Source: Sedimentisphaerales bacterium (lineage in GTDB: Bacteria > Planctomycetota > Phycisphaerae > Sedimentisphaerales > SM23-30). Taken from it: a DNA stretch of 64,000 nt. The translations under genes and the position numbers were made by a program. Below are positions 1 to 64,000 of the stretch, one piece after another; positions within the stretch are counted from its first letter, which is position 1, and every line of letters begins with the position of its first letter. The stretch lies in the NCBI GenBank assembly GCA_963666285.1, contig OY762711.1; one strand, written 5' to 3'. The notes beneath the pieces were generated by a model. It had not been told where the DNA came from, did not search any database, and saw only the letters and a program-made list of their open reading frames with translations.

Positions 1-467
1 TTGATGAAGTTGCCGGGCTAATCGAAAGTCAAGGGTTCAGCTGCCTGAGATACAGCAGGATCAAATCAGGAGAATACCAGACAACAGATAACGATAGCCA
101 GTCGATAATTCTTGGTGATACCATGGGCGACCTGCGTAAGTTTTATTCTCTGGCAGCAGTCAACTTTGTAGGTCGGTCGCTGGTGCCTATGGGCGGCTCG
201 GATATGATGGAAGCAGCGGCACTGGGCAAACCGGTAATCGTAGGACCTTATACCGAAAACTTTACCCAGACAATAGATGCCCTCAAGGCTAAAGACGGCA
301 TAATAATCGCTGAGAGCGAAAAAGAGCTTGGCGAACAAATTACCAGGCTGCTTTCTGATAATAAGTATACAAACTCAGTTGCGGATAATGGCCGCCAGGT
401 AATTATAGACAATAAAGGGGCAACTAAAAAAACTATTGCAGTTGTCCAACAGCTATTATCACAATAG
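1..467 (+). CDS. waaA: 3-deoxy-D-manno-octulosonic acid (Kdo) transferase, C-terminal part (5' end outside window)
   Basis: Open frame from window start. Motifs LGDTMGDLRKFY, FVGRSLVPMGGSDMMEAAALGKPVIVGP and NKGATKK are typical of the WaaA/KdtA C-terminus. Confidence 0.9.
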   Translation, partial: DEVAGLIESQGFSCLRYSRIKSGEYQTTDNDSQSIILGDTMGDLRKFYSLAAVNFVGRSLVPMGGSDMMEAAALGKPVIVGPYTENFTQTIDALKAKDGIIIAESEKELGEQITRLLSDNKYTNSVADNGRQVIIDNKGATKKTIAVVQQLLSQ

Positions 468-507
468 TAAACATTCACTCGACAAAAAGTATTTAAAGGA
501 GCGTACT

Positions 508-1275
508 ATGACAATCAGCAAAACAAAAACAAGTGTCGGCTTATTACTTACAGCATTAGTTTTCATTACCGGATGTAATTCAGCATGTAACAAGCAAAGC
601 CACCAGTGGCATCCTTTGTTCAAAGGAAATGCAGAAAATGGCAATTATCAGATGAAAGTTGTTAATTCAAACGATTACGATGGCAATTTTTCACTGGAGG
701 ATATTTACGAGTTTGACGGAAAAGATATCCGGGTTCTGTACAACTGGCAGGCAGACAGTGCCCCTTATGCCGTGCTAGCCACTAAAAAGCAGTATTCTAA
801 CTATGACCTAAAGTTCCAGTATAAATGGGGAACAAGAAAGTTCAAACCACGACTGGAAGCCAAACGCGATGCCGGTCTGCTGCTGCATATCCATGAGTAT
901 CGACAAGACAGCTGGCCGAGGTGTATTGAATGCCAGGTCCAGGAAGGCGACACCTGTGATATATGGCTGATAGGTTCAAACGCAGTGTGCCTGACAGAAA
1001 GCGGCGAGCCGGTTAAGTTTGATAACCCGGACGCGCCATTTAAGAATGGTAGACGCTATAAATTGAACGAAAGCGAAGACTGGACCGAGGTACTGGTCGA
1101 AGTGCGAGGCGACTCAGCAAAATATTATGTCAACGGCATGCTGGTAAACCGATTCCAGAGCAGCAGCAAAATGGACGAATCCAACAGCAAACTGGACAGC
1201 GGATACATAGGCTTACAGGCTGAGAGTGCCGAAATCACATATCGAAATGTAATGATCCGCAAGACAAAGCCTTGA
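508..1275 (+). CDS. DUF1080 (3-keto-disaccharide hydrolase) family lipoprotein
   Basis: AAGGAG RBS before ATG 508; lipobox FITGC; YSNYDLKFQYKWG, IECQVQEG and GYIGLQAESAEITYRNV motifs. Confidence 0.85.
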   Translation: MTISKTKTSVGLLLTALVFITGCNSACNKQSHQWHPLFKGNAENGNYQMKVVNSNDYDGNFSLEDIYEFDGKDIRVLYNWQADSAPYAVLATKKQYSNYDLKFQYKWGTRKFKPRLEAKRDAGLLLHIHEYRQDSWPRCIECQVQEGDTCDIWLIGSNAVCLTESGEPVKFDNPDAPFKNGRRYKLNESEDWTEVLVEVRGDSAKYYVNGMLVNRFQSSSKMDESNSKLDSGYIGLQAESAEITYRNVMIRKTKP

Positions 1276-1298
1276 CCGGACATTCTGACCGTCATTAC

Positions 1299-1343
1299 AA
1301 ATTGACATAATTTATAATCCTGAATATAATATTATGTCAATTT
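1299..1343 (+). promoter_or_regulatory. Consensus sigma70 promoter embedded in a 13-bp inverted repeat
   Basis: TTGACA (1302-1307)-N17-TATAAT (1325-1330); AAATTGACATAAT...ATTATGTCAATTT arms. Confidence 0.6.
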
Positions 1344-1415
1344 GGCCGATGGTCTTTTTGAGAATCAATCAGGTATTTTACGCTCAAAGGCGAGAAAAAG
1401 CGATTTAAGGTTACT

Positions 1416-1913
1416 ATGAGTTTCAGGCCAATAATACAATCTCTAAAAAAAAATAGCCGAAAAGAACTGCCCTTGCCAATAATCGGCTGGCGAGAATGGG
1501 TAGGACTTCCTGATTTCGGCATAGACAAGATAAAGGTTAAAGTTGATACAGGAGCAAGGTCTTCATCGCTTCATGCATTTGACCTGGAATACTTTGACCG
1601 TAAAGGAGAAAAGTGGGTTAGATTTCAGGTCCACCCAGTCCAACGTAAACGAGATAAAATTGTTGAGGTTGAAGCCAAAATACTTGAATTCAGATCTGTT
1701 CGCAGTTCAAGCGGAGTTGCCTCTCATCGACCGGTAATTGTCACCAATGTTAACCTGCTGGGACAATGCTGGCCGGTTGAACTCACTTTGGCCAGTAGAG
1801 ATGAAATGGGTTTTCGCATGCTGCTCGGTCGTGAAGCAATTCGTCGCCGATTCCTGGTTAATCCTGGTAAATCATTTTACGGCGGGAGACCCCGTCGCAG
1901 ACAAAAGCTATAA
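1416..1913 (+). CDS. RimK-associated retropepsin-like aspartic protease (RimB / 'ATP-dependent zinc protease' family)
   Basis: IGWREWV, KVDTGARSSSLH and RDEMGFRMLLGRE motifs; directly upstream of rimK. Confidence 0.9.
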   Translation: MSFRPIIQSLKKNSRKELPLPIIGWREWVGLPDFGIDKIKVKVDTGARSSSLHAFDLEYFDRKGEKWVRFQVHPVQRKRDKIVEVEAKILEFRSVRSSSGVASHRPVIVTNVNLLGQCWPVELTLASRDEMGFRMLLGREAIRRRFLVNPGKSFYGGRPRRRQKL

Positions 1914-1949
1914 CAATAGATAACAATAACTAAATAAATAAGGTAATCA

Positions 1950-3233
1950 ATGAAACTTGCGATCCTTTCCTGTGCACCAAAATGTTACAGCACACGTAGA
2001 TTACGTGAAGCTGCGTTGCAGCGCGGACACAATGTAAAAGTTCTCAACACGGTCAAATTTGCAATTGACCTTGAGCAAGGAAATCCGGATTTATATTTTC
2101 GGCAGAAGCATCTATCCCATTATGACGCGGCCCTACCACGAATTGGAGCGTCAATTACATATTTCGGTACAGCGGTGGTTCGGCAGTTTGAACAGATGGA
2201 CGTTTTTTGTGCAAACTCTTCAATGGGAATATCCAATTCCCGCGACAAACTGCGATGCCTACAGATTCTCAGCAAACATAGAATCGGGATCCCTCAAACT
2301 ACATTTGTACGCGACAGACGTGATGTACTGCCGGCTATTGAAAGAGTGGGCGGCGCACCGGTAATTATCAAATTACTTGAAGGAACACAGGGGCTAGGTG
2401 TTTTACTGGCAGAATCAGTTAAATCGGCAGAAGCAATAATAGAACTGCTGCAAAGCCAAAAACAGAATGTGTTAATCCAGAAATTTGTAGCAGAAAGCAA
2501 AGGACGCGATATCAGAGCCTTTGTTGTCGGTGACCAGGTTGTCGGTGCAATGCGACGTGTAGCCCAGGGTCATGAGTTTCGCAGCAATCTACATCGGGGT
2601 GGAATCTCAGAACCTGTTATCCTGGATGAACTTTATCGGGAAACCGCGATCAGAGCTGCTCAAATAATGGGCTTGAAAATTGCCGGTGTTGATCTGCTCG
2701 AAGGTAAAGACGGACCACAGATAATAGAGGTAAATTCATCTCCGGGATTAGAAGGGATTGAAGGCAGCACCCAGCTGGATATCGCAGGTTCGATAATCGA
2801 TTATATAGCCGCCCAGGTAAACTTCCCAGAAATTGATTTAAGACAAAGACTGACCGTAAGTCGCGGTTACGGGGTAGCAGAAATATACATACCCGAAGGC
2901 TCAATCTATGTGGGTAAAACAATCCAGGATTCAGGTTTACGTGATAGAGACATTTCCGTACTCACCCTGTACCGGCATACTACCGTAATACCAAACCCAT
3001 TCCACCATAGAGTACTGGAAGCCGGAGATCGGCTGCTTTGTTTTGGCAAACTGGAATTAATGCGTGATTTGATCCCGAAAAAAGCACATCGGAAACGTAT
3101 TCCAAAGGTTAAGGATTTGCCTGACCTGCCGGTTGCAGATGAAGTATATAAAGAGTCCGGCAAAGAAGATAGTGTTTTTATCTCTGTTGATAGTGAAGCC
3201 ACAACAAATGAAAAAGACTCCGCAACAAATTGA
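1950..3233 (+). CDS. rimK: RimK-family alpha-L-glutamate ligase (ATP-grasp) with C-terminal TrkA_C/RCK_C domain
   Basis: YSTRRLREAA, PRIGASITYFG, KLLEGTQGLGV, FRSNLHRGG and EVNSSPGLEGIE motifs. The C-terminal GKTIQDSGLRDRDISVLTLYR...IPNP...LEAGDRLLCFG segment is TrkA_C-like. Confidence 0.9.
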   Translation: MKLAILSCAPKCYSTRRLREAALQRGHNVKVLNTVKFAIDLEQGNPDLYFRQKHLSHYDAALPRIGASITYFGTAVVRQFEQMDVFCANSSMGISNSRDKLRCLQILSKHRIGIPQTTFVRDRRDVLPAIERVGGAPVIIKLLEGTQGLGVLLAESVKSAEAIIELLQSQKQNVLIQKFVAESKGRDIRAFVVGDQVVGAMRRVAQGHEFRSNLHRGGISEPVILDELYRETAIRAAQIMGLKIAGVDLLEGKDGPQIIEVNSSPGLEGIEGSTQLDIAGSIIDYIAAQVNFPEIDLRQRLTVSRGYGVAEIYIPEGSIYVGKTIQDSGLRDRDISVLTLYRHTTVIPNPFHHRVLEAGDRLLCFGKLELMRDLIPKKAHRKRIPKVKDLPDLPVADEVYKESGKEDSVFISVDSEATTNEKDSATN

Positions 3234-4293
3234 TAACGACCAATGGTTTGGTGCTACGATACTTCCCGGCGAATCGAAAGATGTCAATTTACCGGTTAGC
3301 GAAAGCTATAGTGGTATGACGGTTCAAATCCAGATACAGGTTCACCGGGCAATTGAAGATGGCCCGACTATTTTCATTGCAGCCGCTTTGCATGGCGATG
3401 AAATCAACGGAACCGGCATTATACGCCAACTGATAAAAGATGATGAATTCAATTTACGAAAAGGAACTGTAGTACTTGTACCAGTACTAAATTTACTTGC
3501 CTTTGACCGTCACTCTCGATATTTGCCAGATCGCCGAGACCTGAACAGATGTTTTCCAGGTTTAGAAAACGGCAGCCTTGCCAGCCGTATGGCCAATAGA
3601 ATATTCACTGAAATTGTTCACCGCTGCGATTACGGAATTGATCTGCATACCGCTTCAGTTCGGCGTACCAACTATCCTAACGTAAGAGGCAATATGTCAG
3701 ATCCGCAAGTACGGCAGCTTGCCAAATGTTTCGGCACTGAGCTTATACTAAACAGTAAAGGTCCCAAAGGATCATTTCGGCGAGAGGCCTGCCAGGCCGG
3801 ATGCCCAACAATAATTATGGAAGGCGGAGAAGTCTGGAAAGTTGAACCAGGAATTGTAAAAACCGGAGTTCGGGGCATAAAAAATGTGTTGCGTCATTTT
3901 GAAATGATTGAAGGCACAATAGAAAGTCCAGAGTTTCAAGTTGTTATCGAAACTTCCAGGTGGATTAGAGCTGAAAAAGGCGGATTTCTACAATTTCATG
4001 TGAAACCTGGCGATATGGTAGAAAAAGGTCAGCCGTTAGTTACAAATTCAACACTGCTCGGACATGATTTCAGCACACTTTACTCTCCGTTCAATGCCGT
4101 TGTGATCGGCATGACCAGTTTGCCGGCGATAAGTCCGGGTGAACCCATTTGCAACCTTGGCAAATTACCAAAGAATTATAAGCCGTTAGAACTTAATAAA
4201 TTACGTTCTGAAGAAGATGGGCTGGAACAAAGAGTATCCGAGGAGCTTTCTTCAAACATATTAGTTGTAGACCATTCCGATTTGAACCAATAA
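3208..4293 (+). CDS. Succinylglutamate desuccinylase/aspartoacylase (M14-like) family protein
   Basis: AALHGDEING, DLNRCFPG, IDLHT and MEGGE motifs; biotinyl-like C-terminus; overlaps the rimK end. Confidence 0.9.
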   Translation: MKKTPQQIDNDQWFGATILPGESKDVNLPVSESYSGMTVQIQIQVHRAIEDGPTIFIAAALHGDEINGTGIIRQLIKDDEFNLRKGTVVLVPVLNLLAFDRHSRYLPDRRDLNRCFPGLENGSLASRMANRIFTEIVHRCDYGIDLHTASVRRTNYPNVRGNMSDPQVRQLAKCFGTELILNSKGPKGSFRREACQAGCPTIIMEGGEVWKVEPGIVKTGVRGIKNVLRHFEMIEGTIESPEFQVVIETSRWIRAEKGGFLQFHVKPGDMVEKGQPLVTNSTLLGHDFSTLYSPFNAVVIGMTSLPAISPGEPICNLGKLPKNYKPLELNKLRSEEDGLEQRVSEELSSNILVVDHSDLNQ

Positions 4294-4524
4294 CCCCCCT
4301 CACACCTGCAATACTTATACTCGCTGCCTATGTCGATTAGGTTGTAGTCTGAATCTATCAGAATTCCAGTACCATTTGCATAACGGGCATTGCCAATAAA
4401 AAACAAAGGTTCCCCTTCCGCCTTAAAAGACATCCGGAGAACCATTTCATACAATATCAAAAGCCTGTTGATCACCAACATTTCTGCTGATTAAATACTG
4501 TTTACTTTTTGTGCAAGATAAATT

Positions 4525-6435
4525 TCATTTTATATTGAGTGTGCTGTTAACTGCCATCCTTTCCTGTGCCGCTTCAATAATCATAAGAAGCAGCTCAGAG
4601 TATGATATACCTGCCAGGCCGGCCATGATATTCATTTTACCATCCCAGCACCAGCCAGGATTCGGGTTAACTTCCAGCAGTTTTATCTTGCCCTTACTGT
4701 CGGCACGAAAATCAAACCTGGCATAGTCCCGGCAACCGCAACGCTCAAACAGCAGGTTAACATAGTCATACAGTTTGGAAAGCTCATGATCTTTAAGTTG
4801 AGCTTTTTTATACTTGATTTTGTCCCAGTAAGGAGAGTCCGGCATCCACTTGGACTCATAGCCAAGAATATGCGGCAGACCGTCCGGTAAATTACTGAAA
4901 TCGAATTCCAGCGGCGGCAGAATTTTATAGCTCATGCCGGGGTTTCCGATTACTCCGACAGTATATTCCTTTCCACTGAGGTATTCTTCTATCAACAGCG
5001 GCCTACCGGGCAGAGTTTCACGCAGCTTGTCGATATATTCAACCAGCTCTTCAGAGTTGTAAACTACCGCATTTTGGGTAATACCGATACTGGAATCGCC
5101 AAAGTTAGGCTTTACCAGTGCCGGGAAAACTGATGGTATTGTTGCTGCATTGTCATCGGTACTGAAATATGTCTCCAGCGGTACAGGTATCTCGACCGAA
5201 TCTGCAATTGAGCGTATCAGGGATTTATTATAACAGAATCCCAGTGCTGCCGGACCGGCACCGGTATAAGGCACCTGGAAAGTTTCAAGCATAGCCGGAA
5301 CATGCAGTTCCATAAATGCATCATTATTATATCCTTCATCGCATAGATTAAAAACAAACTGCGGCGGATTACATCTTAGCTGGTTAATTAAAGCTGCATG
5401 GTTATCCATATATTCAAAAGAATAGTCAGACAGCTCTCCTAAGGCAGACTTCAGCTTATTGATCGTATCAAAATCCTCGGAATTAAACTGGCCGTTTAAT
5501 TTTACTGTATCCGGCAAAGACGGGTCACCGAGCAGAACCGTTACATCTTTAAAGAGCGGCCCTTTCTTTTTAGCTTTTTTGACCTTATGCGGAGCTGTTG
5601 CAGTCAGAAAAATACGGTGGGCCATCATACCAAGATCCTGATTGCGGTCCGACTCGGAAGAATGCTCGGAATGGATACGGATATTCATAAAGCCAACATC
5701 ACTTAAAAGCTTATAGATCCGCTCCCTGTCATATAGCCTTTCGGCATAGAACTGGTCGGCAATTACCCCTTTTTCAGAGTCAACAATGACTTCGCGTGAA
5801 ATAAGCCTGAAACCATCATCGGCAAGAGAACGTTCCCGGCAGACAAAATGGCCGGAATCGATCCACTCCCAGCTGCGACGTTCAAAATTACTGCTCATCC
5901 AGTCACCATCAACCAGGTCCATGGCAAGAATACCACCAGAATTCAATACCCTCTTGATCGACTCCAGAACGGCAACATCATCTTCTTCACGCTCAAAATA
6001 GCCAAAAGAATTACCCATAACAGAGACACATTGGAACGAGTTTTCGGCAAACCTGAATTTTCGAGCATCTCCTTCGTGAAAAGAAATATCCAGTTTCTCA
6101 CTTTTAGCTCGTTTCTTCGCCAGCCGGATAAGATATCTTGAACGGTCCAGACCGGAAACATTAGCATACCCCCTGCGTGCCAGTTCGATACTGTGCCTGC
6201 CCTGACCGCAGCATAAATCGAGAATAGAGTCTCCAGGCAAAATACCCGTAGAATTTATCAGCAGGTCCACATCATTCCGAGTATTCTGGTTGTTTTCGAC
6301 AACATCGCCATCCGTTTTAAGATATAAAGAATTAAACAGCTTTTGCCACCAGTCGGTCGGCAGGTGTCTCTCTAAATCAGAAATCGGACCAAGGGTTTTA
6401 ACTCCAGCAGCTTCACCATTACGTTTTTTTGCCAT
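4525..6435 (-). CDS. Class I SAM methyltransferase fused to a D-Ala-D-Ala-ligase-like ATP-grasp domain
   Basis: N-terminal ILDLCCGQGRH, GLDRS and GNSFGYF; C-terminal VFNLCDEG, VKPNFGDSSIGI, EEYLSGKEYTV, DYARFDFR and LEVNPNPG. Confidence 0.85.
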   Translation of the reverse strand: MAKKRNGEAAGVKTLGPISDLERHLPTDWWQKLFNSLYLKTDGDVVENNQNTRNDVDLLINSTGILPGDSILDLCCGQGRHSIELARRGYANVSGLDRSRYLIRLAKKRAKSEKLDISFHEGDARKFRFAENSFQCVSVMGNSFGYFEREEDDVAVLESIKRVLNSGGILAMDLVDGDWMSSNFERRSWEWIDSGHFVCRERSLADDGFRLISREVIVDSEKGVIADQFYAERLYDRERIYKLLSDVGFMNIRIHSEHSSESDRNQDLGMMAHRIFLTATAPHKVKKAKKKGPLFKDVTVLLGDPSLPDTVKLNGQFNSEDFDTINKLKSALGELSDYSFEYMDNHAALINQLRCNPPQFVFNLCDEGYNNDAFMELHVPAMLETFQVPYTGAGPAALGFCYNKSLIRSIADSVEIPVPLETYFSTDDNAATIPSVFPALVKPNFGDSSIGITQNAVVYNSEELVEYIDKLRETLPGRPLLIEEYLSGKEYTVGVIGNPGMSYKILPPLEFDFSNLPDGLPHILGYESKWMPDSPYWDKIKYKKAQLKDHELSKLYDYVNLLFERCGCRDYARFDFRADSKGKIKLLEVNPNPGWCWDGKMNIMAGLAGISYSELLLMIIEAAQERMAVNSTLNIK

Positions 6436-6492
6436 CTTTTTGCCTTATAATAGTAGTTTATTTTATAAACAAATTTTTAGGGAAAATCTCTT

Positions 6493-6509
6493 TGCAAATC
6501 ACATGCCAA
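6493..6509 (-). promoter_or_regulatory. sigma54 (-24/-12) promoter of the methyltransferase/ATP-grasp gene
   Basis: Minus strand TTGGCATGTGATTTGCA matches TGGCAC-N5-TTGCW, about 60 nt upstream of the start codon. Confidence 0.75.
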
Positions 6510-6645
6510 AAAAAACATCTTTTGCCATACTAAACTGTTATTCCGGCTATCAGTCTTTATATCAGGACTTTATTATATTTTCAGTGATGAAGAGTTATCT
6601 TTATAAATATCAAAGAACTAAATTTGAGTAGCAAATACATCAAAA

Positions 6646-6663
6646 ACGGAATTTAGATTCCGA
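6646..6663. promoter_or_regulatory. Putative enhancer (UAS) CGGAA-N6-TTCCG
   Basis: ACGGAATTTAGATTCCGA lies about 140 bp upstream of the sigma54 promoter; the same motif recurs at 8241-8284. Confidence 0.6.
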
Positions 6664-6674
6664 TATCTTTCGTA

Positions 6675-8102
6675 TTATTTGTAATCATTTTTATTCAGTT
6701 TGTAATATTTCATCTTATTAAAAAGAGTACGCTGGTCAATACCTGCCTTTTGGGCTGTCTTGTCTATTCGACCTTCATTCAGCCTAAGCAAAGAAGCCAG
6801 ATATACCGGTTCAAACTGTTCGATCAATGCCTTATTAGCATCCTTGAGAGGTTTTTTAAGCCATTTATCAGGTATGGTAGCTTCGTCGAGGTTAATTTTT
6901 TTAGATATTGCCGGTGATTGCGGCAAAACCAGCATACCGGTCAACGAAGCCGGTAAATCCTCAGGAGTAATAATATCCGTTTCAGCCAGCAGCATAGCAC
7001 GCTCTATAATATTAATCAATTCCCTGACATTTCCAGGCCAGTTATAATCCACCAGCATATTCAAAGAGGCGTCATCTATGCCGGTAACATCACTGTTTAT
7101 TCTTGGGCCAAGATATCGAATATAGCTTTCTACCAGTTCAGGAATATCTTCTTTGCGGTCTCGCAGCGGAGGTATTGTTAGTGAGACTACATTCAACCGG
7201 TAAAATAAATCCTGACGAAACCTCTTTGCCTGCGCCTCTTTTTCCAGGTCGCGATTGGTCGCCGCCATAATCCTGACATCAATTGGAATCGGCTTTTCAC
7301 TACCAAGGCTTTTAATCTCTCTATTCTCCAGTACCCTCAATAATTTCACCTGCAAATGCAGCGGCATATCGCCAATTTCATCTAAAAATAATGTCCCCTG
7401 ATGTGCCATTTCAAAGCAGCCTCTTCGCGACCTGGCAGCACCTGTAAAAGCACCTAATTCATGACCAAAAAGTTCACTTTCCAACAGGTTTTCCGGCAAT
7501 GCCCCGCAATTTACGGCAATAAATGCTCCGTCTGAACGCGAGCTCTCTGAGTGTATCGCATGGGCCAGCCTTTCTTTACCAACGCCGGTTTCCCCCAGTA
7601 TCAAAACAGTAGAATTACTTTTGACAACCCTTCTTGCTATTCGCGTAAACTCTCTCATTGCAAGACTTTGTGAAACAAAATCTTCTAAGGAAGGGTCGGC
7701 CAGCTCTTTTCTCTTAGAAAAATTAGCCTCGGCAATCAGACGGCTTTTCTCTAAAAGAGAACTTACAATCAACTTCATTTTTCGTGGCGTAAAATTGCGA
7801 TATAATACGGCATCGAATCCGGAAGCTAATAGCATGGCATGAGTTTCATTGTCTTTACTGCTGGTAATGTTGACAAACACCGGTGCTGCTGTCTCATTTT
7901 TTATCTCCTGGATATCTTTCAGTATTCTGCGGGAAATCAGATCATGATCTATAAACATAGCATCACATGAATCACTCGAAAAATGGTCAGAGATATCTTC
8001 CGGTTCAACATCCGTAACTGTCGTCTCAAATTCTGCCAAAAGGTTCTTAATCTTCTTGCGTAATTTATCTTCCTGGATTGCCAGGGCAACTCTCTGCAGC
8101 AT
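6675..8102 (-). CDS. sigma54-dependent enhancer-binding protein (atypical receiver + AAA+ + Fis HTH)
   Basis: GETGVGKE, ESELFGHELGAFTGA, LFLDEIG, FRQDLFYRLNV, WPGNVREL and a C-terminal HTH. Confidence 0.95.
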   Translation of the reverse strand: MLQRVALAIQEDKLRKKIKNLLAEFETTVTDVEPEDISDHFSSDSCDAMFIDHDLISRRILKDIQEIKNETAAPVFVNITSSKDNETHAMLLASGFDAVLYRNFTPRKMKLIVSSLLEKSRLIAEANFSKRKELADPSLEDFVSQSLAMREFTRIARRVVKSNSTVLILGETGVGKERLAHAIHSESSRSDGAFIAVNCGALPENLLESELFGHELGAFTGAARSRRGCFEMAHQGTLFLDEIGDMPLHLQVKLLRVLENREIKSLGSEKPIPIDVRIMAATNRDLEKEAQAKRFRQDLFYRLNVVSLTIPPLRDRKEDIPELVESYIRYLGPRINSDVTGIDDASLNMLVDYNWPGNVRELINIIERAMLLAETDIITPEDLPASLTGMLVLPQSPAISKKINLDEATIPDKWLKKPLKDANKALIEQFEPVYLASLLRLNEGRIDKTAQKAGIDQRTLFNKMKYYKLNKNDYK

Positions 8103-8240
8103 ACCTTAAACCTCATAAATATTATTGTTATCCTACATCTAAACATAAAAAATGCCTATTGCTCGCCAAACATGGATAAATGAAACTCGTATCCAGGTAA
8201 AACACGAACGAGCTAAATATAGCTAACACAATACCACCCT

Positions 8241-8284
8241 ATATCGGAATTATAATTCCGATATTTTCGGAAGTCAATTACCGA
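8241..8284. promoter_or_regulatory. Tandem enhancer (UAS) sites
   Basis: Perfect 24-bp palindrome ATATCGGAATTATAATTCCGATAT (8241-8264) followed by TCGGAAGTCAATTACCGA (8267-8284). Confidence 0.65.
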
Positions 8285-8380
8285 TTATTTTTTTTTATTC
8301 GTCACCCTCCAAATACTTCCACCGCTAATAAACACTTATAATATAAACACTTAAAAAAACAATTTATCAACTCAACGGTT

Positions 8381-8397
8381 TTGGCACAGCAATTGTA
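8381..8397 (+). promoter_or_regulatory. sigma54-like promoter
   Basis: TTGGCACAGCAATTGTA: perfect -24 element, one mismatch in -12 (TTGT for TTGC); about 100-120 bp downstream of the UAS pair. Confidence 0.55.
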
Positions 8398-8448
8398 TTT
8401 TGAAAAATCCGAAAATTATCAAAGAATAGAAATCGCAGGTATAACAAT

Positions 8449-8556
8449 ATGCAAAAGAAAAGTGTTAAAACCAAAACAAAAAGTCAGGTAAAGACAAACC
8501 AGAGGAAAACCAATCCAAAAGAAAATTGTTTTAGACCTGAAAGACCAAAACGGTAA
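8449..8556 (+). CDS. Putative small basic peptide (35 aa)
   Basis: MQKKSVKTKTKSQVKTNQRKTNPKENCFRPERPKR, preceded by AGGT; first ORF after the sigma54-like promoter. Confidence 0.3.
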   Translation: MQKKSVKTKTKSQVKTNQRKTNPKENCFRPERPKR

Positions 8557-8620
8557 TAAAAAAACATAATAATCGTGTCACTTTTTATTTTATTACTCTA
8601 ATTTACGAAAGGTTATTTAA

Positions 8621-8911
8621 ATGGCAGAACAAAAAAAGACAACAGCGAAAAAGGCTACAGCAAAAAAATCTGTAAAGAAAGCTGCTCCTAAGGCTGCTAA
8701 GAAAGCTGTAAAGAAGGCTGCTCCTAAGGCTGCTAAGAAAGCTGTAAAGAAAGCCGCTCCAAAGGCTGCTAAAAAAGCTGTAAAGAAGGCTGCTCCTAAG
8801 GCTGCTAAAAAAGCTGTAAAGAAGGCCGCTCCTAAGGCTGCTAAAAAAGCTGTAAAGAAAGCCGCTCCTAAGGCTGCTAAGAAAGCTGCTCCAAAAGCTG
8901 TAAAGAAATAA
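8621..8911 (+). CDS. Histone H1-like (Hc2/AlgP-like) Lys/Ala/Pro repeat DNA-binding protein
   Basis: 96 aa with six VKKAAPKAAKKA repeats; AAAGG RBS; the repeats vary only at synonymous positions in this frame. Confidence 0.85.
   Translation: MAEQKKTTAKKATAKKSVKKAAPKAAKKAVKKAAPKAAKKAVKKAAPKAAKKAVKKAAPKAAKKAVKKAAPKAAKKAVKKAAPKAAKKAAPKAVKK
8672..8887 (+). repeat. 6 x 36-bp tandem coding repeat
   Basis: Unit GTAAAGAARGCYGCTCCWAAGGCTGCTAARAAAGCT. Confidence 0.95.
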
Positions 8912-9003
8912 CACTCCTTTCGCAGGGATGATAACCGGTTCATCCCTGGTGTCAAAAGGAAAAGAACAAAAGAAGCTATTATAAAATAGCAAACTGGAGT
9001 TTC

Positions 9004-9040
9004 GGGGGGTCGTCAAATAACGGCCCCCCACTATTTTATA
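9004..9040 (+). terminator. Probable intrinsic terminator
   Basis: GGGGGTCGT-CAAATA-ACGGCCCCC hairpin followed by a T-rich tract. Confidence 0.5.
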
Positions 9041-9088
9041 GTGTATAATTTCAAATTATAAAGAAGCAGAAAAAAGAAAGATTGAAAT

Positions 9089-9451
9089 ATGAAAGTAGTA
9101 ATGTCAACAGATTCACAATACCTGGACGATGAGATTGCCGTTCGGTTCGGCAGAGGGAAATATCTTATCTTTCTAAATACCGAAACCGGAGAGTATGAAA
9201 CATATCCTAACCTGTATCTAAATTTAAAGGGCGAAGTAGATTCTCAACTGGTTAAATCCCTGTCCCGAAGGAAGATCCAAGAGGCAGTTTCCGGATACTG
9301 GTCAGAATTTGATAAGGCTTCCATGCAAAAAATGGGTATCAATACCGTATCAATACCAAAACTGTCCTGTTGCGATGCAATCTCACATCTCTACAAAATT
9401 AGTATTAACTATTGCAAGGATAATGAGAAAAAACCTGCTAATAACGGCTAA
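9089..9451 (+). CDS. NifB/NifX (dinitrogenase FeMo-cofactor biosynthesis-like) family protein
   Basis: MKVVMSTD...LDDEIAVRFGRGKYLIF matches the family's (H/R)FGR motif. Confidence 0.65.
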   Translation: MKVVMSTDSQYLDDEIAVRFGRGKYLIFLNTETGEYETYPNLYLNLKGEVDSQLVKSLSRRKIQEAVSGYWSEFDKASMQKMGINTVSIPKLSCCDAISHLYKISINYCKDNEKKPANNG

Positions 9452-9551
9452 CTGTTTTATTGAATACGAGTTCTAAATGCTTATTCAAACAGCACATACA
9501 TATAAACGTCAAACCTATTTACCCAGATAGCAGCTAAGCAGGCAGCCAATA

Positions 9552-10187
9552 CTATTTGCATTTACTGCCCCTGCCAACCAGGCTTTTACCGGCGGGTTTT
9601 GCCAGGCTACGATACAATGGGAATTCTCCCTCGTTAACAAAAAACACTTCTTCTACGGAATAAAGAGCATTAGGATTGTAATGCTTTATCTGGGCGACCA
9701 CGTTTTTAAGCTGCTTCCTGGGAACAATGGTAAAAATAAGATGGACCGGACCAGATGGGCCTTCAGCCGGTATACTGGTAATATTAAAACCAAAATCTCG
9801 CAACTTTTCGATCAGCTCGGTCGCGGGCACCTTTGTTATCACCCGGATAATAACCTCTCCCAAAGACATCTTGCTGGCAATAAACATACCCACATAATTA
9901 CCAATGGCAAAGCCCCCGGCATAAGCTATATAATAAATGGGATGATTAACGTCTTTGAAGATACGGCCGATAACGGTTACCCAGATCAATATTTCAAAGA
10001 AACCTATCACCGGAGCCCATAATTTATAGCCCTTGGAAACTAGAATAATCCTAACAGTACCAAAACTAACATCAGCAACACGAGCCAGACAAATGATCAG
10101 GGGCAACACTACCCAGGCATACCAGTTGAAACCAGTGTCTAGCAGCAAATTTGACATATAAGGCAATATCCACTCCTCAAGCTGCAT
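9552..10187 (-). CDS. DUF5698/DUF2179 (UPF0316) membrane protein
   Basis: ARVADVSFGTVRII, GFFEILIW and YAGGFAIGNYVG; start may be the internal Met (MSNLL). Confidence 0.85.
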   Translation of the reverse strand: MQLEEWILPYMSNLLLDTGFNWYAWVVLPLIICLARVADVSFGTVRIILVSKGYKLWAPVIGFFEILIWVTVIGRIFKDVNHPIYYIAYAGGFAIGNYVGMFIASKMSLGEVIIRVITKVPATELIEKLRDFGFNITSIPAEGPSGPVHLIFTIVPRKQLKNVVAQIKHYNPNALYSVEEVFFVNEGEFPLYRSLAKPAGKSLVGRGSKCK

Positions 10188-10231
10188 AAAATATGGGTTA
10201 AATTTATTATAAACAGAAAACAGGATAGCTG

Positions 10232-11170
10232 CTATTTTTGATCGGGCAGATTATAAGTCATAACTACCGGCAAATGATCACTGGCAACCTCGGCAATAGG
10301 ATCTTCGATCAACCTGATTGTCTCCAGCCTGTCCGACAGTTTTTCGCTCATAAATACATGATCAAGGAAAGAACGGTATGTCGGAGGCTTGATTTTGCAG
10401 TGATAACTGTTCTTGCCGGAATCCTGCAGTTTCTTTGTCGCACACTTTAACAGATGTTTACCTTCCAGAGCTCTAGCAACGGCATCGATACCGGCCTTTT
10501 CCTCATTCTTGTCCTTCCCAAAGCTATCGTTAAAGTCACCCTGCAGACAGACATAAATATCGCCCTGCTCAATATATTTTTCACAGATTTCTCGCAAAGT
10601 ATCAACCTGCCTGGCACGCCATTTCACTATATTTGCACTGTCATTATACTTACTCTTGGCATGGGTAGTTCCAACCCAGAGCATATTTCCGCCGGGTGTC
10701 TCAAACTTTACAAAAGCCGGACCGCGACCAAATAGATCGCTTGTACCGTCACGATACCCGGCATCTTTCATCTGGTAGTACTCGTCTATTTTAACAGGCT
10801 CAAATCCTTTTTTGGCCATCATTGCCAGCATCTGGGAATCGCTATTGCCATTAAATACCTTCACAAAGCTGTATTTGCCTTTAAGCATCTCATTGTTAAA
10901 TAGCTCAAGCATTTCCTGATCACAACATTCCTGGATACAGATAATATCTGGATCCATCTCAGGCAGGCTGATAACCCGGGCAACTTCATACTGATCTTCT
11001 TCATCTCGATAGAACTCGGTCATTTCCCGGCTTCGTTCAGGCATACGCTGCTGGTCAAACATCTTCATAAAATGCTCAACATTATAGGTCGCAACCTTGA
11101 CCTGTTCACCGTAAACGTTTACAGTCAAGAGAGATAAAATAACTATTAAAATCTGTTGTAATATTTTCAT
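10232..11170 (-). CDS. Exported endonuclease/exonuclease/phosphatase family protein
   Basis: Signal peptide; ATYNVEH, ICIQE, GDFND, LDHVF and ASDHLPV motifs. Confidence 0.9.
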   Translation of the reverse strand: MKILQQILIVILSLLTVNVYGEQVKVATYNVEHFMKMFDQQRMPERSREMTEFYRDEEDQYEVARVISLPEMDPDIICIQECCDQEMLELFNNEMLKGKYSFVKVFNGNSDSQMLAMMAKKGFEPVKIDEYYQMKDAGYRDGTSDLFGRGPAFVKFETPGGNMLWVGTTHAKSKYNDSANIVKWRARQVDTLREICEKYIEQGDIYVCLQGDFNDSFGKDKNEEKAGIDAVARALEGKHLLKCATKKLQDSGKNSYHCKIKPPTYRSFLDHVFMSEKLSDRLETIRLIEDPIAEVASDHLPVVMTYNLPDQK

Positions 11171-11381
11171 TCTGCGCTCCGGTAGGGAAAAACTAGCATT
11201 TTTGCACTCTTATTCAAACATTGCATTTTGAATGTAATAACATACATGAAAGGATATTCAAATACCAGTGTTTCTTCAAGAAAATATCATCATAGAGCAA
11301 CAAAAACGTGCAACAGATAATACAAAGTAACAACAAATATAAACTGGAAGTATCCGAATCACCGGTATATATTTTTATCAA

Positions 11382-13787
11382 CTAAAGCTCAACAAGACAA
11401 TCTTTGAAGCCAGCCCCGGTAATTGTAACCTTACCCCTGGATGATAGATCTTTGCATTGTATATACAGCAATAGTCGCCCACCCTGACAATTGTGAACAT
11501 TATCCTTGAAGTTAACTCTCGGATCGTTAGAGCCGTCTTCTGAGCCCAGCAGCCGCAAATTATCTGACACTTCAAATTTAAGCTCATTATTGGCAAAAGG
11601 CACAAGTCTGCCCTGTTCGTCGACAATCTCAATCTCAACCTGGGCTACCTGACGCTCAGCAGTAAATGAATCAACATCCGAGACCGCTTTGATCGCAGCA
11701 GGCTCACCTACAGTTTCCAGCTTGCATGCTGCCTGCTGCTTACCATCGTTATAGGCAATAACTTCCAGAGTACCGGGCATATAGTCAAGTTCCCACCAGA
11801 TCATTGCCTTTTCGGTATCATAAGGCTTGCGTGGGCCAACAATAATGCCATTAAGTTTCAGCTCGGCTTCCTGGCAATTGGTAAAGCATACCACTCTCAC
11901 CTTGTCACCTTCGTTATAATTCCACGCGGGAAAAACCCACATAGACGGCCCGCGATCGCGTCTGCCAATGCGACTTGTGCCAATATAGGCCATAGGTTCC
12001 TCTGCCCAGAGTGATTTTCGGAAATATGCACTCGATTTAAGGTTACCGGCCCTGTCAAGCAGCCCGGTAGTAAAGCCGCGGGAAGGCCATCGCCCCGCTT
12101 CGCCCAGATAGTCAATACCGGTCCAGAGAAACTGACCCATGATAAAATCATTATCAGTAACAGACCGCCAGGCATTGAGATCATGCCGGTTTTCACTGCC
12201 GTAAAGGATACGTTTCGGATACTTCTCATGATCGATTTCATATCGATTCTCGGTATAATTATAGCCCACCACATCCAGAACAAACGGATACCGGGTATAG
12301 TTCGACATTACCGCACCGGCCAATGCCGCGGTAACAGGACGAGACTTATCATATTGCTTGACAACCTCAACCAGCTCAGTGGCTATCTCACCCAGTCGAT
12401 TGGCATGCGGCTGCGTTTTTTGATACCCGGCTGTATGGATCTGGCCTATTCCTTCTTGATCAAGTACATCATGAGTATATGGGTCGTTTGGATAGTCGAT
12501 CTCATTGCCGATACTCCACATTATTATGCTCGGGTGATTGCGGTCGCGACGCACCATATCGGCCAGATCCTGCTTACACCATTGCCTGAAATAATTGGCA
12601 CTGCCCTGGAATCCAGGCTCGCCGACATTCCAGCCCTGAAGCCATTTTTTCTTGGGATATTCCCATTCATCAAAAGCCTCATCCATTACCAGCAGGCCGA
12701 TCTCATCACATATGTCATATACATCGGTCGCCTGCGGATTATGGCTCATGCGAATGGCATTACAGCCGATACTTTTAAGATTCTCCAGCCGCCGACGCCA
12801 TACCTCTTTTGGCACCGCAGCACCCAGGCAGCCCGCATCATGATGGATACACACACCCTTGAACTTCATTGGTTTATCGTTCAGAGCAAACCCTTTGTCT
12901 GCATCGAATGTAAGCTTACGAATTCCAATTTTGGTCTCAACTATATCAACTATTTTTCCGTTATCATACAGAGATGTCTTCCAAGTATAAAGATACGGAG
13001 AATCCAGGCTCCAAAGCTTAGGGTTTTCTATTTCGAAATTATGGGCAATTCTTACTTTTTTACTGAATGACAGTTTGGAAAAAGCATCACTAACTCGATC
13101 GCCCGATTCATCAAAAAGCTCCTGGGAAAGACCAACCGATGTTTCAACGCCCTGCTCTTTATTGCTATTGACAATTTCAGTTTCAACATTAATTATTGCA
13201 GAATCACCTTCAACCTCGGCCGAATAGCTTATCCCCCATTGATCAATATGAACCTGATCGGCATAAACCAGGTAAACATCTCGATAGATACCGGAGCCGG
13301 TATACCACCGGGAATCGGCCTCTTTGCTATGGTCTACTCTCACTGCCATTGCATTCCTGCCGCCGAAATTAATATATGGCGTCAGGTCGTACATAAATGA
13401 AATATAGCCGTTCGGACGGATGCCAAGCCATTTGCCATTAATGAAAACTTCGCTATTGTTATAGACTCCCTCAAAGTACACATACACTTTCTGCCCTTTC
13501 CTGTCAGCCGGTATATCGAGATCCTTGCGATACCATGCTATGCCGCCGGGCAGATAGCCGGTACAGCTATACAACTCCTGACTGGCAGTGCCTTCCACAG
13601 ACCAGTCATGCGGCAAATCAACCTTACGCCAGTCAGAATGGTCCAGAAACTCCCGCCCGCCATATTTCAGATCTCCCAGGTGGAACGACCAGTTGTCATT
13701 TAGAAGATGCCTTTCGCCAAAGCCTTGCGCCACAAGAGATAATGACAAAGACAACAAAACGATTACAGATGTGAAATACCTACTCAT
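11382..13787 (-). CDS. Glycoside hydrolase family 2 (beta-galactosidase-like)
   Basis: VDLPHDWS, SRWYTGSGIYR, GVCIHHD, AIRMSHNP, RDRNHPSIIMWSIGNE and WTGIDYLGE; signal peptide. Confidence 0.95.
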   Translation of the reverse strand: MSRYFTSVIVLLSLSLSLVAQGFGERHLLNDNWSFHLGDLKYGGREFLDHSDWRKVDLPHDWSVEGTASQELYSCTGYLPGGIAWYRKDLDIPADRKGQKVYVYFEGVYNNSEVFINGKWLGIRPNGYISFMYDLTPYINFGGRNAMAVRVDHSKEADSRWYTGSGIYRDVYLVYADQVHIDQWGISYSAEVEGDSAIINVETEIVNSNKEQGVETSVGLSQELFDESGDRVSDAFSKLSFSKKVRIAHNFEIENPKLWSLDSPYLYTWKTSLYDNGKIVDIVETKIGIRKLTFDADKGFALNDKPMKFKGVCIHHDAGCLGAAVPKEVWRRRLENLKSIGCNAIRMSHNPQATDVYDICDEIGLLVMDEAFDEWEYPKKKWLQGWNVGEPGFQGSANYFRQWCKQDLADMVRRDRNHPSIIMWSIGNEIDYPNDPYTHDVLDQEGIGQIHTAGYQKTQPHANRLGEIATELVEVVKQYDKSRPVTAALAGAVMSNYTRYPFVLDVVGYNYTENRYEIDHEKYPKRILYGSENRHDLNAWRSVTDNDFIMGQFLWTGIDYLGEAGRWPSRGFTTGLLDRAGNLKSSAYFRKSLWAEEPMAYIGTSRIGRRDRGPSMWVFPAWNYNEGDKVRVVCFTNCQEAELKLNGIIVGPRKPYDTEKAMIWWELDYMPGTLEVIAYNDGKQQAACKLETVGEPAAIKAVSDVDSFTAERQVAQVEIEIVDEQGRLVPFANNELKFEVSDNLRLLGSEDGSNDPRVNFKDNVHNCQGGRLLLYIQCKDLSSRGKVTITGAGFKDCLVEL

Positions 13788-13941
13788 AATCAATACCTTC
13801 CCGGAAATGTCCGTTAACAACTCTCACCCACAAATGGTACCACCAGTTTTTGAGTAAAATCAAGCTTTCCATTGTGACATTACGTTTATATAATGCTAAT
13901 AAATATTACATAAATTACCACCTAAAAATGGAGACTATACT

Positions 13942-14391
13942 TTGTCAAACATAGAAGAAATAAAAAGCCAGGTCAAGCAGCTCTGCGATTCTCAATCGCT
14001 GGCGGCATTGTCAACCTGCTGCGAAGACCAGCCCTACGGCAGCCTGGTAGGGTTTGTAGCGTCCAACTGCCTGAAAGAGATTATCTTTGCCACCTTGGAC
14101 AATACCAGCAAATTTGAAAACATTAAGAACAATCCCAAAGTTGCTCTTCTGGTAGACAATCGCAATAATAAAGCAGAAGATTTTGAAGAGGCCGCATCTG
14201 TTACTGCTGTCGGCAAAGCTGAAATTATTGAACCGGACCAGAAAGACCTGCACGCCGAGTTCCTGCTCGAAAAACTGCCGGAGCTAAAGGAATTCGTCGA
14301 AATGGAGCATTGTGTGCTGGTCGCTGTTGCTATCGAAAAATATGTAATGGTCAACGGCATACACGATGTCCAGACACTGAAAATGAAATAA
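13942..14391 (+). CDS. Pyridoxamine 5'-phosphate oxidase-like (FMN-binding split barrel) protein
   Basis: GGAG RBS with TTG start; QPYGSLV and TSKFENIKNNPKVALLVD. Confidence 0.8.
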   Translation: MSNIEEIKSQVKQLCDSQSLAALSTCCEDQPYGSLVGFVASNCLKEIIFATLDNTSKFENIKNNPKVALLVDNRNNKAEDFEEAASVTAVGKAEIIEPDQKDLHAEFLLEKLPELKEFVEMEHCVLVAVAIEKYVMVNGIHDVQTLKMK

Positions 14392-14411
14392 TTCCTAATA
14401 AAGGAGCTGTA

Positions 14412-14714
14412 ATGTTAATACACAATGTATATTTTACACTTAACGATCCAACCGAAGATAATATCGCTAAACTGATCGCAGAAGCCGAAAAATACCTTAA
14501 GTCAAATTCCGGACTGGTACATTTTGCTGTCGGCAAACTGGCAAAGGAATACAACCGACCTGTTAACGACCATAGCTATGATGTCTGCCTGAATACTGTA
14601 TTCAAAGACAAACAGGCTCACGATGAATACCAGGTATGTGCCGAACACAAACAATTCATCGCTAATAACAAAGACGGCTGGAAAACTGTCCGCGTTTGCG
14701 ATTCTGAGTGCTGA
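14412..14714 (+). CDS. Dabb family stress-responsive A/B barrel protein
   Basis: AAGGAG RBS; HNVYFTL, YDVCLNTVF and HDEYQVCAEH. Confidence 0.85.
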   Translation: MLIHNVYFTLNDPTEDNIAKLIAEAEKYLKSNSGLVHFAVGKLAKEYNRPVNDHSYDVCLNTVFKDKQAHDEYQVCAEHKQFIANNKDGWKTVRVCDSEC

Positions 14715-14835
14715 TCGAATAACACAAAACATCAAAGAGCATAAATAATTGAAAAAATCAGTTATGTTCTGTTAACTCCTGAAAGTGTATGATGCCCAAC
14801 ACCTCTCAAACTGGCCATTAGTCAGTTTGAGTGCC

Positions 14836-17517
14836 TTACCATGTAGACGGTTTGGAAAATGTCCGGAAGGTGGTAACCTCAACCTTATCAGGATTTCGTT
14901 CGGCCCATGATTTTGCGGCATTAATCATCTGTTCGTTGCCGGAATTTAGAAACCGGTTAGCCATATCGATCTTAAAGCTGAAATCATGATATTCTTCCTC
15001 TTTCATCTGGTTAAAGCAGCTTATCACCGGCGAAACCAGCTCTTTTACTCGGCCTGATATTGTTAAACGGATAACAATATTAGCACTTGCCGAATTTGGC
15101 ACCAGTTTCGCCCTTATCAGCGATTTCATTGAGCTGCTGCGGTTCCAGACATTTACAAAATCTTTCGGTTTGTCTGAATATATCGCCTCCGCCAGCAGTT
15201 CCGGCTCTGTCTTAGGGCTAAAGCCTAAATCATCATACAGCAGCTGCCGCTGTTTCTTACTGATCCGCCAGTTAACGAACCTGTCATGCAAAATATCTTT
15301 TATCTCTTTATTGCCCCAAGCTGCAAGAACTACTGCCGGTCCGTCGCTATACCGCTGCTTGTATATCTTCATAACCTGATCTTCATCAGTTTTTTCCAGC
15401 CTGGCAAGTTTATCCCAGTCTCCTTTCGCCATATAATAATACAGTTTCTCCTGGTTGGTCTTAGGCTGATATCTGAACTTATCCAGCAGCATTACAATGT
15501 CAGCGGATTCATTCCTCCCCAGCTTCAATAGCGGCACAAGCAGTTCAACCTCCTCGGCCCTGCAGAATTTTTTCAGCAGATTAAATACTTCATCCTCGGC
15601 AAACCAGGAATTTGCCCCTGCCAGATAATCGACTATCGGTTTTACCGAATCAATCTCTTTATATGCATATAACCCTTTGACCGCATCTCTTTTCAAGGCC
15701 GGCTCTGCTATAGACATTAGCAGTATCTTAGCCGAGTCAGGACTATAATATCCCACCGCTTTTTTGAAAATGCCTCTCTTTTCAAAATATGAAAGTTCGT
15801 TATACCTTTCAACAACTTTGGGAATAATGTCTTTTGCGTCCAGCTGGTCAACATTATTTCGCCCGGCAAAACCCATCGGGGCATCTACTATCATATCAGC
15901 CAGCATTTCAGCTGCCTTGGGATTATCCGAATAACTAATAGCCTTAAAAGCTTCATCCTGATAAGACCTGTCAGACTCGACAAATTTCTTCAACACATCC
16001 AATGAATATTCATCACCCAGGTAGCCCAGCGAATCAATCGCCGCCTGAACAACTCTTCTATCGGGATTATAAAGTTTCTTTTCGATAGCTTTATACGCAG
16101 ATCTTGACTTGATCATTCTAAGAGCCCGACCGGCAGCAACCCTCACATCATGTTCATTTTGGGTTTCCTGAAGTTCGTTCAAAAGCGGCCTGATAGATTT
16201 AGTCGTCCCTATTTTACCTAACGCCTCGATAGCTGCTATTTTTATATCTGTCCAGTCAATCGGCAATTCCTGTACAACCGGCTCCTGCTGAACAACAGGA
16301 CCGGCCCCAGTTTCTGTTTCTGTCTCCTGCTCCGGTTCCTCACTGGCTCTCCTGTTATTTCGGCCAGACATCTTTGCCAGTCTCTCTCTTAAGGCCGCGG
16401 CCCGGCTATTACTACCAAACCTGCTCTCCGGGCTGTCGCCGGCACTATTAGCAACTTTTTCTGAGCTGTTATCTAAGGTTCCGGCTTGTTCTTTTTCAAC
16501 TTTCGCCTTTTTATTTGCTGCTGAATCAGGAAGCGGTTTACCGTCATTGTATTTTGCCTGCAGCTGCGGGGACAAATCGGCTATGGCATCTGTTATATAA
16601 AAAGTAACTGCCGGGTCTTCCAGTTTATGAATAGCCTCAATCGCGGCTATCTTAATATCCATGTCATCGCTATCCAGAAGCTCAATCAATGGCTCAAGAC
16701 CATGATCTTCACCAAAACTATCCAACGCTTCCTGGGCTTTGCGTTTGTCAAAGACATCCCCGTCTTTAATGATCTGGTTTAGAACATAAACCGCGGCATA
16801 AGTACCCTGCCTTTGTAATGCTTCTATTATATCATCAGAATACAAACGACTCTTCTGCTTCATGTCATAAAGCTTTTGGGCCGCGATGGGTTCTTTAAGA
16901 TAGCTCAAAACTTGAACAAGCTCTCTATCCCGGAATTTTGATGACATTATTATCTTATCGAACGCCTCAACTGCCTCTTTGCCGCCGATTTGCCCGATCG
17001 CATCTAATATCTGCGGGCGTAGATTAATAGCGTTACGATCTGTCAAAAATGTTTTTACCAGGTAGTTTATCGCTCTGTCATCGTTAGTTCGGGCCAATTC
17101 GGCAATCGCCTGTTCTTTCTCTAGTATGCCGCCTTTCTGCAATTTCGAAATAATAACGCGAAGTTCTTTAGAATCTATCCGGGTATATGGCTTGGGGGTG
17201 TACCCTCCGGCTACCCGGTACTTTGCTTCTATTACCTCAGGCGGATCAGCAGCAGCCTCCTCGTTTGCCTGGCTCGCTGAATTGCCGTCAGCCGAAGATT
17301 TCCTTACTGATTCTGGTGACAAAATCTCCCTAAGTGGTTCAATTGCGCGAGGATCTTTTAACTCTCCCAGCTCAAAAATTGCTGTTTGGACCACCTTAAG
17401 ATTCTGGTCGGTTAGCTTAGCAATCTCATCATCAACCTGATCAGCCAAAGAAAAGCAAGGTAATAAAACTAAAGCTAAAGCAATAATATAAATAGACTTA
17501 AATACACTTATCAACAT
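14836..17517 (-). CDS. Exported HEAT-repeat protein
   Basis: Signal peptide; repeated AIxALGxIG/DPRAIEPL-type HEAT units with low-complexity linkers. Confidence 0.8.
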   Translation of the reverse strand: MLISVFKSIYIIALALVLLPCFSLADQVDDEIAKLTDQNLKVVQTAIFELGELKDPRAIEPLREILSPESVRKSSADGNSASQANEEAAADPPEVIEAKYRVAGGYTPKPYTRIDSKELRVIISKLQKGGILEKEQAIAELARTNDDRAINYLVKTFLTDRNAINLRPQILDAIGQIGGKEAVEAFDKIIMSSKFRDRELVQVLSYLKEPIAAQKLYDMKQKSRLYSDDIIEALQRQGTYAAVYVLNQIIKDGDVFDKRKAQEALDSFGEDHGLEPLIELLDSDDMDIKIAAIEAIHKLEDPAVTFYITDAIADLSPQLQAKYNDGKPLPDSAANKKAKVEKEQAGTLDNSSEKVANSAGDSPESRFGSNSRAAALRERLAKMSGRNNRRASEEPEQETETETGAGPVVQQEPVVQELPIDWTDIKIAAIEALGKIGTTKSIRPLLNELQETQNEHDVRVAAGRALRMIKSRSAYKAIEKKLYNPDRRVVQAAIDSLGYLGDEYSLDVLKKFVESDRSYQDEAFKAISYSDNPKAAEMLADMIVDAPMGFAGRNNVDQLDAKDIIPKVVERYNELSYFEKRGIFKKAVGYYSPDSAKILLMSIAEPALKRDAVKGLYAYKEIDSVKPIVDYLAGANSWFAEDEVFNLLKKFCRAEEVELLVPLLKLGRNESADIVMLLDKFRYQPKTNQEKLYYYMAKGDWDKLARLEKTDEDQVMKIYKQRYSDGPAVVLAAWGNKEIKDILHDRFVNWRISKKQRQLLYDDLGFSPKTEPELLAEAIYSDKPKDFVNVWNRSSSMKSLIRAKLVPNSASANIVIRLTISGRVKELVSPVISCFNQMKEEEYHDFSFKIDMANRFLNSGNEQMINAAKSWAERNPDKVEVTTFRTFSKPSTW

Positions 17518-17743
17518 ATATACCTCAATCAAAACTTATGCATACTTAATATTAAGCCATAGGAAGAACACCATTTTTATTGTAGTCTATAAGTGGTTAA
17601 ATGACAAGTATTAGGGTGAAATTTACTATTTTTATACCGATTTGACAGCCACTGATATAAAAACCTTCAGCAATATACCCTATCAAACTGTAATTCAACT
17701 TGAAATATAGTGAAAACAAAGGATTACGAATGATATTTAATAC

Positions 17744-17772
17744 TTGCTATGATAGCAGGTTAGGTGTAAAAT
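17744..17772 (+). promoter_or_regulatory. sigma70 promoter of ahcY
   Basis: TTGCTA-N17-TAAAAT. Confidence 0.45.
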
Positions 17773-17827
17773 TTTGGGTTTAATGGAGGTTTATACACTC
17801 AAACCATAAATGAACGGAGTTGATACA

Positions 17828-19138
17828 ATGACAACAAATACACAGGATTACAAAGTAGCAGATATTTCACTGGCAGAATGGGGCCGCAAAGAAATTCAGA
17901 TAGCAGAAAAAGAAATGCCGGGATTAATGGCAATTCGCGAAAAATGTAAAGCTAATCAGCCGTTAAAGGGAGCTCGTATATGCGGCTGTATTCACATGAC
18001 TATCCAGACAGCGGTATTGATCGAAACCCTGATCGATCTGGGAGCCGAGGTTCGCTGGTCAAGTTGTAATATCTTTTCAACCCAGGACCATGCCGCAGCT
18101 GCTATAGCCGCAGCAGGCGTACCGGTTTTTGCCTGGAAAGGTGAAACCGAAGAAGAATATGAATGGTGCGTAGAGCAGACTATCAACTGGCCGGATGGTA
18201 AAGGGCCTAATATGCTGCTGGACGATGGCGGCGACCTGACCAATATGATGCACAGTGACAAATATAAACACCTGATGGCTAACGTCAATGGTGTTTCAGA
18301 AGAAACAACAACCGGTGTGCATAACCTGGAAAAAATGGTAAAAAATGGGACTCTGCTGTGCCCTGCTATCAATGTCAACGACTCTGTAACAAAGAGTAAA
18401 TTTGATAATAAATACGGCTGCCGTGAATCACTCGCTGACGGCATCAAACGTGCTACCGATGTTATGCTGGCCGGTAAAACAGTTATTGTTGCCGGTTATG
18501 GAGATGTCGGTAAAGGCTGTGCCCAGTCAATGGCATCATACGGTTCGAGAGTTATTGTTACCGAGATTGATCCTATCTGTGCCCTGCAGGCGGCAATGGA
18601 AGGTTTCAAAGTAGTAACAATGGATGAAGCGTTAAAAGAAGGTGATATCTTTGTTACCACTACCGGATGCTGCGATGTTATTACTGCTGACCATATGTCT
18701 AAAATGAAAGACCAGGCGATTGTTTGTAATATCGGCCACTTTGATATTGAAATTGACGTCGCCGGACTAAAGGCAACTCCCGGCATAGTCAAAACCGAGA
18801 TCAAACCTCAGGTTGACATGTGGACCTACCCTGACGGACATTGCATTATCCTGCTGGCTGAAGGTCGACTGGTGAATCTGGGCTGTGCAACAGGCCATCC
18901 TTCATTTGTTATGAGTAACTCATTCACAAACCAGACCCTGGCACAAATTGAGCTGTATACCAACGGCGAAAAATATGAAAACAAGGTTTACACATTACCG
19001 AAGAAACTGGACGAAGAAGTTGCCCGGCTGCACCTGGCCCAACTTGGTGTAAAACTGGAAACACTTACCCCAAAACAGTCAGATTATCTTAATCTGCCTA
19101 AAGAAGGTCCATACAAACCGGAACATTACAGATATTAA
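17828..19138 (+). CDS. ahcY: Adenosylhomocysteinase
   Basis: [33 protein letters not shown] and [14 protein letters not shown]. Confidence 0.98.
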
Positions 19139-19263
19139 TATACATTTCACTAACATATACATGTAATGTATAGAACCACGAGCAAAGAGTATTTGTACTT
19201 GCTGCTCTCGAATTTGGATAAAGCATAACGCAATTAAAGCTGCAATAAAGCAGGATTATAAAA

Positions 19264-20532
19264 ATGATTGATATTAAATTATTAAGAAACGAGCCGGATA
19301 TCTTTAAGAAAGCCTGTGCTGATAAAGGATATGAAGATAAAGTCGACGAGCTGCTCGCTCTCGATTCTGACATCAGAAAATTCAAACAGGAGCTGCAGGA
19401 TATTGTCACTGAAAAAAATTCAGCAGGTAAAACAATCGCTAAATTGAAAGACCCTGCTGAAAAAAAGGCTGCTATTGAGAAAATGAACTCAATGAAAGGC
19501 CGTGAAAAAGAGCTCGGCGATATCCTGGCTGATTTGGACCCCAAACTTGAGCAGATGCTGCTGAGAATGCCTCAGCCCTGCAGCCCGGAAAGCCCCGTAG
19601 GCAAGGATGAATCCTGTAATGTTGAACGCCGTCAGGTTGGCCAAATTCGCAAATTCGACTTCGAACCGAAAGATCATATTGAACTTGGCACCACGCTTGG
19701 GATAATCGACCTCGAACGAGGTGTTAAACTGGCCGGCTCCAGGAACTATGTACTGAAAGGTGCCGGATGCATGCTGCATCGTGCCGTTATGAACCTGGCT
19801 CACGACACTATGGTAGCCAAGGGTTTCGAACCGTTATCTGTGCCGGTTGCTACCCGTGAAGAAACTTTCATGGGTACCGGATGGTTCCCGGAAGGCAAAG
19901 AACAGGTTTACCATGTTACCGCTGACGACCTGTTCCTTGTCGGTACTGCCGAAGTCCCTGTTACTAGTCTCCACAGCGGCGAGATACTTGACCTCGAACA
20001 GCTGCCCATGAAATACGTTGCCCAGAGCCTGTGTTTCAGACGTGAAGCAGGCGCTGCCGGCAAAGACACCGCCGGGCTCTATCGCGTTCACCAGTTTGAA
20101 AAGGTCGAACAGGTTATCATCTGTAAAAACGAACCGGCTGAATCTGAAAAATGGCTGCAAACAATTGTGGCAAACTCTGAAGAAGTTATGCAGAAGCTGG
20201 AACTGCCCTACCGCGTCCTGGAGATTTGTACCGGCGATATGGGCATGGCAAAATACCGTATGTATGATATCGAAACCTGGATGCCTAGCAGAAATGCCTA
20301 CAGCGAAACACATTCTGCCAGTAACCTGCACGAATTCCAGGCTCGCAGGCTAAACTTGCGATATAGAGACGAAAACGGCAGAGTTCAGTTCTGTCACACA
20401 TTAAACAACACCGTTGTTGCTTCTCCGCGAATCCTGATAGCATTGATAGAGATGTATCAAAATCAGGATGGTTCTATTACTATCCCGGAAGCATTAAAAC
20501 CATACATGTGCGGAATAGAAAAAATTGGCTAG
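19264..20532 (+). CDS. serS: Serine--tRNA ligase
   Basis: N-terminal coiled coil; GTAEVP, FRREAG, YRVHQFEKVEQ and HTLNNT. Confidence 0.98.
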   Translation: MIDIKLLRNEPDIFKKACADKGYEDKVDELLALDSDIRKFKQELQDIVTEKNSAGKTIAKLKDPAEKKAAIEKMNSMKGREKELGDILADLDPKLEQMLLRMPQPCSPESPVGKDESCNVERRQVGQIRKFDFEPKDHIELGTTLGIIDLERGVKLAGSRNYVLKGAGCMLHRAVMNLAHDTMVAKGFEPLSVPVATREETFMGTGWFPEGKEQVYHVTADDLFLVGTAEVPVTSLHSGEILDLEQLPMKYVAQSLCFRREAGAAGKDTAGLYRVHQFEKVEQVIICKNEPAESEKWLQTIVANSEEVMQKLELPYRVLEICTGDMGMAKYRMYDIETWMPSRNAYSETHSASNLHEFQARRLNLRYRDENGRVQFCHTLNNTVVASPRILIALIEMYQNQDGSITIPEALKPYMCGIEKIG

Positions 20533-20564
20533 CAGCCGACTCCCCAAATAAACCAAAAAGTCTT

Positions 20565-21077
20565 ATGTCAAAATTAGATAATATAAAATTGCTATGCATG
20601 GATGTTGACGGCGTTTTAACTGACGGCGGAATAATAATACATCATGACGGCACGGAAAGTAAACGGTTCCACGTACACGACGGTGGGTGGATGAGAATCT
20701 GGGGACGACGCGGGCTGAAAACTGCCATTATTACCGGCAGAGAATGCAAGGCCGTCCAGTTTCGTATGGAAGCCCTGGAGGTTGATTATATTTACCAGGG
20801 TGCTATCAAGAAACTGCCGGTATTCGAACAACTGCTCGCCGATTCTAAACTGGCCCCGGAAGAAATCGCATATATCGGCGATGATGTCTTTGATATACCG
20901 GTTATCCGCAGAGTTGGATATTCCGCGACCGTTGCTGACGGCATATCGGAACTGAGAGAATATGTCGACTTCGTCACCTGTCGAAAAGGCGGTCGAGGTG
21001 CGGTAGGCGAATTTATCCGGCACATGTTAAAGGAAAAAGGACTGTTTGAGGCTGCCATGGAAAGATATATGGCTTAA
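20565..21077 (+). CDS. kdsC: Kdo 8-phosphate phosphatase (HAD)
   Basis: MDVDGVLTDG, FHVHDG, YIGDD and GGRGAV. Confidence 0.92.
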   Translation: MSKLDNIKLLCMDVDGVLTDGGIIIHHDGTESKRFHVHDGGWMRIWGRRGLKTAIITGRECKAVQFRMEALEVDYIYQGAIKKLPVFEQLLADSKLAPEEIAYIGDDVFDIPVIRRVGYSATVADGISELREYVDFVTCRKGGRGAVGEFIRHMLKEKGLFEAAMERYMA

Positions 21078-21227
21078 ACTCTATTCTCCTATGCAGTTAT
21101 TAACAACACCTTTGCCCGGACAATAACTTGCAGGCACTTAAAACAAAAGTTATTTCTTTATGACAATGCCTGACTTGAACAGTAAAAATTAAGGCGGCTT
21201 TATTTCTGGTGAAGCTGATTCTGATAA

Positions 21228-24200
21228 ATGGCTAAAAAACTAATATTGATAATTGCTTCGCTGTTTGGTGTGCTGATTCTTGGCCTGATTTTCATGTCAA
21301 TGAACCCGGACCTCAATAACGAATTTGCTCTGCCTGAACCGCCTGCGGTGGATGACTCACTGAAAAACTCTTCTGCCAGTGAAGATATTGACGATATAGA
21401 TGCCGGAATTGTCTCAATCCGTCAGATGAAGGATTTCGTCTGGCGACAGCCCGGTCGCCTGGAATTCGGGTTTGTCGAAAGAGCTCACAAAACCGAAGGG
21501 TCCGTACAGATTCTCGATACCTGGGTAAAGCTTTTCTCTAATAACAATATTATTAGAATCACTGCAGACAAAGGCATTATCCCTATTGAAGGTGACTATG
21601 ACATAATCAGCCAGAAGATGCCCAACGAAGGTATTTTAGAGGGTAATGTCACAATTGAGGTATTCCGCAAGCCTACCGATGTCAGTTATGATGATTTCGA
21701 CTACGATCCAAAGCTGAAAGAACTTATTGTTGAACTCGGCCGCACCAAATTCGAACGAGAATTCTCCAGGATTGTCGGAGAAGGCACCGTCAGGGTCATA
21801 GCACATGAGTTTGTCGCTACCGGTGAAGATCTCATCATGCAGTATGACCAGATCAACAAAAAACTGCAACTACTCGAAATCGCTCAGATGCAGAAACTGT
21901 CGATCGCCATCAAAAAAGATAACAGCAGCCTGCATGACCCCGGCAAGAATGATTCCACAGACCAGGATGCTGAAAATGCTGATATCCCTGTCGGTCCAAA
22001 AGAGTTCATGACATACAACCTGAACCTTTCTAATAACATATTTATCCAGACCGAAGACGGCACATTTACCGCTGACAACCTGTCTGTCATGGCTGATGTC
22101 TCCAGCGGCAGCAATATAATCAAAAATATAAATGAAGCTGACAATGATAACGACTCTTCTAAAGGTACCGTTATCGCCAATAATTCATTTGACATGGATG
22201 ATCGAAAACTTATCACCATGACCTGTAACGGGCCTCTTGTAATAACCTCGCCCGAAGAACCATTTGTTTCTCAAAACGGCTTGCCACGCATCAAGATGAC
22301 CGCAGAAGGCAAACCGGTCGAGATCTTCCGCGACGGCGAACCTGCCTTAAAATGCGACCAGCTGGTATACGAACGAAATACCGACGGAAATAACAACCAT
22401 TCAATCAAGCTTGTTTCAAACGAGCAGTTTGACAGTATTTTTCTCGCACAAAATAACCAGCGGTCTGTTACTGCTTCAAAAGAAATCAAGTATGACTTCA
22501 ATACCAACATAGCTGCCCTGCTCGGCCCCGGAAAGATCCGCTCGCTGGATGCCAATCAGTCGCATATCGACTTCAAGGATATGATTAAAATCAAATTCCT
22601 GGGCAGCCAGACAGAAAACGGACTCGGCATAGAGCTCAACAGCAACGCCAAAGTCGAATGGATCGAGTGCCTGGGAACGGTTGACGCCAAAGTTGATGAA
22701 AGGCTTATCTCTGCCGATAAAGTGCGGATCAATTTTTATAATGATTCCGACACCGCACAGGCAACTGTACCGGCTGAAAAAACTTCCAAAGACAAAGTTC
22801 CTGCCGTTGACAATATGATTATGACCGGTAATGTTGTAATGAAAGACAGCCAGAGTGTTTTCCATTGCGGCAAGCTGATTGCCAGGTTTAGAAACTACAA
22901 TGACAAATCTGAACTGCAAAGCCTGTGGGCCGGCAACAACATTAAAATCGAAACAGACGAATATCTCATTGATGTTGCGGACAGGTTACTTGTCAACTTC
23001 GGAGTGGCAAAGCCGGATATCAAAAATACAAAAAAGAGCGAGTCTTCGGAAACTGCCTTTTCCGGCGTAAGTACAATGTTTGAAAACCTCAACCCTGTTT
23101 ATGTAATAGCTGAAGGTGCCAACAACAAAGTCCTGTTCAAAGACAAAATCAAAGGAAACATTGTCAGGGGTTCTGTAATCGAAGGTAAGCTGCCGGAAGA
23201 AACCGGTGATCAGCAAAACACCGAACCGCTTGCCACTGCAAAGGACCTTTCTAAAGATGGTATATGGACCATAAGCGGATCACTTGCAATTGTTGAAATT
23301 GGCGAAACTGTTGTCAGCGGAAAAACAATTGAGCTTAACCAGCAGAACAACTTCTGTTCTATTGCCGGGCGAGGTAATTTCATTCTCTCTGCCAACAGTG
23401 AAATCACTGGACAAAAAAATTCAGAAAACATTCCTGTGGCCATCTACTGGCAGGACGGCGTCATATATGATACTGAAAACGGAATTATAATGCTCAAACA
23501 GGCCACCTTCGAATTTGACCAGCTGGCATCAGAAAATATCCTGCAAAACAACAAGCTATATGCTGATAATGCTGACATCACACTTGCCGTTAAGGAGATT
23601 AGTGATACTGGCAAACCGTTATACGAACTCAAGGACTTCAGGGCTTATGGGCCAAACCTGAGAATCATCAGCAACGAAATCGACCTGACCAATAACGACC
23701 TGGTCAGCCAGTCACAAATGAGTGCCAGCCAGATACTATTCGAAGCTATCCCTCATGGCAGACTGAAAGCTTCCGGCGGCGGATGGCTCGAACATGTTGT
23801 ACTTTGCAAACCCGACAGCGATATTCCATCCGAAGCGGAAATTGCAAAAAATAACGGCCTGAACAATTCTGACAGCTATAAACCGGGATACTACTTCCTC
23901 CAGTTCAGTAAGGCAATGGATATTGATATGCAGACCATGGATCTTTCTTTTGCTGACCCGATTGCTATACACTTTCTGCCTATAGCTAACGGTCAGAAAG
24001 ATATTGAAACACTTGGCAATTCCGTCATATTACCTGCCGGCGGGAAAAGGCTATATTGTGATAGTCTCAAGTTGATCAACTCCGAGACTGACAAACTGGA
24101 TACCATGCAGGAATTCTCTAAGCTCAGCGGCAACGAAGCCGTTGCTGAATCCGTTGGTTTCGGGCAGCTTGGCTATTTCTTTGCCAAGGGCAATATTTTC

Positions 24201-24413
24201 CTCGAGCTTAATGATGATAATAACCTGAAACATGTATTCACCGCTGATTCAATGCTCTACGACCGATATCAGGATAAGTTTTCCATCGGAGGTGCTTCTG
24301 ACAATCCCGCCAGTTTCGACAACGTAAGATTTGAATATCTCAATTACGACCTTGAAAATGGGCATAGCAGCGGTAAAATATACGGAACTGCTAAGATATC
24401 TGCAACAAATTAG
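21228..24413 (+). CDS. Large membrane-anchored periplasmic protein, putative LptC/LptA-like beta-jellyroll repeat protein
   Basis: Single N-terminal TM; recurrent (I/F)xADxxxx and xGNVxx strand motifs; located between kdsC and lptF/G. Confidence 0.55.
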   Translation: MAKKLILIIASLFGVLILGLIFMSMNPDLNNEFALPEPPAVDDSLKNSSASEDIDDIDAGIVSIRQMKDFVWRQPGRLEFGFVERAHKTEGSVQILDTWVKLFSNNNIIRITADKGIIPIEGDYDIISQKMPNEGILEGNVTIEVFRKPTDVSYDDFDYDPKLKELIVELGRTKFEREFSRIVGEGTVRVIAHEFVATGEDLIMQYDQINKKLQLLEIAQMQKLSIAIKKDNSSLHDPGKNDSTDQDAENADIPVGPKEFMTYNLNLSNNIFIQTEDGTFTADNLSVMADVSSGSNIIKNINEADNDNDSSKGTVIANNSFDMDDRKLITMTCNGPLVITSPEEPFVSQNGLPRIKMTAEGKPVEIFRDGEPALKCDQLVYERNTDGNNNHSIKLVSNEQFDSIFLAQNNQRSVTASKEIKYDFNTNIAALLGPGKIRSLDANQSHIDFKDMIKIKFLGSQTENGLGIELNSNAKVEWIECLGTVDAKVDERLISADKVRINFYNDSDTAQATVPAEKTSKDKVPAVDNMIMTGNVVMKDSQSVFHCGKLIARFRNYNDKSELQSLWAGNNIKIETDEYLIDVADRLLVNFGVAKPDIKNTKKSESSETAFSGVSTMFENLNPVYVIAEGANNKVLFKDKIKGNIVRGSVIEGKLPEETGDQQNTEPLATAKDLSKDGIWTISGSLAIVEIGETVVSGKTIELNQQNNFCSIAGRGNFILSANSEITGQKNSENIPVAIYWQDGVIYDTENGIIMLKQATFEFDQLASENILQNNKLYADNADITLAVKEISDTGKPLYELKDFRAYGPNLRIISNEIDLTNNDLVSQSQMSASQILFEAIPHGRLKASGGGWLEHVVLCKPDSDIPSEAEIAKNNGLNNSDSYKPGYYFLQFSKAMDIDMQTMDLSFADPIAIHFLPIANGQKDIETLGNSVILPAGGKRLYCDSLKLINSETDKLDTMQEFSKLSGNEAVAESVGFGQLGYFFAKGNIFLELNDDNNLKHVFTADSMLYDRYQDKFSIGGASDNPASFDNVRFEYLNYDLENGHSSGKIYGTAKISATN

Positions 24414-24432
24414 GCCTGGATCATTTAATATA

Positions 24433-25575
24433 ATGAAAGATAACAAAACAAAACGAATTTCACTTGCTTTCGGCATAATCGACCGATATGTTGCCAGGGA
24501 ATACATGATCAGCTATCTTATCGCAATCGGAGTTCTGCTCGGACTGCGCATTCTGGTGGATGTTTTTATTGAGCTTGACGAGTTTGTCGAGAGCCGGGAC
24601 GGTAAAAGCCCTACTATGTTAATGGTCATCGGATATATGCTCGACTATTATGGACCGAAAATTTTTGAATATTTCAGAGACCTTTCCGGCACTATCGTTC
24701 TTATTGCCGCGGCATTCTCGCTCACCAGGCTCACGCGTAACAATGAGCTAACCGCAATCCTGGCCTCCGGCATAAGCCTCAAAAGGGTCATCGCCCCTAT
24801 CGTACTGATCGGACTGCTGCTTAACGGACTTATGATCATCGATCAGGAATATGTACTGCCCAGGCTCGCCCATAAACTGGTACGCAAACACGAAGAAGTT
24901 GCCGGTGAAAAATCTTTCCCACTTAAACTGCTGCCCGACCAGCATGGAGAAGCACTGGTTTACTCTCCAAAATACAACCCAAAAACTGAAACCATCGAAA
25001 AAATGCTCGTAATTGAACGTGACGATGGCATGATGGACAGGATTATCAAGGCTGACTCCGCCAAATGGGACGCGGCTTCCGGCAAATGGCTGCTGACCAA
25101 CGGCATTATCCAGCAAGACACAAACGACCCGGCACTTATGAACCAGCCGATATCTGAATATGAGTCAGAACTTACCCCGGAATATCTATCAATCCAGAAA
25201 AACTCGTCATTTAAGACTCTTATGAGCAGCTTCGAACTTACTGAACTCATCAGGCGAGGCGGGCTCAAACCAGCCGACAGGGCCGAAGCATTCGCTGAAA
25301 AACATTCCCGGTTTACCGACCCGATTATTAATATGATTATGCTGCTGGTCGGGCTGCCTATGCTCGTCAGCCGCGAACGAAAAAACACCCGCATCGCTTA
25401 CGCTTATATGCTCTGCGGTGCCGGAGGATGCTTCATCGCTACCTTCGCCTGCAAACTGCTCGCCTCAGGCAATATTTACGTCACCAGCGAAACACAGCGG
25501 GCGCTCGTTACATTCCTGCCGATTATCATCTTCGGACCTGCCTCACTGCTGGCTGTCGACTCCATCAAGACATAA
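24433..25575 (+). CDS. LptF/LptG family LPS export permease
   Basis: IIDRYVAREY, LTRNNELTAILASGISLKR and IKADSAKWD; 3+3 TM layout. Confidence 0.9.
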   Translation: MKDNKTKRISLAFGIIDRYVAREYMISYLIAIGVLLGLRILVDVFIELDEFVESRDGKSPTMLMVIGYMLDYYGPKIFEYFRDLSGTIVLIAAAFSLTRLTRNNELTAILASGISLKRVIAPIVLIGLLLNGLMIIDQEYVLPRLAHKLVRKHEEVAGEKSFPLKLLPDQHGEALVYSPKYNPKTETIEKMLVIERDDGMMDRIIKADSAKWDAASGKWLLTNGIIQQDTNDPALMNQPISEYESELTPEYLSIQKNSSFKTLMSSFELTELIRRGGLKPADRAEAFAEKHSRFTDPIINMIMLLVGLPMLVSRERKNTRIAYAYMLCGAGGCFIATFACKLLASGNIYVTSETQRALVTFLPIIIFGPASLLAVDSIKT

Positions 25576-25599
25576 CCGCGTCAATATCGCTTCTCTCTT

Positions 25600-26004
25600 C
25601 TAACTCTTTTCATCCCTCTCCCAATATATCCGATCATCTCTATCACCCTCATCTTCCTTCCCATCATAATACCCGCCATCATCCTTACCGTTCTCGCCTA
25701 CACCATACAAAACCGACCGACTGCCGTCATTCAGATATTTTATCTTACCTTCTCCATCGATATCATCTGGCAGTTCTACTTCATACCCCGCATCAATCAG
25801 CTCACTTATACTTGCAGGATATCCCCCTTCTTCAACCTTATACTCCTCCAACTCAAATATCACTTCACACGCCGAAACCGAACTATCGGCCACCTCCGAC
25901 AAATAATAGGCTCTGGTAAACGATTTTGAAAAAATATTATAAAATAGTGCTAATGCCGGAGGATACGAAAACGGACTCACCTCTTTAACTTCATCATGAC
26001 GCAT
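25600..26004 (-). pseudogene. Probable 5'-truncated fragment of a Planctomycete protein with a GspG-like C-terminal motif
   Basis: YKVEEGGYPASISEL...LPDD...VLYGVGENGKDDGG is normally the C-terminus of longer proteins; no RBS; a repeat motif lies just upstream. Confidence 0.5.
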
Positions 26005-26130
26005 TGAAAATCGGTGCAGACACGGCTGTCCCTTTACTTCAAACAGCTTGGGAACGTTTTTTATAAATTACGTTACAATGTAACATAATCTTCCTTATTG
26101 TAACTTATCCTTATGTGACTAAGTGAAAAA

Positions 26131-26676
26131 TCAACGTACTACTTCAAAGCCTTTAAATATCTCTACAGTACTAGTTTGTTTTGTTTTTTTATCAACTTCA
26201 ATCAAATACCCAATTTTAATACCCATCAGAGTATAGCTTTCATTTTTTTCTAAAAGAGGGTCTTTTGAACTATTAAACGTAAAATATTTCGAATAATCAT
26301 TACTTAAGTGTGACAAACAAACTGAATCTCGCATTTCAACTATTGTATTATTGTTTACAGGAACATATTCTTTTCTTGTTATTAAATACCAATTATCTTC
26401 GTCTTCCTGAATTATCCAGTCTTCTAGAGAGACCAAACCTTTCTCCAAATTATTTTGAAATTCTTTTTCACTGTTTTCAAGCAATTTCCTATCTTCTTCC
26501 TTTAAAACCAAACTAAAGTCGGTAATTTCAATAGGCAGTATCTTAATATTTTGGGGGCAATATTTACTATTGATCCCAAATAAAAATGATTTTTTTATTT
26601 GGGATTCATCCTCAGCATTAACATACATTGCAGAAATAATAAGTAATACAGTTATTAAGCTAATACATTTTTTCAT
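26131..26676 (-). CDS. Putative immunity protein (exported, unknown family)
   Basis: AT-rich; GAGG RBS; signal peptide; immediately downstream of the Rhs C-terminal domain. Confidence 0.6.
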   Translation of the reverse strand: MKKCISLITVLLIISAMYVNAEDESQIKKSFLFGINSKYCPQNIKILPIEITDFSLVLKEEDRKLLENSEKEFQNNLEKGLVSLEDWIIQEDEDNWYLITRKEYVPVNNNTIVEMRDSVCLSHLSNDYSKYFTFNSSKDPLLEKNESYTLMGIKIGYLIEVDKKTKQTSTVEIFKGFEVVR

Positions 26677-26693
26677 TATATATACCTCTCGAT

Positions 26694-27945
26694 TTAATAA
26701 TCTACTCTAAATTTGACTTCTTGTTTTGTCTTAGGAATTGTTACTGGAATACCTATCGATATAGATATCGAAGTACCAGTTTCTTCATGTACGATAGTAC
26801 CAGAAGAATTATATCTTAAATCTAAATCTCCGTCAGTAATAAAAACACCTAAAGACTTACAGTTAGGGTTAGATGATTTATATGGCATTGCTCCTGGGAT
26901 TTGATCTGGATTATCATATGGTTGTTTACAACAATAAAATTCTCTTTTAATTAGTTTCGCTCTATATTCCACAGTTGTCTGTATTCCCATAAATATATAT
27001 GTTGTGTTTTCATTTATTTTGATTTTGACACCTTTATTCTCTATAGTTCCCCCTTTTGTAGCTGTGATAACTGTATTATTTAAAATAGGCGAATAAGTAC
27101 CTATTGGGTGATAAGGAGTTATCTGAGTTCCACGTGGAACTGATTTTATATTTTTAAAACATCTTTTACATGCTTTTTGCTTTTCTGCAATAGCTTGAGC
27201 TTGTTGCCTAAGTAAATTGTTTAGGTTATTCGATTCCTTATAAATCCTTTTAGAAATCTCAAGCATGTCTTTGTCTGTAAAGCTTGGAGTATATCCCCAT
27301 TTAACATCAGAGACAGGTCTATCATCTTCTTCCTGCCCCGAGGCATACGAATCTAATCCATATATATCAACAAATACTATAACTTTTGATTTTACATATT
27401 CATAAAGATTTAAACCATCAGCATAACCTGAAGGATCATTGGTCATCCATCTACCCAATCGGTAATGATATACACGGTGGCGGTTATGCTGTAATCTCAA
27501 ATCACCATCATCTAGATTATCAACCTCTCTTGCCGTGAACATAAACGGATTGGCAACAGCTGAATTATCAATCTCATTTCCGCTGCCATCATATATCGTC
27601 GGTTCGCCCCAGACATCGTAAGCATACCGTTCGACCACATCACCATCGGCATCAACCAGAGCGACAATTGAGCCGAGGTTGTCAGAGCAGTAGGTAATAT
27701 ACTGCTGAATTGGGATCACCTGAGGTTGTATTATACATCATCACCAGCTCGTCAATTCCATCTCCAAATACAGATTCCTGTTCCAGGTCAGCTTCTGAGG
27801 CATTATCAGTTGCCGCATAAACCACCTGCCATCTATCATTATGATAATATCGAACAATTTTGTCAACATCTTCATTTTCATCATAGAAAACTGCCAAAAT
27901 CCGTCTGCCAAGGGCATCATATTCATATTCATATTCAACCAGCAA
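26694..27945 (-). pseudogene. Orphan Rhs-core/toxin module, 5'-truncated and frameshifted near 27690
   Basis: YEYDALGRR and FGDGIDE in one frame. After a 1-nt shift: DNLGSIVAL, YAYDVWGEP, NPFMFTARE, GRWMTNDPSGYADGLNLYEYV and DIYGL (DPxGL variant), followed by an AT-rich C-terminal domain. Confidence 0.85.
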
Positions 27946-27953
27946 AGAGAACT

Positions 27954-28250
27954 AAAAGGGGTACGTCCCTTTTTCTTTATCCGCGCCCATCAGCAGGATT
28001 TAGCGGACAATATTTTTTCGTTCTTTTCGACACCTTCACTTTTCGGCTACGGTCGAAAAGTGCCTGAGTACGAAGCACGTATTTCCTGGCAGCTGACCGC
28101 TGGTAGCTGGTCGCTATTTCGCTGTTTTCTGCCTACCGTGTTTGTCTGTGCCTGTCCGTGACCGTCAGTGCTATATTCCACAATAACACTTTGCGAGCCT
28201 TGCGGCCTCTGCGAGCAACAGTTTTTTTTCGTGTTCTTTCGTGAATTTCG
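27954..28250. repeat. Field of REP-like hairpins and short-period repeats (left of IS)
   Basis: AAAAGGGGTACGTCCCTTTT, CACTTTTCGGCTACGGTCGAAAAGTG, three (T)TTCGTG copies, three TGCG(A/G) copies and CCGTG-type repeats. Confidence 0.7.
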
Positions 28251-28322
28251 TGAAAATATGAAGAAAAGGCATCCTAAGGTATAATATATACCAAAACAAA
28301 CTTTTATACGAAAGGATGCCTC

Positions 28323-29354
28323 ATGAACAACATACATTATATTGGAACAGATTTGCATAGCAACAATATTGAGCTGGCAATTCGTTACAGGCAGAAGGTA
28401 ATCCAGAGATATTCTCTGCCGACATCGTTGCCTCCTGTTTTGGAGGTTATAAGCTCCATCAAAGGCAAAAAACAGATGGCAGTAGAGGAAGGCCCCATGG
28501 CAGGCTGGCTTTATCGCGGCGTATTTGGCAAAGTTGACAGGTTTGTAATCGCAGAACCTCGCCGTAACAAGCTGATAAGCTCAGAAGGCGATCATGATGA
28601 TGAAATTGATTCTGCAAAACTTGCAATGCTGCTGGAAGGAGGCCTTTTGAAGGAAGTTTATCATCCTCTAAATAGAGAGCAAGCGGTATTTAAAAAGTGG
28701 GTAACTCTTTACCATGACAATGTTAAGGATGCAGTAAGAAGTATTAACAAAATCAGAGCCTGTTGTCGTATGGAAGCCATAAGAATACCCAGATATGTAA
28801 TAAAAAACCCTGACAAACGTGACAAATGGCTTTCGGAGCTTGAATATACAGACATTGCCGAGCAATTAATGTTGCTGCTTATCGGCTACGATGCAGCTTC
28901 CTGCCAGTGTAGACTTGCCAGGCAAAAAATCATGACTCTAAGTAAATCTTATCCGGTAATTAAGCAATTTCAGGAGCTGCCCGGAGTTGGCATAATACGA
29001 GCAGTAACCTTCTTGGCATATATCGATACGCCATGGAGGTTTAAGAAAAAAAGTCAATTATGGAAATATTGCGGCATTGGACTTGAACGTACAACCAGCG
29101 GCAAAGACAAATATGGCAACTCAAAACCGGCAAAACTTAAATTGCCTTACAACTGTAATCGCACTCTTAAAAATGTAATAATTGGTGCCGCTTTAAGTGC
29201 TATCAGGCAAAAGAATAGTACATATGCCCAGGATTATGAAAGGATGATCTCAAATGGTGTAAATAGATCAAATGCTCGCCATACCGTTGCCAGGAAAATA
29301 CTGACAACTATGTGGGGGATTTGGAAAAGCAGCTTTCAGTATAATACGGATTAA
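28323..29354 (+). CDS. IS110-family DEDD transposase/recombinase
   Basis: YIGTDLH, VEEG, HDDEID, LPGVGIIRA, RFKKKSQLWKYCG and TSGK (catalytic Ser motif), VARKI. Confidence 0.95.
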   Translation: MNNIHYIGTDLHSNNIELAIRYRQKVIQRYSLPTSLPPVLEVISSIKGKKQMAVEEGPMAGWLYRGVFGKVDRFVIAEPRRNKLISSEGDHDDEIDSAKLAMLLEGGLLKEVYHPLNREQAVFKKWVTLYHDNVKDAVRSINKIRACCRMEAIRIPRYVIKNPDKRDKWLSELEYTDIAEQLMLLLIGYDAASCQCRLARQKIMTLSKSYPVIKQFQELPGVGIIRAVTFLAYIDTPWRFKKKSQLWKYCGIGLERTTSGKDKYGNSKPAKLKLPYNCNRTLKNVIIGAALSAIRQKNSTYAQDYERMISNGVNRSNARHTVARKILTTMWGIWKSSFQYNTD

Positions 29355-29411
29355 GATATCGTAATTTATACTCTTTCAAAATATTATGATTTTCTAATAG
29401 TCTTTTTGCAT

Positions 29412-29552
29412 AACAGCAAAGAGTTCCGTTTCAACCACTGGACAGGCAAGAACTTGAACCCGATTCGTGAATGAACCTTTGCTTTTAGACGTGCCTCTTT
29501 TCTTTTTATGAACTGCCCAAAGGGCATGTTCCCAATAGATGGTTGGCAGCAT
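29412..29552 (+). ncRNA. Putative bridge RNA/seekRNA of the IS1111-type element
   Basis: Two stem-loops with internal-loop guides matching the reconstructed target (TCAACCAC 29431-38, TTCGTG 29464-69) and the donor junction (TTTTTAT 29503-09, ATAGATG 29535-41). Boundaries approximate. Confidence 0.75.
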
Positions 29553-29789
29553 AATTTAATTTACGGCTATACACAATTTTATAAAAGAATTGACCGAACA
29601 GAAAATTGTAGTTATTGAAAAAATCGCAAAATTACAAAAAAGATATCTATGACATGTACCTGCTGATGCAATAACTTACAACAAACGTATGGATGCCCTC
29701 AAAGTAATTCATTCGAATTAGAAATTTTTTAACTTGACTTTGAGTTCTTCATAGATGGTTGACAATCTTTATCATAATTCTGAATTTAA

Positions 29790-30660
29790 ATATGCGACAG
29801 CTTTAAAGTCGTGAGCGACAGCGAATTATTCCTGATGTCAACGTACATCAGGACACCTCCTTTACACCTTTTATTTTACCCTTTACACTTTGATGCCGTT
29901 TCACGGCACCTGTCTGGTAGGTCCACTCTTCCAGAATAACAACTTACAAAAATACCCGCAAAATCCCCAGCCCGCCGCACTACCACCACAAGCCACCATA
30001 CAGTCGTTCTTATATCCCCTCACCCTTCAATTTCATTCCATTTTTTAACCCATCCTTCACCCCGTCACTCTCACTTATAAATCAATCATCCTCGCCAAAC
30101 CCGTTACCTTCCCTAATACCAAATACCCAACACCTAATACCTTCCTTCACCCCTGAAAACGCTGAGCACAAGCTCGGCACATTATTTAAACAGGTCGCGA
30201 CAGCGACACCTCCACATCATTGGACTTGTCCAATGATGTGCCAGAGTGCGCAGCACGTATTTCCTCTTCACTGACAGCTCGCCGCTGATAGCTCGTTGCT
30301 ATTTCGCTGCTCATCTGTTCTAATCTCTAACGACCTTCCGTCGCTCGGCGTTAGCCGCTTTAAACAAGCCGTCCGCGAAGCGGACACCTCAACTCTTACC
30401 TCTTACCTCTTACTTATTACCTACATTCGCGTCTCCGCTCCGTCCCCGTGTTTGGGCTTTCGCACCCATTCAACGTTCCGCCGTATACTGTCCGCGGCCC
30501 GCAATTCGCCCCCGTTCAAATCCATTTGCCTTTTCACCGCCGTCCACCCGCCGCGCTGCCCCGTTACCTTTCCGCACACCGTCCGTTACCCATTAATTAG
30601 TCGTCGCGAAGCGACACCGCAATTCTTCACTCTTCACTCATCGTTCTTCACTTGATTTTT
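29790..30660. repeat. Field of REP-like hairpins and heptamer repeats (right of IS)
   Basis: GTCGC-GAA/GACA-GCGAC-ACC units; CACATCATTGGAC-TT-GTCCAATGATGTG; TCTTACC, TCTTCAC, TTTACAC and CTAATAC tandem heptamers. Confidence 0.7.
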
Positions 30661-31045
30661 TCTTTGAAAAAATCATCTCGTTTTTACAACCACCAAATCG
30701 CGAAAATCTAAAATCTTCCAAAATTGTTATCCCACTTATCCCCAACACTTTACAAACTTTCAAGCCAACCATCCCACCCAAAAAATCAGCGCACTTTCGA
30801 CATACCGTCCAATAGTAGAGAGCCGACAAAAAAAGAGACCCAATAAAAATCAGCTCTTTATAAAACTTAACAACGACGAAAACTTCGTCTTAAATATAAA
30901 CAACGCTCAATAAAAACTGAATATTTGAATACAGACCTAGCAAATCAGAATGATTTGCCCTCTAGAATTGACAATCTCAATTCGTCTCCGCAAGAGCTCG
31001 ACTGCTAAAACCTAGTCCAGACTATGTCTGGTTGCCAACCTCTCG

Positions 31046-31759
31046 TCAAGTTCCTTTCACGTTACCCCAGAATTCCAGGTGAAGACGCGGCGAAAATAAA
31101 TAGTCATGCTTAAGACACATCTCGGCAATCCTCGGTGCCAGCAGTCGATACTGCTGACGCCCTGCCGCCTTAGGCATAAGCATGGTTTTTTTCTTCAGAC
31201 CTTTTACTCCTATTTCTGACAGCTGGGCAATCTGCTCTAATGCTTCAACAACCTCTCCCATATCATCTTCACCGGCAACTACAAACTTCAGCTGATATGG
31301 ATACTGACGAACATATTTCGCAATCGCGGCATAGTTCAACGCTTGCGACCGGTATTCTTCTATATTATCATAATCCTGGGGATAACTGTTAGACAGCTTA
31401 GGACTTATACTGACAAGATCACAAGGAATAGACACATACTCCATCGCCGATGTTTCGACCGTTAGATGTTCACAAACACCCTTCAACGCTTCCAGCAGCA
31501 GCGAAATATTCTCACACGCCAGCGGCTCTCCACCGGTAACTACCACATGGCCGCAATTGTAGGAAACGGCCTTATCAACTATCGCCTGCACAGAAAGCAT
31601 CTCTGACTCTTCTGTTGACCATGCATATGAAGTATCACACCAGACGCAGCGGAGCGGACAACCTGCCAATCGCACAAATACTGACGGAGTACCTGCCAGG
31701 GAACCTTCACCTTGGATAGAATAGAATATCTCTGAGATTGGATAAACTGTATCACTCAT
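31046..31759 (-). CDS. queE: 7-carboxy-7-deazaguanine synthase (radical SAM)
   Basis: EIFYSIQGEG, RLAGCPLRCVWCDT, TGGEPL, SPKL and SPRLH; GGAG RBS. Confidence 0.92.
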   Translation of the reverse strand: MSDTVYPISEIFYSIQGEGSLAGTPSVFVRLAGCPLRCVWCDTSYAWSTEESEMLSVQAIVDKAVSYNCGHVVVTGGEPLACENISLLLEALKGVCEHLTVETSAMEYVSIPCDLVSISPKLSNSYPQDYDNIEEYRSQALNYAAIAKYVRQYPYQLKFVVAGEDDMGEVVEALEQIAQLSEIGVKGLKKKTMLMPKAAGRQQYRLLAPRIAEMCLKHDYLFSPRLHLEFWGNVKGT

Positions 31760-31828
31760 CAAATATTGTCTCCCTGAAGCAGAATTAATGGCGGGTTTGG
31801 GTAATAATATACTCATCAAGAAAATATA

Positions 31829-32737
31829 CTATATATTTTTTCCGTTTTCCAACCACCACATAAGATCTGCATAATAATATGGTATCTTCAGCTGAAGATG
31901 AATATCCCTAAGTCGTGCTAATATCTGCTCATACAACTCATTCTGCAGCTCGTCGGGAAGGTCCTGACAATAAAATATTCGACATCCGGCTGTTCGGCCC
32001 CGGTACATATCACATCGATTACGGCCGCGATAAATACATTTATCTTTTTCAATAGCTCCGGTAGGTTTCACTTCTCTGGCAAAATGGAAAAACACTGCCA
32101 TCTCTGCCGTTGTTGCATATAAGCGGTGGCCATACGAACCAAAGTCACAGCACTTACCGCAATTTTCACATTTCGGCGCCGCAGATTCGATATAACGATC
32201 AATATCAGAATAAACGTCATAAACCGATTCGATAACAGCCTTATTATCCAGATTATTATTGGCCCATTCAATCGCCTGGTCCGGAACCGGTTTCGATGGC
32301 CGAAGCGGGGCCAGATCTCCATCCCGAATAGCTTCTATTTCAACCTGGCTAAACAGTCTGCCCCGGTTCATACCCGGACATCCCTCTGCCGCATCGTCCC
32401 AGGACCTCTTATTTGCAAGGTTTGTCTTCCAAAACGGCCATGTTCGACACTGTAGCGGACGAACCTGGTAAAGTTCACAGCCTTTTCCGCCCTCAGGACG
32501 TTTCTCAAGGAAGATACAATCGTGGCTCGGACGCTTCTCTTTCAGACTGTATTTTATGCTTACCCTGCGACAGTAGCTATCTTTAAACTCTTTAGCCGTC
32601 ATTCGCAGCTGACCGGCCATAGCCTCTATCTCTCTTTTATCTACCCAGACGTAACCTTCCTCAGGGCCGGAACAGCAGTTACCGCAGCCCTGACATTCAA
32701 AGGTCAGTCCGTCACTATACCATTTATCTTTAGTCAT
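31829..32737 (-). CDS. YkgJ family CxxCxxCC protein with two tandem domains
   Basis: CQGCGNCC...C..Y..RPLQCRTWPFW and CENCGKCC...CDMYRGRTAGCRIFYC. Confidence 0.85.
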   Translation of the reverse strand: MTKDKWYSDGLTFECQGCGNCCSGPEEGYVWVDKREIEAMAGQLRMTAKEFKDSYCRRVSIKYSLKEKRPSHDCIFLEKRPEGGKGCELYQVRPLQCRTWPFWKTNLANKRSWDDAAEGCPGMNRGRLFSQVEIEAIRDGDLAPLRPSKPVPDQAIEWANNNLDNKAVIESVYDVYSDIDRYIESAAPKCENCGKCCDFGSYGHRLYATTAEMAVFFHFAREVKPTGAIEKDKCIYRGRNRCDMYRGRTAGCRIFYCQDLPDELQNELYEQILARLRDIHLQLKIPYYYADLMWWLENGKNI

Positions 32738-32997
32738 AGCATTATGTTACATATTAACTGGAAAAAGACAACTTTTTTTGTATAATAATAACTTATAAAA
32801 CATTGAACAAAAATAGCTTACAGGATTGTCCCTTTTTATTCAAACATGACTGGATTCTTGTTTGACTTACTTTTCTGTCCCCGCTGCTATTTGTAAAAGC
32901 CAATAAGGACTGTAATTAGAACGCAACTTTGAATATGAGTACAGGCCTGCACAAAAGGTCACATGCTCGAATAAACTAAAGAGCCATAGAGATAGTA

Positions 32998-34188
32998 ATG
33001 ATCGAATCCCGCACAACAGAAGTTAGCAGCGAAACTGAAATACGCACTTCATGTTTCACTTTCAACAATCAGAAACATATCTTCTTGTCTTTAAAAAGTA
33101 GAAAAAACGTAGCTGAATTTTCAGTTGTTTTCCGGAGCCTGGCAGAAAAACTTCAAGAATTTAACTCTGATGTAAACTCTATCTTTAGAATGACTTGCTA
33201 TACGAAAGACCAGCAGGATAAAGATGAGGTAAGATCTGCCGTTTCTGATTATTACTCTCCGGTTCCCACCCCTCCGTGTGAAATTGTTGTTCAGCCGTCA
33301 TTGGAAAATTCCAAACTCAGCATTTTTGTCTGGGCGGTCGAAAAAGGCCATGTTGAACATACCGACAATGATGTCGCACTACTGACCGCTAACGGCGAAA
33401 GCCAGTGGATGATGGTGCATAAAAGCTGCGATCTAACCCAGTCATACGAAAACTTTTATAAAAATTATAACGGCATAGCTGCCGCCCTGGAAACAAATGG
33501 ATTTGACCCGGTTGATATAACCAGAACCTGGATATATATTCACGATATCGACGGACTGGACAAATCCGACAACAACTACCAGGGAATGAACCACGCACGC
33601 AAGGAAATTTATAATAAAATCAACTTTGCCGGTCGCACAGACTCATTAGTTGATTTCCCGGCCAGTACGGGAATAGGCCTGCAGGACAGAGCACTAACAT
33701 ATTCTACTCTGGCATGTAAGCCGGGAATGCTGAATAAGGTTATTTCTATCGAAAACCAGGCCCAAACCCCCGCATTTGAGTACCCGGAAGTTGAAAGCAA
33801 GTTTCAACCGCTATTCTCTCGTGCGATCGCCCTGCTCGACGAAGAAAAAGCTTTATGCTCGGTCTCTGGTACCGCAAGTATATTAGAAGCCAAATCCATG
33901 TATATTGGTGATGCAGAAAAACAGACAGAAGTAACTCTGGATAATATAGAAAATCTGATATCAAAAGATAATCTCAAGGCTAATAATATTGAAGTAGCAA
34001 ACGGCGGCCTGGAAGCAGTTGTCCAATTTGTTGTGTATATTAAATACCCGGAAAATCTGGATAAAATTAAATCCATATGCCAAAAAAGGCTCCCTGCCGA
34101 TATCCCGCAATTTTATGTCCACGCCGATGTCTGCCGGGACGACCTGCTGGTCGAAGTTGAGGCATTTACATTACACAAACTCTGCTAA
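32998..34188 (+). CDS. Rid/YjgF-fold protein, FkbO/Hyg5 chorismatase-like
   Basis: RTWIYI, FPASTGIG, IENQAQTPAFEYP, PLFSRA, SGTASI and ADVCRDDLLVEVEA. Confidence 0.75.
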   Translation: MIESRTTEVSSETEIRTSCFTFNNQKHIFLSLKSRKNVAEFSVVFRSLAEKLQEFNSDVNSIFRMTCYTKDQQDKDEVRSAVSDYYSPVPTPPCEIVVQPSLENSKLSIFVWAVEKGHVEHTDNDVALLTANGESQWMMVHKSCDLTQSYENFYKNYNGIAAALETNGFDPVDITRTWIYIHDIDGLDKSDNNYQGMNHARKEIYNKINFAGRTDSLVDFPASTGIGLQDRALTYSTLACKPGMLNKVISIENQAQTPAFEYPEVESKFQPLFSRAIALLDEEKALCSVSGTASILEAKSMYIGDAEKQTEVTLDNIENLISKDNLKANNIEVANGGLEAVVQFVVYIKYPENLDKIKSICQKRLPADIPQFYVHADVCRDDLLVEVEAFTLHKLC

Positions 34189-34223
34189 AATTATATATTC
34201 TAAAATACATAAATAACTTAACC

Positions 34224-34262
34224 AAGGCATGCTAAATATAATCCGGCATGCCTTTTTTTTGT
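34224..34262 (+). terminator. Intrinsic terminator
   Basis: AAGGCATGC...GCATGCCTT followed by a T run. Confidence 0.7.
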
Positions 34263-34410
34263 ATATTTTCAGGAAATCACCTTAAATAGCTTACAATTTT
34301 GTTATTGCTTGTCGGAGCTAAGCTTATTAAAATATTTACTGGTTACAGGCCTACTATGGGCCAACCAACAGTATTATAGATAAGTTACTAGATTGTAAAG
34401 GATTACATAG

Positions 34411-35136
34411 ATGAGCGATACGCTTAAATATAAGAGAGTGTTGTTAAAAATCAGCGGTGAGGGTCTAAGTGGCGGCGGTATCGGCCTTGACGGCAGCGAG
34501 ATAAATGCCGTATGTGAACAAATAGCATCGTTGAGCAAAGCAGGCCTGCAGGTGGCACTGGTTTGCGGAGCCGGCAACATCGTCCGCGGGGCAACTCTCA
34601 ACTCAGAAACTTCTATCGAGCGGGTAACAGCCGACCAGATGGGGATGCTGGCTACTTGTATCAATTCACTCGCCCTGCAGGATGTACTAACCGGCATGGG
34701 AGCCCCCGCCGTAACACTGTCAGCGGTTGAAATGCATGCCGTTTGTGACAGATTTAGTGCAAGACGTGCAAATGAGCTATTAAATGCCGGTAAGGTTGTT
34801 ATCCTGGCCGGGGGAACGGGAAACCCATTCTTTACAACTGATACCTGTGCGGCATTACGTGCCAGCGAGATAAATGCCGATGTTATTATCAAAGCGACCA
34901 AAGTTGACGGTGTTTATAATGATGATCCAATGAAAAACCCTGACGCTACCATGTATGATGAGCTTACCTTTGACCAGGTATTAAAAGATGACCTGAAGGT
35001 TATGGACCATAGTGCAATAACACTATGTAAGGAAAATAATATAGATATTATTGTCTGCAATCTTATGAAAAGCGGTACTGTTGAACGCGTTGTAAAAGGT
35101 GAAAATGCCGGAACTAGAGTAAAATCAATGCCTTAA
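34411..35136 (+). CDS. pyrH: UMP kinase
   Basis: KRVLLKISGE, ADQMGMLAT, GTGNPFFTTD and KATKVDGVY. Confidence 0.97.
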   Translation: MSDTLKYKRVLLKISGEGLSGGGIGLDGSEINAVCEQIASLSKAGLQVALVCGAGNIVRGATLNSETSIERVTADQMGMLATCINSLALQDVLTGMGAPAVTLSAVEMHAVCDRFSARRANELLNAGKVVILAGGTGNPFFTTDTCAALRASEINADVIIKATKVDGVYNDDPMKNPDATMYDELTFDQVLKDDLKVMDHSAITLCKENNIDIIVCNLMKSGTVERVVKGENAGTRVKSMP

Positions 35137-35280
35137 CCAGACCTAAGCAGACATGCTGTTTAGAAAATTAAATAAAACGGCAAAAACAATGCCCGTTTAT
35201 ATTAAACGGATAAATTAAAGCTAAATTAAAACATAGAATTTATACTAATAGAGTAAGTCATAGATATAAAGGAAAGAATT

Positions 35281-35853
35281 ATGCCAGAAGAAATTTCAGT
35301 AGATGAGATATTACTTGAAACAGAAGAAAAAATGGACAAAGCGGTCGAACACCTGAAACACGAATTTAAGGGTTTACGTACAGGTAGAGCCTCAACAGCG
35401 TTAATTGAAAATATTAACGTTGAATATTATGGAACACCAACACCAATGAAACAAGTTGGTAATCTGTCAGCTCCTGAGGCAAATCTGATAGTTATCAAGC
35501 CTTTTGATACTTCTTGTATAAAAGATATCGAAAGAGCTATCATTTCATCTGACCTGGGACTAAATCCTCAAAGTGATGGTCGAATTGTCCGCCTGGCTGT
35601 ACCGCCACTAAGCGGCGAACGACGTCAGCAATTGAGTAACCAGGTTAAACAGCTTGCCGAACAGGCAAAAGTCAGTGTTCGCAATTCACGCCGGGATGGC
35701 AACAAGGCCCTGGACCAGGGTGAAAAAGACAAGGCGTACACAGAAGATGACCGCGACAAGGCCAAAAAAGAAGTTGATGATATGACGAAAAAGCATACAG
35801 ACAACATTGATGAGCTAATGAAGTCAAAAACCGCTGAAATAATGGAAGTCTGA
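35281..35853 (+). CDS. frr: Ribosome recycling factor
   Basis: LRTGRAS, VEYYG, LGLNPQSDG, PPLSGERR and VRNSRRD. Confidence 0.97.
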   Translation: MPEEISVDEILLETEEKMDKAVEHLKHEFKGLRTGRASTALIENINVEYYGTPTPMKQVGNLSAPEANLIVIKPFDTSCIKDIERAIISSDLGLNPQSDGRIVRLAVPPLSGERRQQLSNQVKQLAEQAKVSVRNSRRDGNKALDQGEKDKAYTEDDRDKAKKEVDDMTKKHTDNIDELMKSKTAEIMEV

Positions 35854-36066
35854 TATTCACAGATTTATAAAGGTTATTAACTGCAAATAGCAAAAAAACA
35901 GCAAAAACATGAAATATTCATTCTTATTTTTCGTTTAACCTAATATTTGCTATGTTATTTTGCTTTAAGCCAATATTATACGGCAACTTACGCTTATATT
36001 TGAAATTTCTATAACTTGCGGGCCAGACATTGCTCGCAAGTTATATTTTCAAGTGGGGACGAAATA

Positions 36067-36402
36067 ATGCAGGAATTATTAGAACAGGCAAAAAAACTTG
36101 GGCAAATGATTGCTGACGATCATCGCACAAAAGCACTGAAAGAAATGCAGAACAAGCTTGATACCGATGAGGAAGCCAAAAAACTACTGCAGGACTATCA
36201 GAAGCAATTTGAAAAAATCTCAGAACTGGAGCAGTCTGGAAAACCTATTGAGGTTGACGATAAGCACCAATTACGTAACATTCAGGAGAAAATGGCTGTT
36301 AACGAAACGATAAAGCAGATTTCAGCCAAACAAGTAGAATTTGTCGACATGATGAATAAAGTAAAGGCTGAAATAGATAACCAGATTCAAATTGAGTCAT
36401 AA
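36067..36402 (+). CDS. YlbF/YmcA (Com_YlbF) family helical protein
   Basis: ELLEQAKKLGQMI...DEEAKKLLQDYQ pattern; about 111 aa, helical. Confidence 0.65.
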   Translation: MQELLEQAKKLGQMIADDHRTKALKEMQNKLDTDEEAKKLLQDYQKQFEKISELEQSGKPIEVDDKHQLRNIQEKMAVNETIKQISAKQVEFVDMMNKVKAEIDNQIQIES

Positions 36403-36486
36403 CCACAAGCCAGGCCTTGTTCCATAAAGCCTCAACCACACCACATTAAATTGCATGCCACAGTAATTTGGAAAAGGAATTATACC

Positions 36487-37809
36487 ATGAATAATCGAAT
36501 TTTATTAAAATCTTCATTGGTAATATGTTTATTTGCCTCGATTTCTTTGGGAAATGAGTGGATATCACTTTTTAACGGCAAAAACCTGGATGGATGGACA
36601 AAACGAGGCGGTAATGCCTCCTTCAAAGTTGAAGACGGTACAATAGTAGGATTAAACGGACCTGGACATAACACCTTTCTTTGCAGCAATAAAACATTCT
36701 CAGATTTTGAGCTGGAATTCGATGTTAAATTGTTTACACCGCTAAACTCAGGGGTACAGATACGCTCTGAAACATTTGAAAAGAAAATAGACGGTAAAAA
36801 AGCTGAAGTTATCAGAGGCCCCCAGGTCGAAATAGAACAAGGTCCGGCAGAAGCAGGATATATTTACGGCGAACAGGCCGGTGGATGGATGACTCCGGCA
36901 GATAAGTTAATCAAACACGACACCTTCAAAAACGATGACTGGAACCATTACCGGATAGTTGCAAGAGGTTCCCGCATACAGACTTACATAAATGGTAAGC
37001 AAATATCCGACCTGGTGCATGAGAAGAACTACAAAGCACATCCAAGCGGTTTTATCGGGCTGCAGGTTCACGCAATAAATGCTCCTGCCGGAAGTCATAA
37101 AGTTGCATGGAAAAACATCCAATTACGCGAAACTGACACCGATGACTGGGACGTCTTATTCAATGGCAAGGATCTGTCCGGCTGGATACCAAAGATCACG
37201 GGATACAAACTAGGCGAAAATCCTGGCAATATTTTCCGAGTGCAGGATGGAGTCATCAAGGTGAGATACGACCAGTTTGATAAATTCACCGGTCAATTCG
37301 GCCACTTATTCTTTGAACAGCCGTTTTCCAGCTATATATTCAGGATGGAATACCGCTTTGTCGGCAAACAAACTCCCGGCGGCCCCGGCTGGGCCTACAA
37401 AAACAGCGGTATAATGATACACGGCCAAACACCTGAAAGCATGAAAGTTGACCAGGATTTTCCGAACAGTATTGAAGTACAGCTTTTAGGTGCTGATGAA
37501 GGCCAGGTACGAACGACTGGAAATCTGTGTTCTCCCGGGACAAAATATGAAAAAGACGGTAAAATTGTAACCGACCATTGCGCAAACTCCTCATCAAATA
37601 GTTTCGCAGGAGAACAATGGGTGCAGGTCGAGATACAAGTTGACGGATCAAATGAAATAGTACACTTAATAAACGGCCATGAAGTCATGAGATATCAGAA
37701 ACCACAGCTTGACAATGGAACTCTACTGGAAAGCGGTTCAATTTCGCTGCAGGCAGAAAGTCATGGCTGTGAATTTAGAAATATTGAAATAAAGCCCATA
37801 GACAGATAA
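36487..37809 (+). CDS. Exported protein with two DUF1080 domains
   Basis: Two LFNGK(N/D)LxGW...NSG...G(F/S)IxLQ repeats; signal peptide. Confidence 0.9.
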   Translation: MNNRILLKSSLVICLFASISLGNEWISLFNGKNLDGWTKRGGNASFKVEDGTIVGLNGPGHNTFLCSNKTFSDFELEFDVKLFTPLNSGVQIRSETFEKKIDGKKAEVIRGPQVEIEQGPAEAGYIYGEQAGGWMTPADKLIKHDTFKNDDWNHYRIVARGSRIQTYINGKQISDLVHEKNYKAHPSGFIGLQVHAINAPAGSHKVAWKNIQLRETDTDDWDVLFNGKDLSGWIPKITGYKLGENPGNIFRVQDGVIKVRYDQFDKFTGQFGHLFFEQPFSSYIFRMEYRFVGKQTPGGPGWAYKNSGIMIHGQTPESMKVDQDFPNSIEVQLLGADEGQVRTTGNLCSPGTKYEKDGKIVTDHCANSSSNSFAGEQWVQVEIQVDGSNEIVHLINGHEVMRYQKPQLDNGTLLESGSISLQAESHGCEFRNIEIKPIDR

Positions 37810-37860
37810 ATACATATACTGCCGAATTGGAATGTATAGAGAACAGGAGTAAGCAGATAG

Positions 37861-38295
37861 ATGAAAATAGCGTTGGCTTCGGATCATGCCGGGTTCGAGT
37901 ATAAGGAAATAATAAAGAAATTTTTAATCGAAAAAGGATATGAAATTGAGGATTTTGGTACTTATTCCAACGAATCATGTGCATATCCTGAATTTGTCGT
38001 GCCTGCAGCAAAAGCTGTAGTATCAGGTAGTTGTGATAAAGCAATAGTGCTGGGTGGAAGTGGAAACGGCGAAGCTATTGCCGCAAACAAAGTTAGAGGC
38101 GTACGTTGCGGACTGGCATGGGATCTGCGATCAGCCAGACTTTGCAGAGAACATAATAATGCAAATGTACTGTCTTTAGGCCAGAGAATGATGGCTATTG
38201 AAGAAGCACTCGAAATAGTAGAATTATGGCTGAATACCGAGTTTGAAGGTGGTCGACACCAGGACAGAATTGACATGTTAGATCAGATTAACTAA
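37861..38295 (+). CDS. rpiB: Ribose 5-phosphate isomerase B
   Basis: ASDHAG, GGSGNGEAIAANKV, REHNNANVL and FEGGRH. Confidence 0.95.
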   Translation: MKIALASDHAGFEYKEIIKKFLIEKGYEIEDFGTYSNESCAYPEFVVPAAKAVVSGSCDKAIVLGGSGNGEAIAANKVRGVRCGLAWDLRSARLCREHNNANVLSLGQRMMAIEEALEIVELWLNTEFEGGRHQDRIDMLDQIN

Positions 38296-38313
38296 AACCA
38301 GGACATCTATAAT

Positions 38314-40170
38314 ATGAAAAATACTTTAAAATTTTTAGCAGCTTGTTTAATTATTATAATAGTAATTAATGGATGCAAAGGCCCAAAGCAATATCGCGAA
38401 GAAGCCGACAAAGTGGCATACGACATAATACACGATGCGGAGAAAGATATATTTGATCGTGAATCAGTCTTTACGATAGAAAAGCCTGAGGATGCACTTC
38501 GCAGACGCCTAATGGAAGCACAAGGCCTGCAGTACTCTCATAACGGCTCCCTGGGTATGGAAAATCTTGATAAGCCGGAATTCTGGCCGGAAGAAAACTT
38601 TCCTCCTGTAGCAGAACAACTGGATAATCTAGAAAAATATTCAGATCAAATCATTCTAAGCCTGGATGAAGCTCTAATGATAGCAGCAAAAAACAGCTTT
38701 GAGTATCAAAGTAGAAAAGAAAATGTTTTTTCTGCGGCATTAAATCTTGATCTGGCAGAAAATGTATTTAGAAATATCTATAGTGGAAGTACTTCTCACA
38801 GTATAACCGCTGATACTGATGTACCTACCAGCCCATCCGGCGAAGATGTACTTGTGACTGCCGATAACAGTGCAGAATTCGGAATTAGCAAGATGCTGAA
38901 AAACGGAGCAAGGATATCTGCCTCTCTTGCAATGAGCATAGCGAACCTGCTTACCTTTGGAGATAATGCCTCAAAAGGTTTTGGAGCAGACGCATCTGTT
39001 TCTATCCCCCTTCTGCGAGGCTCAGGTGAACATATTGTCCTGGAAGAGCTGACCCAGACACAAAGAAACCTGGTATATGCTGTTTATGAATTTGAACGTT
39101 ATAAGAAAGAATTTGCAGTGAACATAGCAGGAAGCTATTTTAGTGTTTTGAGACAACGCAATCAGATTGCAAATGCAAAAGCTAACTATGATAGCGTAAA
39201 GATATCTGCGGGTAAAAGTCGCAAACTGGCGGAAACAGGAAGAATGAGTAATGTAGAACGTGACCAGGCAGTTCAGGACGAATTGGATGCAAGAAATAAC
39301 TGGATCAGTACCCAGCAATCGTATAACAGCACCCTGGACTCATTCAAAACAACTTTAGGTTTACCGCCTGACGCAGACATAGAACTGAATAGCGATGAGC
39401 TAGAAAAACTGGTTGAATATACAGGTAAATCGCTGGATATCAACCTGAAACCCGACCTTAAAACGCCTGTTGAATTTAAAGATATACCAGGCCCATATGA
39501 ACTGGATGAAAAACTGGCGATTGAGCTGGCTCTGAAAAACAGATTGGACCTGAAAGTTTCACAGGGTGAAGTTTACGACAGGCAAAGAAATGTTATAATC
39601 AGGGCTGACCGATTAAGAGCAGAAGTAACTCTTAACGGCAGTGCCCAGTTTAGTGACAGCAATGCAAAATCTCTGCTAAATGACGGTCAATATAGAGCAC
39701 TTTTAACTATTGATTTGCCCATCGAGCGTACCAGCGAACGAAATTCATACCGCGAAAGTTTTATAAGTCTGGACAGGAGCGTTCGCAGTTTACAACAAAC
39801 AGAGGACCAGATCAAACTGGAAGTACGTAACAAACTCCGCAGACTTCAGGAACAAAGATTAAGTCTTCAAATTCAGGCAGAATCTGTAAGACTGGCACAA
39901 AACCGTGTTCGCAGTACAACAATGTACCTGGAAGATGGTCGAGTGCAAATGCGAGACCTGCTGGATGCGGAAAGATCGCTGCTAAGTGCCAAAAATAATA
40001 TAACCAGCAGTATTGTAACGTATCGCCTAACCGAATTGGAGCTGCAACGAGATTTGGGACTGCTCACAATTGATAATGACGGCTTATGGGTCGAATTTGA
40101 CCCTAAAAATATAGACGCCAACCAGACACCTGCGGCAGCTAAACACGAGCAGAGTTCTACCGATGCTTAA
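38314..40170 (+). CDS. TolC-family outer membrane efflux lipoprotein
   Basis: Lipobox INGC; LSLDEAL, SIPLLRG and ALKNRLDL; TolC-like helical repeats. Confidence 0.85.
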   Translation: MKNTLKFLAACLIIIIVINGCKGPKQYREEADKVAYDIIHDAEKDIFDRESVFTIEKPEDALRRRLMEAQGLQYSHNGSLGMENLDKPEFWPEENFPPVAEQLDNLEKYSDQIILSLDEALMIAAKNSFEYQSRKENVFSAALNLDLAENVFRNIYSGSTSHSITADTDVPTSPSGEDVLVTADNSAEFGISKMLKNGARISASLAMSIANLLTFGDNASKGFGADASVSIPLLRGSGEHIVLEELTQTQRNLVYAVYEFERYKKEFAVNIAGSYFSVLRQRNQIANAKANYDSVKISAGKSRKLAETGRMSNVERDQAVQDELDARNNWISTQQSYNSTLDSFKTTLGLPPDADIELNSDELEKLVEYTGKSLDINLKPDLKTPVEFKDIPGPYELDEKLAIELALKNRLDLKVSQGEVYDRQRNVIIRADRLRAEVTLNGSAQFSDSNAKSLLNDGQYRALLTIDLPIERTSERNSYRESFISLDRSVRSLQQTEDQIKLEVRNKLRRLQEQRLSLQIQAESVRLAQNRVRSTTMYLEDGRVQMRDLLDAERSLLSAKNNITSSIVTYRLTELELQRDLGLLTIDNDGLWVEFDPKNIDANQTPAAAKHEQSSTDA

Positions 40171-40193
40171 TTAATATCATTGGGGGTTCAGTA

Positions 40194-41153
40194 ATGTCAA
40201 AATATCATGCATATATATACCGTAACCTGGCAAGCTTGAATGAAAGCGGAGTTGATACCCGCAGAGCTCTTCGGTCAGTAGGCAAAGGCTCTCCATATTT
40301 CAAAAGAGTTATGGAAGACATGGCAGAATCTGTCCAGAATGGCACTACTATTGCCGAAGCTATGCGAAAGCATCCCAAACGGTTCAAAAAACATGACATT
40401 GATCTTATCGACGCCTCCGAACATACCGGCACCCTGCCAGATACCCTAAGAGAACTGGCTCAATGGCATGAATTTAAGAGAAAACTCGTATTTGAGCAAA
40501 TGGGGCAGTTTATATATTCAGTTTTCCTGATTCACGGCATGGCGTTTCTACCCGGTCTATTTCTTTATCTTTTTGGCAAAATATCAACTTCGCAATACCT
40601 GTTAAGTGCTATTGGCCCTCTATTGTTTTTCTACATACCTTTATTGGCAACAATTTTCATTCTAAAATTCACCCCACAAACAGGCCCCCTACGCTGTGGT
40701 TTAGACACATTTTATTATTATATCCCCTGGCTAGGCAGCGCATTAAAAGATCTTGGTATAAGTCGATTTGCCAGGGTTTGCAACACATGCTTCAGATCCG
40801 GAATGGACACAGTATCAGCTCTTACTATGGCATGCAACACAACTGGAAATTTCCAGGTAAAACAATTATTTAAGAAATGTGAAGAATCAGTCAAAATTGG
40901 TAAACCAATATCTACCGGGTTTTCAGCAGGTGTACCAACTATGTTTAGAGAAGTGTGGCTTGTGGCAGAAGAATCCGGCAGCCTGGAAGATGCAACTAGA
41001 AGATTAGCTGAAAATTTCCAGGACTCAGGCTTTGTAAAGTTAAAGCTATTTCTAGGTTTCTTGAATAAAGCTATCTACCTGGCAATTGCACTTAAGATTG
41101 GTTTTATGTATGTTAACACCCTTTCCGGAGTTTTTGGAGCCTACGGATCATGA
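40194..41153 (+). CDS. Type II secretion/pilus platform protein (GspF/PilC family)
   Basis: Two T2SSF domains: LNESGV...ASEHTGTL and FRSGM...AEESGSLE. Confidence 0.85.
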   Translation: MSKYHAYIYRNLASLNESGVDTRRALRSVGKGSPYFKRVMEDMAESVQNGTTIAEAMRKHPKRFKKHDIDLIDASEHTGTLPDTLRELAQWHEFKRKLVFEQMGQFIYSVFLIHGMAFLPGLFLYLFGKISTSQYLLSAIGPLLFFYIPLLATIFILKFTPQTGPLRCGLDTFYYYIPWLGSALKDLGISRFARVCNTCFRSGMDTVSALTMACNTTGNFQVKQLFKKCEESVKIGKPISTGFSAGVPTMFREVWLVAEESGSLEDATRRLAENFQDSGFVKLKLFLGFLNKAIYLAIALKIGFMYVNTLSGVFGAYGS

Positions 41154-41647
41154 TAATCCTTGGTATTGATCCCGGTTTAAGAACAAGCGGTTACGGGGTA
41201 ATAATGCTTGAGCGTGGACAGTGTAAAGTTATTGACGCAGGAACAATAAAAGTAGCTACTGACTTGCCCATGGAAAAGAGATTGCAGGCTATCTATAATG
41301 ATTTTAATACACTCCTAGACAGTCATGATATTGACATAGTAGCTATTGAAGAGCTGTATGCCCATTACAAGCACCCCAGAACCTCTGTTATGATGGCTCA
41401 TGCCAGGGGGCTTTTTCTGCTGACAGCTGCTCAGAGAAATATAAAAATTGAAGGTTACTCTGCTACTCGAGTAAAAAAGTCTCTGACAGGTAACGGGCGA
41501 GCCACAAAGGAACAAATGCAAAGATCTGTAGCCCAGCAGCTTGGTCTAAATGAAATTCCGCAGCCGGCAGATGTAGCAGATGCCCTGGCGATTGCAATGT
41601 GCTGCGTAAACGAATACGATAAACCCGTGAACCTGGACCTATACTAA
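41150..41647 (+). CDS. ruvC: Holliday junction resolvase
   Basis: ILGIDPG, AIEE, HARG, KKSLTGNGRATKEQ and DVADALAIA. Confidence 0.97.
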   Translation: MIILGIDPGLRTSGYGVIMLERGQCKVIDAGTIKVATDLPMEKRLQAIYNDFNTLLDSHDIDIVAIEELYAHYKHPRTSVMMAHARGLFLLTAAQRNIKIEGYSATRVKKSLTGNGRATKEQMQRSVAQQLGLNEIPQPADVADALAIAMCCVNEYDKPVNLDLY

Positions 41648-41648
41648 T

Positions 41649-43793
41649 TTATAGACCAGGTTTTACCGGTGAAATTCCTTCATTTAACATTTCCAGATTT
41701 GGATTAACAATCATCAGAATAATTTCACCTGCATATTCAGAATCGGAAACGTACTTATATCGATAATATTTAACGTCCTTACCAGATATTTCATATATCG
41801 ACTTTCTCATAACTTCCATATTGCCGGTTATGGTATTAGAGTCAGTTACAATCATTAACATTCCATCAGAACTGAGCCGATTTATTATCCTATGGCAAAA
41901 CAAAGGATTTTTAATAAAAATGTGTGGCTCAATGATGTCTTTACTTATACATATTACATCATACTCTCTGAACTTATCTGTTAACATGTGTTCAAAGTTC
42001 CAATATATCCTGGCAATACCAAAATCATTAATTGCCCTGGTTTTTACCAATTCAGGTAAATAAATTATCGCCTGCTCGGCAATAATATCACACTTTATTC
42101 TGCTGTTTTTTAAGTTAAATTCCGGAATATCTTTTATGACCGAACCGGCAAGCAGCATTCTACCATTAAAATCCTTATTTATAATATTGGCAATATCTAC
42201 TGCCATATAATGCTCAGATAAGCAATTATCCGAGTCATTACACGCACTAACCTGACTGAACCAGAAGTTTCCCCTGTCCGCCAGACTAACTGCCCAGGTT
42301 TTGTCAATAGTCTCGCAATAGTTTACAACCTGCCCCTGTTTCTTAAGTATCCAGTTATGAGTAACCCAAAAAATGATCAAAGTACTAAAAACAATTGGAA
42401 GTATAGAATAAACAGCTACCCTGCGATGCCATCGTACATGGGAAGAGGTAAACATTATTGTAATACCATTAGTAATCATTGCCCCAAAAAACAGGATTAT
42501 AACAGTAAGCAATGAACCTAACAGGGGAAGTGAGATTCGGATAAATAATATCCTGCCAAACAAAACACCAAGACAAAACATCACCATCCATATAAACCAT
42601 CCAAAAGACAAACTTGCCACCGCACGAGTCATAAGCTGTTTCAGACAGAATAATAAATCTCCCATAAAAAACAAACCAGAAAGTAAAAACAGATTCCAAA
42701 TTATGATAGCAATCACTCCATGACACCAAGACTGGTTCTGGGATAATGCAATGCAAAAAATCAAGCCCAAACAACAGGCCGACCAGTGATAAAGAGGAGT
42801 AATAACACCTTGCGGATGCTGACGTCCAGCTAATTCACGCCGGTAGCTGAAATACCAACCGGCCAAAAGAAATAATGTCAACCATGAATGGCTGTATTTA
42901 GCCGGAATAACACCAAATCCTGCTATTCTTTCCAGATATGCGGTGAGTGGCAAATAGCTGCCAAAAAGAAGCCCCCCCAGTAATATTGAAACAGCTGCTT
43001 TTTTACCAGACAGATAACTTCGTTCCTGGACACCGGATTTGAGTTCATAATGTTTTATATATGACCGGTCGGTACTGCGTGAAAATATGGCTGGAAGCCA
43101 CAGTGAACAGGCAATTAACGGTAAAAGCGATAGCAGTAAGATCAATGAACAATTAATTATAACCGAACACACATACGGCCATATGCACATGCCTATTATA
43201 TATCCCAAAGCCAACAGCATATTGAATCTTTGCTCAAGAGTCTGATAAGGCCCAGTCTGGGTAGTTAATGAAAGTGCCATACGATAAAGTAAAGCACAGA
43301 GAATTCCGCAGAGCAGCCATATAAACCCGGTAAAAACAAATACAAGCAAACTGTCGCTAATCCATAAAAATCTGCTCAGAAAGAAGCTATTAAACATATA
43401 GGATCTCAGATGATAAAACCATCCCTGCCAGAACAAAGAAACTATAACAGCAAGACAGAGAAGGATAATCACACCTGAGATTGCCAGGGTTACGGTTTGA
43501 AGATCTGCCCTGCCAGTGGGTAAATTAGGTAAAGTGTCTCTTTTTCCTTCATGCTTTAATTGGTCAGTCCAAAGTAAAGCCCCAAGAATCCACTGCGGCA
43601 GCATAACACCAATTGACATAAAAAACAGAAATGATGTGTTATAAGCCATATCAATATTCGTCAGCGGGAAAATGCGAGAAGACAAAAACTCCTTGAATCC
43701 CACTAAAATCCCGGTAATTGAAAAGGCAATAATGACACAAACAAAAACGAAATGCTTCTTAAATTGTGCTATGCTAATGTCAAACATTATCAA
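41649..43793 (-). CDS. Polytopic membrane protein with soluble C-terminus (possibly degenerate spermidine-synthase-like)
   Basis: Many hydrophobic segments; C-terminal EYDVI...RLSSDGML resembles a methyltransferase fold. Confidence 0.55.
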   Translation of the reverse strand: MIMFDISIAQFKKHFVFVCVIIAFSITGILVGFKEFLSSRIFPLTNIDMAYNTSFLFFMSIGVMLPQWILGALLWTDQLKHEGKRDTLPNLPTGRADLQTVTLAISGVIILLCLAVIVSLFWQGWFYHLRSYMFNSFFLSRFLWISDSLLVFVFTGFIWLLCGILCALLYRMALSLTTQTGPYQTLEQRFNMLLALGYIIGMCIWPYVCSVIINCSLILLLSLLPLIACSLWLPAIFSRSTDRSYIKHYELKSGVQERSYLSGKKAAVSILLGGLLFGSYLPLTAYLERIAGFGVIPAKYSHSWLTLFLLAGWYFSYRRELAGRQHPQGVITPLYHWSACCLGLIFCIALSQNQSWCHGVIAIIIWNLFLLSGLFFMGDLLFCLKQLMTRAVASLSFGWFIWMVMFCLGVLFGRILFIRISLPLLGSLLTVIILFFGAMITNGITIMFTSSHVRWHRRVAVYSILPIVFSTLIIFWVTHNWILKKQGQVVNYCETIDKTWAVSLADRGNFWFSQVSACNDSDNCLSEHYMAVDIANIINKDFNGRMLLAGSVIKDIPEFNLKNSRIKCDIIAEQAIIYLPELVKTRAINDFGIARIYWNFEHMLTDKFREYDVICISKDIIEPHIFIKNPLFCHRIINRLSSDGMLMIVTDSNTITGNMEVMRKSIYEISGKDVKYYRYKYVSDSEYAGEIILMIVNPNLEMLNEGISPVKPGL

Positions 43794-43822
43794 ATAACAA
43801 ATCTATACAAAAAAAGTATTTA

Positions 43823-44274
43823 TCAAAAATCTTCATCATCCAGTTCATCAATCCCCTGCATTTCCTTATCTGTAGGCATATCATCCTGCTGTACTCTTGG
43901 ATTGCCCCATATATCCTGATATTTCATCTTCTTTTCCCGGTTTAATCTGGCAAAATATTTTATACCTCGTTTAAAACGGAACATGGAAATTAACGCACAA
44001 AAAAGAAAAAAAGCAGAAGTATCACAACTGAAGTAATTACCTCATATCTGACACGTCGACGATAATGTTCCGGATCAAGTTCGGCAGCAGAAGATTCATC
44101 ATCACTAACTACAGATGAGTCATTTGGACTATTAATATCTTCTGATATATTTTCCCCGACATTAGATTGCTCAGAAGTGAAGGATGCATCTTCCTGGGCA
44201 CATACATGAGAACTAAAGGCTATGGAAAATACCATCAATAACAAATAGAAATATATACCAGGCTCAAATTTCAT
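43823..44274 (-). CDS. Small membrane protein, frameshifted in a homopolymer near 44000
   Basis: Signal peptide plus TM. The reading frame continues (CALISMFRFKRG...DDEDF) after a 1-nt shift in the T run. Confidence 0.55.
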
Positions 44275-44477
44275 AAAGCATCCTTAAAGTGCGATTTCGC
44301 ACTTTTTGACTGTTCAACATTACACGCAAAGGTCGGAACGGGCCTTGTGAATGAAAAACTTTACGTTTAATTGTATTTCCGAGCTAGTTCTCGAAAACAT
44401 ATTTAATCAAAGTGCTGCATAAAGGCCCTTTCAGGCGATTTTTGCAACTTATAACTGCTAAAGTATCCTTAAACAGA

Positions 44478-45419
44478 TTACCATTTTCTAATATTTTCCT
44501 GAGGGTTTAGTTTAGAAAATTCACGTAAAAGCTCAGCAGATTGGTCATCAATATCAGTCGGTACGACAATTTTTAAAATAAGGTATAGATCGCCAGCACC
44601 AGATTTGACATTTATTCCCCTGCCCTTTAATCTAAGCTTTCTACCGGAAGGACTCCCAGGCGGAACACTAACCATAGTTCTATCTGATAGAGTAGGAACC
44701 TCAACCTGAGTACCCAAGGCAGCCTCGGTAACAGTAACAGGAAGGTCCATGAGAATATCGTTGCCGTCTCGCTTGAAATAAGGATGCTGGGTAACATTAA
44801 CAGTTAAAATAAGATCTCCGTTAGTGCCGCCGGGTGAAGGCTGCCCTTTGCCACGAAGTCTTATCTTACCGCCATTATCAATGCCAGCCGGGATTTTCAC
44901 AGAAAGTTTTTCTACTCTTCTACCACCATCAGGTTCCGTAATAGTCAGGCTCACATCCCTTGTCGCACCATTGACAGCTTCCATAAAACCGATAGTAATA
45001 GAATGTTCAATATTTTGCCCTTTGGTCGGATGATTTCTTCTATGCGATCTTGATGATTGTCCTGAACGCATTTGTTCGAAAATATCTGCGATTCCTCCAA
45101 ACCCACTTGAACCACCACCAAAGCCAGAAAAAATATCCGAGAAATTTACCCCGTTAACATTAGAGCGATATCCGCCTTGAGCACCGGCACCAGCAAAATT
45201 TTGTGCGGTATGACCAAACCTGTCATAATTTTTTCGTTTTTCCTTATCACTCAGGGTGTCATACGCTTCCTGGAGTTCATGGAATTTTTCAACATTTTCC
45301 TTGGTATCGCCTCCGGAATCCGGATGATATTTCCTGGCAAGCTTGCGATAGGCCTGTTTAATATCATTTTCAGATGCATTCCTGGATATACCTAATACTT
45401 CGTAATAATCACGTTTCAT
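44478..45419 (-). CDS. DnaJ-class (type II, CbpA-like) chaperone
   Basis: RDYYEVLG, KYHPD, G/F-rich region and DnaJ C-terminal domain; no CxxCxGxG zinc finger. Confidence 0.9.
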   Translation of the reverse strand: MKRDYYEVLGISRNASENDIKQAYRKLARKYHPDSGGDTKENVEKFHELQEAYDTLSDKEKRKNYDRFGHTAQNFAGAGAQGGYRSNVNGVNFSDIFSGFGGGSSGFGGIADIFEQMRSGQSSRSHRRNHPTKGQNIEHSITIGFMEAVNGATRDVSLTITEPDGGRRVEKLSVKIPAGIDNGGKIRLRGKGQPSPGGTNGDLILTVNVTQHPYFKRDGNDILMDLPVTVTEAALGTQVEVPTLSDRTMVSVPPGSPSGRKLRLKGRGINVKSGAGDLYLILKIVVPTDIDDQSAELLREFSKLNPQENIRKW

Positions 45420-45522
45420 ATTATACAGCACTAAATACTTTGCACTTTATTCCATATTAAATAATCTTAGTTAACTTTCGTCATTTATAAGTTGCATAAA
45501 TCGCACTCTTATAAAGAAAAGA

Positions 45523-47472
45523 CTAATCTTTGTCACCAACGTATTTCCCCTGCCTGATTCGGTCTTTCTTATATACCTCACCACGCCCCTTTGACAGAAT
45601 CTCTCTAATATACGCTTTTGCCTGTTCAGCTTCTTCGGTTCCAGGCCAGCCTTCAAGAACCTCATCACAAAGAGTAAGAGCAGAACCAAAACTAATACCA
45701 AATTTGATTTTCATTTTTTTCTCTGCCAATTGAAGTTTATCTCGTGCCTGAAGAATAGTAGGGTCTTCTTCCATTGTTACTTTTCTTGGAGCATTATTCT
45801 CTTTTGGTCTGGTCTGAGCATTATTAGGTGATCTGGTTACTGGCTGAGCCGGAGCTGCATCTTCAATCGACTGCCCCATTTCTGTCGTCATTGTTTCCAT
45901 CTGGCCCTTCATCATTTCCCCCATCTGCTCCATCATATCATTTAACCCCTCCTGCATTTCTGTTCCCATCAAATCAGATAATTGCGATATGCCACCTAAT
46001 GATTCAGCAAGCTTCATACTCTCTCTAACCATAATCGCGTTTACAATAGGTCCATCGACAGGCCCAACATAACAAACAACACCACTTGTATCGGCAACCA
46101 GAACAACCGGTGAAGCCGGATCGATCGCAGCAAGCTGCTGCTTATTTTCCTGAGTCATAACACAGTTCACCCATGGCGATGGTGTTTTTGCAATATCATC
46201 AATAAGTATCTTCATAGATAATGGGTTATTTATTTCGTTACAGTTAACAGCAACAAACTGCAGAATACCGAAACCTCCCATGCTCTCTGAAAAATTCTTC
46301 AGAAAAACTTTTTTCTGTTCGGCTAACATTGAATCTCCATAGGACCACAGCAGCATACAGAGTATCTTGCCCTGGTCCGGGCTATAATTCAATACACTTC
46401 CATTTATATCAGTCAAAGTCATATTCTTGAGCTGTTTGCCCAACATTGCAACCGGCATATAATCCAGCTTAAGATTTAACGCCGATGCCGGAGCCTGCTG
46501 CTGAGCAGGATTTGCTGCTCCATAGCCCATTCCAAAATTATTTTGCCCCGGCTGGTTAACTGCACCAGTACGATTAGAACGATTAGACCTGTTCGAGCCT
46601 CCGCCTAAGGCGCTTTGGCTATCAACCGGCATCATACCACCCAAACCTCCACCGACGCCATAGCCCATTCCTCCTCCGCCACCGCCGCGATTACCTCGAT
46701 TGCCACGGTTTCCGCGATTTCCAGGTTGACTGGCAGGCTGAACCGGAGGGTCAAGGGAGTTATCGACTCTTTCACCTCCACCAAAACCGTCACGACCGCC
46801 CATTGGAACAGGCCTGACATTTTGCGGTGCCATGGTACCGGGAATATTGGGCTCTGAAACCATAACGCTGCCAGTAATATTAGGGTCACCAATACCAGCA
46901 CCAATTCCCTGACCACCCATTGTAGATTGCATTATTGCCATTTGAGCTTTTAGAAATTTCTGGGTCTCACCGGCAAGCAGCGTATTACCATTTTGAACCG
47001 AAGCATTTGCCTGAGAACCAAGATGCAAAGTTCTTTCACTTTTGATAATATCTTCAAAATCTTTATTCAAATATGCCAGATAAAGATAGCAATCTCTAAA
47101 CTCCTCATTATCCTCGGCTGCCCGATAGACACTTTTGGCTCTACTGACGGCTTTATCACCATCACCTCGATAATAATCAATAAAAGCATAAATCATATTA
47201 TATTGATATTTAGCATCATCTTCAAACTGCCTGCGATACTTCATAATTCCACGAGATTTTACAGTAGCCTCTTCTAGCTGATCAACCATTTCGGCAGACA
47301 TGGGCATACCAGTTAAGACATGATTGTGAATTAATGCATTATAATTGTCATTTATGTGCTTTACTGCACTTGCAAGATCAGCGAACTCTTCCTGAGCAAC
47401 TGCTGTTCCTGAAAATACCAGTAACAATACAGAAAGCACAACGCTTAGTTTAATTCCTTTGGGAATAAACAT
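45523..47472 (-). CDS. Exported hypothetical protein (helical N-terminus, Gly/Asn/Arg-rich linker, degenerate thioredoxin-like domain)
   Basis: Signal peptide; GNR and SNR repeats; LTDING...GKILCMLLWS...FVAVN...VLVADTSGVVCYVG. Confidence 0.6.
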   Translation of the reverse strand: MFIPKGIKLSVVLSVLLLVFSGTAVAQEEFADLASAVKHINDNYNALIHNHVLTGMPMSAEMVDQLEEATVKSRGIMKYRRQFEDDAKYQYNMIYAFIDYYRGDGDKAVSRAKSVYRAAEDNEEFRDCYLYLAYLNKDFEDIIKSERTLHLGSQANASVQNGNTLLAGETQKFLKAQMAIMQSTMGGQGIGAGIGDPNITGSVMVSEPNIPGTMAPQNVRPVPMGGRDGFGGGERVDNSLDPPVQPASQPGNRGNRGNRGNRGGGGGGMGYGVGGGLGGMMPVDSQSALGGGSNRSNRSNRTGAVNQPGQNNFGMGYGAANPAQQQAPASALNLKLDYMPVAMLGKQLKNMTLTDINGSVLNYSPDQGKILCMLLWSYGDSMLAEQKKVFLKNFSESMGGFGILQFVAVNCNEINNPLSMKILIDDIAKTPSPWVNCVMTQENKQQLAAIDPASPVVLVADTSGVVCYVGPVDGPIVNAIMVRESMKLAESLGGISQLSDLMGTEMQEGLNDMMEQMGEMMKGQMETMTTEMGQSIEDAAPAQPVTRSPNNAQTRPKENNAPRKVTMEEDPTILQARDKLQLAEKKMKIKFGISFGSALTLCDEVLEGWPGTEEAEQAKAYIREILSKGRGEVYKKDRIRQGKYVGDKD

Positions 47473-47658
47473 TTATAAGTCTCCTTAATGTGGCTAATTT
47501 GCGGTGGTAATGATATTTATTAACCAAATCAATAAATATCCAGCAGGTAATGTAATTTACCAGAAATACATCAGGTCTTCAACTAAATAACTTACTGCAA
47601 AAGCTAGATTAAAGTTCTCTGTAAATTGTACCGTATTACATAATAATCGAGTTTTATC

Positions 47659-47871
47659 TTGACAAACCCCAAAATCCAGCTTAATATATGAGGCTCATTC
47701 TATAGTAATGAGACGAAGTAGTCATAGTTAAGTGACTAGCTTCAAACAGTTTAAGGATAAAAATAGTGGTTGATTTAGACTGTGGTGGAGTTAGTTGCAG
47801 GCTTATTTTAAGATTATTGCCCAAACAGGCAATAAAACCACTAGAACCCGCTTTAACCAGGAGGTTAGCAC
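47659..47871 (+). promoter_or_regulatory. rpsB promoter and long leader (probable S2 autoregulatory region)
   Basis: TTGACA-N17-TAATAT at 47659-47687; about 180-nt leader with GTGGTT...AACCAC pairing; AGGAGG RBS. Confidence 0.5.
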
Positions 47872-48663
47872 TTGGATAATAACACAGTCCGCTCTCTAAT
47901 TGACGCAGGTATCCACTTCGGACATCGTGCCGGAAGATGGAACCCAAAGATGAAACCTTACATCTTTTGCACTCGTAATTCCATTCACATCATCGACATC
48001 AAAGAAACAGTAAAAGGCTTGGTAAGAGCTCAGAAATTCATTCAGAGCGTTGTTGCTTCAGGCAAAGATGTTCTGTTTGTCGGAACTAAACGTCAAGCTC
48101 GCAGTCCAATCGTAAATCATGCCCAGGCATGTGGAATGCCTTACGTTGCAGAAAGATGGCTGGGAGGCACCCTGACAAACTTCGGTACTATCCGAAAACG
48201 CCTTGCCAGACTGGAAGAACTTGAAGCGATGGAAGAAAACGGCCTGTTGGCAGCTCAGAGCAAAAAAATGGAATCTACATTGCGTCGTGAGCTAAACAAG
48301 ATAAAAACAAACCTGGATGGTATTCGTAACATGAGTCGTATGCCGGGTTGCATAATTATAATTGATGCCAGCAAAGAACACCTGGCCGTAGCAGAAGCCA
48401 AAAAGCTTGGAATCCCTACAGTTGCCCTGATCGACACAGACAGCGATCCAGACAAAGTTGATATTCCAATCCCAGGTAATGATGATGCTATGAAAGCTAT
48501 CGATCAGATATTGGGTCAGATTGCTGAAGCAGTTGCCTCTGGAAAAGCCGGTCTGGAAGAGCAGAAAAAAGCAGAAGCCAGTGAAGCTGCTATTGCTAAA
48601 GGTCGTTCAAGACGAATAAGTGCATCTCAGATGGCAGAAGCCAGCAGCGAAACCGCTCAGTAA
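47872..48663 (+). CDS. rpsB: 30S ribosomal protein S2
   Basis: [29 protein letters not shown] and PGNDDA. Confidence 0.98.
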
Positions 48664-48770
48664 GCTTCATTTTTGGAAGAACTTAGAACAGCGGTGAGAT
48701 CGTAATCATTCGTATCCACCGCTTTATTTTTTGAAGTAGAAGAACTATAGTAGTATCTAAGGAGTAAAAA

Positions 48771-49639
48771 ATGTCAATTTCAGCTAAACAGGTGAAAGAA
48801 TTAAGAGATATGACAGGTCAGTCTATGATGGACTGTAAAAAAGCTCTAACCGAGTGTGACGGCGACATCGAAAAGGCAGTAGAAATGCTGCGTAAAAAAG
48901 GTATGGCTGTCATGGAAAAAAGAAGTGACAGAGCTAATAATGAAGGTCAGATATCTCATAAAACAAGTGCAGACGGTAAAATATCCAGTATTGCCACTCT
49001 TTGCTGTGAAACAGACTTTACAGCCAAAAACGACAACTTTGTTGCTGTTGCAGATAAGTTAGGCAATGCCCTGCTGAACTGTGACGGTGTCCCGGCAGAT
49101 AAAGACGCCCTGGCTGCTTTACCTGCTGACGGTCGCACAGTAGCTGACCTGGTAAATGACCTGGTAAGCCAAACCGGTGAAAAGACCACTCTTGGAAAGT
49201 TTGCAAAATTCGAACTAGCCGGCCCTGGTCTGATTTATACTTACATTCACCACAACGGCAAAGTTGCTGCAATGCTCAAGGTTGAAGCAGAAAATGATGC
49301 AGCTGCAGGAGCGGAAGCTGCCAAAACTATGGCATCTGATATAGCACTTCATATTACAGCTATGAACCCTCAATCTTTGTGTCGTGACGAAGTTGATGCG
49401 GAAACAGCAGCTAAAGAAGAAGCTATTGCCCGCGAACAGATGAAAGGCAAACCAGATAACATTATCGATAATATTGTTAAAGGTAAAATGGACAAATGTT
49501 TAGCGAAATCGTTCTCCTGGAACAACCATTTGTTAAGGATGACAAAATGTCAGTTCAGCAGCTAATCGACCAGACAAGCAAGTCTGTCGGCGGCAAACTA
49601 ACCCTGACACAATTCTGCCGCATCCAGCTAGGCGAATAA
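48771..49639 (+). CDS. tsf: Elongation factor Ts (1-nt frameshift near 49497)
   Basis: VKELRDMTG, MMDCKKAL and CETDF. The conserved C-terminus (LLEQPFVKD...FCRIQLGE) is in a shifted frame ending at 49639. Confidence 0.95.
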
Positions 49640-49682
49640 TCTCGCTTTTCCTGCTTTGCAGGTAACATAACTATGAAAATTT

Positions 49683-49720
49683 AAGCTCTGTAAGTAAATG
49701 CTTGCAGAGCTTTTTTTTTT
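49683..49720 (+). terminator. Intrinsic terminator of rpsB-tsf
   Basis: AAGCTCTGTAAG...CTTGCAGAGCTT followed by a T run. Confidence 0.85.
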
Positions 49721-49777
49721 GGTTATTATTGATATTTGTACCCTCCAATTCAGATTACTATTAGAAAGGCATTACCT

Positions 49778-51724
49778 ATGTTCACAAAAGGAGTTTCAAT
49801 TAAGCTATTATCAATAGTCGCAGCTATCTTCCTGGCAATTTCATCAACTAATGCTGAAGTTAAGCTGCCTAAAATTGTAAGCAGCGGCATGGTTCTACAG
49901 CAGCAAGAAACTGTAAACTTTTGGGGATGGGCTGCTCAGGGAGAAAAAATCACAATTTTAACCAGCTGGGGCCAGAAAGCCAATACAACCGCTGACAATA
50001 ATGGAAAATGGATCGTACCCGTTAAAACTCCAAAAGCAGGTGGACCATATACAATATCAATAAGCGGAGAAAACAATATTGAACTTGACGATATCTTGAT
50101 TGGTGAAGTCTGGATATGTTCCGGTCAGTCAAATATGGAATTCCATATGAGCTGGTTAAATTCTGACAGGATCAGAAAAGATGTCCAGGAAAGCAGTAAC
50201 GCCAAACTTAGACTATTTACGGTTAAAAAAGCTTTTTCCCCTACTCCCAAATACGACGTTGAAGGTGAATGGCAAATATGCAAGCCGGAAACGGCAAATG
50301 AATTTTCAGCAACAGCATTTTATTTCGGCCAAAAGATTCAAAAAGAGCTCGGGATACCAGTAGGATTGATCTCAACGAACTGGGGAGGTACAGTAGCTGA
50401 GGCATGGACCAGTAAAGAGGGCCTGGCTGATTTTGAAGAATTCAAATTCAAATTGGATTATATGGAAAACCCGGAAAAGGCATTAAAGGAATTCAGATCT
50501 AAGCAGGATAATGAATTAGATAAATGGTATAGCCAGGTTAAATCTCTTGATCCGGGCACTCAGCAGGAATGGTATTCTGAAGATTATTCATGCAAAGGAT
50601 GGAAACAATTAGAGTTGCCGCAACTCTGGAAAAATATTGAATTGAATGAAGTTGATGGTTCCGTATGGTTTCGTAAAGAAGTTGTACTCGATAACAGCTG
50701 GTCTAATAAAGAGGGTATCATCAGGCTGGCAATGGTAGATGATCTTGACACAACATGGATTAACGGCAAGTTGCTCGGCACAACAAACGGCTGGAATGTC
50801 CAGAGGCAATATAAGATTCCTGAGAATGTATTAAAATCGGGTAAAAACATAATAGCGGTCAGAATAGTTGACTATCAGGGCGAAGGTGGGATCCATGGGG
50901 ATAAAGCTGATTTATATTTATCATGCGAAAACAATAGCAAAAAAATCTCACTAGCCGGCAACTGGAAATATAAAGCAAGTTATAATAAGAGAATACCGGC
51001 ATTTCCTGCAGTAGACACCTATATTCACGAGAATTCTCCGACGACCCTCTATAACGCAATGATTGTGCCCCTGTTAAATTATAAAATAGCAGGAGCTATC
51101 TGGTATCAGGGTGAATCGAACAAAGACAGAGCAATACAATATCGCAGCCTGTTCCCTGCGATGATTAAAGACTGGCGAAATCATTGGGGACAGGGAGATT
51201 TCCCATTTTATTATGTTCAGATTGCTCCTTATAAATATGAATATGCAGGAGAAAGCGAACTGCTGCGTGAAGCACAACTGAAGAGTATGTCAGTACCGAA
51301 TACCGGAATGGCCGTAACACTTGATATTGGCGACTATAACGATATTCACCCCAAAAATAAACATGATGTCGGAGACCGGTTGGCTAGATGGGCGTTAGCT
51401 AAAACATATGGCAAAAATATCGCCTACAGCGGCCCTGTATTCAAATCTATGAAAAAAGAAGGCAATAAGATAAGGCTTTTCTTTGATCACGCTGAAAATG
51501 GCTTGAAAGCCGCCCAAGATGGTCTGAAAGATTTCATGCTTGCAAGTTCCGGCAGTTCATTTGCCCCGGCTGATGCTGTCATAGAAGGCAATACCGTAGT
51601 AGTTTCCAGTAAGTATATAGATAACCCGGTTCATGTACGTTACGGTTGGAGAAACTGGGTAATGGGTACTTTATTTAACTCTGAAGGCCTCCCTGCAAGC
51701 TCTTTCAGAACAGATAGCTATTGA
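49778..51724 (+). CDS. Sialate O-acetylesterase (SASA) with inserted galactose-binding-like domain
   Basis: GEVWICSGQSNM, WGGT, WYQGESN, DIHPKNK and GLPASSFRTD. Confidence 0.93.
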   Translation: MFTKGVSIKLLSIVAAIFLAISSTNAEVKLPKIVSSGMVLQQQETVNFWGWAAQGEKITILTSWGQKANTTADNNGKWIVPVKTPKAGGPYTISISGENNIELDDILIGEVWICSGQSNMEFHMSWLNSDRIRKDVQESSNAKLRLFTVKKAFSPTPKYDVEGEWQICKPETANEFSATAFYFGQKIQKELGIPVGLISTNWGGTVAEAWTSKEGLADFEEFKFKLDYMENPEKALKEFRSKQDNELDKWYSQVKSLDPGTQQEWYSEDYSCKGWKQLELPQLWKNIELNEVDGSVWFRKEVVLDNSWSNKEGIIRLAMVDDLDTTWINGKLLGTTNGWNVQRQYKIPENVLKSGKNIIAVRIVDYQGEGGIHGDKADLYLSCENNSKKISLAGNWKYKASYNKRIPAFPAVDTYIHENSPTTLYNAMIVPLLNYKIAGAIWYQGESNKDRAIQYRSLFPAMIKDWRNHWGQGDFPFYYVQIAPYKYEYAGESELLREAQLKSMSVPNTGMAVTLDIGDYNDIHPKNKHDVGDRLARWALAKTYGKNIAYSGPVFKSMKKEGNKIRLFFDHAENGLKAAQDGLKDFMLASSGSSFAPADAVIEGNTVVVSSKYIDNPVHVRYGWRNWVMGTLFNSEGLPASSFRTDSY

Positions 51725-51820
51725 CCATTATATTTTCTGAATTAAAACTGGCACGGGCAATAAGACACCGATCTTGTTGCCCTTATCTATTTATCGTAAT
51801 ACATTGAAATATATTGAATA

Positions 51821-52570
51821 ATGGAACGAAAAAGCTATATAGTTCAAATTAAATATGATGGTCGGAACTATTCTGGCTGGAGACGCCAAAGCCATGACCA
51901 AAACACTATCCAGCAGGTAATGGAAGAAACTCTTCGCAAAATGACCAATACCAAAGTAAATCTTCACGCGGCTAGCTGGACTGATGCCGGGGTACATGCA
52001 GATTGCCAGATAGCTGTAATGGTACTAAGACAAAACATTGATAAATATGACTTTATGGCAAAAGCAAATTCACTGTTTCCAGAAGACATACGTATCCTTG
52101 ACATAAATCCGGCCCCACCTGGATTTGATCCTATCGGCGGCAATCAAGGTAAACACTATAGATATACAATCTGGAACGGTCAGTCAGGACCTCCAGATAC
52201 GATGACCTGCTGGCATATAGCAAAGCCTTTATCTATTGAAAAAATGCAGATTGCTGCAGATATGCTTGTCGGAACTCATGATTTCCGCGGTATTAAGCTT
52301 GCGAAAGATAGAAGAAAAGATTGTGTGAGAACTATTTTTGCATGTCAAATAACAAGAGAGAATAGTACAATTTTTATCGATATAAAAGGTGACAATTTTA
52401 TCTATATGATGATAAGAACTTTAGCTTCAGCATTAGTTGAAATTGGAACTGAACAGAAAGCCCCTGAATCCATTAGTAAGCTGCTTTCTGCCAAAGATAA
52501 TCGCTTTGCACCTGTCCCAGCCCCAGGAAGCGGACTTTGCCTGTTAAAAATATATTTCGATGAAATATAG
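51821..52570 (+). CDS. truA: tRNA pseudouridine(38-40) synthase family
   Basis: YDGRNYSGW, TDAGVHA, GTHDF, FIYMMIR and APGSGLCL. Confidence 0.85.
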   Translation: MERKSYIVQIKYDGRNYSGWRRQSHDQNTIQQVMEETLRKMTNTKVNLHAASWTDAGVHADCQIAVMVLRQNIDKYDFMAKANSLFPEDIRILDINPAPPGFDPIGGNQGKHYRYTIWNGQSGPPDTMTCWHIAKPLSIEKMQIAADMLVGTHDFRGIKLAKDRRKDCVRTIFACQITRENSTIFIDIKGDNFIYMMIRTLASALVEIGTEQKAPESISKLLSAKDNRFAPVPAPGSGLCLLKIYFDEI

Positions 52571-52938
52571 ACTTAGAAAAAAAAACAACGTCATGTTAAA
52601 AAAAAGTCCCATTTATATCTTTTTATTGTTGACATAATCCTGCTAAATTTGATAAGATAAAATCTCATGAGAAGTGTTTAACTTTATCTAAGTTATTTCT
52701 ATAAGGAAATCTCTGGTAGCTTTCGCAAAAGCGTTTTTGTAATTAATATTTTATTTATTTTTATTTTTTTCAGGAGTTGAGAAGAGTTTTTTAAACTATA
52801 TTCCTTTTTCTAATTATTCAGATCAAGGTGTATATTATGTGGAAGGCTTTTCGGAAAAGGAGACCGTTATATTTCGGTCTAAAAGGTGGATGTGTTTTTG
52901 TTTAGCTTAGAAGGCTTTTTGAAAAGAGATGAGGTCTG

Positions 52939-52966
52939 GCCTGTCATTACTGACAGGCTTTTTTTA
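52939..52966 (+). terminator. Intrinsic terminator in the long intergenic region
   Basis: GCCTGTCA-TTAC-TGACAGGC followed by T7. Confidence 0.75.
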
Positions 52967-53209
52967 TGTCAAAAAATATCCTACTCCATATTCAGCAATA
53001 ATAATTCGTACGAATTATTTGACTATTAAAATTACCTTTCCTATATTCTTATCAAGTGGAGTTCATATCAGCTTTGGTAATACATACAAGCTTTTTGAGG
53101 TATATCATTCTTTCAAAATTAATGCAATTAAGCATTAATATATCTCTGTGGTGTTTTTATAAATCATTATTTATATTTTTCACCATTATTGATTTTGGAG
53201 GTAATGATC

Positions 53210-54868
53210 ATGCTAAAAAAAATATTGTCTTTAGTAATTGTCTTTTTAGTCTCAAATAATATATTGGCTTCTCCTTTTTTCTCAGTAGATTCCGCAGAGG
53301 AATGGCAAACTGTTTTAAGAGCAGAACCAGGCAGCGGGCAATCATTTATCAGGCCCGCCAATCTAAATGATTGGGGTTTACAACAGCAAAATTATGAAGC
53401 CGGTCAGAAGATAGGAGAGCCATATGACCCGATTATATATGGCGATTTTGACATATCAGATCTACTATTATTTCCGGGAGATCCTTCTAACCCAGACGCC
53501 CCCGATGAAGACGTTCTGGTCATGGCATGGGGAACTCAAGACGATATTGGTACAGATAAAGATGTAACTGCTGGTTGGATTTACCAGTATGGCGTTGATC
53601 CGGATCTTAGTAATTGCACTATTAAACTAAAGGTGCACCCCCCTCCTGCAATTACAAACGTCACATTTGGCCTGACTGATATCAATGGTTATCAAATTAG
53701 CTGGAATTGGAATAACCCTGCGAATATTCCTTCTTCGCCGCCAAATCCTCCAACGCTTATTACAATTGATACTTCAAGCTGGCCTTCGTTTGGACCGGCT
53801 ACTCCTTCTCCTGCTGCATATGTATTTACTTATAATCCCTCTTTCGATATAACAAAAGTTGTGTCATTCTTTATCAACGAGACATTTCACTCAACACCAG
53901 GTACTTTTCCTCTGCCAGTTCCCGGAGATGGAACAACAACCAAGCTATGGTGGAATGCCTGGGATGAGTTTGAAGTAACCCCAAACCCAATCGATCCTCC
54001 ACCTGTATACACCAAAAGCCACATCAAGTGGTCACAACCCCCTGTTATCAGAGATAATATGATCTACGGTTGGGACCAGTTGTCAGTGTTTGCAAATGAA
54101 GGCAGATACAAACTGGCAGTTGATGACTGGGAATGTAAAGACCCCAGACCTGTAACAGACTTCCATTGGTGGGGTTCATTTATTGGCTGGACAGAGCCTG
54201 TTCCACCGTCAATAGTTCCAGACTATTTCCTGATAACTATCTGGACTGATATTCCAAAGGGAGTTGATGGATACCTGTATAGCCGCCCCGGCCAGTTAGT
54301 CTGGGCTCATAAATGTGATAAATGGGTATGGAACTACGCGGGGATTGATAAAGATCCTAGATCAAACTACTCACAATATGACAGAGACCTTTTCGGCGAT
54401 CCGATTCAAGGCGAAACCTGCTTCCAGTTTAATCAGCTTTTGAGCGAAGATGAATATTTCTACCAAAAAGGAGAGCGAAATATCTATTGGGTTAGCTTCG
54501 CTGCTGTGTATGAAAACCTGGATCCTACTGATCCCAAACAGGTACCATACCCTTGGGGATGGAAGACCAAACCTCATACAAACCTTGATATTGCCGGAGT
54601 CATTAATGACCTTTCCGGTTCTGTCACCCACCCTCCATATGGCAATACGGTTACAGGATTTTACCCTCTAGTTTTGCCTTTTCCACCAATTGGACCTGAC
54701 ATAGAACCTAAAGGAGAATTTTTTGACTACGCGTTTGAATTGTCAACAAATGCTCCAGACCCAACAAAATGTTATGGACTGGATGGTGACATAAATAACG
54801 ATTGTGTTGTAAACTTGGAAGACTTCGCTACGATGGCAAGTGACTGGTTAAAAACATCAACTAATTAA
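53210..54868 (+). CDS. Secreted Pro/Trp-rich protein with C-terminal dockerin-like domain
   Basis: GGAGGT RBS; signal peptide; C-terminal GDINNDCVVNLEDFATMASDWL. Confidence 0.75.
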   Translation: MLKKILSLVIVFLVSNNILASPFFSVDSAEEWQTVLRAEPGSGQSFIRPANLNDWGLQQQNYEAGQKIGEPYDPIIYGDFDISDLLLFPGDPSNPDAPDEDVLVMAWGTQDDIGTDKDVTAGWIYQYGVDPDLSNCTIKLKVHPPPAITNVTFGLTDINGYQISWNWNNPANIPSSPPNPPTLITIDTSSWPSFGPATPSPAAYVFTYNPSFDITKVVSFFINETFHSTPGTFPLPVPGDGTTTKLWWNAWDEFEVTPNPIDPPPVYTKSHIKWSQPPVIRDNMIYGWDQLSVFANEGRYKLAVDDWECKDPRPVTDFHWWGSFIGWTEPVPPSIVPDYFLITIWTDIPKGVDGYLYSRPGQLVWAHKCDKWVWNYAGIDKDPRSNYSQYDRDLFGDPIQGETCFQFNQLLSEDEYFYQKGERNIYWVSFAAVYENLDPTDPKQVPYPWGWKTKPHTNLDIAGVINDLSGSVTHPPYGNTVTGFYPLVLPFPPIGPDIEPKGEFFDYAFELSTNAPDPTKCYGLDGDINNDCVVNLEDFATMASDWLKTSTN

Positions 54869-54969
54869 ATATACTTGAAAATATAATTATTGATTAATAC
54901 ATACTATTACTAATTATTATAAAAGTAAAATTTCGACTCTGATTATTCAACTCAAAAAGAGTTAGCAAA

Positions 54970-55003
54970 AAGTCCTCCTTTATCTATCGATAAGGAGGAC
55001 TTG
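54970..55003. terminator. Bidirectional terminator
   Basis: AAGTCCTCCTT...AAGGAGGACTT between convergent genes. Confidence 0.7.
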
Positions 55004-55030
55004 TATTTTCTTGATTGGTAAAGTTTAATT

Positions 55031-55711
55031 TCATAAACCAGAGATATGAGAAGGCACATATTCCTGCTGCTGTGTAATCTCTGCCGGCTTATTCTTTTTA
55101 ATTGCTGCCTTTTGGCCAGTTAATTCAGCAGTTGTTGTCGTAATAACACTTTTAGCTTCAAGCTTTTTGAGAACATAATCAAATTCTGAATTATAAACAC
55201 TAGCAACAGCATCTTTTATCAATGTTACGGTCTTATGACGACTTCTAAGCCCTAAACCGGCATACTTAATCGAAGCTTCAAACCCGGCGCCAAAAATTAT
55301 ATAATGATCAAAATCAAAGTTATTGACCAGGCGTTCAAAGCGTTCACAAAGAAATGGATCAAACTCTCTGCGTTCAAAGATTACCTGACGGTACTTATCA
55401 AAAATGTCAGAAGCCAGATCACGCCTGTGTTCTGCACAAAAAACATAATTAGAAAATAAAGTAGTATAACTGACCTTTTTCTGGCCTTTAGTACCTTCAA
55501 TACAAAACTGAGGTTCAATAATATGATCTTCTTCCCGGCACGCTAAAGATGTCGAAATAACCGGTAGTTTATGAACCTTGGCCCAAGCCATAATTCTTCG
55601 CCACTTCAAAAGCATATCCTGCCTTTGAGATTCTAATGTAGGGAGCATATCGAACTGTGTATCGATATCAAGAACTACTTTTTTTTCTCTTTTTCTAAAT
55701 AACTTTGCCAT
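55031..55711 (-). CDS. Isochorismatase-like (cysteine hydrolase fold) protein, degenerate active site
   Basis: VLDIDTQFDM, FCIEGTKG and VTLIKDAV; the Cys nucleophile position reads GAGFEAS. Confidence 0.75.
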   Translation of the reverse strand: MAKLFRKREKKVVLDIDTQFDMLPTLESQRQDMLLKWRRIMAWAKVHKLPVISTSLACREEDHIIEPQFCIEGTKGQKKVSYTTLFSNYVFCAEHRRDLASDIFDKYRQVIFERREFDPFLCERFERLVNNFDFDHYIIFGAGFEASIKYAGLGLRSRHKTVTLIKDAVASVYNSEFDYVLKKLEAKSVITTTTAELTGQKAAIKKNKPAEITQQQEYVPSHISGL

Positions 55712-55984
55712 AACCTACTTTACTCGCTCATCAAAGGTTCTACTTTTACCAACTCCTTATCTCACTTTACGTTTTCGACTATATAATTATGCCACTAAAG
55801 CTAAATATTTATCAAAATAAGAAAAATGAACTACCTACTCTCGCTATTACAGCTCATTTTCTTTTGTAAGATTCTACATACCAATAAGTAAAATCGCCTA
55901 GTTGAAGTCTTGCCCAAATTGTTTTTTTTTTATAATATATTCAGTCTCGACAACATAATATTACTTGCTTAGGAGATTGTTTTT

Positions 55985-56608
55985 TTGACTCTAACAACTA
56001 AAGACATAGAAGTAAAACCAGATAAACTATTTGAAGGAATAGACTTACAAGAGCTATTCCCCAATAGAAACCCACTAGAAATTGAAATTGGTTCAGGTAA
56101 GGGTAACTTTATTAGAGGGCAGGCAGCCGCCCATAAAGATATAAATTTTATCGGAATTGAATGGGCAAATAAGTTCTATAGACACTTTGTTGATCGTGCT
56201 GCCAGAGAAGATTTATCAAATGTAAGGGTTATAAGGACAAATGCCAGTGATTTTATAGAAAAGTATGTCTATGACGAGTCGGTACAGTCTGTCTATATCT
56301 TCTTTCCCGACCCATGGCCTAAAACCAGGCATAATATGAGAAGGTTTATGACAGAACCAAACATCCATAACGTCCACCGCATACTTAAGCCGGGTGGAAA
56401 ACTGCTTTTTGTCACAGACCATGCAGGTTATTACGAATGGACAAAAGCAATGTTTTATGCTAACACAAACGTAAGCAAACTGTTTAAAAAGATTGCTTTT
56501 CCTAAGTTGACAAACGCTCGTGCTGGAGAAATAGTTGGAACAAATTATGAGCGAAAATACATCAAAGAGGGCCGACCATTCTACAAGTTAGCATTTGTGA
56601 AAATCTAG
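55985..56608 (+). CDS. trmB: tRNA (guanine-N7)-methyltransferase
   Basis: EIGSGKG, FIGIE, FFPDPWPK, VTDH and TNYERK. Confidence 0.95.
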   Translation: MTLTTKDIEVKPDKLFEGIDLQELFPNRNPLEIEIGSGKGNFIRGQAAAHKDINFIGIEWANKFYRHFVDRAAREDLSNVRVIRTNASDFIEKYVYDESVQSVYIFFPDPWPKTRHNMRRFMTEPNIHNVHRILKPGGKLLFVTDHAGYYEWTKAMFYANTNVSKLFKKIAFPKLTNARAGEIVGTNYERKYIKEGRPFYKLAFVKI

Positions 56609-56622
56609 CCGTTTTATAACTA

Positions 56623-57804
56623 CTACAGCTTAAAACCAAAACCGGAAAGCATTTTTTTAACTTCGTTTTCAATGGAGTTGCTCCCATTCAAAACTATTTT
56701 TGTATTCGCGGCCTCTCGCCTTATAGGATAATTTTTTCGCAAATGGTCAAAATATGAACCAATATTACCAGGTTCTTTAGAAAGAATTTCTCTCATATTT
56801 GAATCGTCATATTGAATGTCATATATAGATTTTACTGCTGATGAAAGTACTTCTTCAGCAGTGTTAAATCTGGAAAGGTCATATTCGAGACATTTAACTG
56901 ATGGTTCAGGCATAAACTCTGAAGAATCAATATGTGGCTCCATATCGATAAAACCACATAATGCTTCATAAAGCATTCTTGTCCCGTTTACCTTGCCATC
57001 AAAGGAATAGCCTGCTATATGGGGAGTAGCAATCTGTGTCATTTTCACCAGTTCCAAATCAGGAGTTGGCTCATTTTCCCATACATCGAGAATAGCATGA
57101 TTACTACTATGTTCTGCTAACCAGCCTTTAAGTGAGTTATTACATACTACCGGCCCGCGAGAGGAATTAATTAAAATCGAATTATGACCTAAAAGTGATA
57201 ATTCCTGTTCAGATAAGAGATGATAAGTTTTATCTGTGCCTTCTTTTGTTAATGGAACATGGCAGGTAACTATATCAGCGTTAAGAACTTCTTCAAGAGA
57301 CGAATACCTGTCCGAATCAGAAATTCTAGCTAAAGGAGGGTCATTAAGCAAAACTTTCATTCCAATAGCTTTTGCCTTAGCTTCAACCAGAGTCCCAATA
57401 TTACCTACTCCGATAATGCCTATACTTTTATCAGACAAAGAAAACGATAGCCTCCCTGCCATAACGAGCAAGGCAGAAAATACATATTCAGCTACAGAAT
57501 TAGCATTAGAACCGGCAGAATTAGTAAAAAATATTCCTCTTTTTTTTAGGTATTCCTGATCAATATGATCAATTCCTATCGTAGCTGTACCAACAAATTT
57601 AATTTTAGAATCATGCAAGAGTGATTCATTTACTTGCGTTACAGACCTGACAAGAAGCACATCTGCATCAGATACGATTTTACTGGTTATCTCTCTGGCA
57701 GAAAGAGTGTTAACTTCCCCTATCTCATTAAAAAATTCGTTTACATATGGGATATTTTCATCAGCAACAATCTTATATTTATAATTATTCTGCATATAGT
57801 TCAA
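56623..57804 (-). CDS. pdxB: Erythronate-4-phosphate dehydrogenase
   Basis: IVADENIPY, LLVRSVT, TATIGIDH, LNDPP, LDVWENEP, TPHIAGYS and LRKNYPIRRE. Confidence 0.95.
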   Translation of the reverse strand: MNYMQNNYKYKIVADENIPYVNEFFNEIGEVNTLSAREITSKIVSDADVLLVRSVTQVNESLLHDSKIKFVGTATIGIDHIDQEYLKKRGIFFTNSAGSNANSVAEYVFSALLVMAGRLSFSLSDKSIGIIGVGNIGTLVEAKAKAIGMKVLLNDPPLARISDSDRYSSLEEVLNADIVTCHVPLTKEGTDKTYHLLSEQELSLLGHNSILINSSRGPVVCNNSLKGWLAEHSSNHAILDVWENEPTPDLELVKMTQIATPHIAGYSFDGKVNGTRMLYEALCGFIDMEPHIDSSEFMPEPSVKCLEYDLSRFNTAEEVLSSAVKSIYDIQYDDSNMREILSKEPGNIGSYFDHLRKNYPIRREAANTKIVLNGSNSIENEVKKMLSGFGFKL

Positions 57805-57916
57805 ACCTGCGTTTTATAGAAGCCTGGTTCATATTTCTTCAAAGTTGTTCTAAGATAAAACTATCAAATTGCAATAAAACTATTGACCTATTTATCTAAT
57901 TATTTATCATATAAAG

Positions 57917-58006
57917 CCTTAAACTAAAAGTATTGCTGCCGCTTACCTCCCTTCAGGCAGCATTCACCGGCAAGTGGAACTCCCAGACACTTGCCGGACT
58001 TTTTTT
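57917..58006 (+). ncRNA. Candidate small RNA with anti-Shine-Dalgarno loops
   Basis: Promoter TTGACC-N16-TATCAT; hairpin with ACCTCCC loop; terminator hairpin followed by T7. Confidence 0.45.
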
Positions 58007-58090
58007 CCGGCTGGTATCATAGGCAATGTTATATTAAAAGGGAAATTATAACTAGAATTGGTTTTTGAAACAAGCTGTAGTAAAAATAGT

Positions 58091-59146
58091 TTAGGCATGC
58101 TCTGCTAATTTTTGCCGTATCAGATCTGCCCTGAACTGATCTCTGTGGGCTGCTTCCAGATTGTTTCCACATAGAAATTGTAGATGAGCCGGTTGTACAA
58201 GCAGCATTATTTCATTAATTACTCTTAAGGGTATCTCAATTTTTCCCATGGACACTCCCATACGCAACTGACTTAGGAAAAACATCGCTTCCTGAGAAGT
58301 AATCAACCTTGCATTTGTCAGGATACCCATCGCCCTGTATATCTTGTCATCCACCAAAACAGGGGATTCTTTTAATAGCTTTTCACGAGCCCGGCGTTCA
58401 TATTCAACAATAGGTTCAATCGCTAAACTTGTTATCTCTTCAATAATCTGTTCTTCTGTTTTACCTAAGGTTGTTTGATTTGAGACCTGAAATAAATCCC
58501 CGGCAGGCTCGCTGCCTTCGCCATGTTGACCGCGAACAGCAAGATGCATATCTCTTGCCGCATTTAATACCTTCTCAATCTGCTTAGTAATATGCAATGC
58601 AGGTAAATGCAGCATTGCCGAAATTCTTATACCAGTACCTACATTAGTTGGACATGCGGTTAAATATCCATATTGAGCAGAAAAAGCATAACTGACCTTC
58701 TCCTGAAACTTATCTTCAATACCAATGACTTCCTTCCATGCAGAATCAATATCCAATCCACTGCTGAAAGCCTGTATCCGAAGATGGTCTTCTTCGTTGA
58801 TCATAACAGAAAGAGATTCATTAGGTGATACTACAACGGCAGTACCTTCACAATCATTAGCAAGCCTCTCTGTTATAATATAACGCTCAGCCAAAATTGC
58901 ACGTTCCAAAGGCAGCATATTTTCTAAACTTTTGAATACCATATTTTCTGAATAAAATGGCATTTTCAGCTGCTCGGCCGCAAATTCAATAATTTCCTGA
59001 CGTTTTTCTTTACATGCCCTGGAGACAAACGGAAACCCAGAAAAATTTCTGGCCAACCGTACCCTGCTGGATATTACAATATCAGATAACGGTCCTGAAC
59101 CATCCATCCATTCAGCCAGATTGTGATAATTCCCGCTTATATCCAT
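58091..59146 (-). CDS. mcsB: Protein arginine kinase
   Basis: ISSRVRLARN, MINEEDHLRIQ, GYLTACPTNVGTG and FQVSNQTTLG. Confidence 0.95.
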   Translation of the reverse strand: MDISGNYHNLAEWMDGSGPLSDIVISSRVRLARNFSGFPFVSRACKEKRQEIIEFAAEQLKMPFYSENMVFKSLENMLPLERAILAERYIITERLANDCEGTAVVVSPNESLSVMINEEDHLRIQAFSSGLDIDSAWKEVIGIEDKFQEKVSYAFSAQYGYLTACPTNVGTGIRISAMLHLPALHITKQIEKVLNAARDMHLAVRGQHGEGSEPAGDLFQVSNQTTLGKTEEQIIEEITSLAIEPIVEYERRAREKLLKESPVLVDDKIYRAMGILTNARLITSQEAMFFLSQLRMGVSMGKIEIPLRVINEIMLLVQPAHLQFLCGNNLEAAHRDQFRADLIRQKLAEHA

Positions 59147-59160
59147 AAAACTCACCAAAT

Positions 59161-59655
59161 TTAACAATTATTAGTATGAGACAGCTGAGATATTTCATCT
59201 CTGATCTTAGCAGCTGCTTCATAATCTTCTTTATCTAACGCTCGCTGTAGCTCATGCTTGAGCTTCATACATTTAAGTTGATTAGCTCCCGATCTGGCAG
59301 CTTCTCCGGCATTACGGCCAATATGCCTGGTAGCACCTTCATGCGCCCTGGCTATTACCTGCTCAATAGCTTCACCAAAAACATCATAGTCATTTGGACA
59401 TCCCAACAGACCTGTCTTTCTAAACTCTGCCCAGTTCATATTGCAGTCGGGGCAGGTAATTTCATTTAATTTATCAACTTCCTTGTGCGCATCTACCAGA
59501 TGATTAAACATTTTATCAAGAGGAACATGTGACTTAACAACAATACCCTCTTCAGAAGCACATTCTTTACAAAGGTGCCTTTCTACTTTTTCACCATTAT
59601 TTACTTCCGTCAGGTGAACAGTAGCCTGGTTTTGTTGACATTTATCACATTTCAT
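59161..59655 (-). CDS. mcsA: Protein arginine kinase activator
   Basis: CxxC motifs, LGCPND and a C-terminal UVR domain (EDYEAAAKIRDEI). Confidence 0.93.
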   Translation of the reverse strand: MKCDKCQQNQATVHLTEVNNGEKVERHLCKECASEEGIVVKSHVPLDKMFNHLVDAHKEVDKLNEITCPDCNMNWAEFRKTGLLGCPNDYDVFGEAIEQVIARAHEGATRHIGRNAGEAARSGANQLKCMKLKHELQRALDKEDYEAAAKIRDEISQLSHTNNC

Positions 59656-59811
59656 AGTTTCACTCCAGAAAACATTCCGGCATATCTTTTTCTCTTTTAG
59701 AGAGAAAGAAAGTCTCTTTACTAATATTCCTGCTCAACTAAATTATACAGCCAGCAAGATAAAAAACTAAACCTTATATTTAATAATAGTCATAAACACT
59801 ACTAAAAAGCA

Positions 59812-60204
59812 CTATAAAGTTACCATTGCCTTACAATTAGGGGCTTCCTCAACAACAACTTTCTCTAATTTAACTCCATCTGGTAGTGACGATATTACCT
59901 GGTTCATAAAATATTCTGCCATTCTCTCAGCTGTTGGCGGTCTATCCTTAAATAATGCCAGATTGTTCACAAGCGTACAACCAGAAAGAGGCATTGCAGC
60001 ACTTTTAACAATTTTCTCTAATTCGATGAAATCCATAACAAAACCATGACTATCAAGCTTTTCTGATAATACCTCAACCTCAACCTGCCAATGATGAGAA
60101 TGTGGAGGCTCTTCCGAACCATCAGCCAGAATTGTATAGTGTCTGGCCTCAAAGTCATGCTTTACTGATACTGAATACTTCATCTGTGTGCCTGTGCTTA
60201 TCAT
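59812..60204 (-). CDS. queD: 6-carboxytetrahydropterin synthase family
   Basis: FEARH, PHSHHW, GFVMDF, PTAERMA and EEAP. Confidence 0.8.
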   Translation of the reverse strand: MISTGTQMKYSVSVKHDFEARHYTILADGSEEPPHSHHWQVEVEVLSEKLDSHGFVMDFIELEKIVKSAAMPLSGCTLVNNLALFKDRPPTAERMAEYFMNQVISSLPDGVKLEKVVVEEAPNCKAMVTL

Positions 60205-60825
60205 TTTTTCCTCAAATCACTTGATAATTTAATCATACTTAAAATACTAAAAAATATTTACTTTACGTTAATATCTTCGACTTTATTGCTTCATGGCTTT
60301 ATTTTCTGGCAAATCTCTGTAAAAAAACATGCAATTTTATTAAAAAACTATGCTTTTATGTTAAATATATGCAGGCCAGTATATTATATGCCAACTGTTA
60401 TGCTACTTTATAAGGGATTCTAGCATCTATTTATATAAAGATATTTGAGTAATAATAAGCTATTTTGTCAAAAGCGCCATATTTTCTTCGTCCTATAATA
60501 AAATAGATAAGACTGCTAAAAATATATTTTTTTATCTTTTTATTTCTTGACATGATATTAGCAAAAAAGTAATATAGAATTTGTCTTTTGAAAGCAATTT
60601 TTGATTTTCGTAAATTGAAGATGGGAGTTTGAGAGTTAGTTCTAAAGCTTGTCGGTTTACTGTTTCAAACGTACCTGATCATCAATATTACTCACAAATT
60701 GTTCTTTTACAAGTTACCCTTTCAGGGAATTTTTTCAGCTAAAATGCTGTTGTAGGATATTTTAATTTTAACAATAGGTGCTTTAGGCACATTTAATAAG
60801 CTATCTACTTTCTACTCTCTCTATG

Positions 60826-60878
60826 AGCTCTTTATTTGACTGAGTGCAACGCTCAGTCAAATTGAGAGCTATTTTTTT
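60826..60878 (+). terminator. Intrinsic terminator
   Basis: AGCTCT..TTTGACTGAG-TGCAACG-CTCAGTCAAA..AGAGCT followed by a T run. Confidence 0.65.
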
Positions 60879-61003
60879 AATACATGTGCAATAAACAGGT
60901 TACAACCATTCTTGCAATATATTGAATATATACATAGTAGAAATACCTATAGCTTCGGAAGATGGTTCAGAAATGAACAATGGTAATTACTTACCACATA
61001 ATT

Positions 61004-62731
61004 TTAATCAGTTACCAACCAATAACTTATAATCAATTCAAAGTCAGCAAGATCGATTGTGCCGCTGCAATCTAGATCTGAGAGCTGACAATTAATATTT
61101 TGATTACAATCAAGTAGATAATCCTCAGCCAATATGCTCATATCACCTATATTAACATTATTATCACGGTTAATATCGGCTGGCCTACAGGAACCATGAA
61201 GTGCCATATTTACCGCCCAGAAAGCATTTGGCATACCATAACCAAAATAGTCATCCCTGCCGGGAACTCCCAGGTCAACTGACGAGTTAATCATAATCAT
61301 CTCAACTTCATCTGCTGTTAAAGAACTATCAACAGACAAGATTAAAGCAGCTACTGAAGCTGCATACGGAGCTGAAAGGCTAGTGCCTTCAGCTATCGCA
61401 TACTCTGGTGCTTCTGCTATCTGGCCGCTGCCGTAACCAAACGAACCTGGAATGTCTGTTGTATATATAGCCTTGGCTGGTGCTGCAAAAGCAATTTCAG
61501 TGCCGTAGTTTCCCCATGAATACCTGGTTCCATTGCTGTTTACACCTGCGACAGCATTCACTGATGGCAATATAGCCGGATAAGCAATATTCGATGAATT
61601 ACTATTACCGGAGCTGGCAAAATGGACAATCCCAGCCTCTCTGGAACCGGCATAAGCCATATCAAGGGCCGAACTGTATAAACCATAAGAATTACTGTTT
61701 ACTGTAACTCTGGCACCAATATCTACTGCCCACTCCAATGCATTAATCGTCCAGGATTCAAGCCCAAACCAGTTCTCACCAATTGAATCAACATCTACAC
61801 CATGCATAGCCCTGGCTGAAGCAATGCTGCATCCGGGAGCTCCTCCAACCGTTCCGATACCGTTGATTTTAGCTGCTGCACACCCCGCAACCAAAGTTCC
61901 ATGGTAATCCAGATCGGGATTTGCCGGACCACCATCATACGATTTATAAGCGGGATTTTTAACGAAATCTTTTGCATATGAAACATTTAGATCCGGATGA
62001 TCCAAGGCTACACCTGTATCTATTACTACAATAATAATATCACTGTTCCCAATTGTAATATCCCATGCAAGAGGCATATCCATATCGATATCAGCAATCC
62101 CAGACTGCCCCCCTACAGACTGGCCAATATTGTGCAACCCCCAGCATTTATCAAAATAATTATCTGTAGGCATTAATTCTGACTTGCCGGAAAATATAAA
62201 ATCTGGCTCACAAAATACTACCTCTTCAAGCATTGCCAGGGTATTGGTCAACTCAAGAACAGCATCACTATTTGGAAGTGAGGTTTTACATAAATACATG
62301 TTTTTTACTGTCTTATAATCAGATTTAATAACCAGAAGGTTAGCTTCTTTCAATATCTTAGCCTGTTGGGTAAATGTCGTATCCTCCTCAAAACAGACCA
62401 AAACCTCCTGTGATACAATCAATTCATGACCATTTGAAATTCTATAAACTTTCGAATAATAACCTTCTCGTAGATTATTAATCGCAGCACTAGATAATGA
62501 CTTGCAGTCAATAACACCCCATCCTAAACCTAAGCACTTACAATTACCTGACTTATAATTCAAAACTTGTGATGTATTACATGCTAATAAGCCGCTTTCT
62601 GAACTGATCGAAACCTTTTCCTTAAAATAACTATAGTAATTGACCTCCCCTTTAGAACAAATGGGGATCATCAAAAGCAAAAGCAAAATATTTGCCCTAA
62701 AATTCAACTTATCTCCTATGGAACTTCTCAC
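61004..62731 (-). CDS. S8 subtilisin-like serine protease with C-terminal dockerin-like domain
   Basis: VIDTG (Asp), HGTLVAG (His), SSGN, GTSLSAP (Ser); ADINRDNNVNIGD and SDLDCSGTIDLADF. Confidence 0.92.
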   Translation of the reverse strand: MRSSIGDKLNFRANILLLLLMIPICSKGEVNYYSYFKEKVSISSESGLLACNTSQVLNYKSGNCKCLGLGWGVIDCKSLSSAAINNLREGYYSKVYRISNGHELIVSQEVLVCFEEDTTFTQQAKILKEANLLVIKSDYKTVKNMYLCKTSLPNSDAVLELTNTLAMLEEVVFCEPDFIFSGKSELMPTDNYFDKCWGLHNIGQSVGGQSGIADIDMDMPLAWDITIGNSDIIIVVIDTGVALDHPDLNVSYAKDFVKNPAYKSYDGGPANPDLDYHGTLVAGCAAAKINGIGTVGGAPGCSIASARAMHGVDVDSIGENWFGLESWTINALEWAVDIGARVTVNSNSYGLYSSALDMAYAGSREAGIVHFASSGNSNSSNIAYPAILPSVNAVAGVNSNGTRYSWGNYGTEIAFAAPAKAIYTTDIPGSFGYGSGQIAEAPEYAIAEGTSLSAPYAASVAALILSVDSSLTADEVEMIMINSSVDLGVPGRDDYFGYGMPNAFWAVNMALHGSCRPADINRDNNVNIGDMSILAEDYLLDCNQNINCQLSDLDCSGTIDLADFELIISYWLVTD

Positions 62732-62861
62732 TATATAAATAATTCACGAAGCAATAATAGAATACTGCTAAACATATTAATAATAGCAAAATCAAACATG
62801 AAAAAGAAAGAAAACTTAACCAAATCGCAATTTTTAAGCCAATAATCGAGATAAGACACTA

Positions 62862-64000
62862 TCAACTAGTGTATTCTCGCAAATCTGAACTTAATATTCG
62901 GTAAAGCTCCTCTATATTATCACTTCTGGTCTCAGTGAAAAAATATCCGAATAGTGGAAATTTAGTCCAATTTGTCCTTCTTAATTCCAAAGGATTTTCA
63001 AACTGACTCAGAACTGCGGCATAATCAAAAGCAGATATGTATTTACCCTCAATGCCGGTAGAATTATCTAAAACCACCAAAGCATACAGCATGTTTTCTT
63101 TACCTGCCCAATATTTATTCCAGTCAGGCACTTCCTGGTTTAAGTAAGATAAATATTGATTCACACCATATGAATACCAGGATATATCAGCAGTTGTACA
63201 CCAGCCGCCAAAACGCAAGGGATTAACCTCTATTGGCACTATTGCACCAGATTCATTTACTCTTACTTCGACATGTAGAGGAAAATGCTTAACATTAAGG
63301 AACTTGTTTATTTGCGATAAAAAATTGGTAAATCTTGAAAGATTTTCTTCAATAACAGATTTTGAAGTAAAATATATTCGATCACTAACATCATCCGGTC
63401 CGGCAAACAAATGCTCGAGAATATTCAGAACTACAGGTTCACCATCGATGTCATAATATGCATCGAACGCAAACTCTCTACCATTTATTACCTCTTCAAT
63501 AATGAAAGTTTCTACATTTAAAACTGCATTTGGATATAAATTTTCAATAATATGAATCTGATCAGAAATTTTCTTTTTAACAGCTTGCCAATTCTCCGGA
63601 TTTTCTACCATATGTACCCCAAGGCTGAAAAATCCAACTGTCGGCTTTATTACAAATGGGTAACATAGACCATCTGGTTTTATATCATCGATCTCATTTA
63701 GTAAAACTTCACGAAAATAATAATCCGGGTACAAAGGCCTGATCAATTCACGAAACTTAGCTTTATTTTTAGTTACATTAACAAATTCGGCCAGCTTCGT
63801 ATCAGGTAAATTTTCAGAAATCCATCCTATTGAGTTTTCAGATGCGGTATATACAATAGGATATTGCTGAGATTCTAATTGCTCGATTGCCTGCTGTTCT
63901 GGAAGAATATTCCAGTCGGCACCCGCCCCAACAGCAGCTAAGCCGGAATTATTAACAACCGGCAAAGAAAAATCCGAAATCGTCTTTCGCAAATAATCCG
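62862..64000 (-). CDS. ATP-grasp domain protein (5' end outside window)
   Basis: KNKAKFR, VIKPTVGFFSLGV, IIEEVINGRE, HVEVR and IEVNPLRFGG; frame open to the window edge. Confidence 0.85.
   Translation of the reverse strand, partial: DYLRKTISDFSLPVVNNSGLAAVGAGADWNILPEQQAIEQLESQQYPIVYTASENSIGWISENLPDTKLAEFVNVTKNKAKFRELIRPLYPDYYFREVLLNEIDDIKPDGLCYPFVIKPTVGFFSLGVHMVENPENWQAVKKKISDQIHIIENLYPNAVLNVETFIIEEVINGREFAFDAYYDIDGEPVVLNILEHLFAGPDDVSDRIYFTSKSVIEENLSRFTNFLSQINKFLNVKHFPLHVEVRVNESGAIVPIEVNPLRFGGWCTTADISWYSYGVNQYLSYLNQEVPDWNKYWAGKENMLYALVVLDNSTGIEGKYISAFDYAAVLSQFENPLELRRTNWTKFPLFGYFFTETRSDNIEELYRILSSDLREYTS

Follow-up and report, generated by a model that had tools for sequence, protein, structure and literature searches.

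A two-loop bridge RNA very probably encoded in the right end of an IS1111-type insertion sequence from a divergent branch of the IS110 family

Introduction

Recombinases that are guided by bridge RNAs or seekRNAs are under development for the programmable insertion, excision and inversion of DNA without double-strand breaks. Two groups of described systems lie closest to the element considered here, the first represented by IS621 and ISCro4. In each loop of the IS621 RNA, the 5′ guide has the sequence of the left half and core of the top strand, and the 3′ guide is the complement of the core and right half of that strand, with handshake bases after it. Once the first strand has been exchanged, the two bases that lie 3′ of the core within each 3′ guide pair with the partner DNA, pairing of the handshake bases with the cognate DNA blocks the reaction, and a handshake covariation signal is seen among orthologues at the core-adjacent base (PMC11208158, PMC13626964). 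The catalytic residues of the IS621 recombinase are D11, E60, D102, D105 and S241 (PMC11208158). The second group is IS1111, in which the RNA is located in the right end and the subterminal inverted repeats measure 7–17 bp (PMC11208160); the strand matches come in opposite order in the two families (PMC11187229). Durrant and colleagues (PMC11208160) predict a bridge RNA in 93.0% of the IS1111 elements in ISfinder, so that finding one in an element of this type is to be expected.

Here we analyse an element in a 64,000-nucleotide stretch of DNA from a Sedimentisphaerales bacterium (contig OY762711.1), the whole of which is called the window below. Positions 28253–29757 very probably represent an intact insertion sequence of the IS110 family, of the IS1111 type, whose right end encodes on the + strand a two-loop bridge RNA (a long seekRNA) of about 135 nt. 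As in ISEc11, ISKpn4, ISPa11 and ISPst6 of the IS1111 group, there is a recombinase in the range of 330–350 aa, a pair of subterminal inverted repeats, a short left and a long right end, and insertion into a specific repeated host sequence (PMC11187229). As in IS1111-type seekRNAs, the match to the top strand lies 5′ of the match to the bottom strand (PMC11187229) and the RNA lies downstream of the gene (PMC11187229, PMC11208160). The repeats, at 9 bp, fall within the 7–17 bp range, and there are no terminal inverted repeats. The organisational marks of the IS1111 type (subterminal repeats, end lengths, RNA position and match order) are all present, and it is this organisation that supports the IS1111 assignment of the original prediction. 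Unlike the organisation, the protein stands far from the IS1111 group (22.6–26.3% identity to 12 listed plasmid-borne IS110-family matches, and a score under the NCBIfam cutoff), and its serine motif lacks the proline of the published GL-P----S(t)G pattern (PMC11187229).

With IS621 and ISCro4 the element shares the predicted fold of its recombinase (TM 0.64–0.74) and a two-loop RNA (PMC11208160, PMC11208158), each loop of which would likewise read both strands around a 2-base core. The core-adjacent base of the 3′ guide matches the partner DNA, as does the IS621 handshake guide at position 7 (PMC11208158). However, in IS621 and ISCro4 the RNA lies in the left rather than the right end, the order of the guides relative to the gene strand is opposite, the core is CT rather than TG, the subterminal repeats are 2–3 bp rather than 9 bp long, and the proteins are only 14–18% identical to that of the window.

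Methods

A scan of a genome collection with the single protein found one locus, L030, while a metagenome scan with an alignment found 80 loci and the genomes of relatives added a few more. In 66 homolog loci nhmmer found an RNA-like stretch as far downstream of the gene as in the window. Six duplicates with identical RNAs were dropped, together with L086, which is cut by a contig end, and the RNA alignment consists of the remaining 59 homologs plus the window. The four loop segments of each homolog were taken from this alignment. The left ends of the homologs were set by aligning the regions upstream of the genes, and the right ends by a conserved right-end word, a motif that includes the donor-guide word; the elements are 1489–1609 bp long. 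Searching for left ends with the reverse complement of the donor 5′ guide failed in most loci because this guide pairs with no more than 4–5 bases beyond the core. The relatives carry the word TGAAGA both at the junction and 6 bases further in; the inner register was rejected because in the subclade of the window the junction changed together with the guide, leaving the inner copy unchanged.

Results

Borders, copies and host sites

The borders of the element, the cores and the repeats lie as follows.

28253..29757, + strand: insertion sequence of 1505 bp, including the right-hand TG core copy; three genomic copies and uninterrupted paralogous sites
28251..28252, + strand: left TG core copy (putative crossover dinucleotide), the sole sequence common to both junctions
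29756..29757, + strand: right TG core copy, placed on the same basis as the left one (junction comparison, paralogous sites and RNA guides)
28257..28265, + strand: left subterminal inverted repeat TATGAAGAA, the reverse complement of 29745–29753
29745..29753, + strand: right subterminal inverted repeat TTCTTCATA, on the same basis as the left repeat

The left junction reads AATTTCG-TG and then AAAATATG (core at 28251–28252), and the right junction CATAGA-TG and then GTTGACA (core at 29756–29757). A genome search with 28200–29800 returned three full copies, at C1:3804253, 5397364 and 6012049, which match the window's copy at 1505, 1504 and 1504 of 1505 bases, along with many short matches to both flanks. 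The sole base difference among the copies lies inside the gene, at window position 29013, and the flanks differ from copy to copy: ...GAATTTCGTG / element / GTTGACAATC... for copy 1, ...TTTATTCGTG / element / GTTTAGCTC... for copy 2 and ...CTTCATTCGTG / element / GTTTAGCTC... for copy 3. The consensus around the three insertions is (A/T)TTCG-TG-GTT(G/T)A. The flanks of copy 1 form part of a repeated host sequence, and in uninterrupted sites the two flanks abut with a 2-base overlap (for example C1:4648787-4648839 and 4648838-4648882); further uninterrupted paralogous sites lie near 918226, 714180 and 158851. These sites fix the borders at 28253 and 29757 and identify the shared core as TG, and the three copies with their unlike flanks set the same borders independently. 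The target proposed to remain once the element is removed, AATTTCG-TG-GTTGACA with a TG core, is borne out by both the copies and the paralogous sites.

Insertion is site-specific, and duplication is limited to the shared core, as seen from the three insertions and the empty sites. The element accounts for three insertions into a family of repeated intergenic sequences in this genome. The genome contains 19 instances of the uninterrupted word TTCGTGGTT(G/T)A; a full 12-base match to the guides, ATTCGTGGTTGA, is present at a single place, which is unoccupied. Contigs from three DNA runs over 27900–30100 include an element contig, 28247–29760, at about three times the depth of the flanks. Contigs that skip the 1505 bases were considered as evidence of excision and rejected, since a genome with uninterrupted paralogous sites gives such contigs no force as proof.

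The non-coding ends measure 70 nt on the left (28253–28322) and 403 nt on the right (29355–29757). The 9-bp subterminal repeats start four bases inward of each element end, and their two arms covary in 46 of 46 homolog loci (TATGAAGA in 39, TATGAAAA in 5 and TATGCAGA in 2, with none discordant).

The recombinase

Between the two ends lies a single gene.

28323..29354, + strand: recombinase gene, 343 aa; open reading frame with a PF02371 match and a predicted IS621-like fold

The protein matches PF02371 at E 4.7e-10. The N-terminal DEDD family PF01548 was not reported at E ≤ 0.001, though most relatives carry it, and the NCBIfam model 'IS110 family RNA-guided transposase' gives 95.2 bits, below its cutoff of 140. 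Sequence searches of solved structures give weak matches (E 0.0036 and 0.026, the latter being IS621; E 0.0013 in a profile search). An AlphaFold model built on 32 relatives has a mean pLDDT of 84.6, and by this model the fold is IS621-like: its best fold matches overall are the synaptic complexes of IS621 and ISCro4, headed by IS621 chain 8wt9_A (E 7e-14, TM 0.69/0.74, 16% identity), a match that spans the whole length. The 32-sequence alignment has D10, E55, E56, D93, D96, S259 and G260 invariant, and the serine motif is G-I-G-L-x4-S-G. Judging from their order and the D-x-x-D spacing, D10, E55/56, D93, D96 and S259 are probably equivalent to the catalytic residues of IS621.

The C-terminal part also has a weak likeness to the TIGR-Tas nucleases TasR and TasH (NCBIfam 40.9 bits; 9mty_A, E 3.6e-8, TM 0.60/0.70). 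Unlike TIGR-Tas, the system of the window has the ends, copies and core of a mobile element, and it is without a tandem guide array. Membership in TIGR-Tas was rejected on these grounds and because the match is weaker than that to IS621.

The original prediction placed the element in a lineage probably little sampled. This is right insofar as characterised elements are concerned: the fold search gives 14–18% identity to the chains of IS621 and ISCro4, and the 12 listed plasmid-borne matches are 22.6–26.3% identical, with all 212 matching records below 60%. It does not hold for metagenomes, in which the clade is abundant: at E ≤ 0.001 the protein has 1349 relatives, of which the best 120, nearly all metagenomic, are 56–92% identical.

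Structure of the RNA

The proposed RNA spans 29415–29548 and is made up of two loops.

29415..29483, + strand: loop 1 (target-binding), with an outer stem of 29415–29426 and 29473–29483 and an inner hairpin at about 29440–29461
29492..29548, + strand: loop 2 (donor-binding), with an outer stem of TGCC (29492–29495) and GGCA (29545–29548) and an inner hairpin at 29510–29531

The sequence strings quoted in the original prediction all sit where it placed them, among them the strands of the loop 1 outer stem, AGCAAAGAGTTC at 29415–29426 and GAACCTTTGCT at 29473–29483. In the minimum-energy fold of 29400–29560 both internal loops are closed by stems. The z-score of this fold against shuffles is only −1.65 (−2.17 and −2.33 for the halves folded apart), so that one sequence alone is no proof and the proof has to be comparative. 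It comes from the alignment of 60 RNAs, whose RNAalifold consensus, like the single-sequence fold, has the proposed two-loop shape. The consensus contains 30 pairs, 19 of them with at least one compensatory double change. Paired cells make up 97.2%, compared to 84.9% in column shuffles, none of 500 of which reaches 97.2%, and pairing falls to 31.8–46.7% when the partners are slid by 1–3 columns. Double-change cells number 213 against 62.5 in shuffles. All four helices contribute: helices 1 and 2, in loop 1, are 98.3% and 92.5% paired with compensatory changes in 5 and 6 pairs, and helices 3 and 4, in loop 2, are 99.6% and 98.3% paired with such changes in 2 and 6 pairs. One detail has to be corrected, namely the inner hairpin of loop 1, which had been drawn as CAAG-AA-CTTG with a loop of 2 nt; the predicted structure is GG / CAGG-CAAGAA-CUUG / CC.

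G-U pairs account for 122 of 1793 cells in a tally from the pair table. As these would be A-C on the other strand, they point to an RNA that is read, like the gene, from the + strand. A covariance model made from the alignment has exactly three matches in the genome, one in each copy and each of 117.1 bits, and there are no orphan copies of the RNA. Rfam has no family for 27900–30100 at E ≤ 1 except a chance mir-234 match on the left-end hairpin, and no match at gathering score across the whole window. A promoter and terminator scan of 28150–29850 gave three promoter-like sites where 5.1 were expected, none placed to drive the RNA, and no sigma-70-like promoter before the RNA was found in the same range. 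A search of sequencing runs for the element returned no RNA run that contains the stretch.

Guides to the target

Loop 1 carries two segments related to the host sequence on either side of the core.

29431..29438, + strand: target 5′ guide UCAACCAC / TCAACCAC, complementary to G-TG-GTTGA of the top strand (core and right flank)
29463..29469, + strand: target 3′ guide (A)UUCG-UG, with TTCGTG at 29464–29469; identical to the top strand over left flank and core, and so pairing with the bottom strand

If such segments are guides, those of homologs should follow the sequences into which each homolog is inserted, which was the check put forward with the original prediction, and they do. On the left, the bases of the 3′ guide agree with the real flank from −5 to −1 in 89, 100, 92, 91 and 100% of 53 loci, and at −6 in 15%. 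On the right, the 5′ guide, taken as its reverse complement, agrees with the real flank from +1 to +7 in 92, 96, 78, 78, 69, 57 and 27% of 49 loci. The sum of left matches is 258 compared to 160.8 (sd 8.5) when flanks are permuted, and that of right matches is 243 compared to 131.7 (sd 9.6), with no permutation of 10000 as good in either case, though the loci are related and these counts overstate their independence. The main argument for tracking is that there are many distinct guide words, 20 on the left and 26 on the right, each fitting its own flank. A few loci fit poorly (L030 and L042 with 2 of 6 on the left, L047 and L064 with 2 of 7 on the right).

The window's guide reads ATTCG-TG-GTTGA. 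Copy 1 fits TTCG-TG-GTTGA, and copies 2 and 3 fit ATTCG-TG-GTT, with the next base mismatched and then A, so one mismatch is tolerated on either side. The core itself is nearly fixed, with TG in both 3′ guides of all 60 RNAs and CA in the target 5′ guide of 52.

Guides to the donor

Loop 2 is laid out in the same way, and its guides relate to the two ends of the element.

29503..29509, + strand: donor 5′ guide UUUU-UA-U (TTTTTAT), which pairs with A-TG-AAAA of the predicted circle junction, with a U-G wobble at the core
29535..29541, + strand: donor 3′ guide AUAGA-UG (ATAGATG), which equals the last bases of the right end plus core

Both guides match the element ends as had been proposed, TTTTTAT with one U-G wobble and ATAGATG exactly, and in homologs ends and guides change together. 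This bears on an alternative, in which guiding is confined to loop 1 (as a short seekRNA that picks the target), loop 2 serves as a scaffold whose matches to the ends have no function, and the protein recognises the ends by their subterminal repeats. The donor guides are near constant, ATAGGTG being found in 59 of 60 RNAs and TCTGCAT in 48 of the 55 loci for which the left end was located, so that donor covariation rests on about two events, and guide and end do change together at two positions, with few independent events. For the 3′ guide, agreement with the right end in 50 of 50 loci is partly circular given that the right ends were located by motif, and only the two-sided change of the window counts as independent: ATAGATG is found in the window alone, in both guide and right end, against ATAGGTG in both at the other 49 loci. 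This shared change from G to A at the same position argues for a guiding loop 2, as do the left ends, where the UUUUUAU guide accompanies AAAATA in 4 of 4 loci and guides of the UCUGCAU type accompany AAGATA in 51 of 51, the guide base opposite left-end position 3 changing together with that position. Short seekRNAs of 82–96 nt that co-purify with IS1111-type transposases (PMC11187229, PMC13604230), and subterminal repeats that covary on their own, are what a loop-1-only guide would lead one to expect; against this, loop 2 repeats the layout of loop 1, down to the placing of its TG and CA cores, and the donor-binding loops of IS621 have been shown experimentally (PMC11208160). We consider it unlikely that loop 2 is a mere scaffold, and favour the two-loop bridge RNA.

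The donor 5′ guide is short, with 4 bases and a wobble-containing core. Among the 60 RNAs its core reads CA in 54 and UA in 4, and the U-G core wobble is common to the three nearest relatives of the window, L030, L031 and L033.

Candidate handshake bases

Each 3′ guide is followed by bases that equal the partner DNA.

29470..29471, + strand: AA after the target 3′ guide, candidate handshake bases, equal to the first two bases of the left end
29542..29544, + strand: GUU after the donor 3′ guide, candidate handshake bases, equal to the first bases of the right flank of the target

It had been noted that AA and GTTG match the partner DNA as joined after recombination, and in the window they do. 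The AA follows the target guide in 58 of 60 RNAs and the left end begins with AA in 55 of 55 loci; this fits the handshake idea, and with both sides near-invariant no covariation signal is possible. The first base after the donor guide, in contrast, covaries with the target: it equals the right-flank base at +1 in 40 of 49 loci, compared to 22.4 (sd 2.8) in permutations, none of 10000 as good, and it equals the cognate donor base in 0 of 55. Position 2 has no signal (16 of 49 against 17.2 permuted), position 3 is an invariant U, and the fourth base, G, belongs to the closing stem. The comparison of sequences therefore supports one base as a candidate handshake base, with no signal at the other positions; the rest of GTTG matches in the element of the window only.

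Discussion

The proposed mechanism is as follows. Loop 1 would read the target ATTCG-TG-GTTGA on both strands, its 5′ guide pairing with the top strand over core and right flank and its 3′ guide with the bottom strand over left flank and core. Loop 2 would likewise read both strands of ATAGA-TG-AAAA at the junction of a circular donor, which joins the element ends as CATAGA-TG-AAAATATG. The 343-aa DEDD/serine recombinase would bind the RNA, bring donor and target side by side and carry out strand exchange at the TG core, which would yield the two junctions seen in the window. Transcription of the RNA, its binding by the protein, a circular intermediate and exchange at the core are all expected by analogy with IS621, ISEc11 and related work, and by the same analogy the base after each 3′ guide would be a handshake base.

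The element has been active recently. That it is intact and programmable is suggested by the near-identical copies, the invariant catalytic positions and the 20 left and 26 right guide words. It could instead be a recent fossil, with gene and RNA whole and no further movement in this host. There are only three copies, and a perfect 13-base site, ATTCGTGGTTGAA at C1:5988620, is unoccupied; even so, the three differ by one base in 1505, the frame is open and every family-invariant position is kept. As to the RNA, the loop 1 inner hairpin is weaker at its base than those of relatives (the only G-A and the only A-A cell at pairs 52-77 and 53-75 appear to be in the window's own row of the alignment), and the donor 5′ guide has its U-G wobble at the core, but the latter is a feature of the nearest relatives as well. 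We regard a fossil as quite unlikely.

That the stretch instead acts as DNA, in the form of internal binding or pseudo-end sites for the recombinase or of leftovers from duplication of the junctions, would explain why 29535–29545 (ATAGATGGTTG) is identical to the right junction at 29751–29761 and why 29464–29471 equals the left junction, but is very improbable, as the flank-specific parts vary with the flank of each homolog, which a fixed protein site cannot explain, and four helices kept through compensatory changes, with G-U pairs on one strand, are the mark of an RNA.

A bridge RNA in this element adds nothing to the principle of RNA-guided recombination; the mechanism is known, and the element is a well-documented example from a divergent branch. 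It offers a compact system (343 aa, an RNA of about 135 nt and a TG core) distant from those studied. The aligned RNAs also form a natural data set, in which 60 RNAs with 20 left and 26 right guide words stand beside the targets actually used; it allows the rules of the IS1111 layout to be worked out for guide length, tolerance of mismatches and the handshake position.

One such rule may concern the order of strands. In IS621 the handshake bases follow a guide that is complementary to the top strand. In the RNA of the window the 5′ guide is complementary to the top strand, and it is the 3′ guide, equal to the top strand, that precedes the handshake bases. If the DNA is turned round, with the bottom strand read as the top, the layout becomes the same as in IS621, and the end bearing the RNA takes the place of the IS621 left end. 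This fits both the published reversal of match order (PMC11187229) and the right-end location of the RNA in IS1111 elements (PMC11208160). The strand exchanged first is then predicted to be the bottom one, named by the direction of the gene. It is conceivable, though we would put it at somewhat under an even chance, that the handshake base of this clade, and perhaps of IS1111-type elements at large, comes after the guide for the bottom strand, that the synapse is that of IS621 turned round with the bottom strand exchanged first, and that the clade is moreover specialised on the last unit of a repeat array described below. In the available parts of PMC11208158, PMC11208160, PMC13604230 and PMC13626964 handshake guides are described for IS621 only, and a literature search found no treatment of them in IS1111-type RNAs, with the reservation that the extended-data figures of PMC11208160 may show one.

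The array in question is a direct repeat of about 10 bp (TTNGTG, three times) at the left flank of the window's copies. It is found at 19 places in the genome, compared to none in a reversed-sequence control, and it also lies at the left flanks of many metagenomic homologs that have different guides.

Repeat arrays at the target sites

At each insertion, the left flank consists of the final unit of a short array of direct repeats of about 10 bp, as illustrated by the sequence immediately before the element in the window:

28226-28252: example array units at the left flank, TTTTCGTG TTCTTTCGTG AATTTCGTG

When the element's own genome was searched for three TTNGTG words at the array spacing, 19 places were found (two of them at the other copies of the window element), compared to none in the reversed sequence, and GTT or GTA comes after the array at most of the 19. 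Homologs from metagenomes that carry different guides adjoin comparable arrays built of their own word; loci with arrays at the left flank include L034, L041, L047, L050, L055, L057 and L074, among others. Few of the genomic arrays have a gene close downstream, and the same 427-aa reading frame lies downstream of two of them, 161 bases on from C1:5988601 and 754 bases on from C1:516401 (C1 denoting own-genome coordinates). The array at C1:5988601 contains the sole perfect 13-base match to the guides in this genome, and the site is unoccupied.

Surroundings of the element

The element sits within about 1.6 kb lacking long reading frames (27960-28250 and 29758-31045), a stretch made up of repeated modules, of which the following are examples, listed with the reading frame found upstream:

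26694-27719, minus strand: 341-aa reading frame, middle stretch ...DPSGYADGLNLYEYV...
28065-28130 and 30245-30310: two similar stretches of about 60 bases each
29795-29822, 30186-30210, 30361-30392 and 30597-30620: short GC hairpins after TTTAAA words

In the DNA runs, contig depth over 29824-29897 exceeds that of adjacent sequence about 50-60-fold, and thus part of the stretch surrounding the element is highly repeated. The middle stretch of the 341-aa frame looks like the point at which an Rhs/YD-repeat core typically ends and gives way to a variable tip.

The element itself is also present in X3, a DNA run from a different sample of the same study, whose contigs cover 28274-29732 with a gap at 29196-29435. 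Since these contigs diverge from the window sequence before 28274 and after 29732, the pattern points to a variant element, or to a copy placed differently.

Features of the element ends

The ends of the element carry a hairpin at the left and two blocks, conserved among 50 aligned elements, at the right:

28267-28321: strong left-end hairpin, arms AGGCAUCCU and AGGAUGCCU paired, with an inner stem between them
29691-29703: conserved right-end block 1, GGATGCCCTCAAA
29732-29743: conserved right-end block 2, CTTGACTTTGAG

Folding of the left-end hairpin gives -19.1 kcal/mol (z -5.9), a value equalled by none of 200 shuffled sequences, and judging from the homologous sequences its pairing seems to be preserved. 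The AAAGGA directly 5′ of the recombinase start codon lies inside the 3′ arm, and the hairpin may therefore mask the ribosome-binding site. An Rfam match to mir-234 that falls on the same hairpin was dismissed as chance.

At the right end, the first block is the complement of a GGCATCC word in the left end, so that the element has a second inverted repeat further in. Block 2 contains TTGACT, located 19 bases from the element's right end. Promoters created by circle formation have been reported in other members of the same family, and this TTGACT could be a candidate -35 of a promoter arising when the circle forms.
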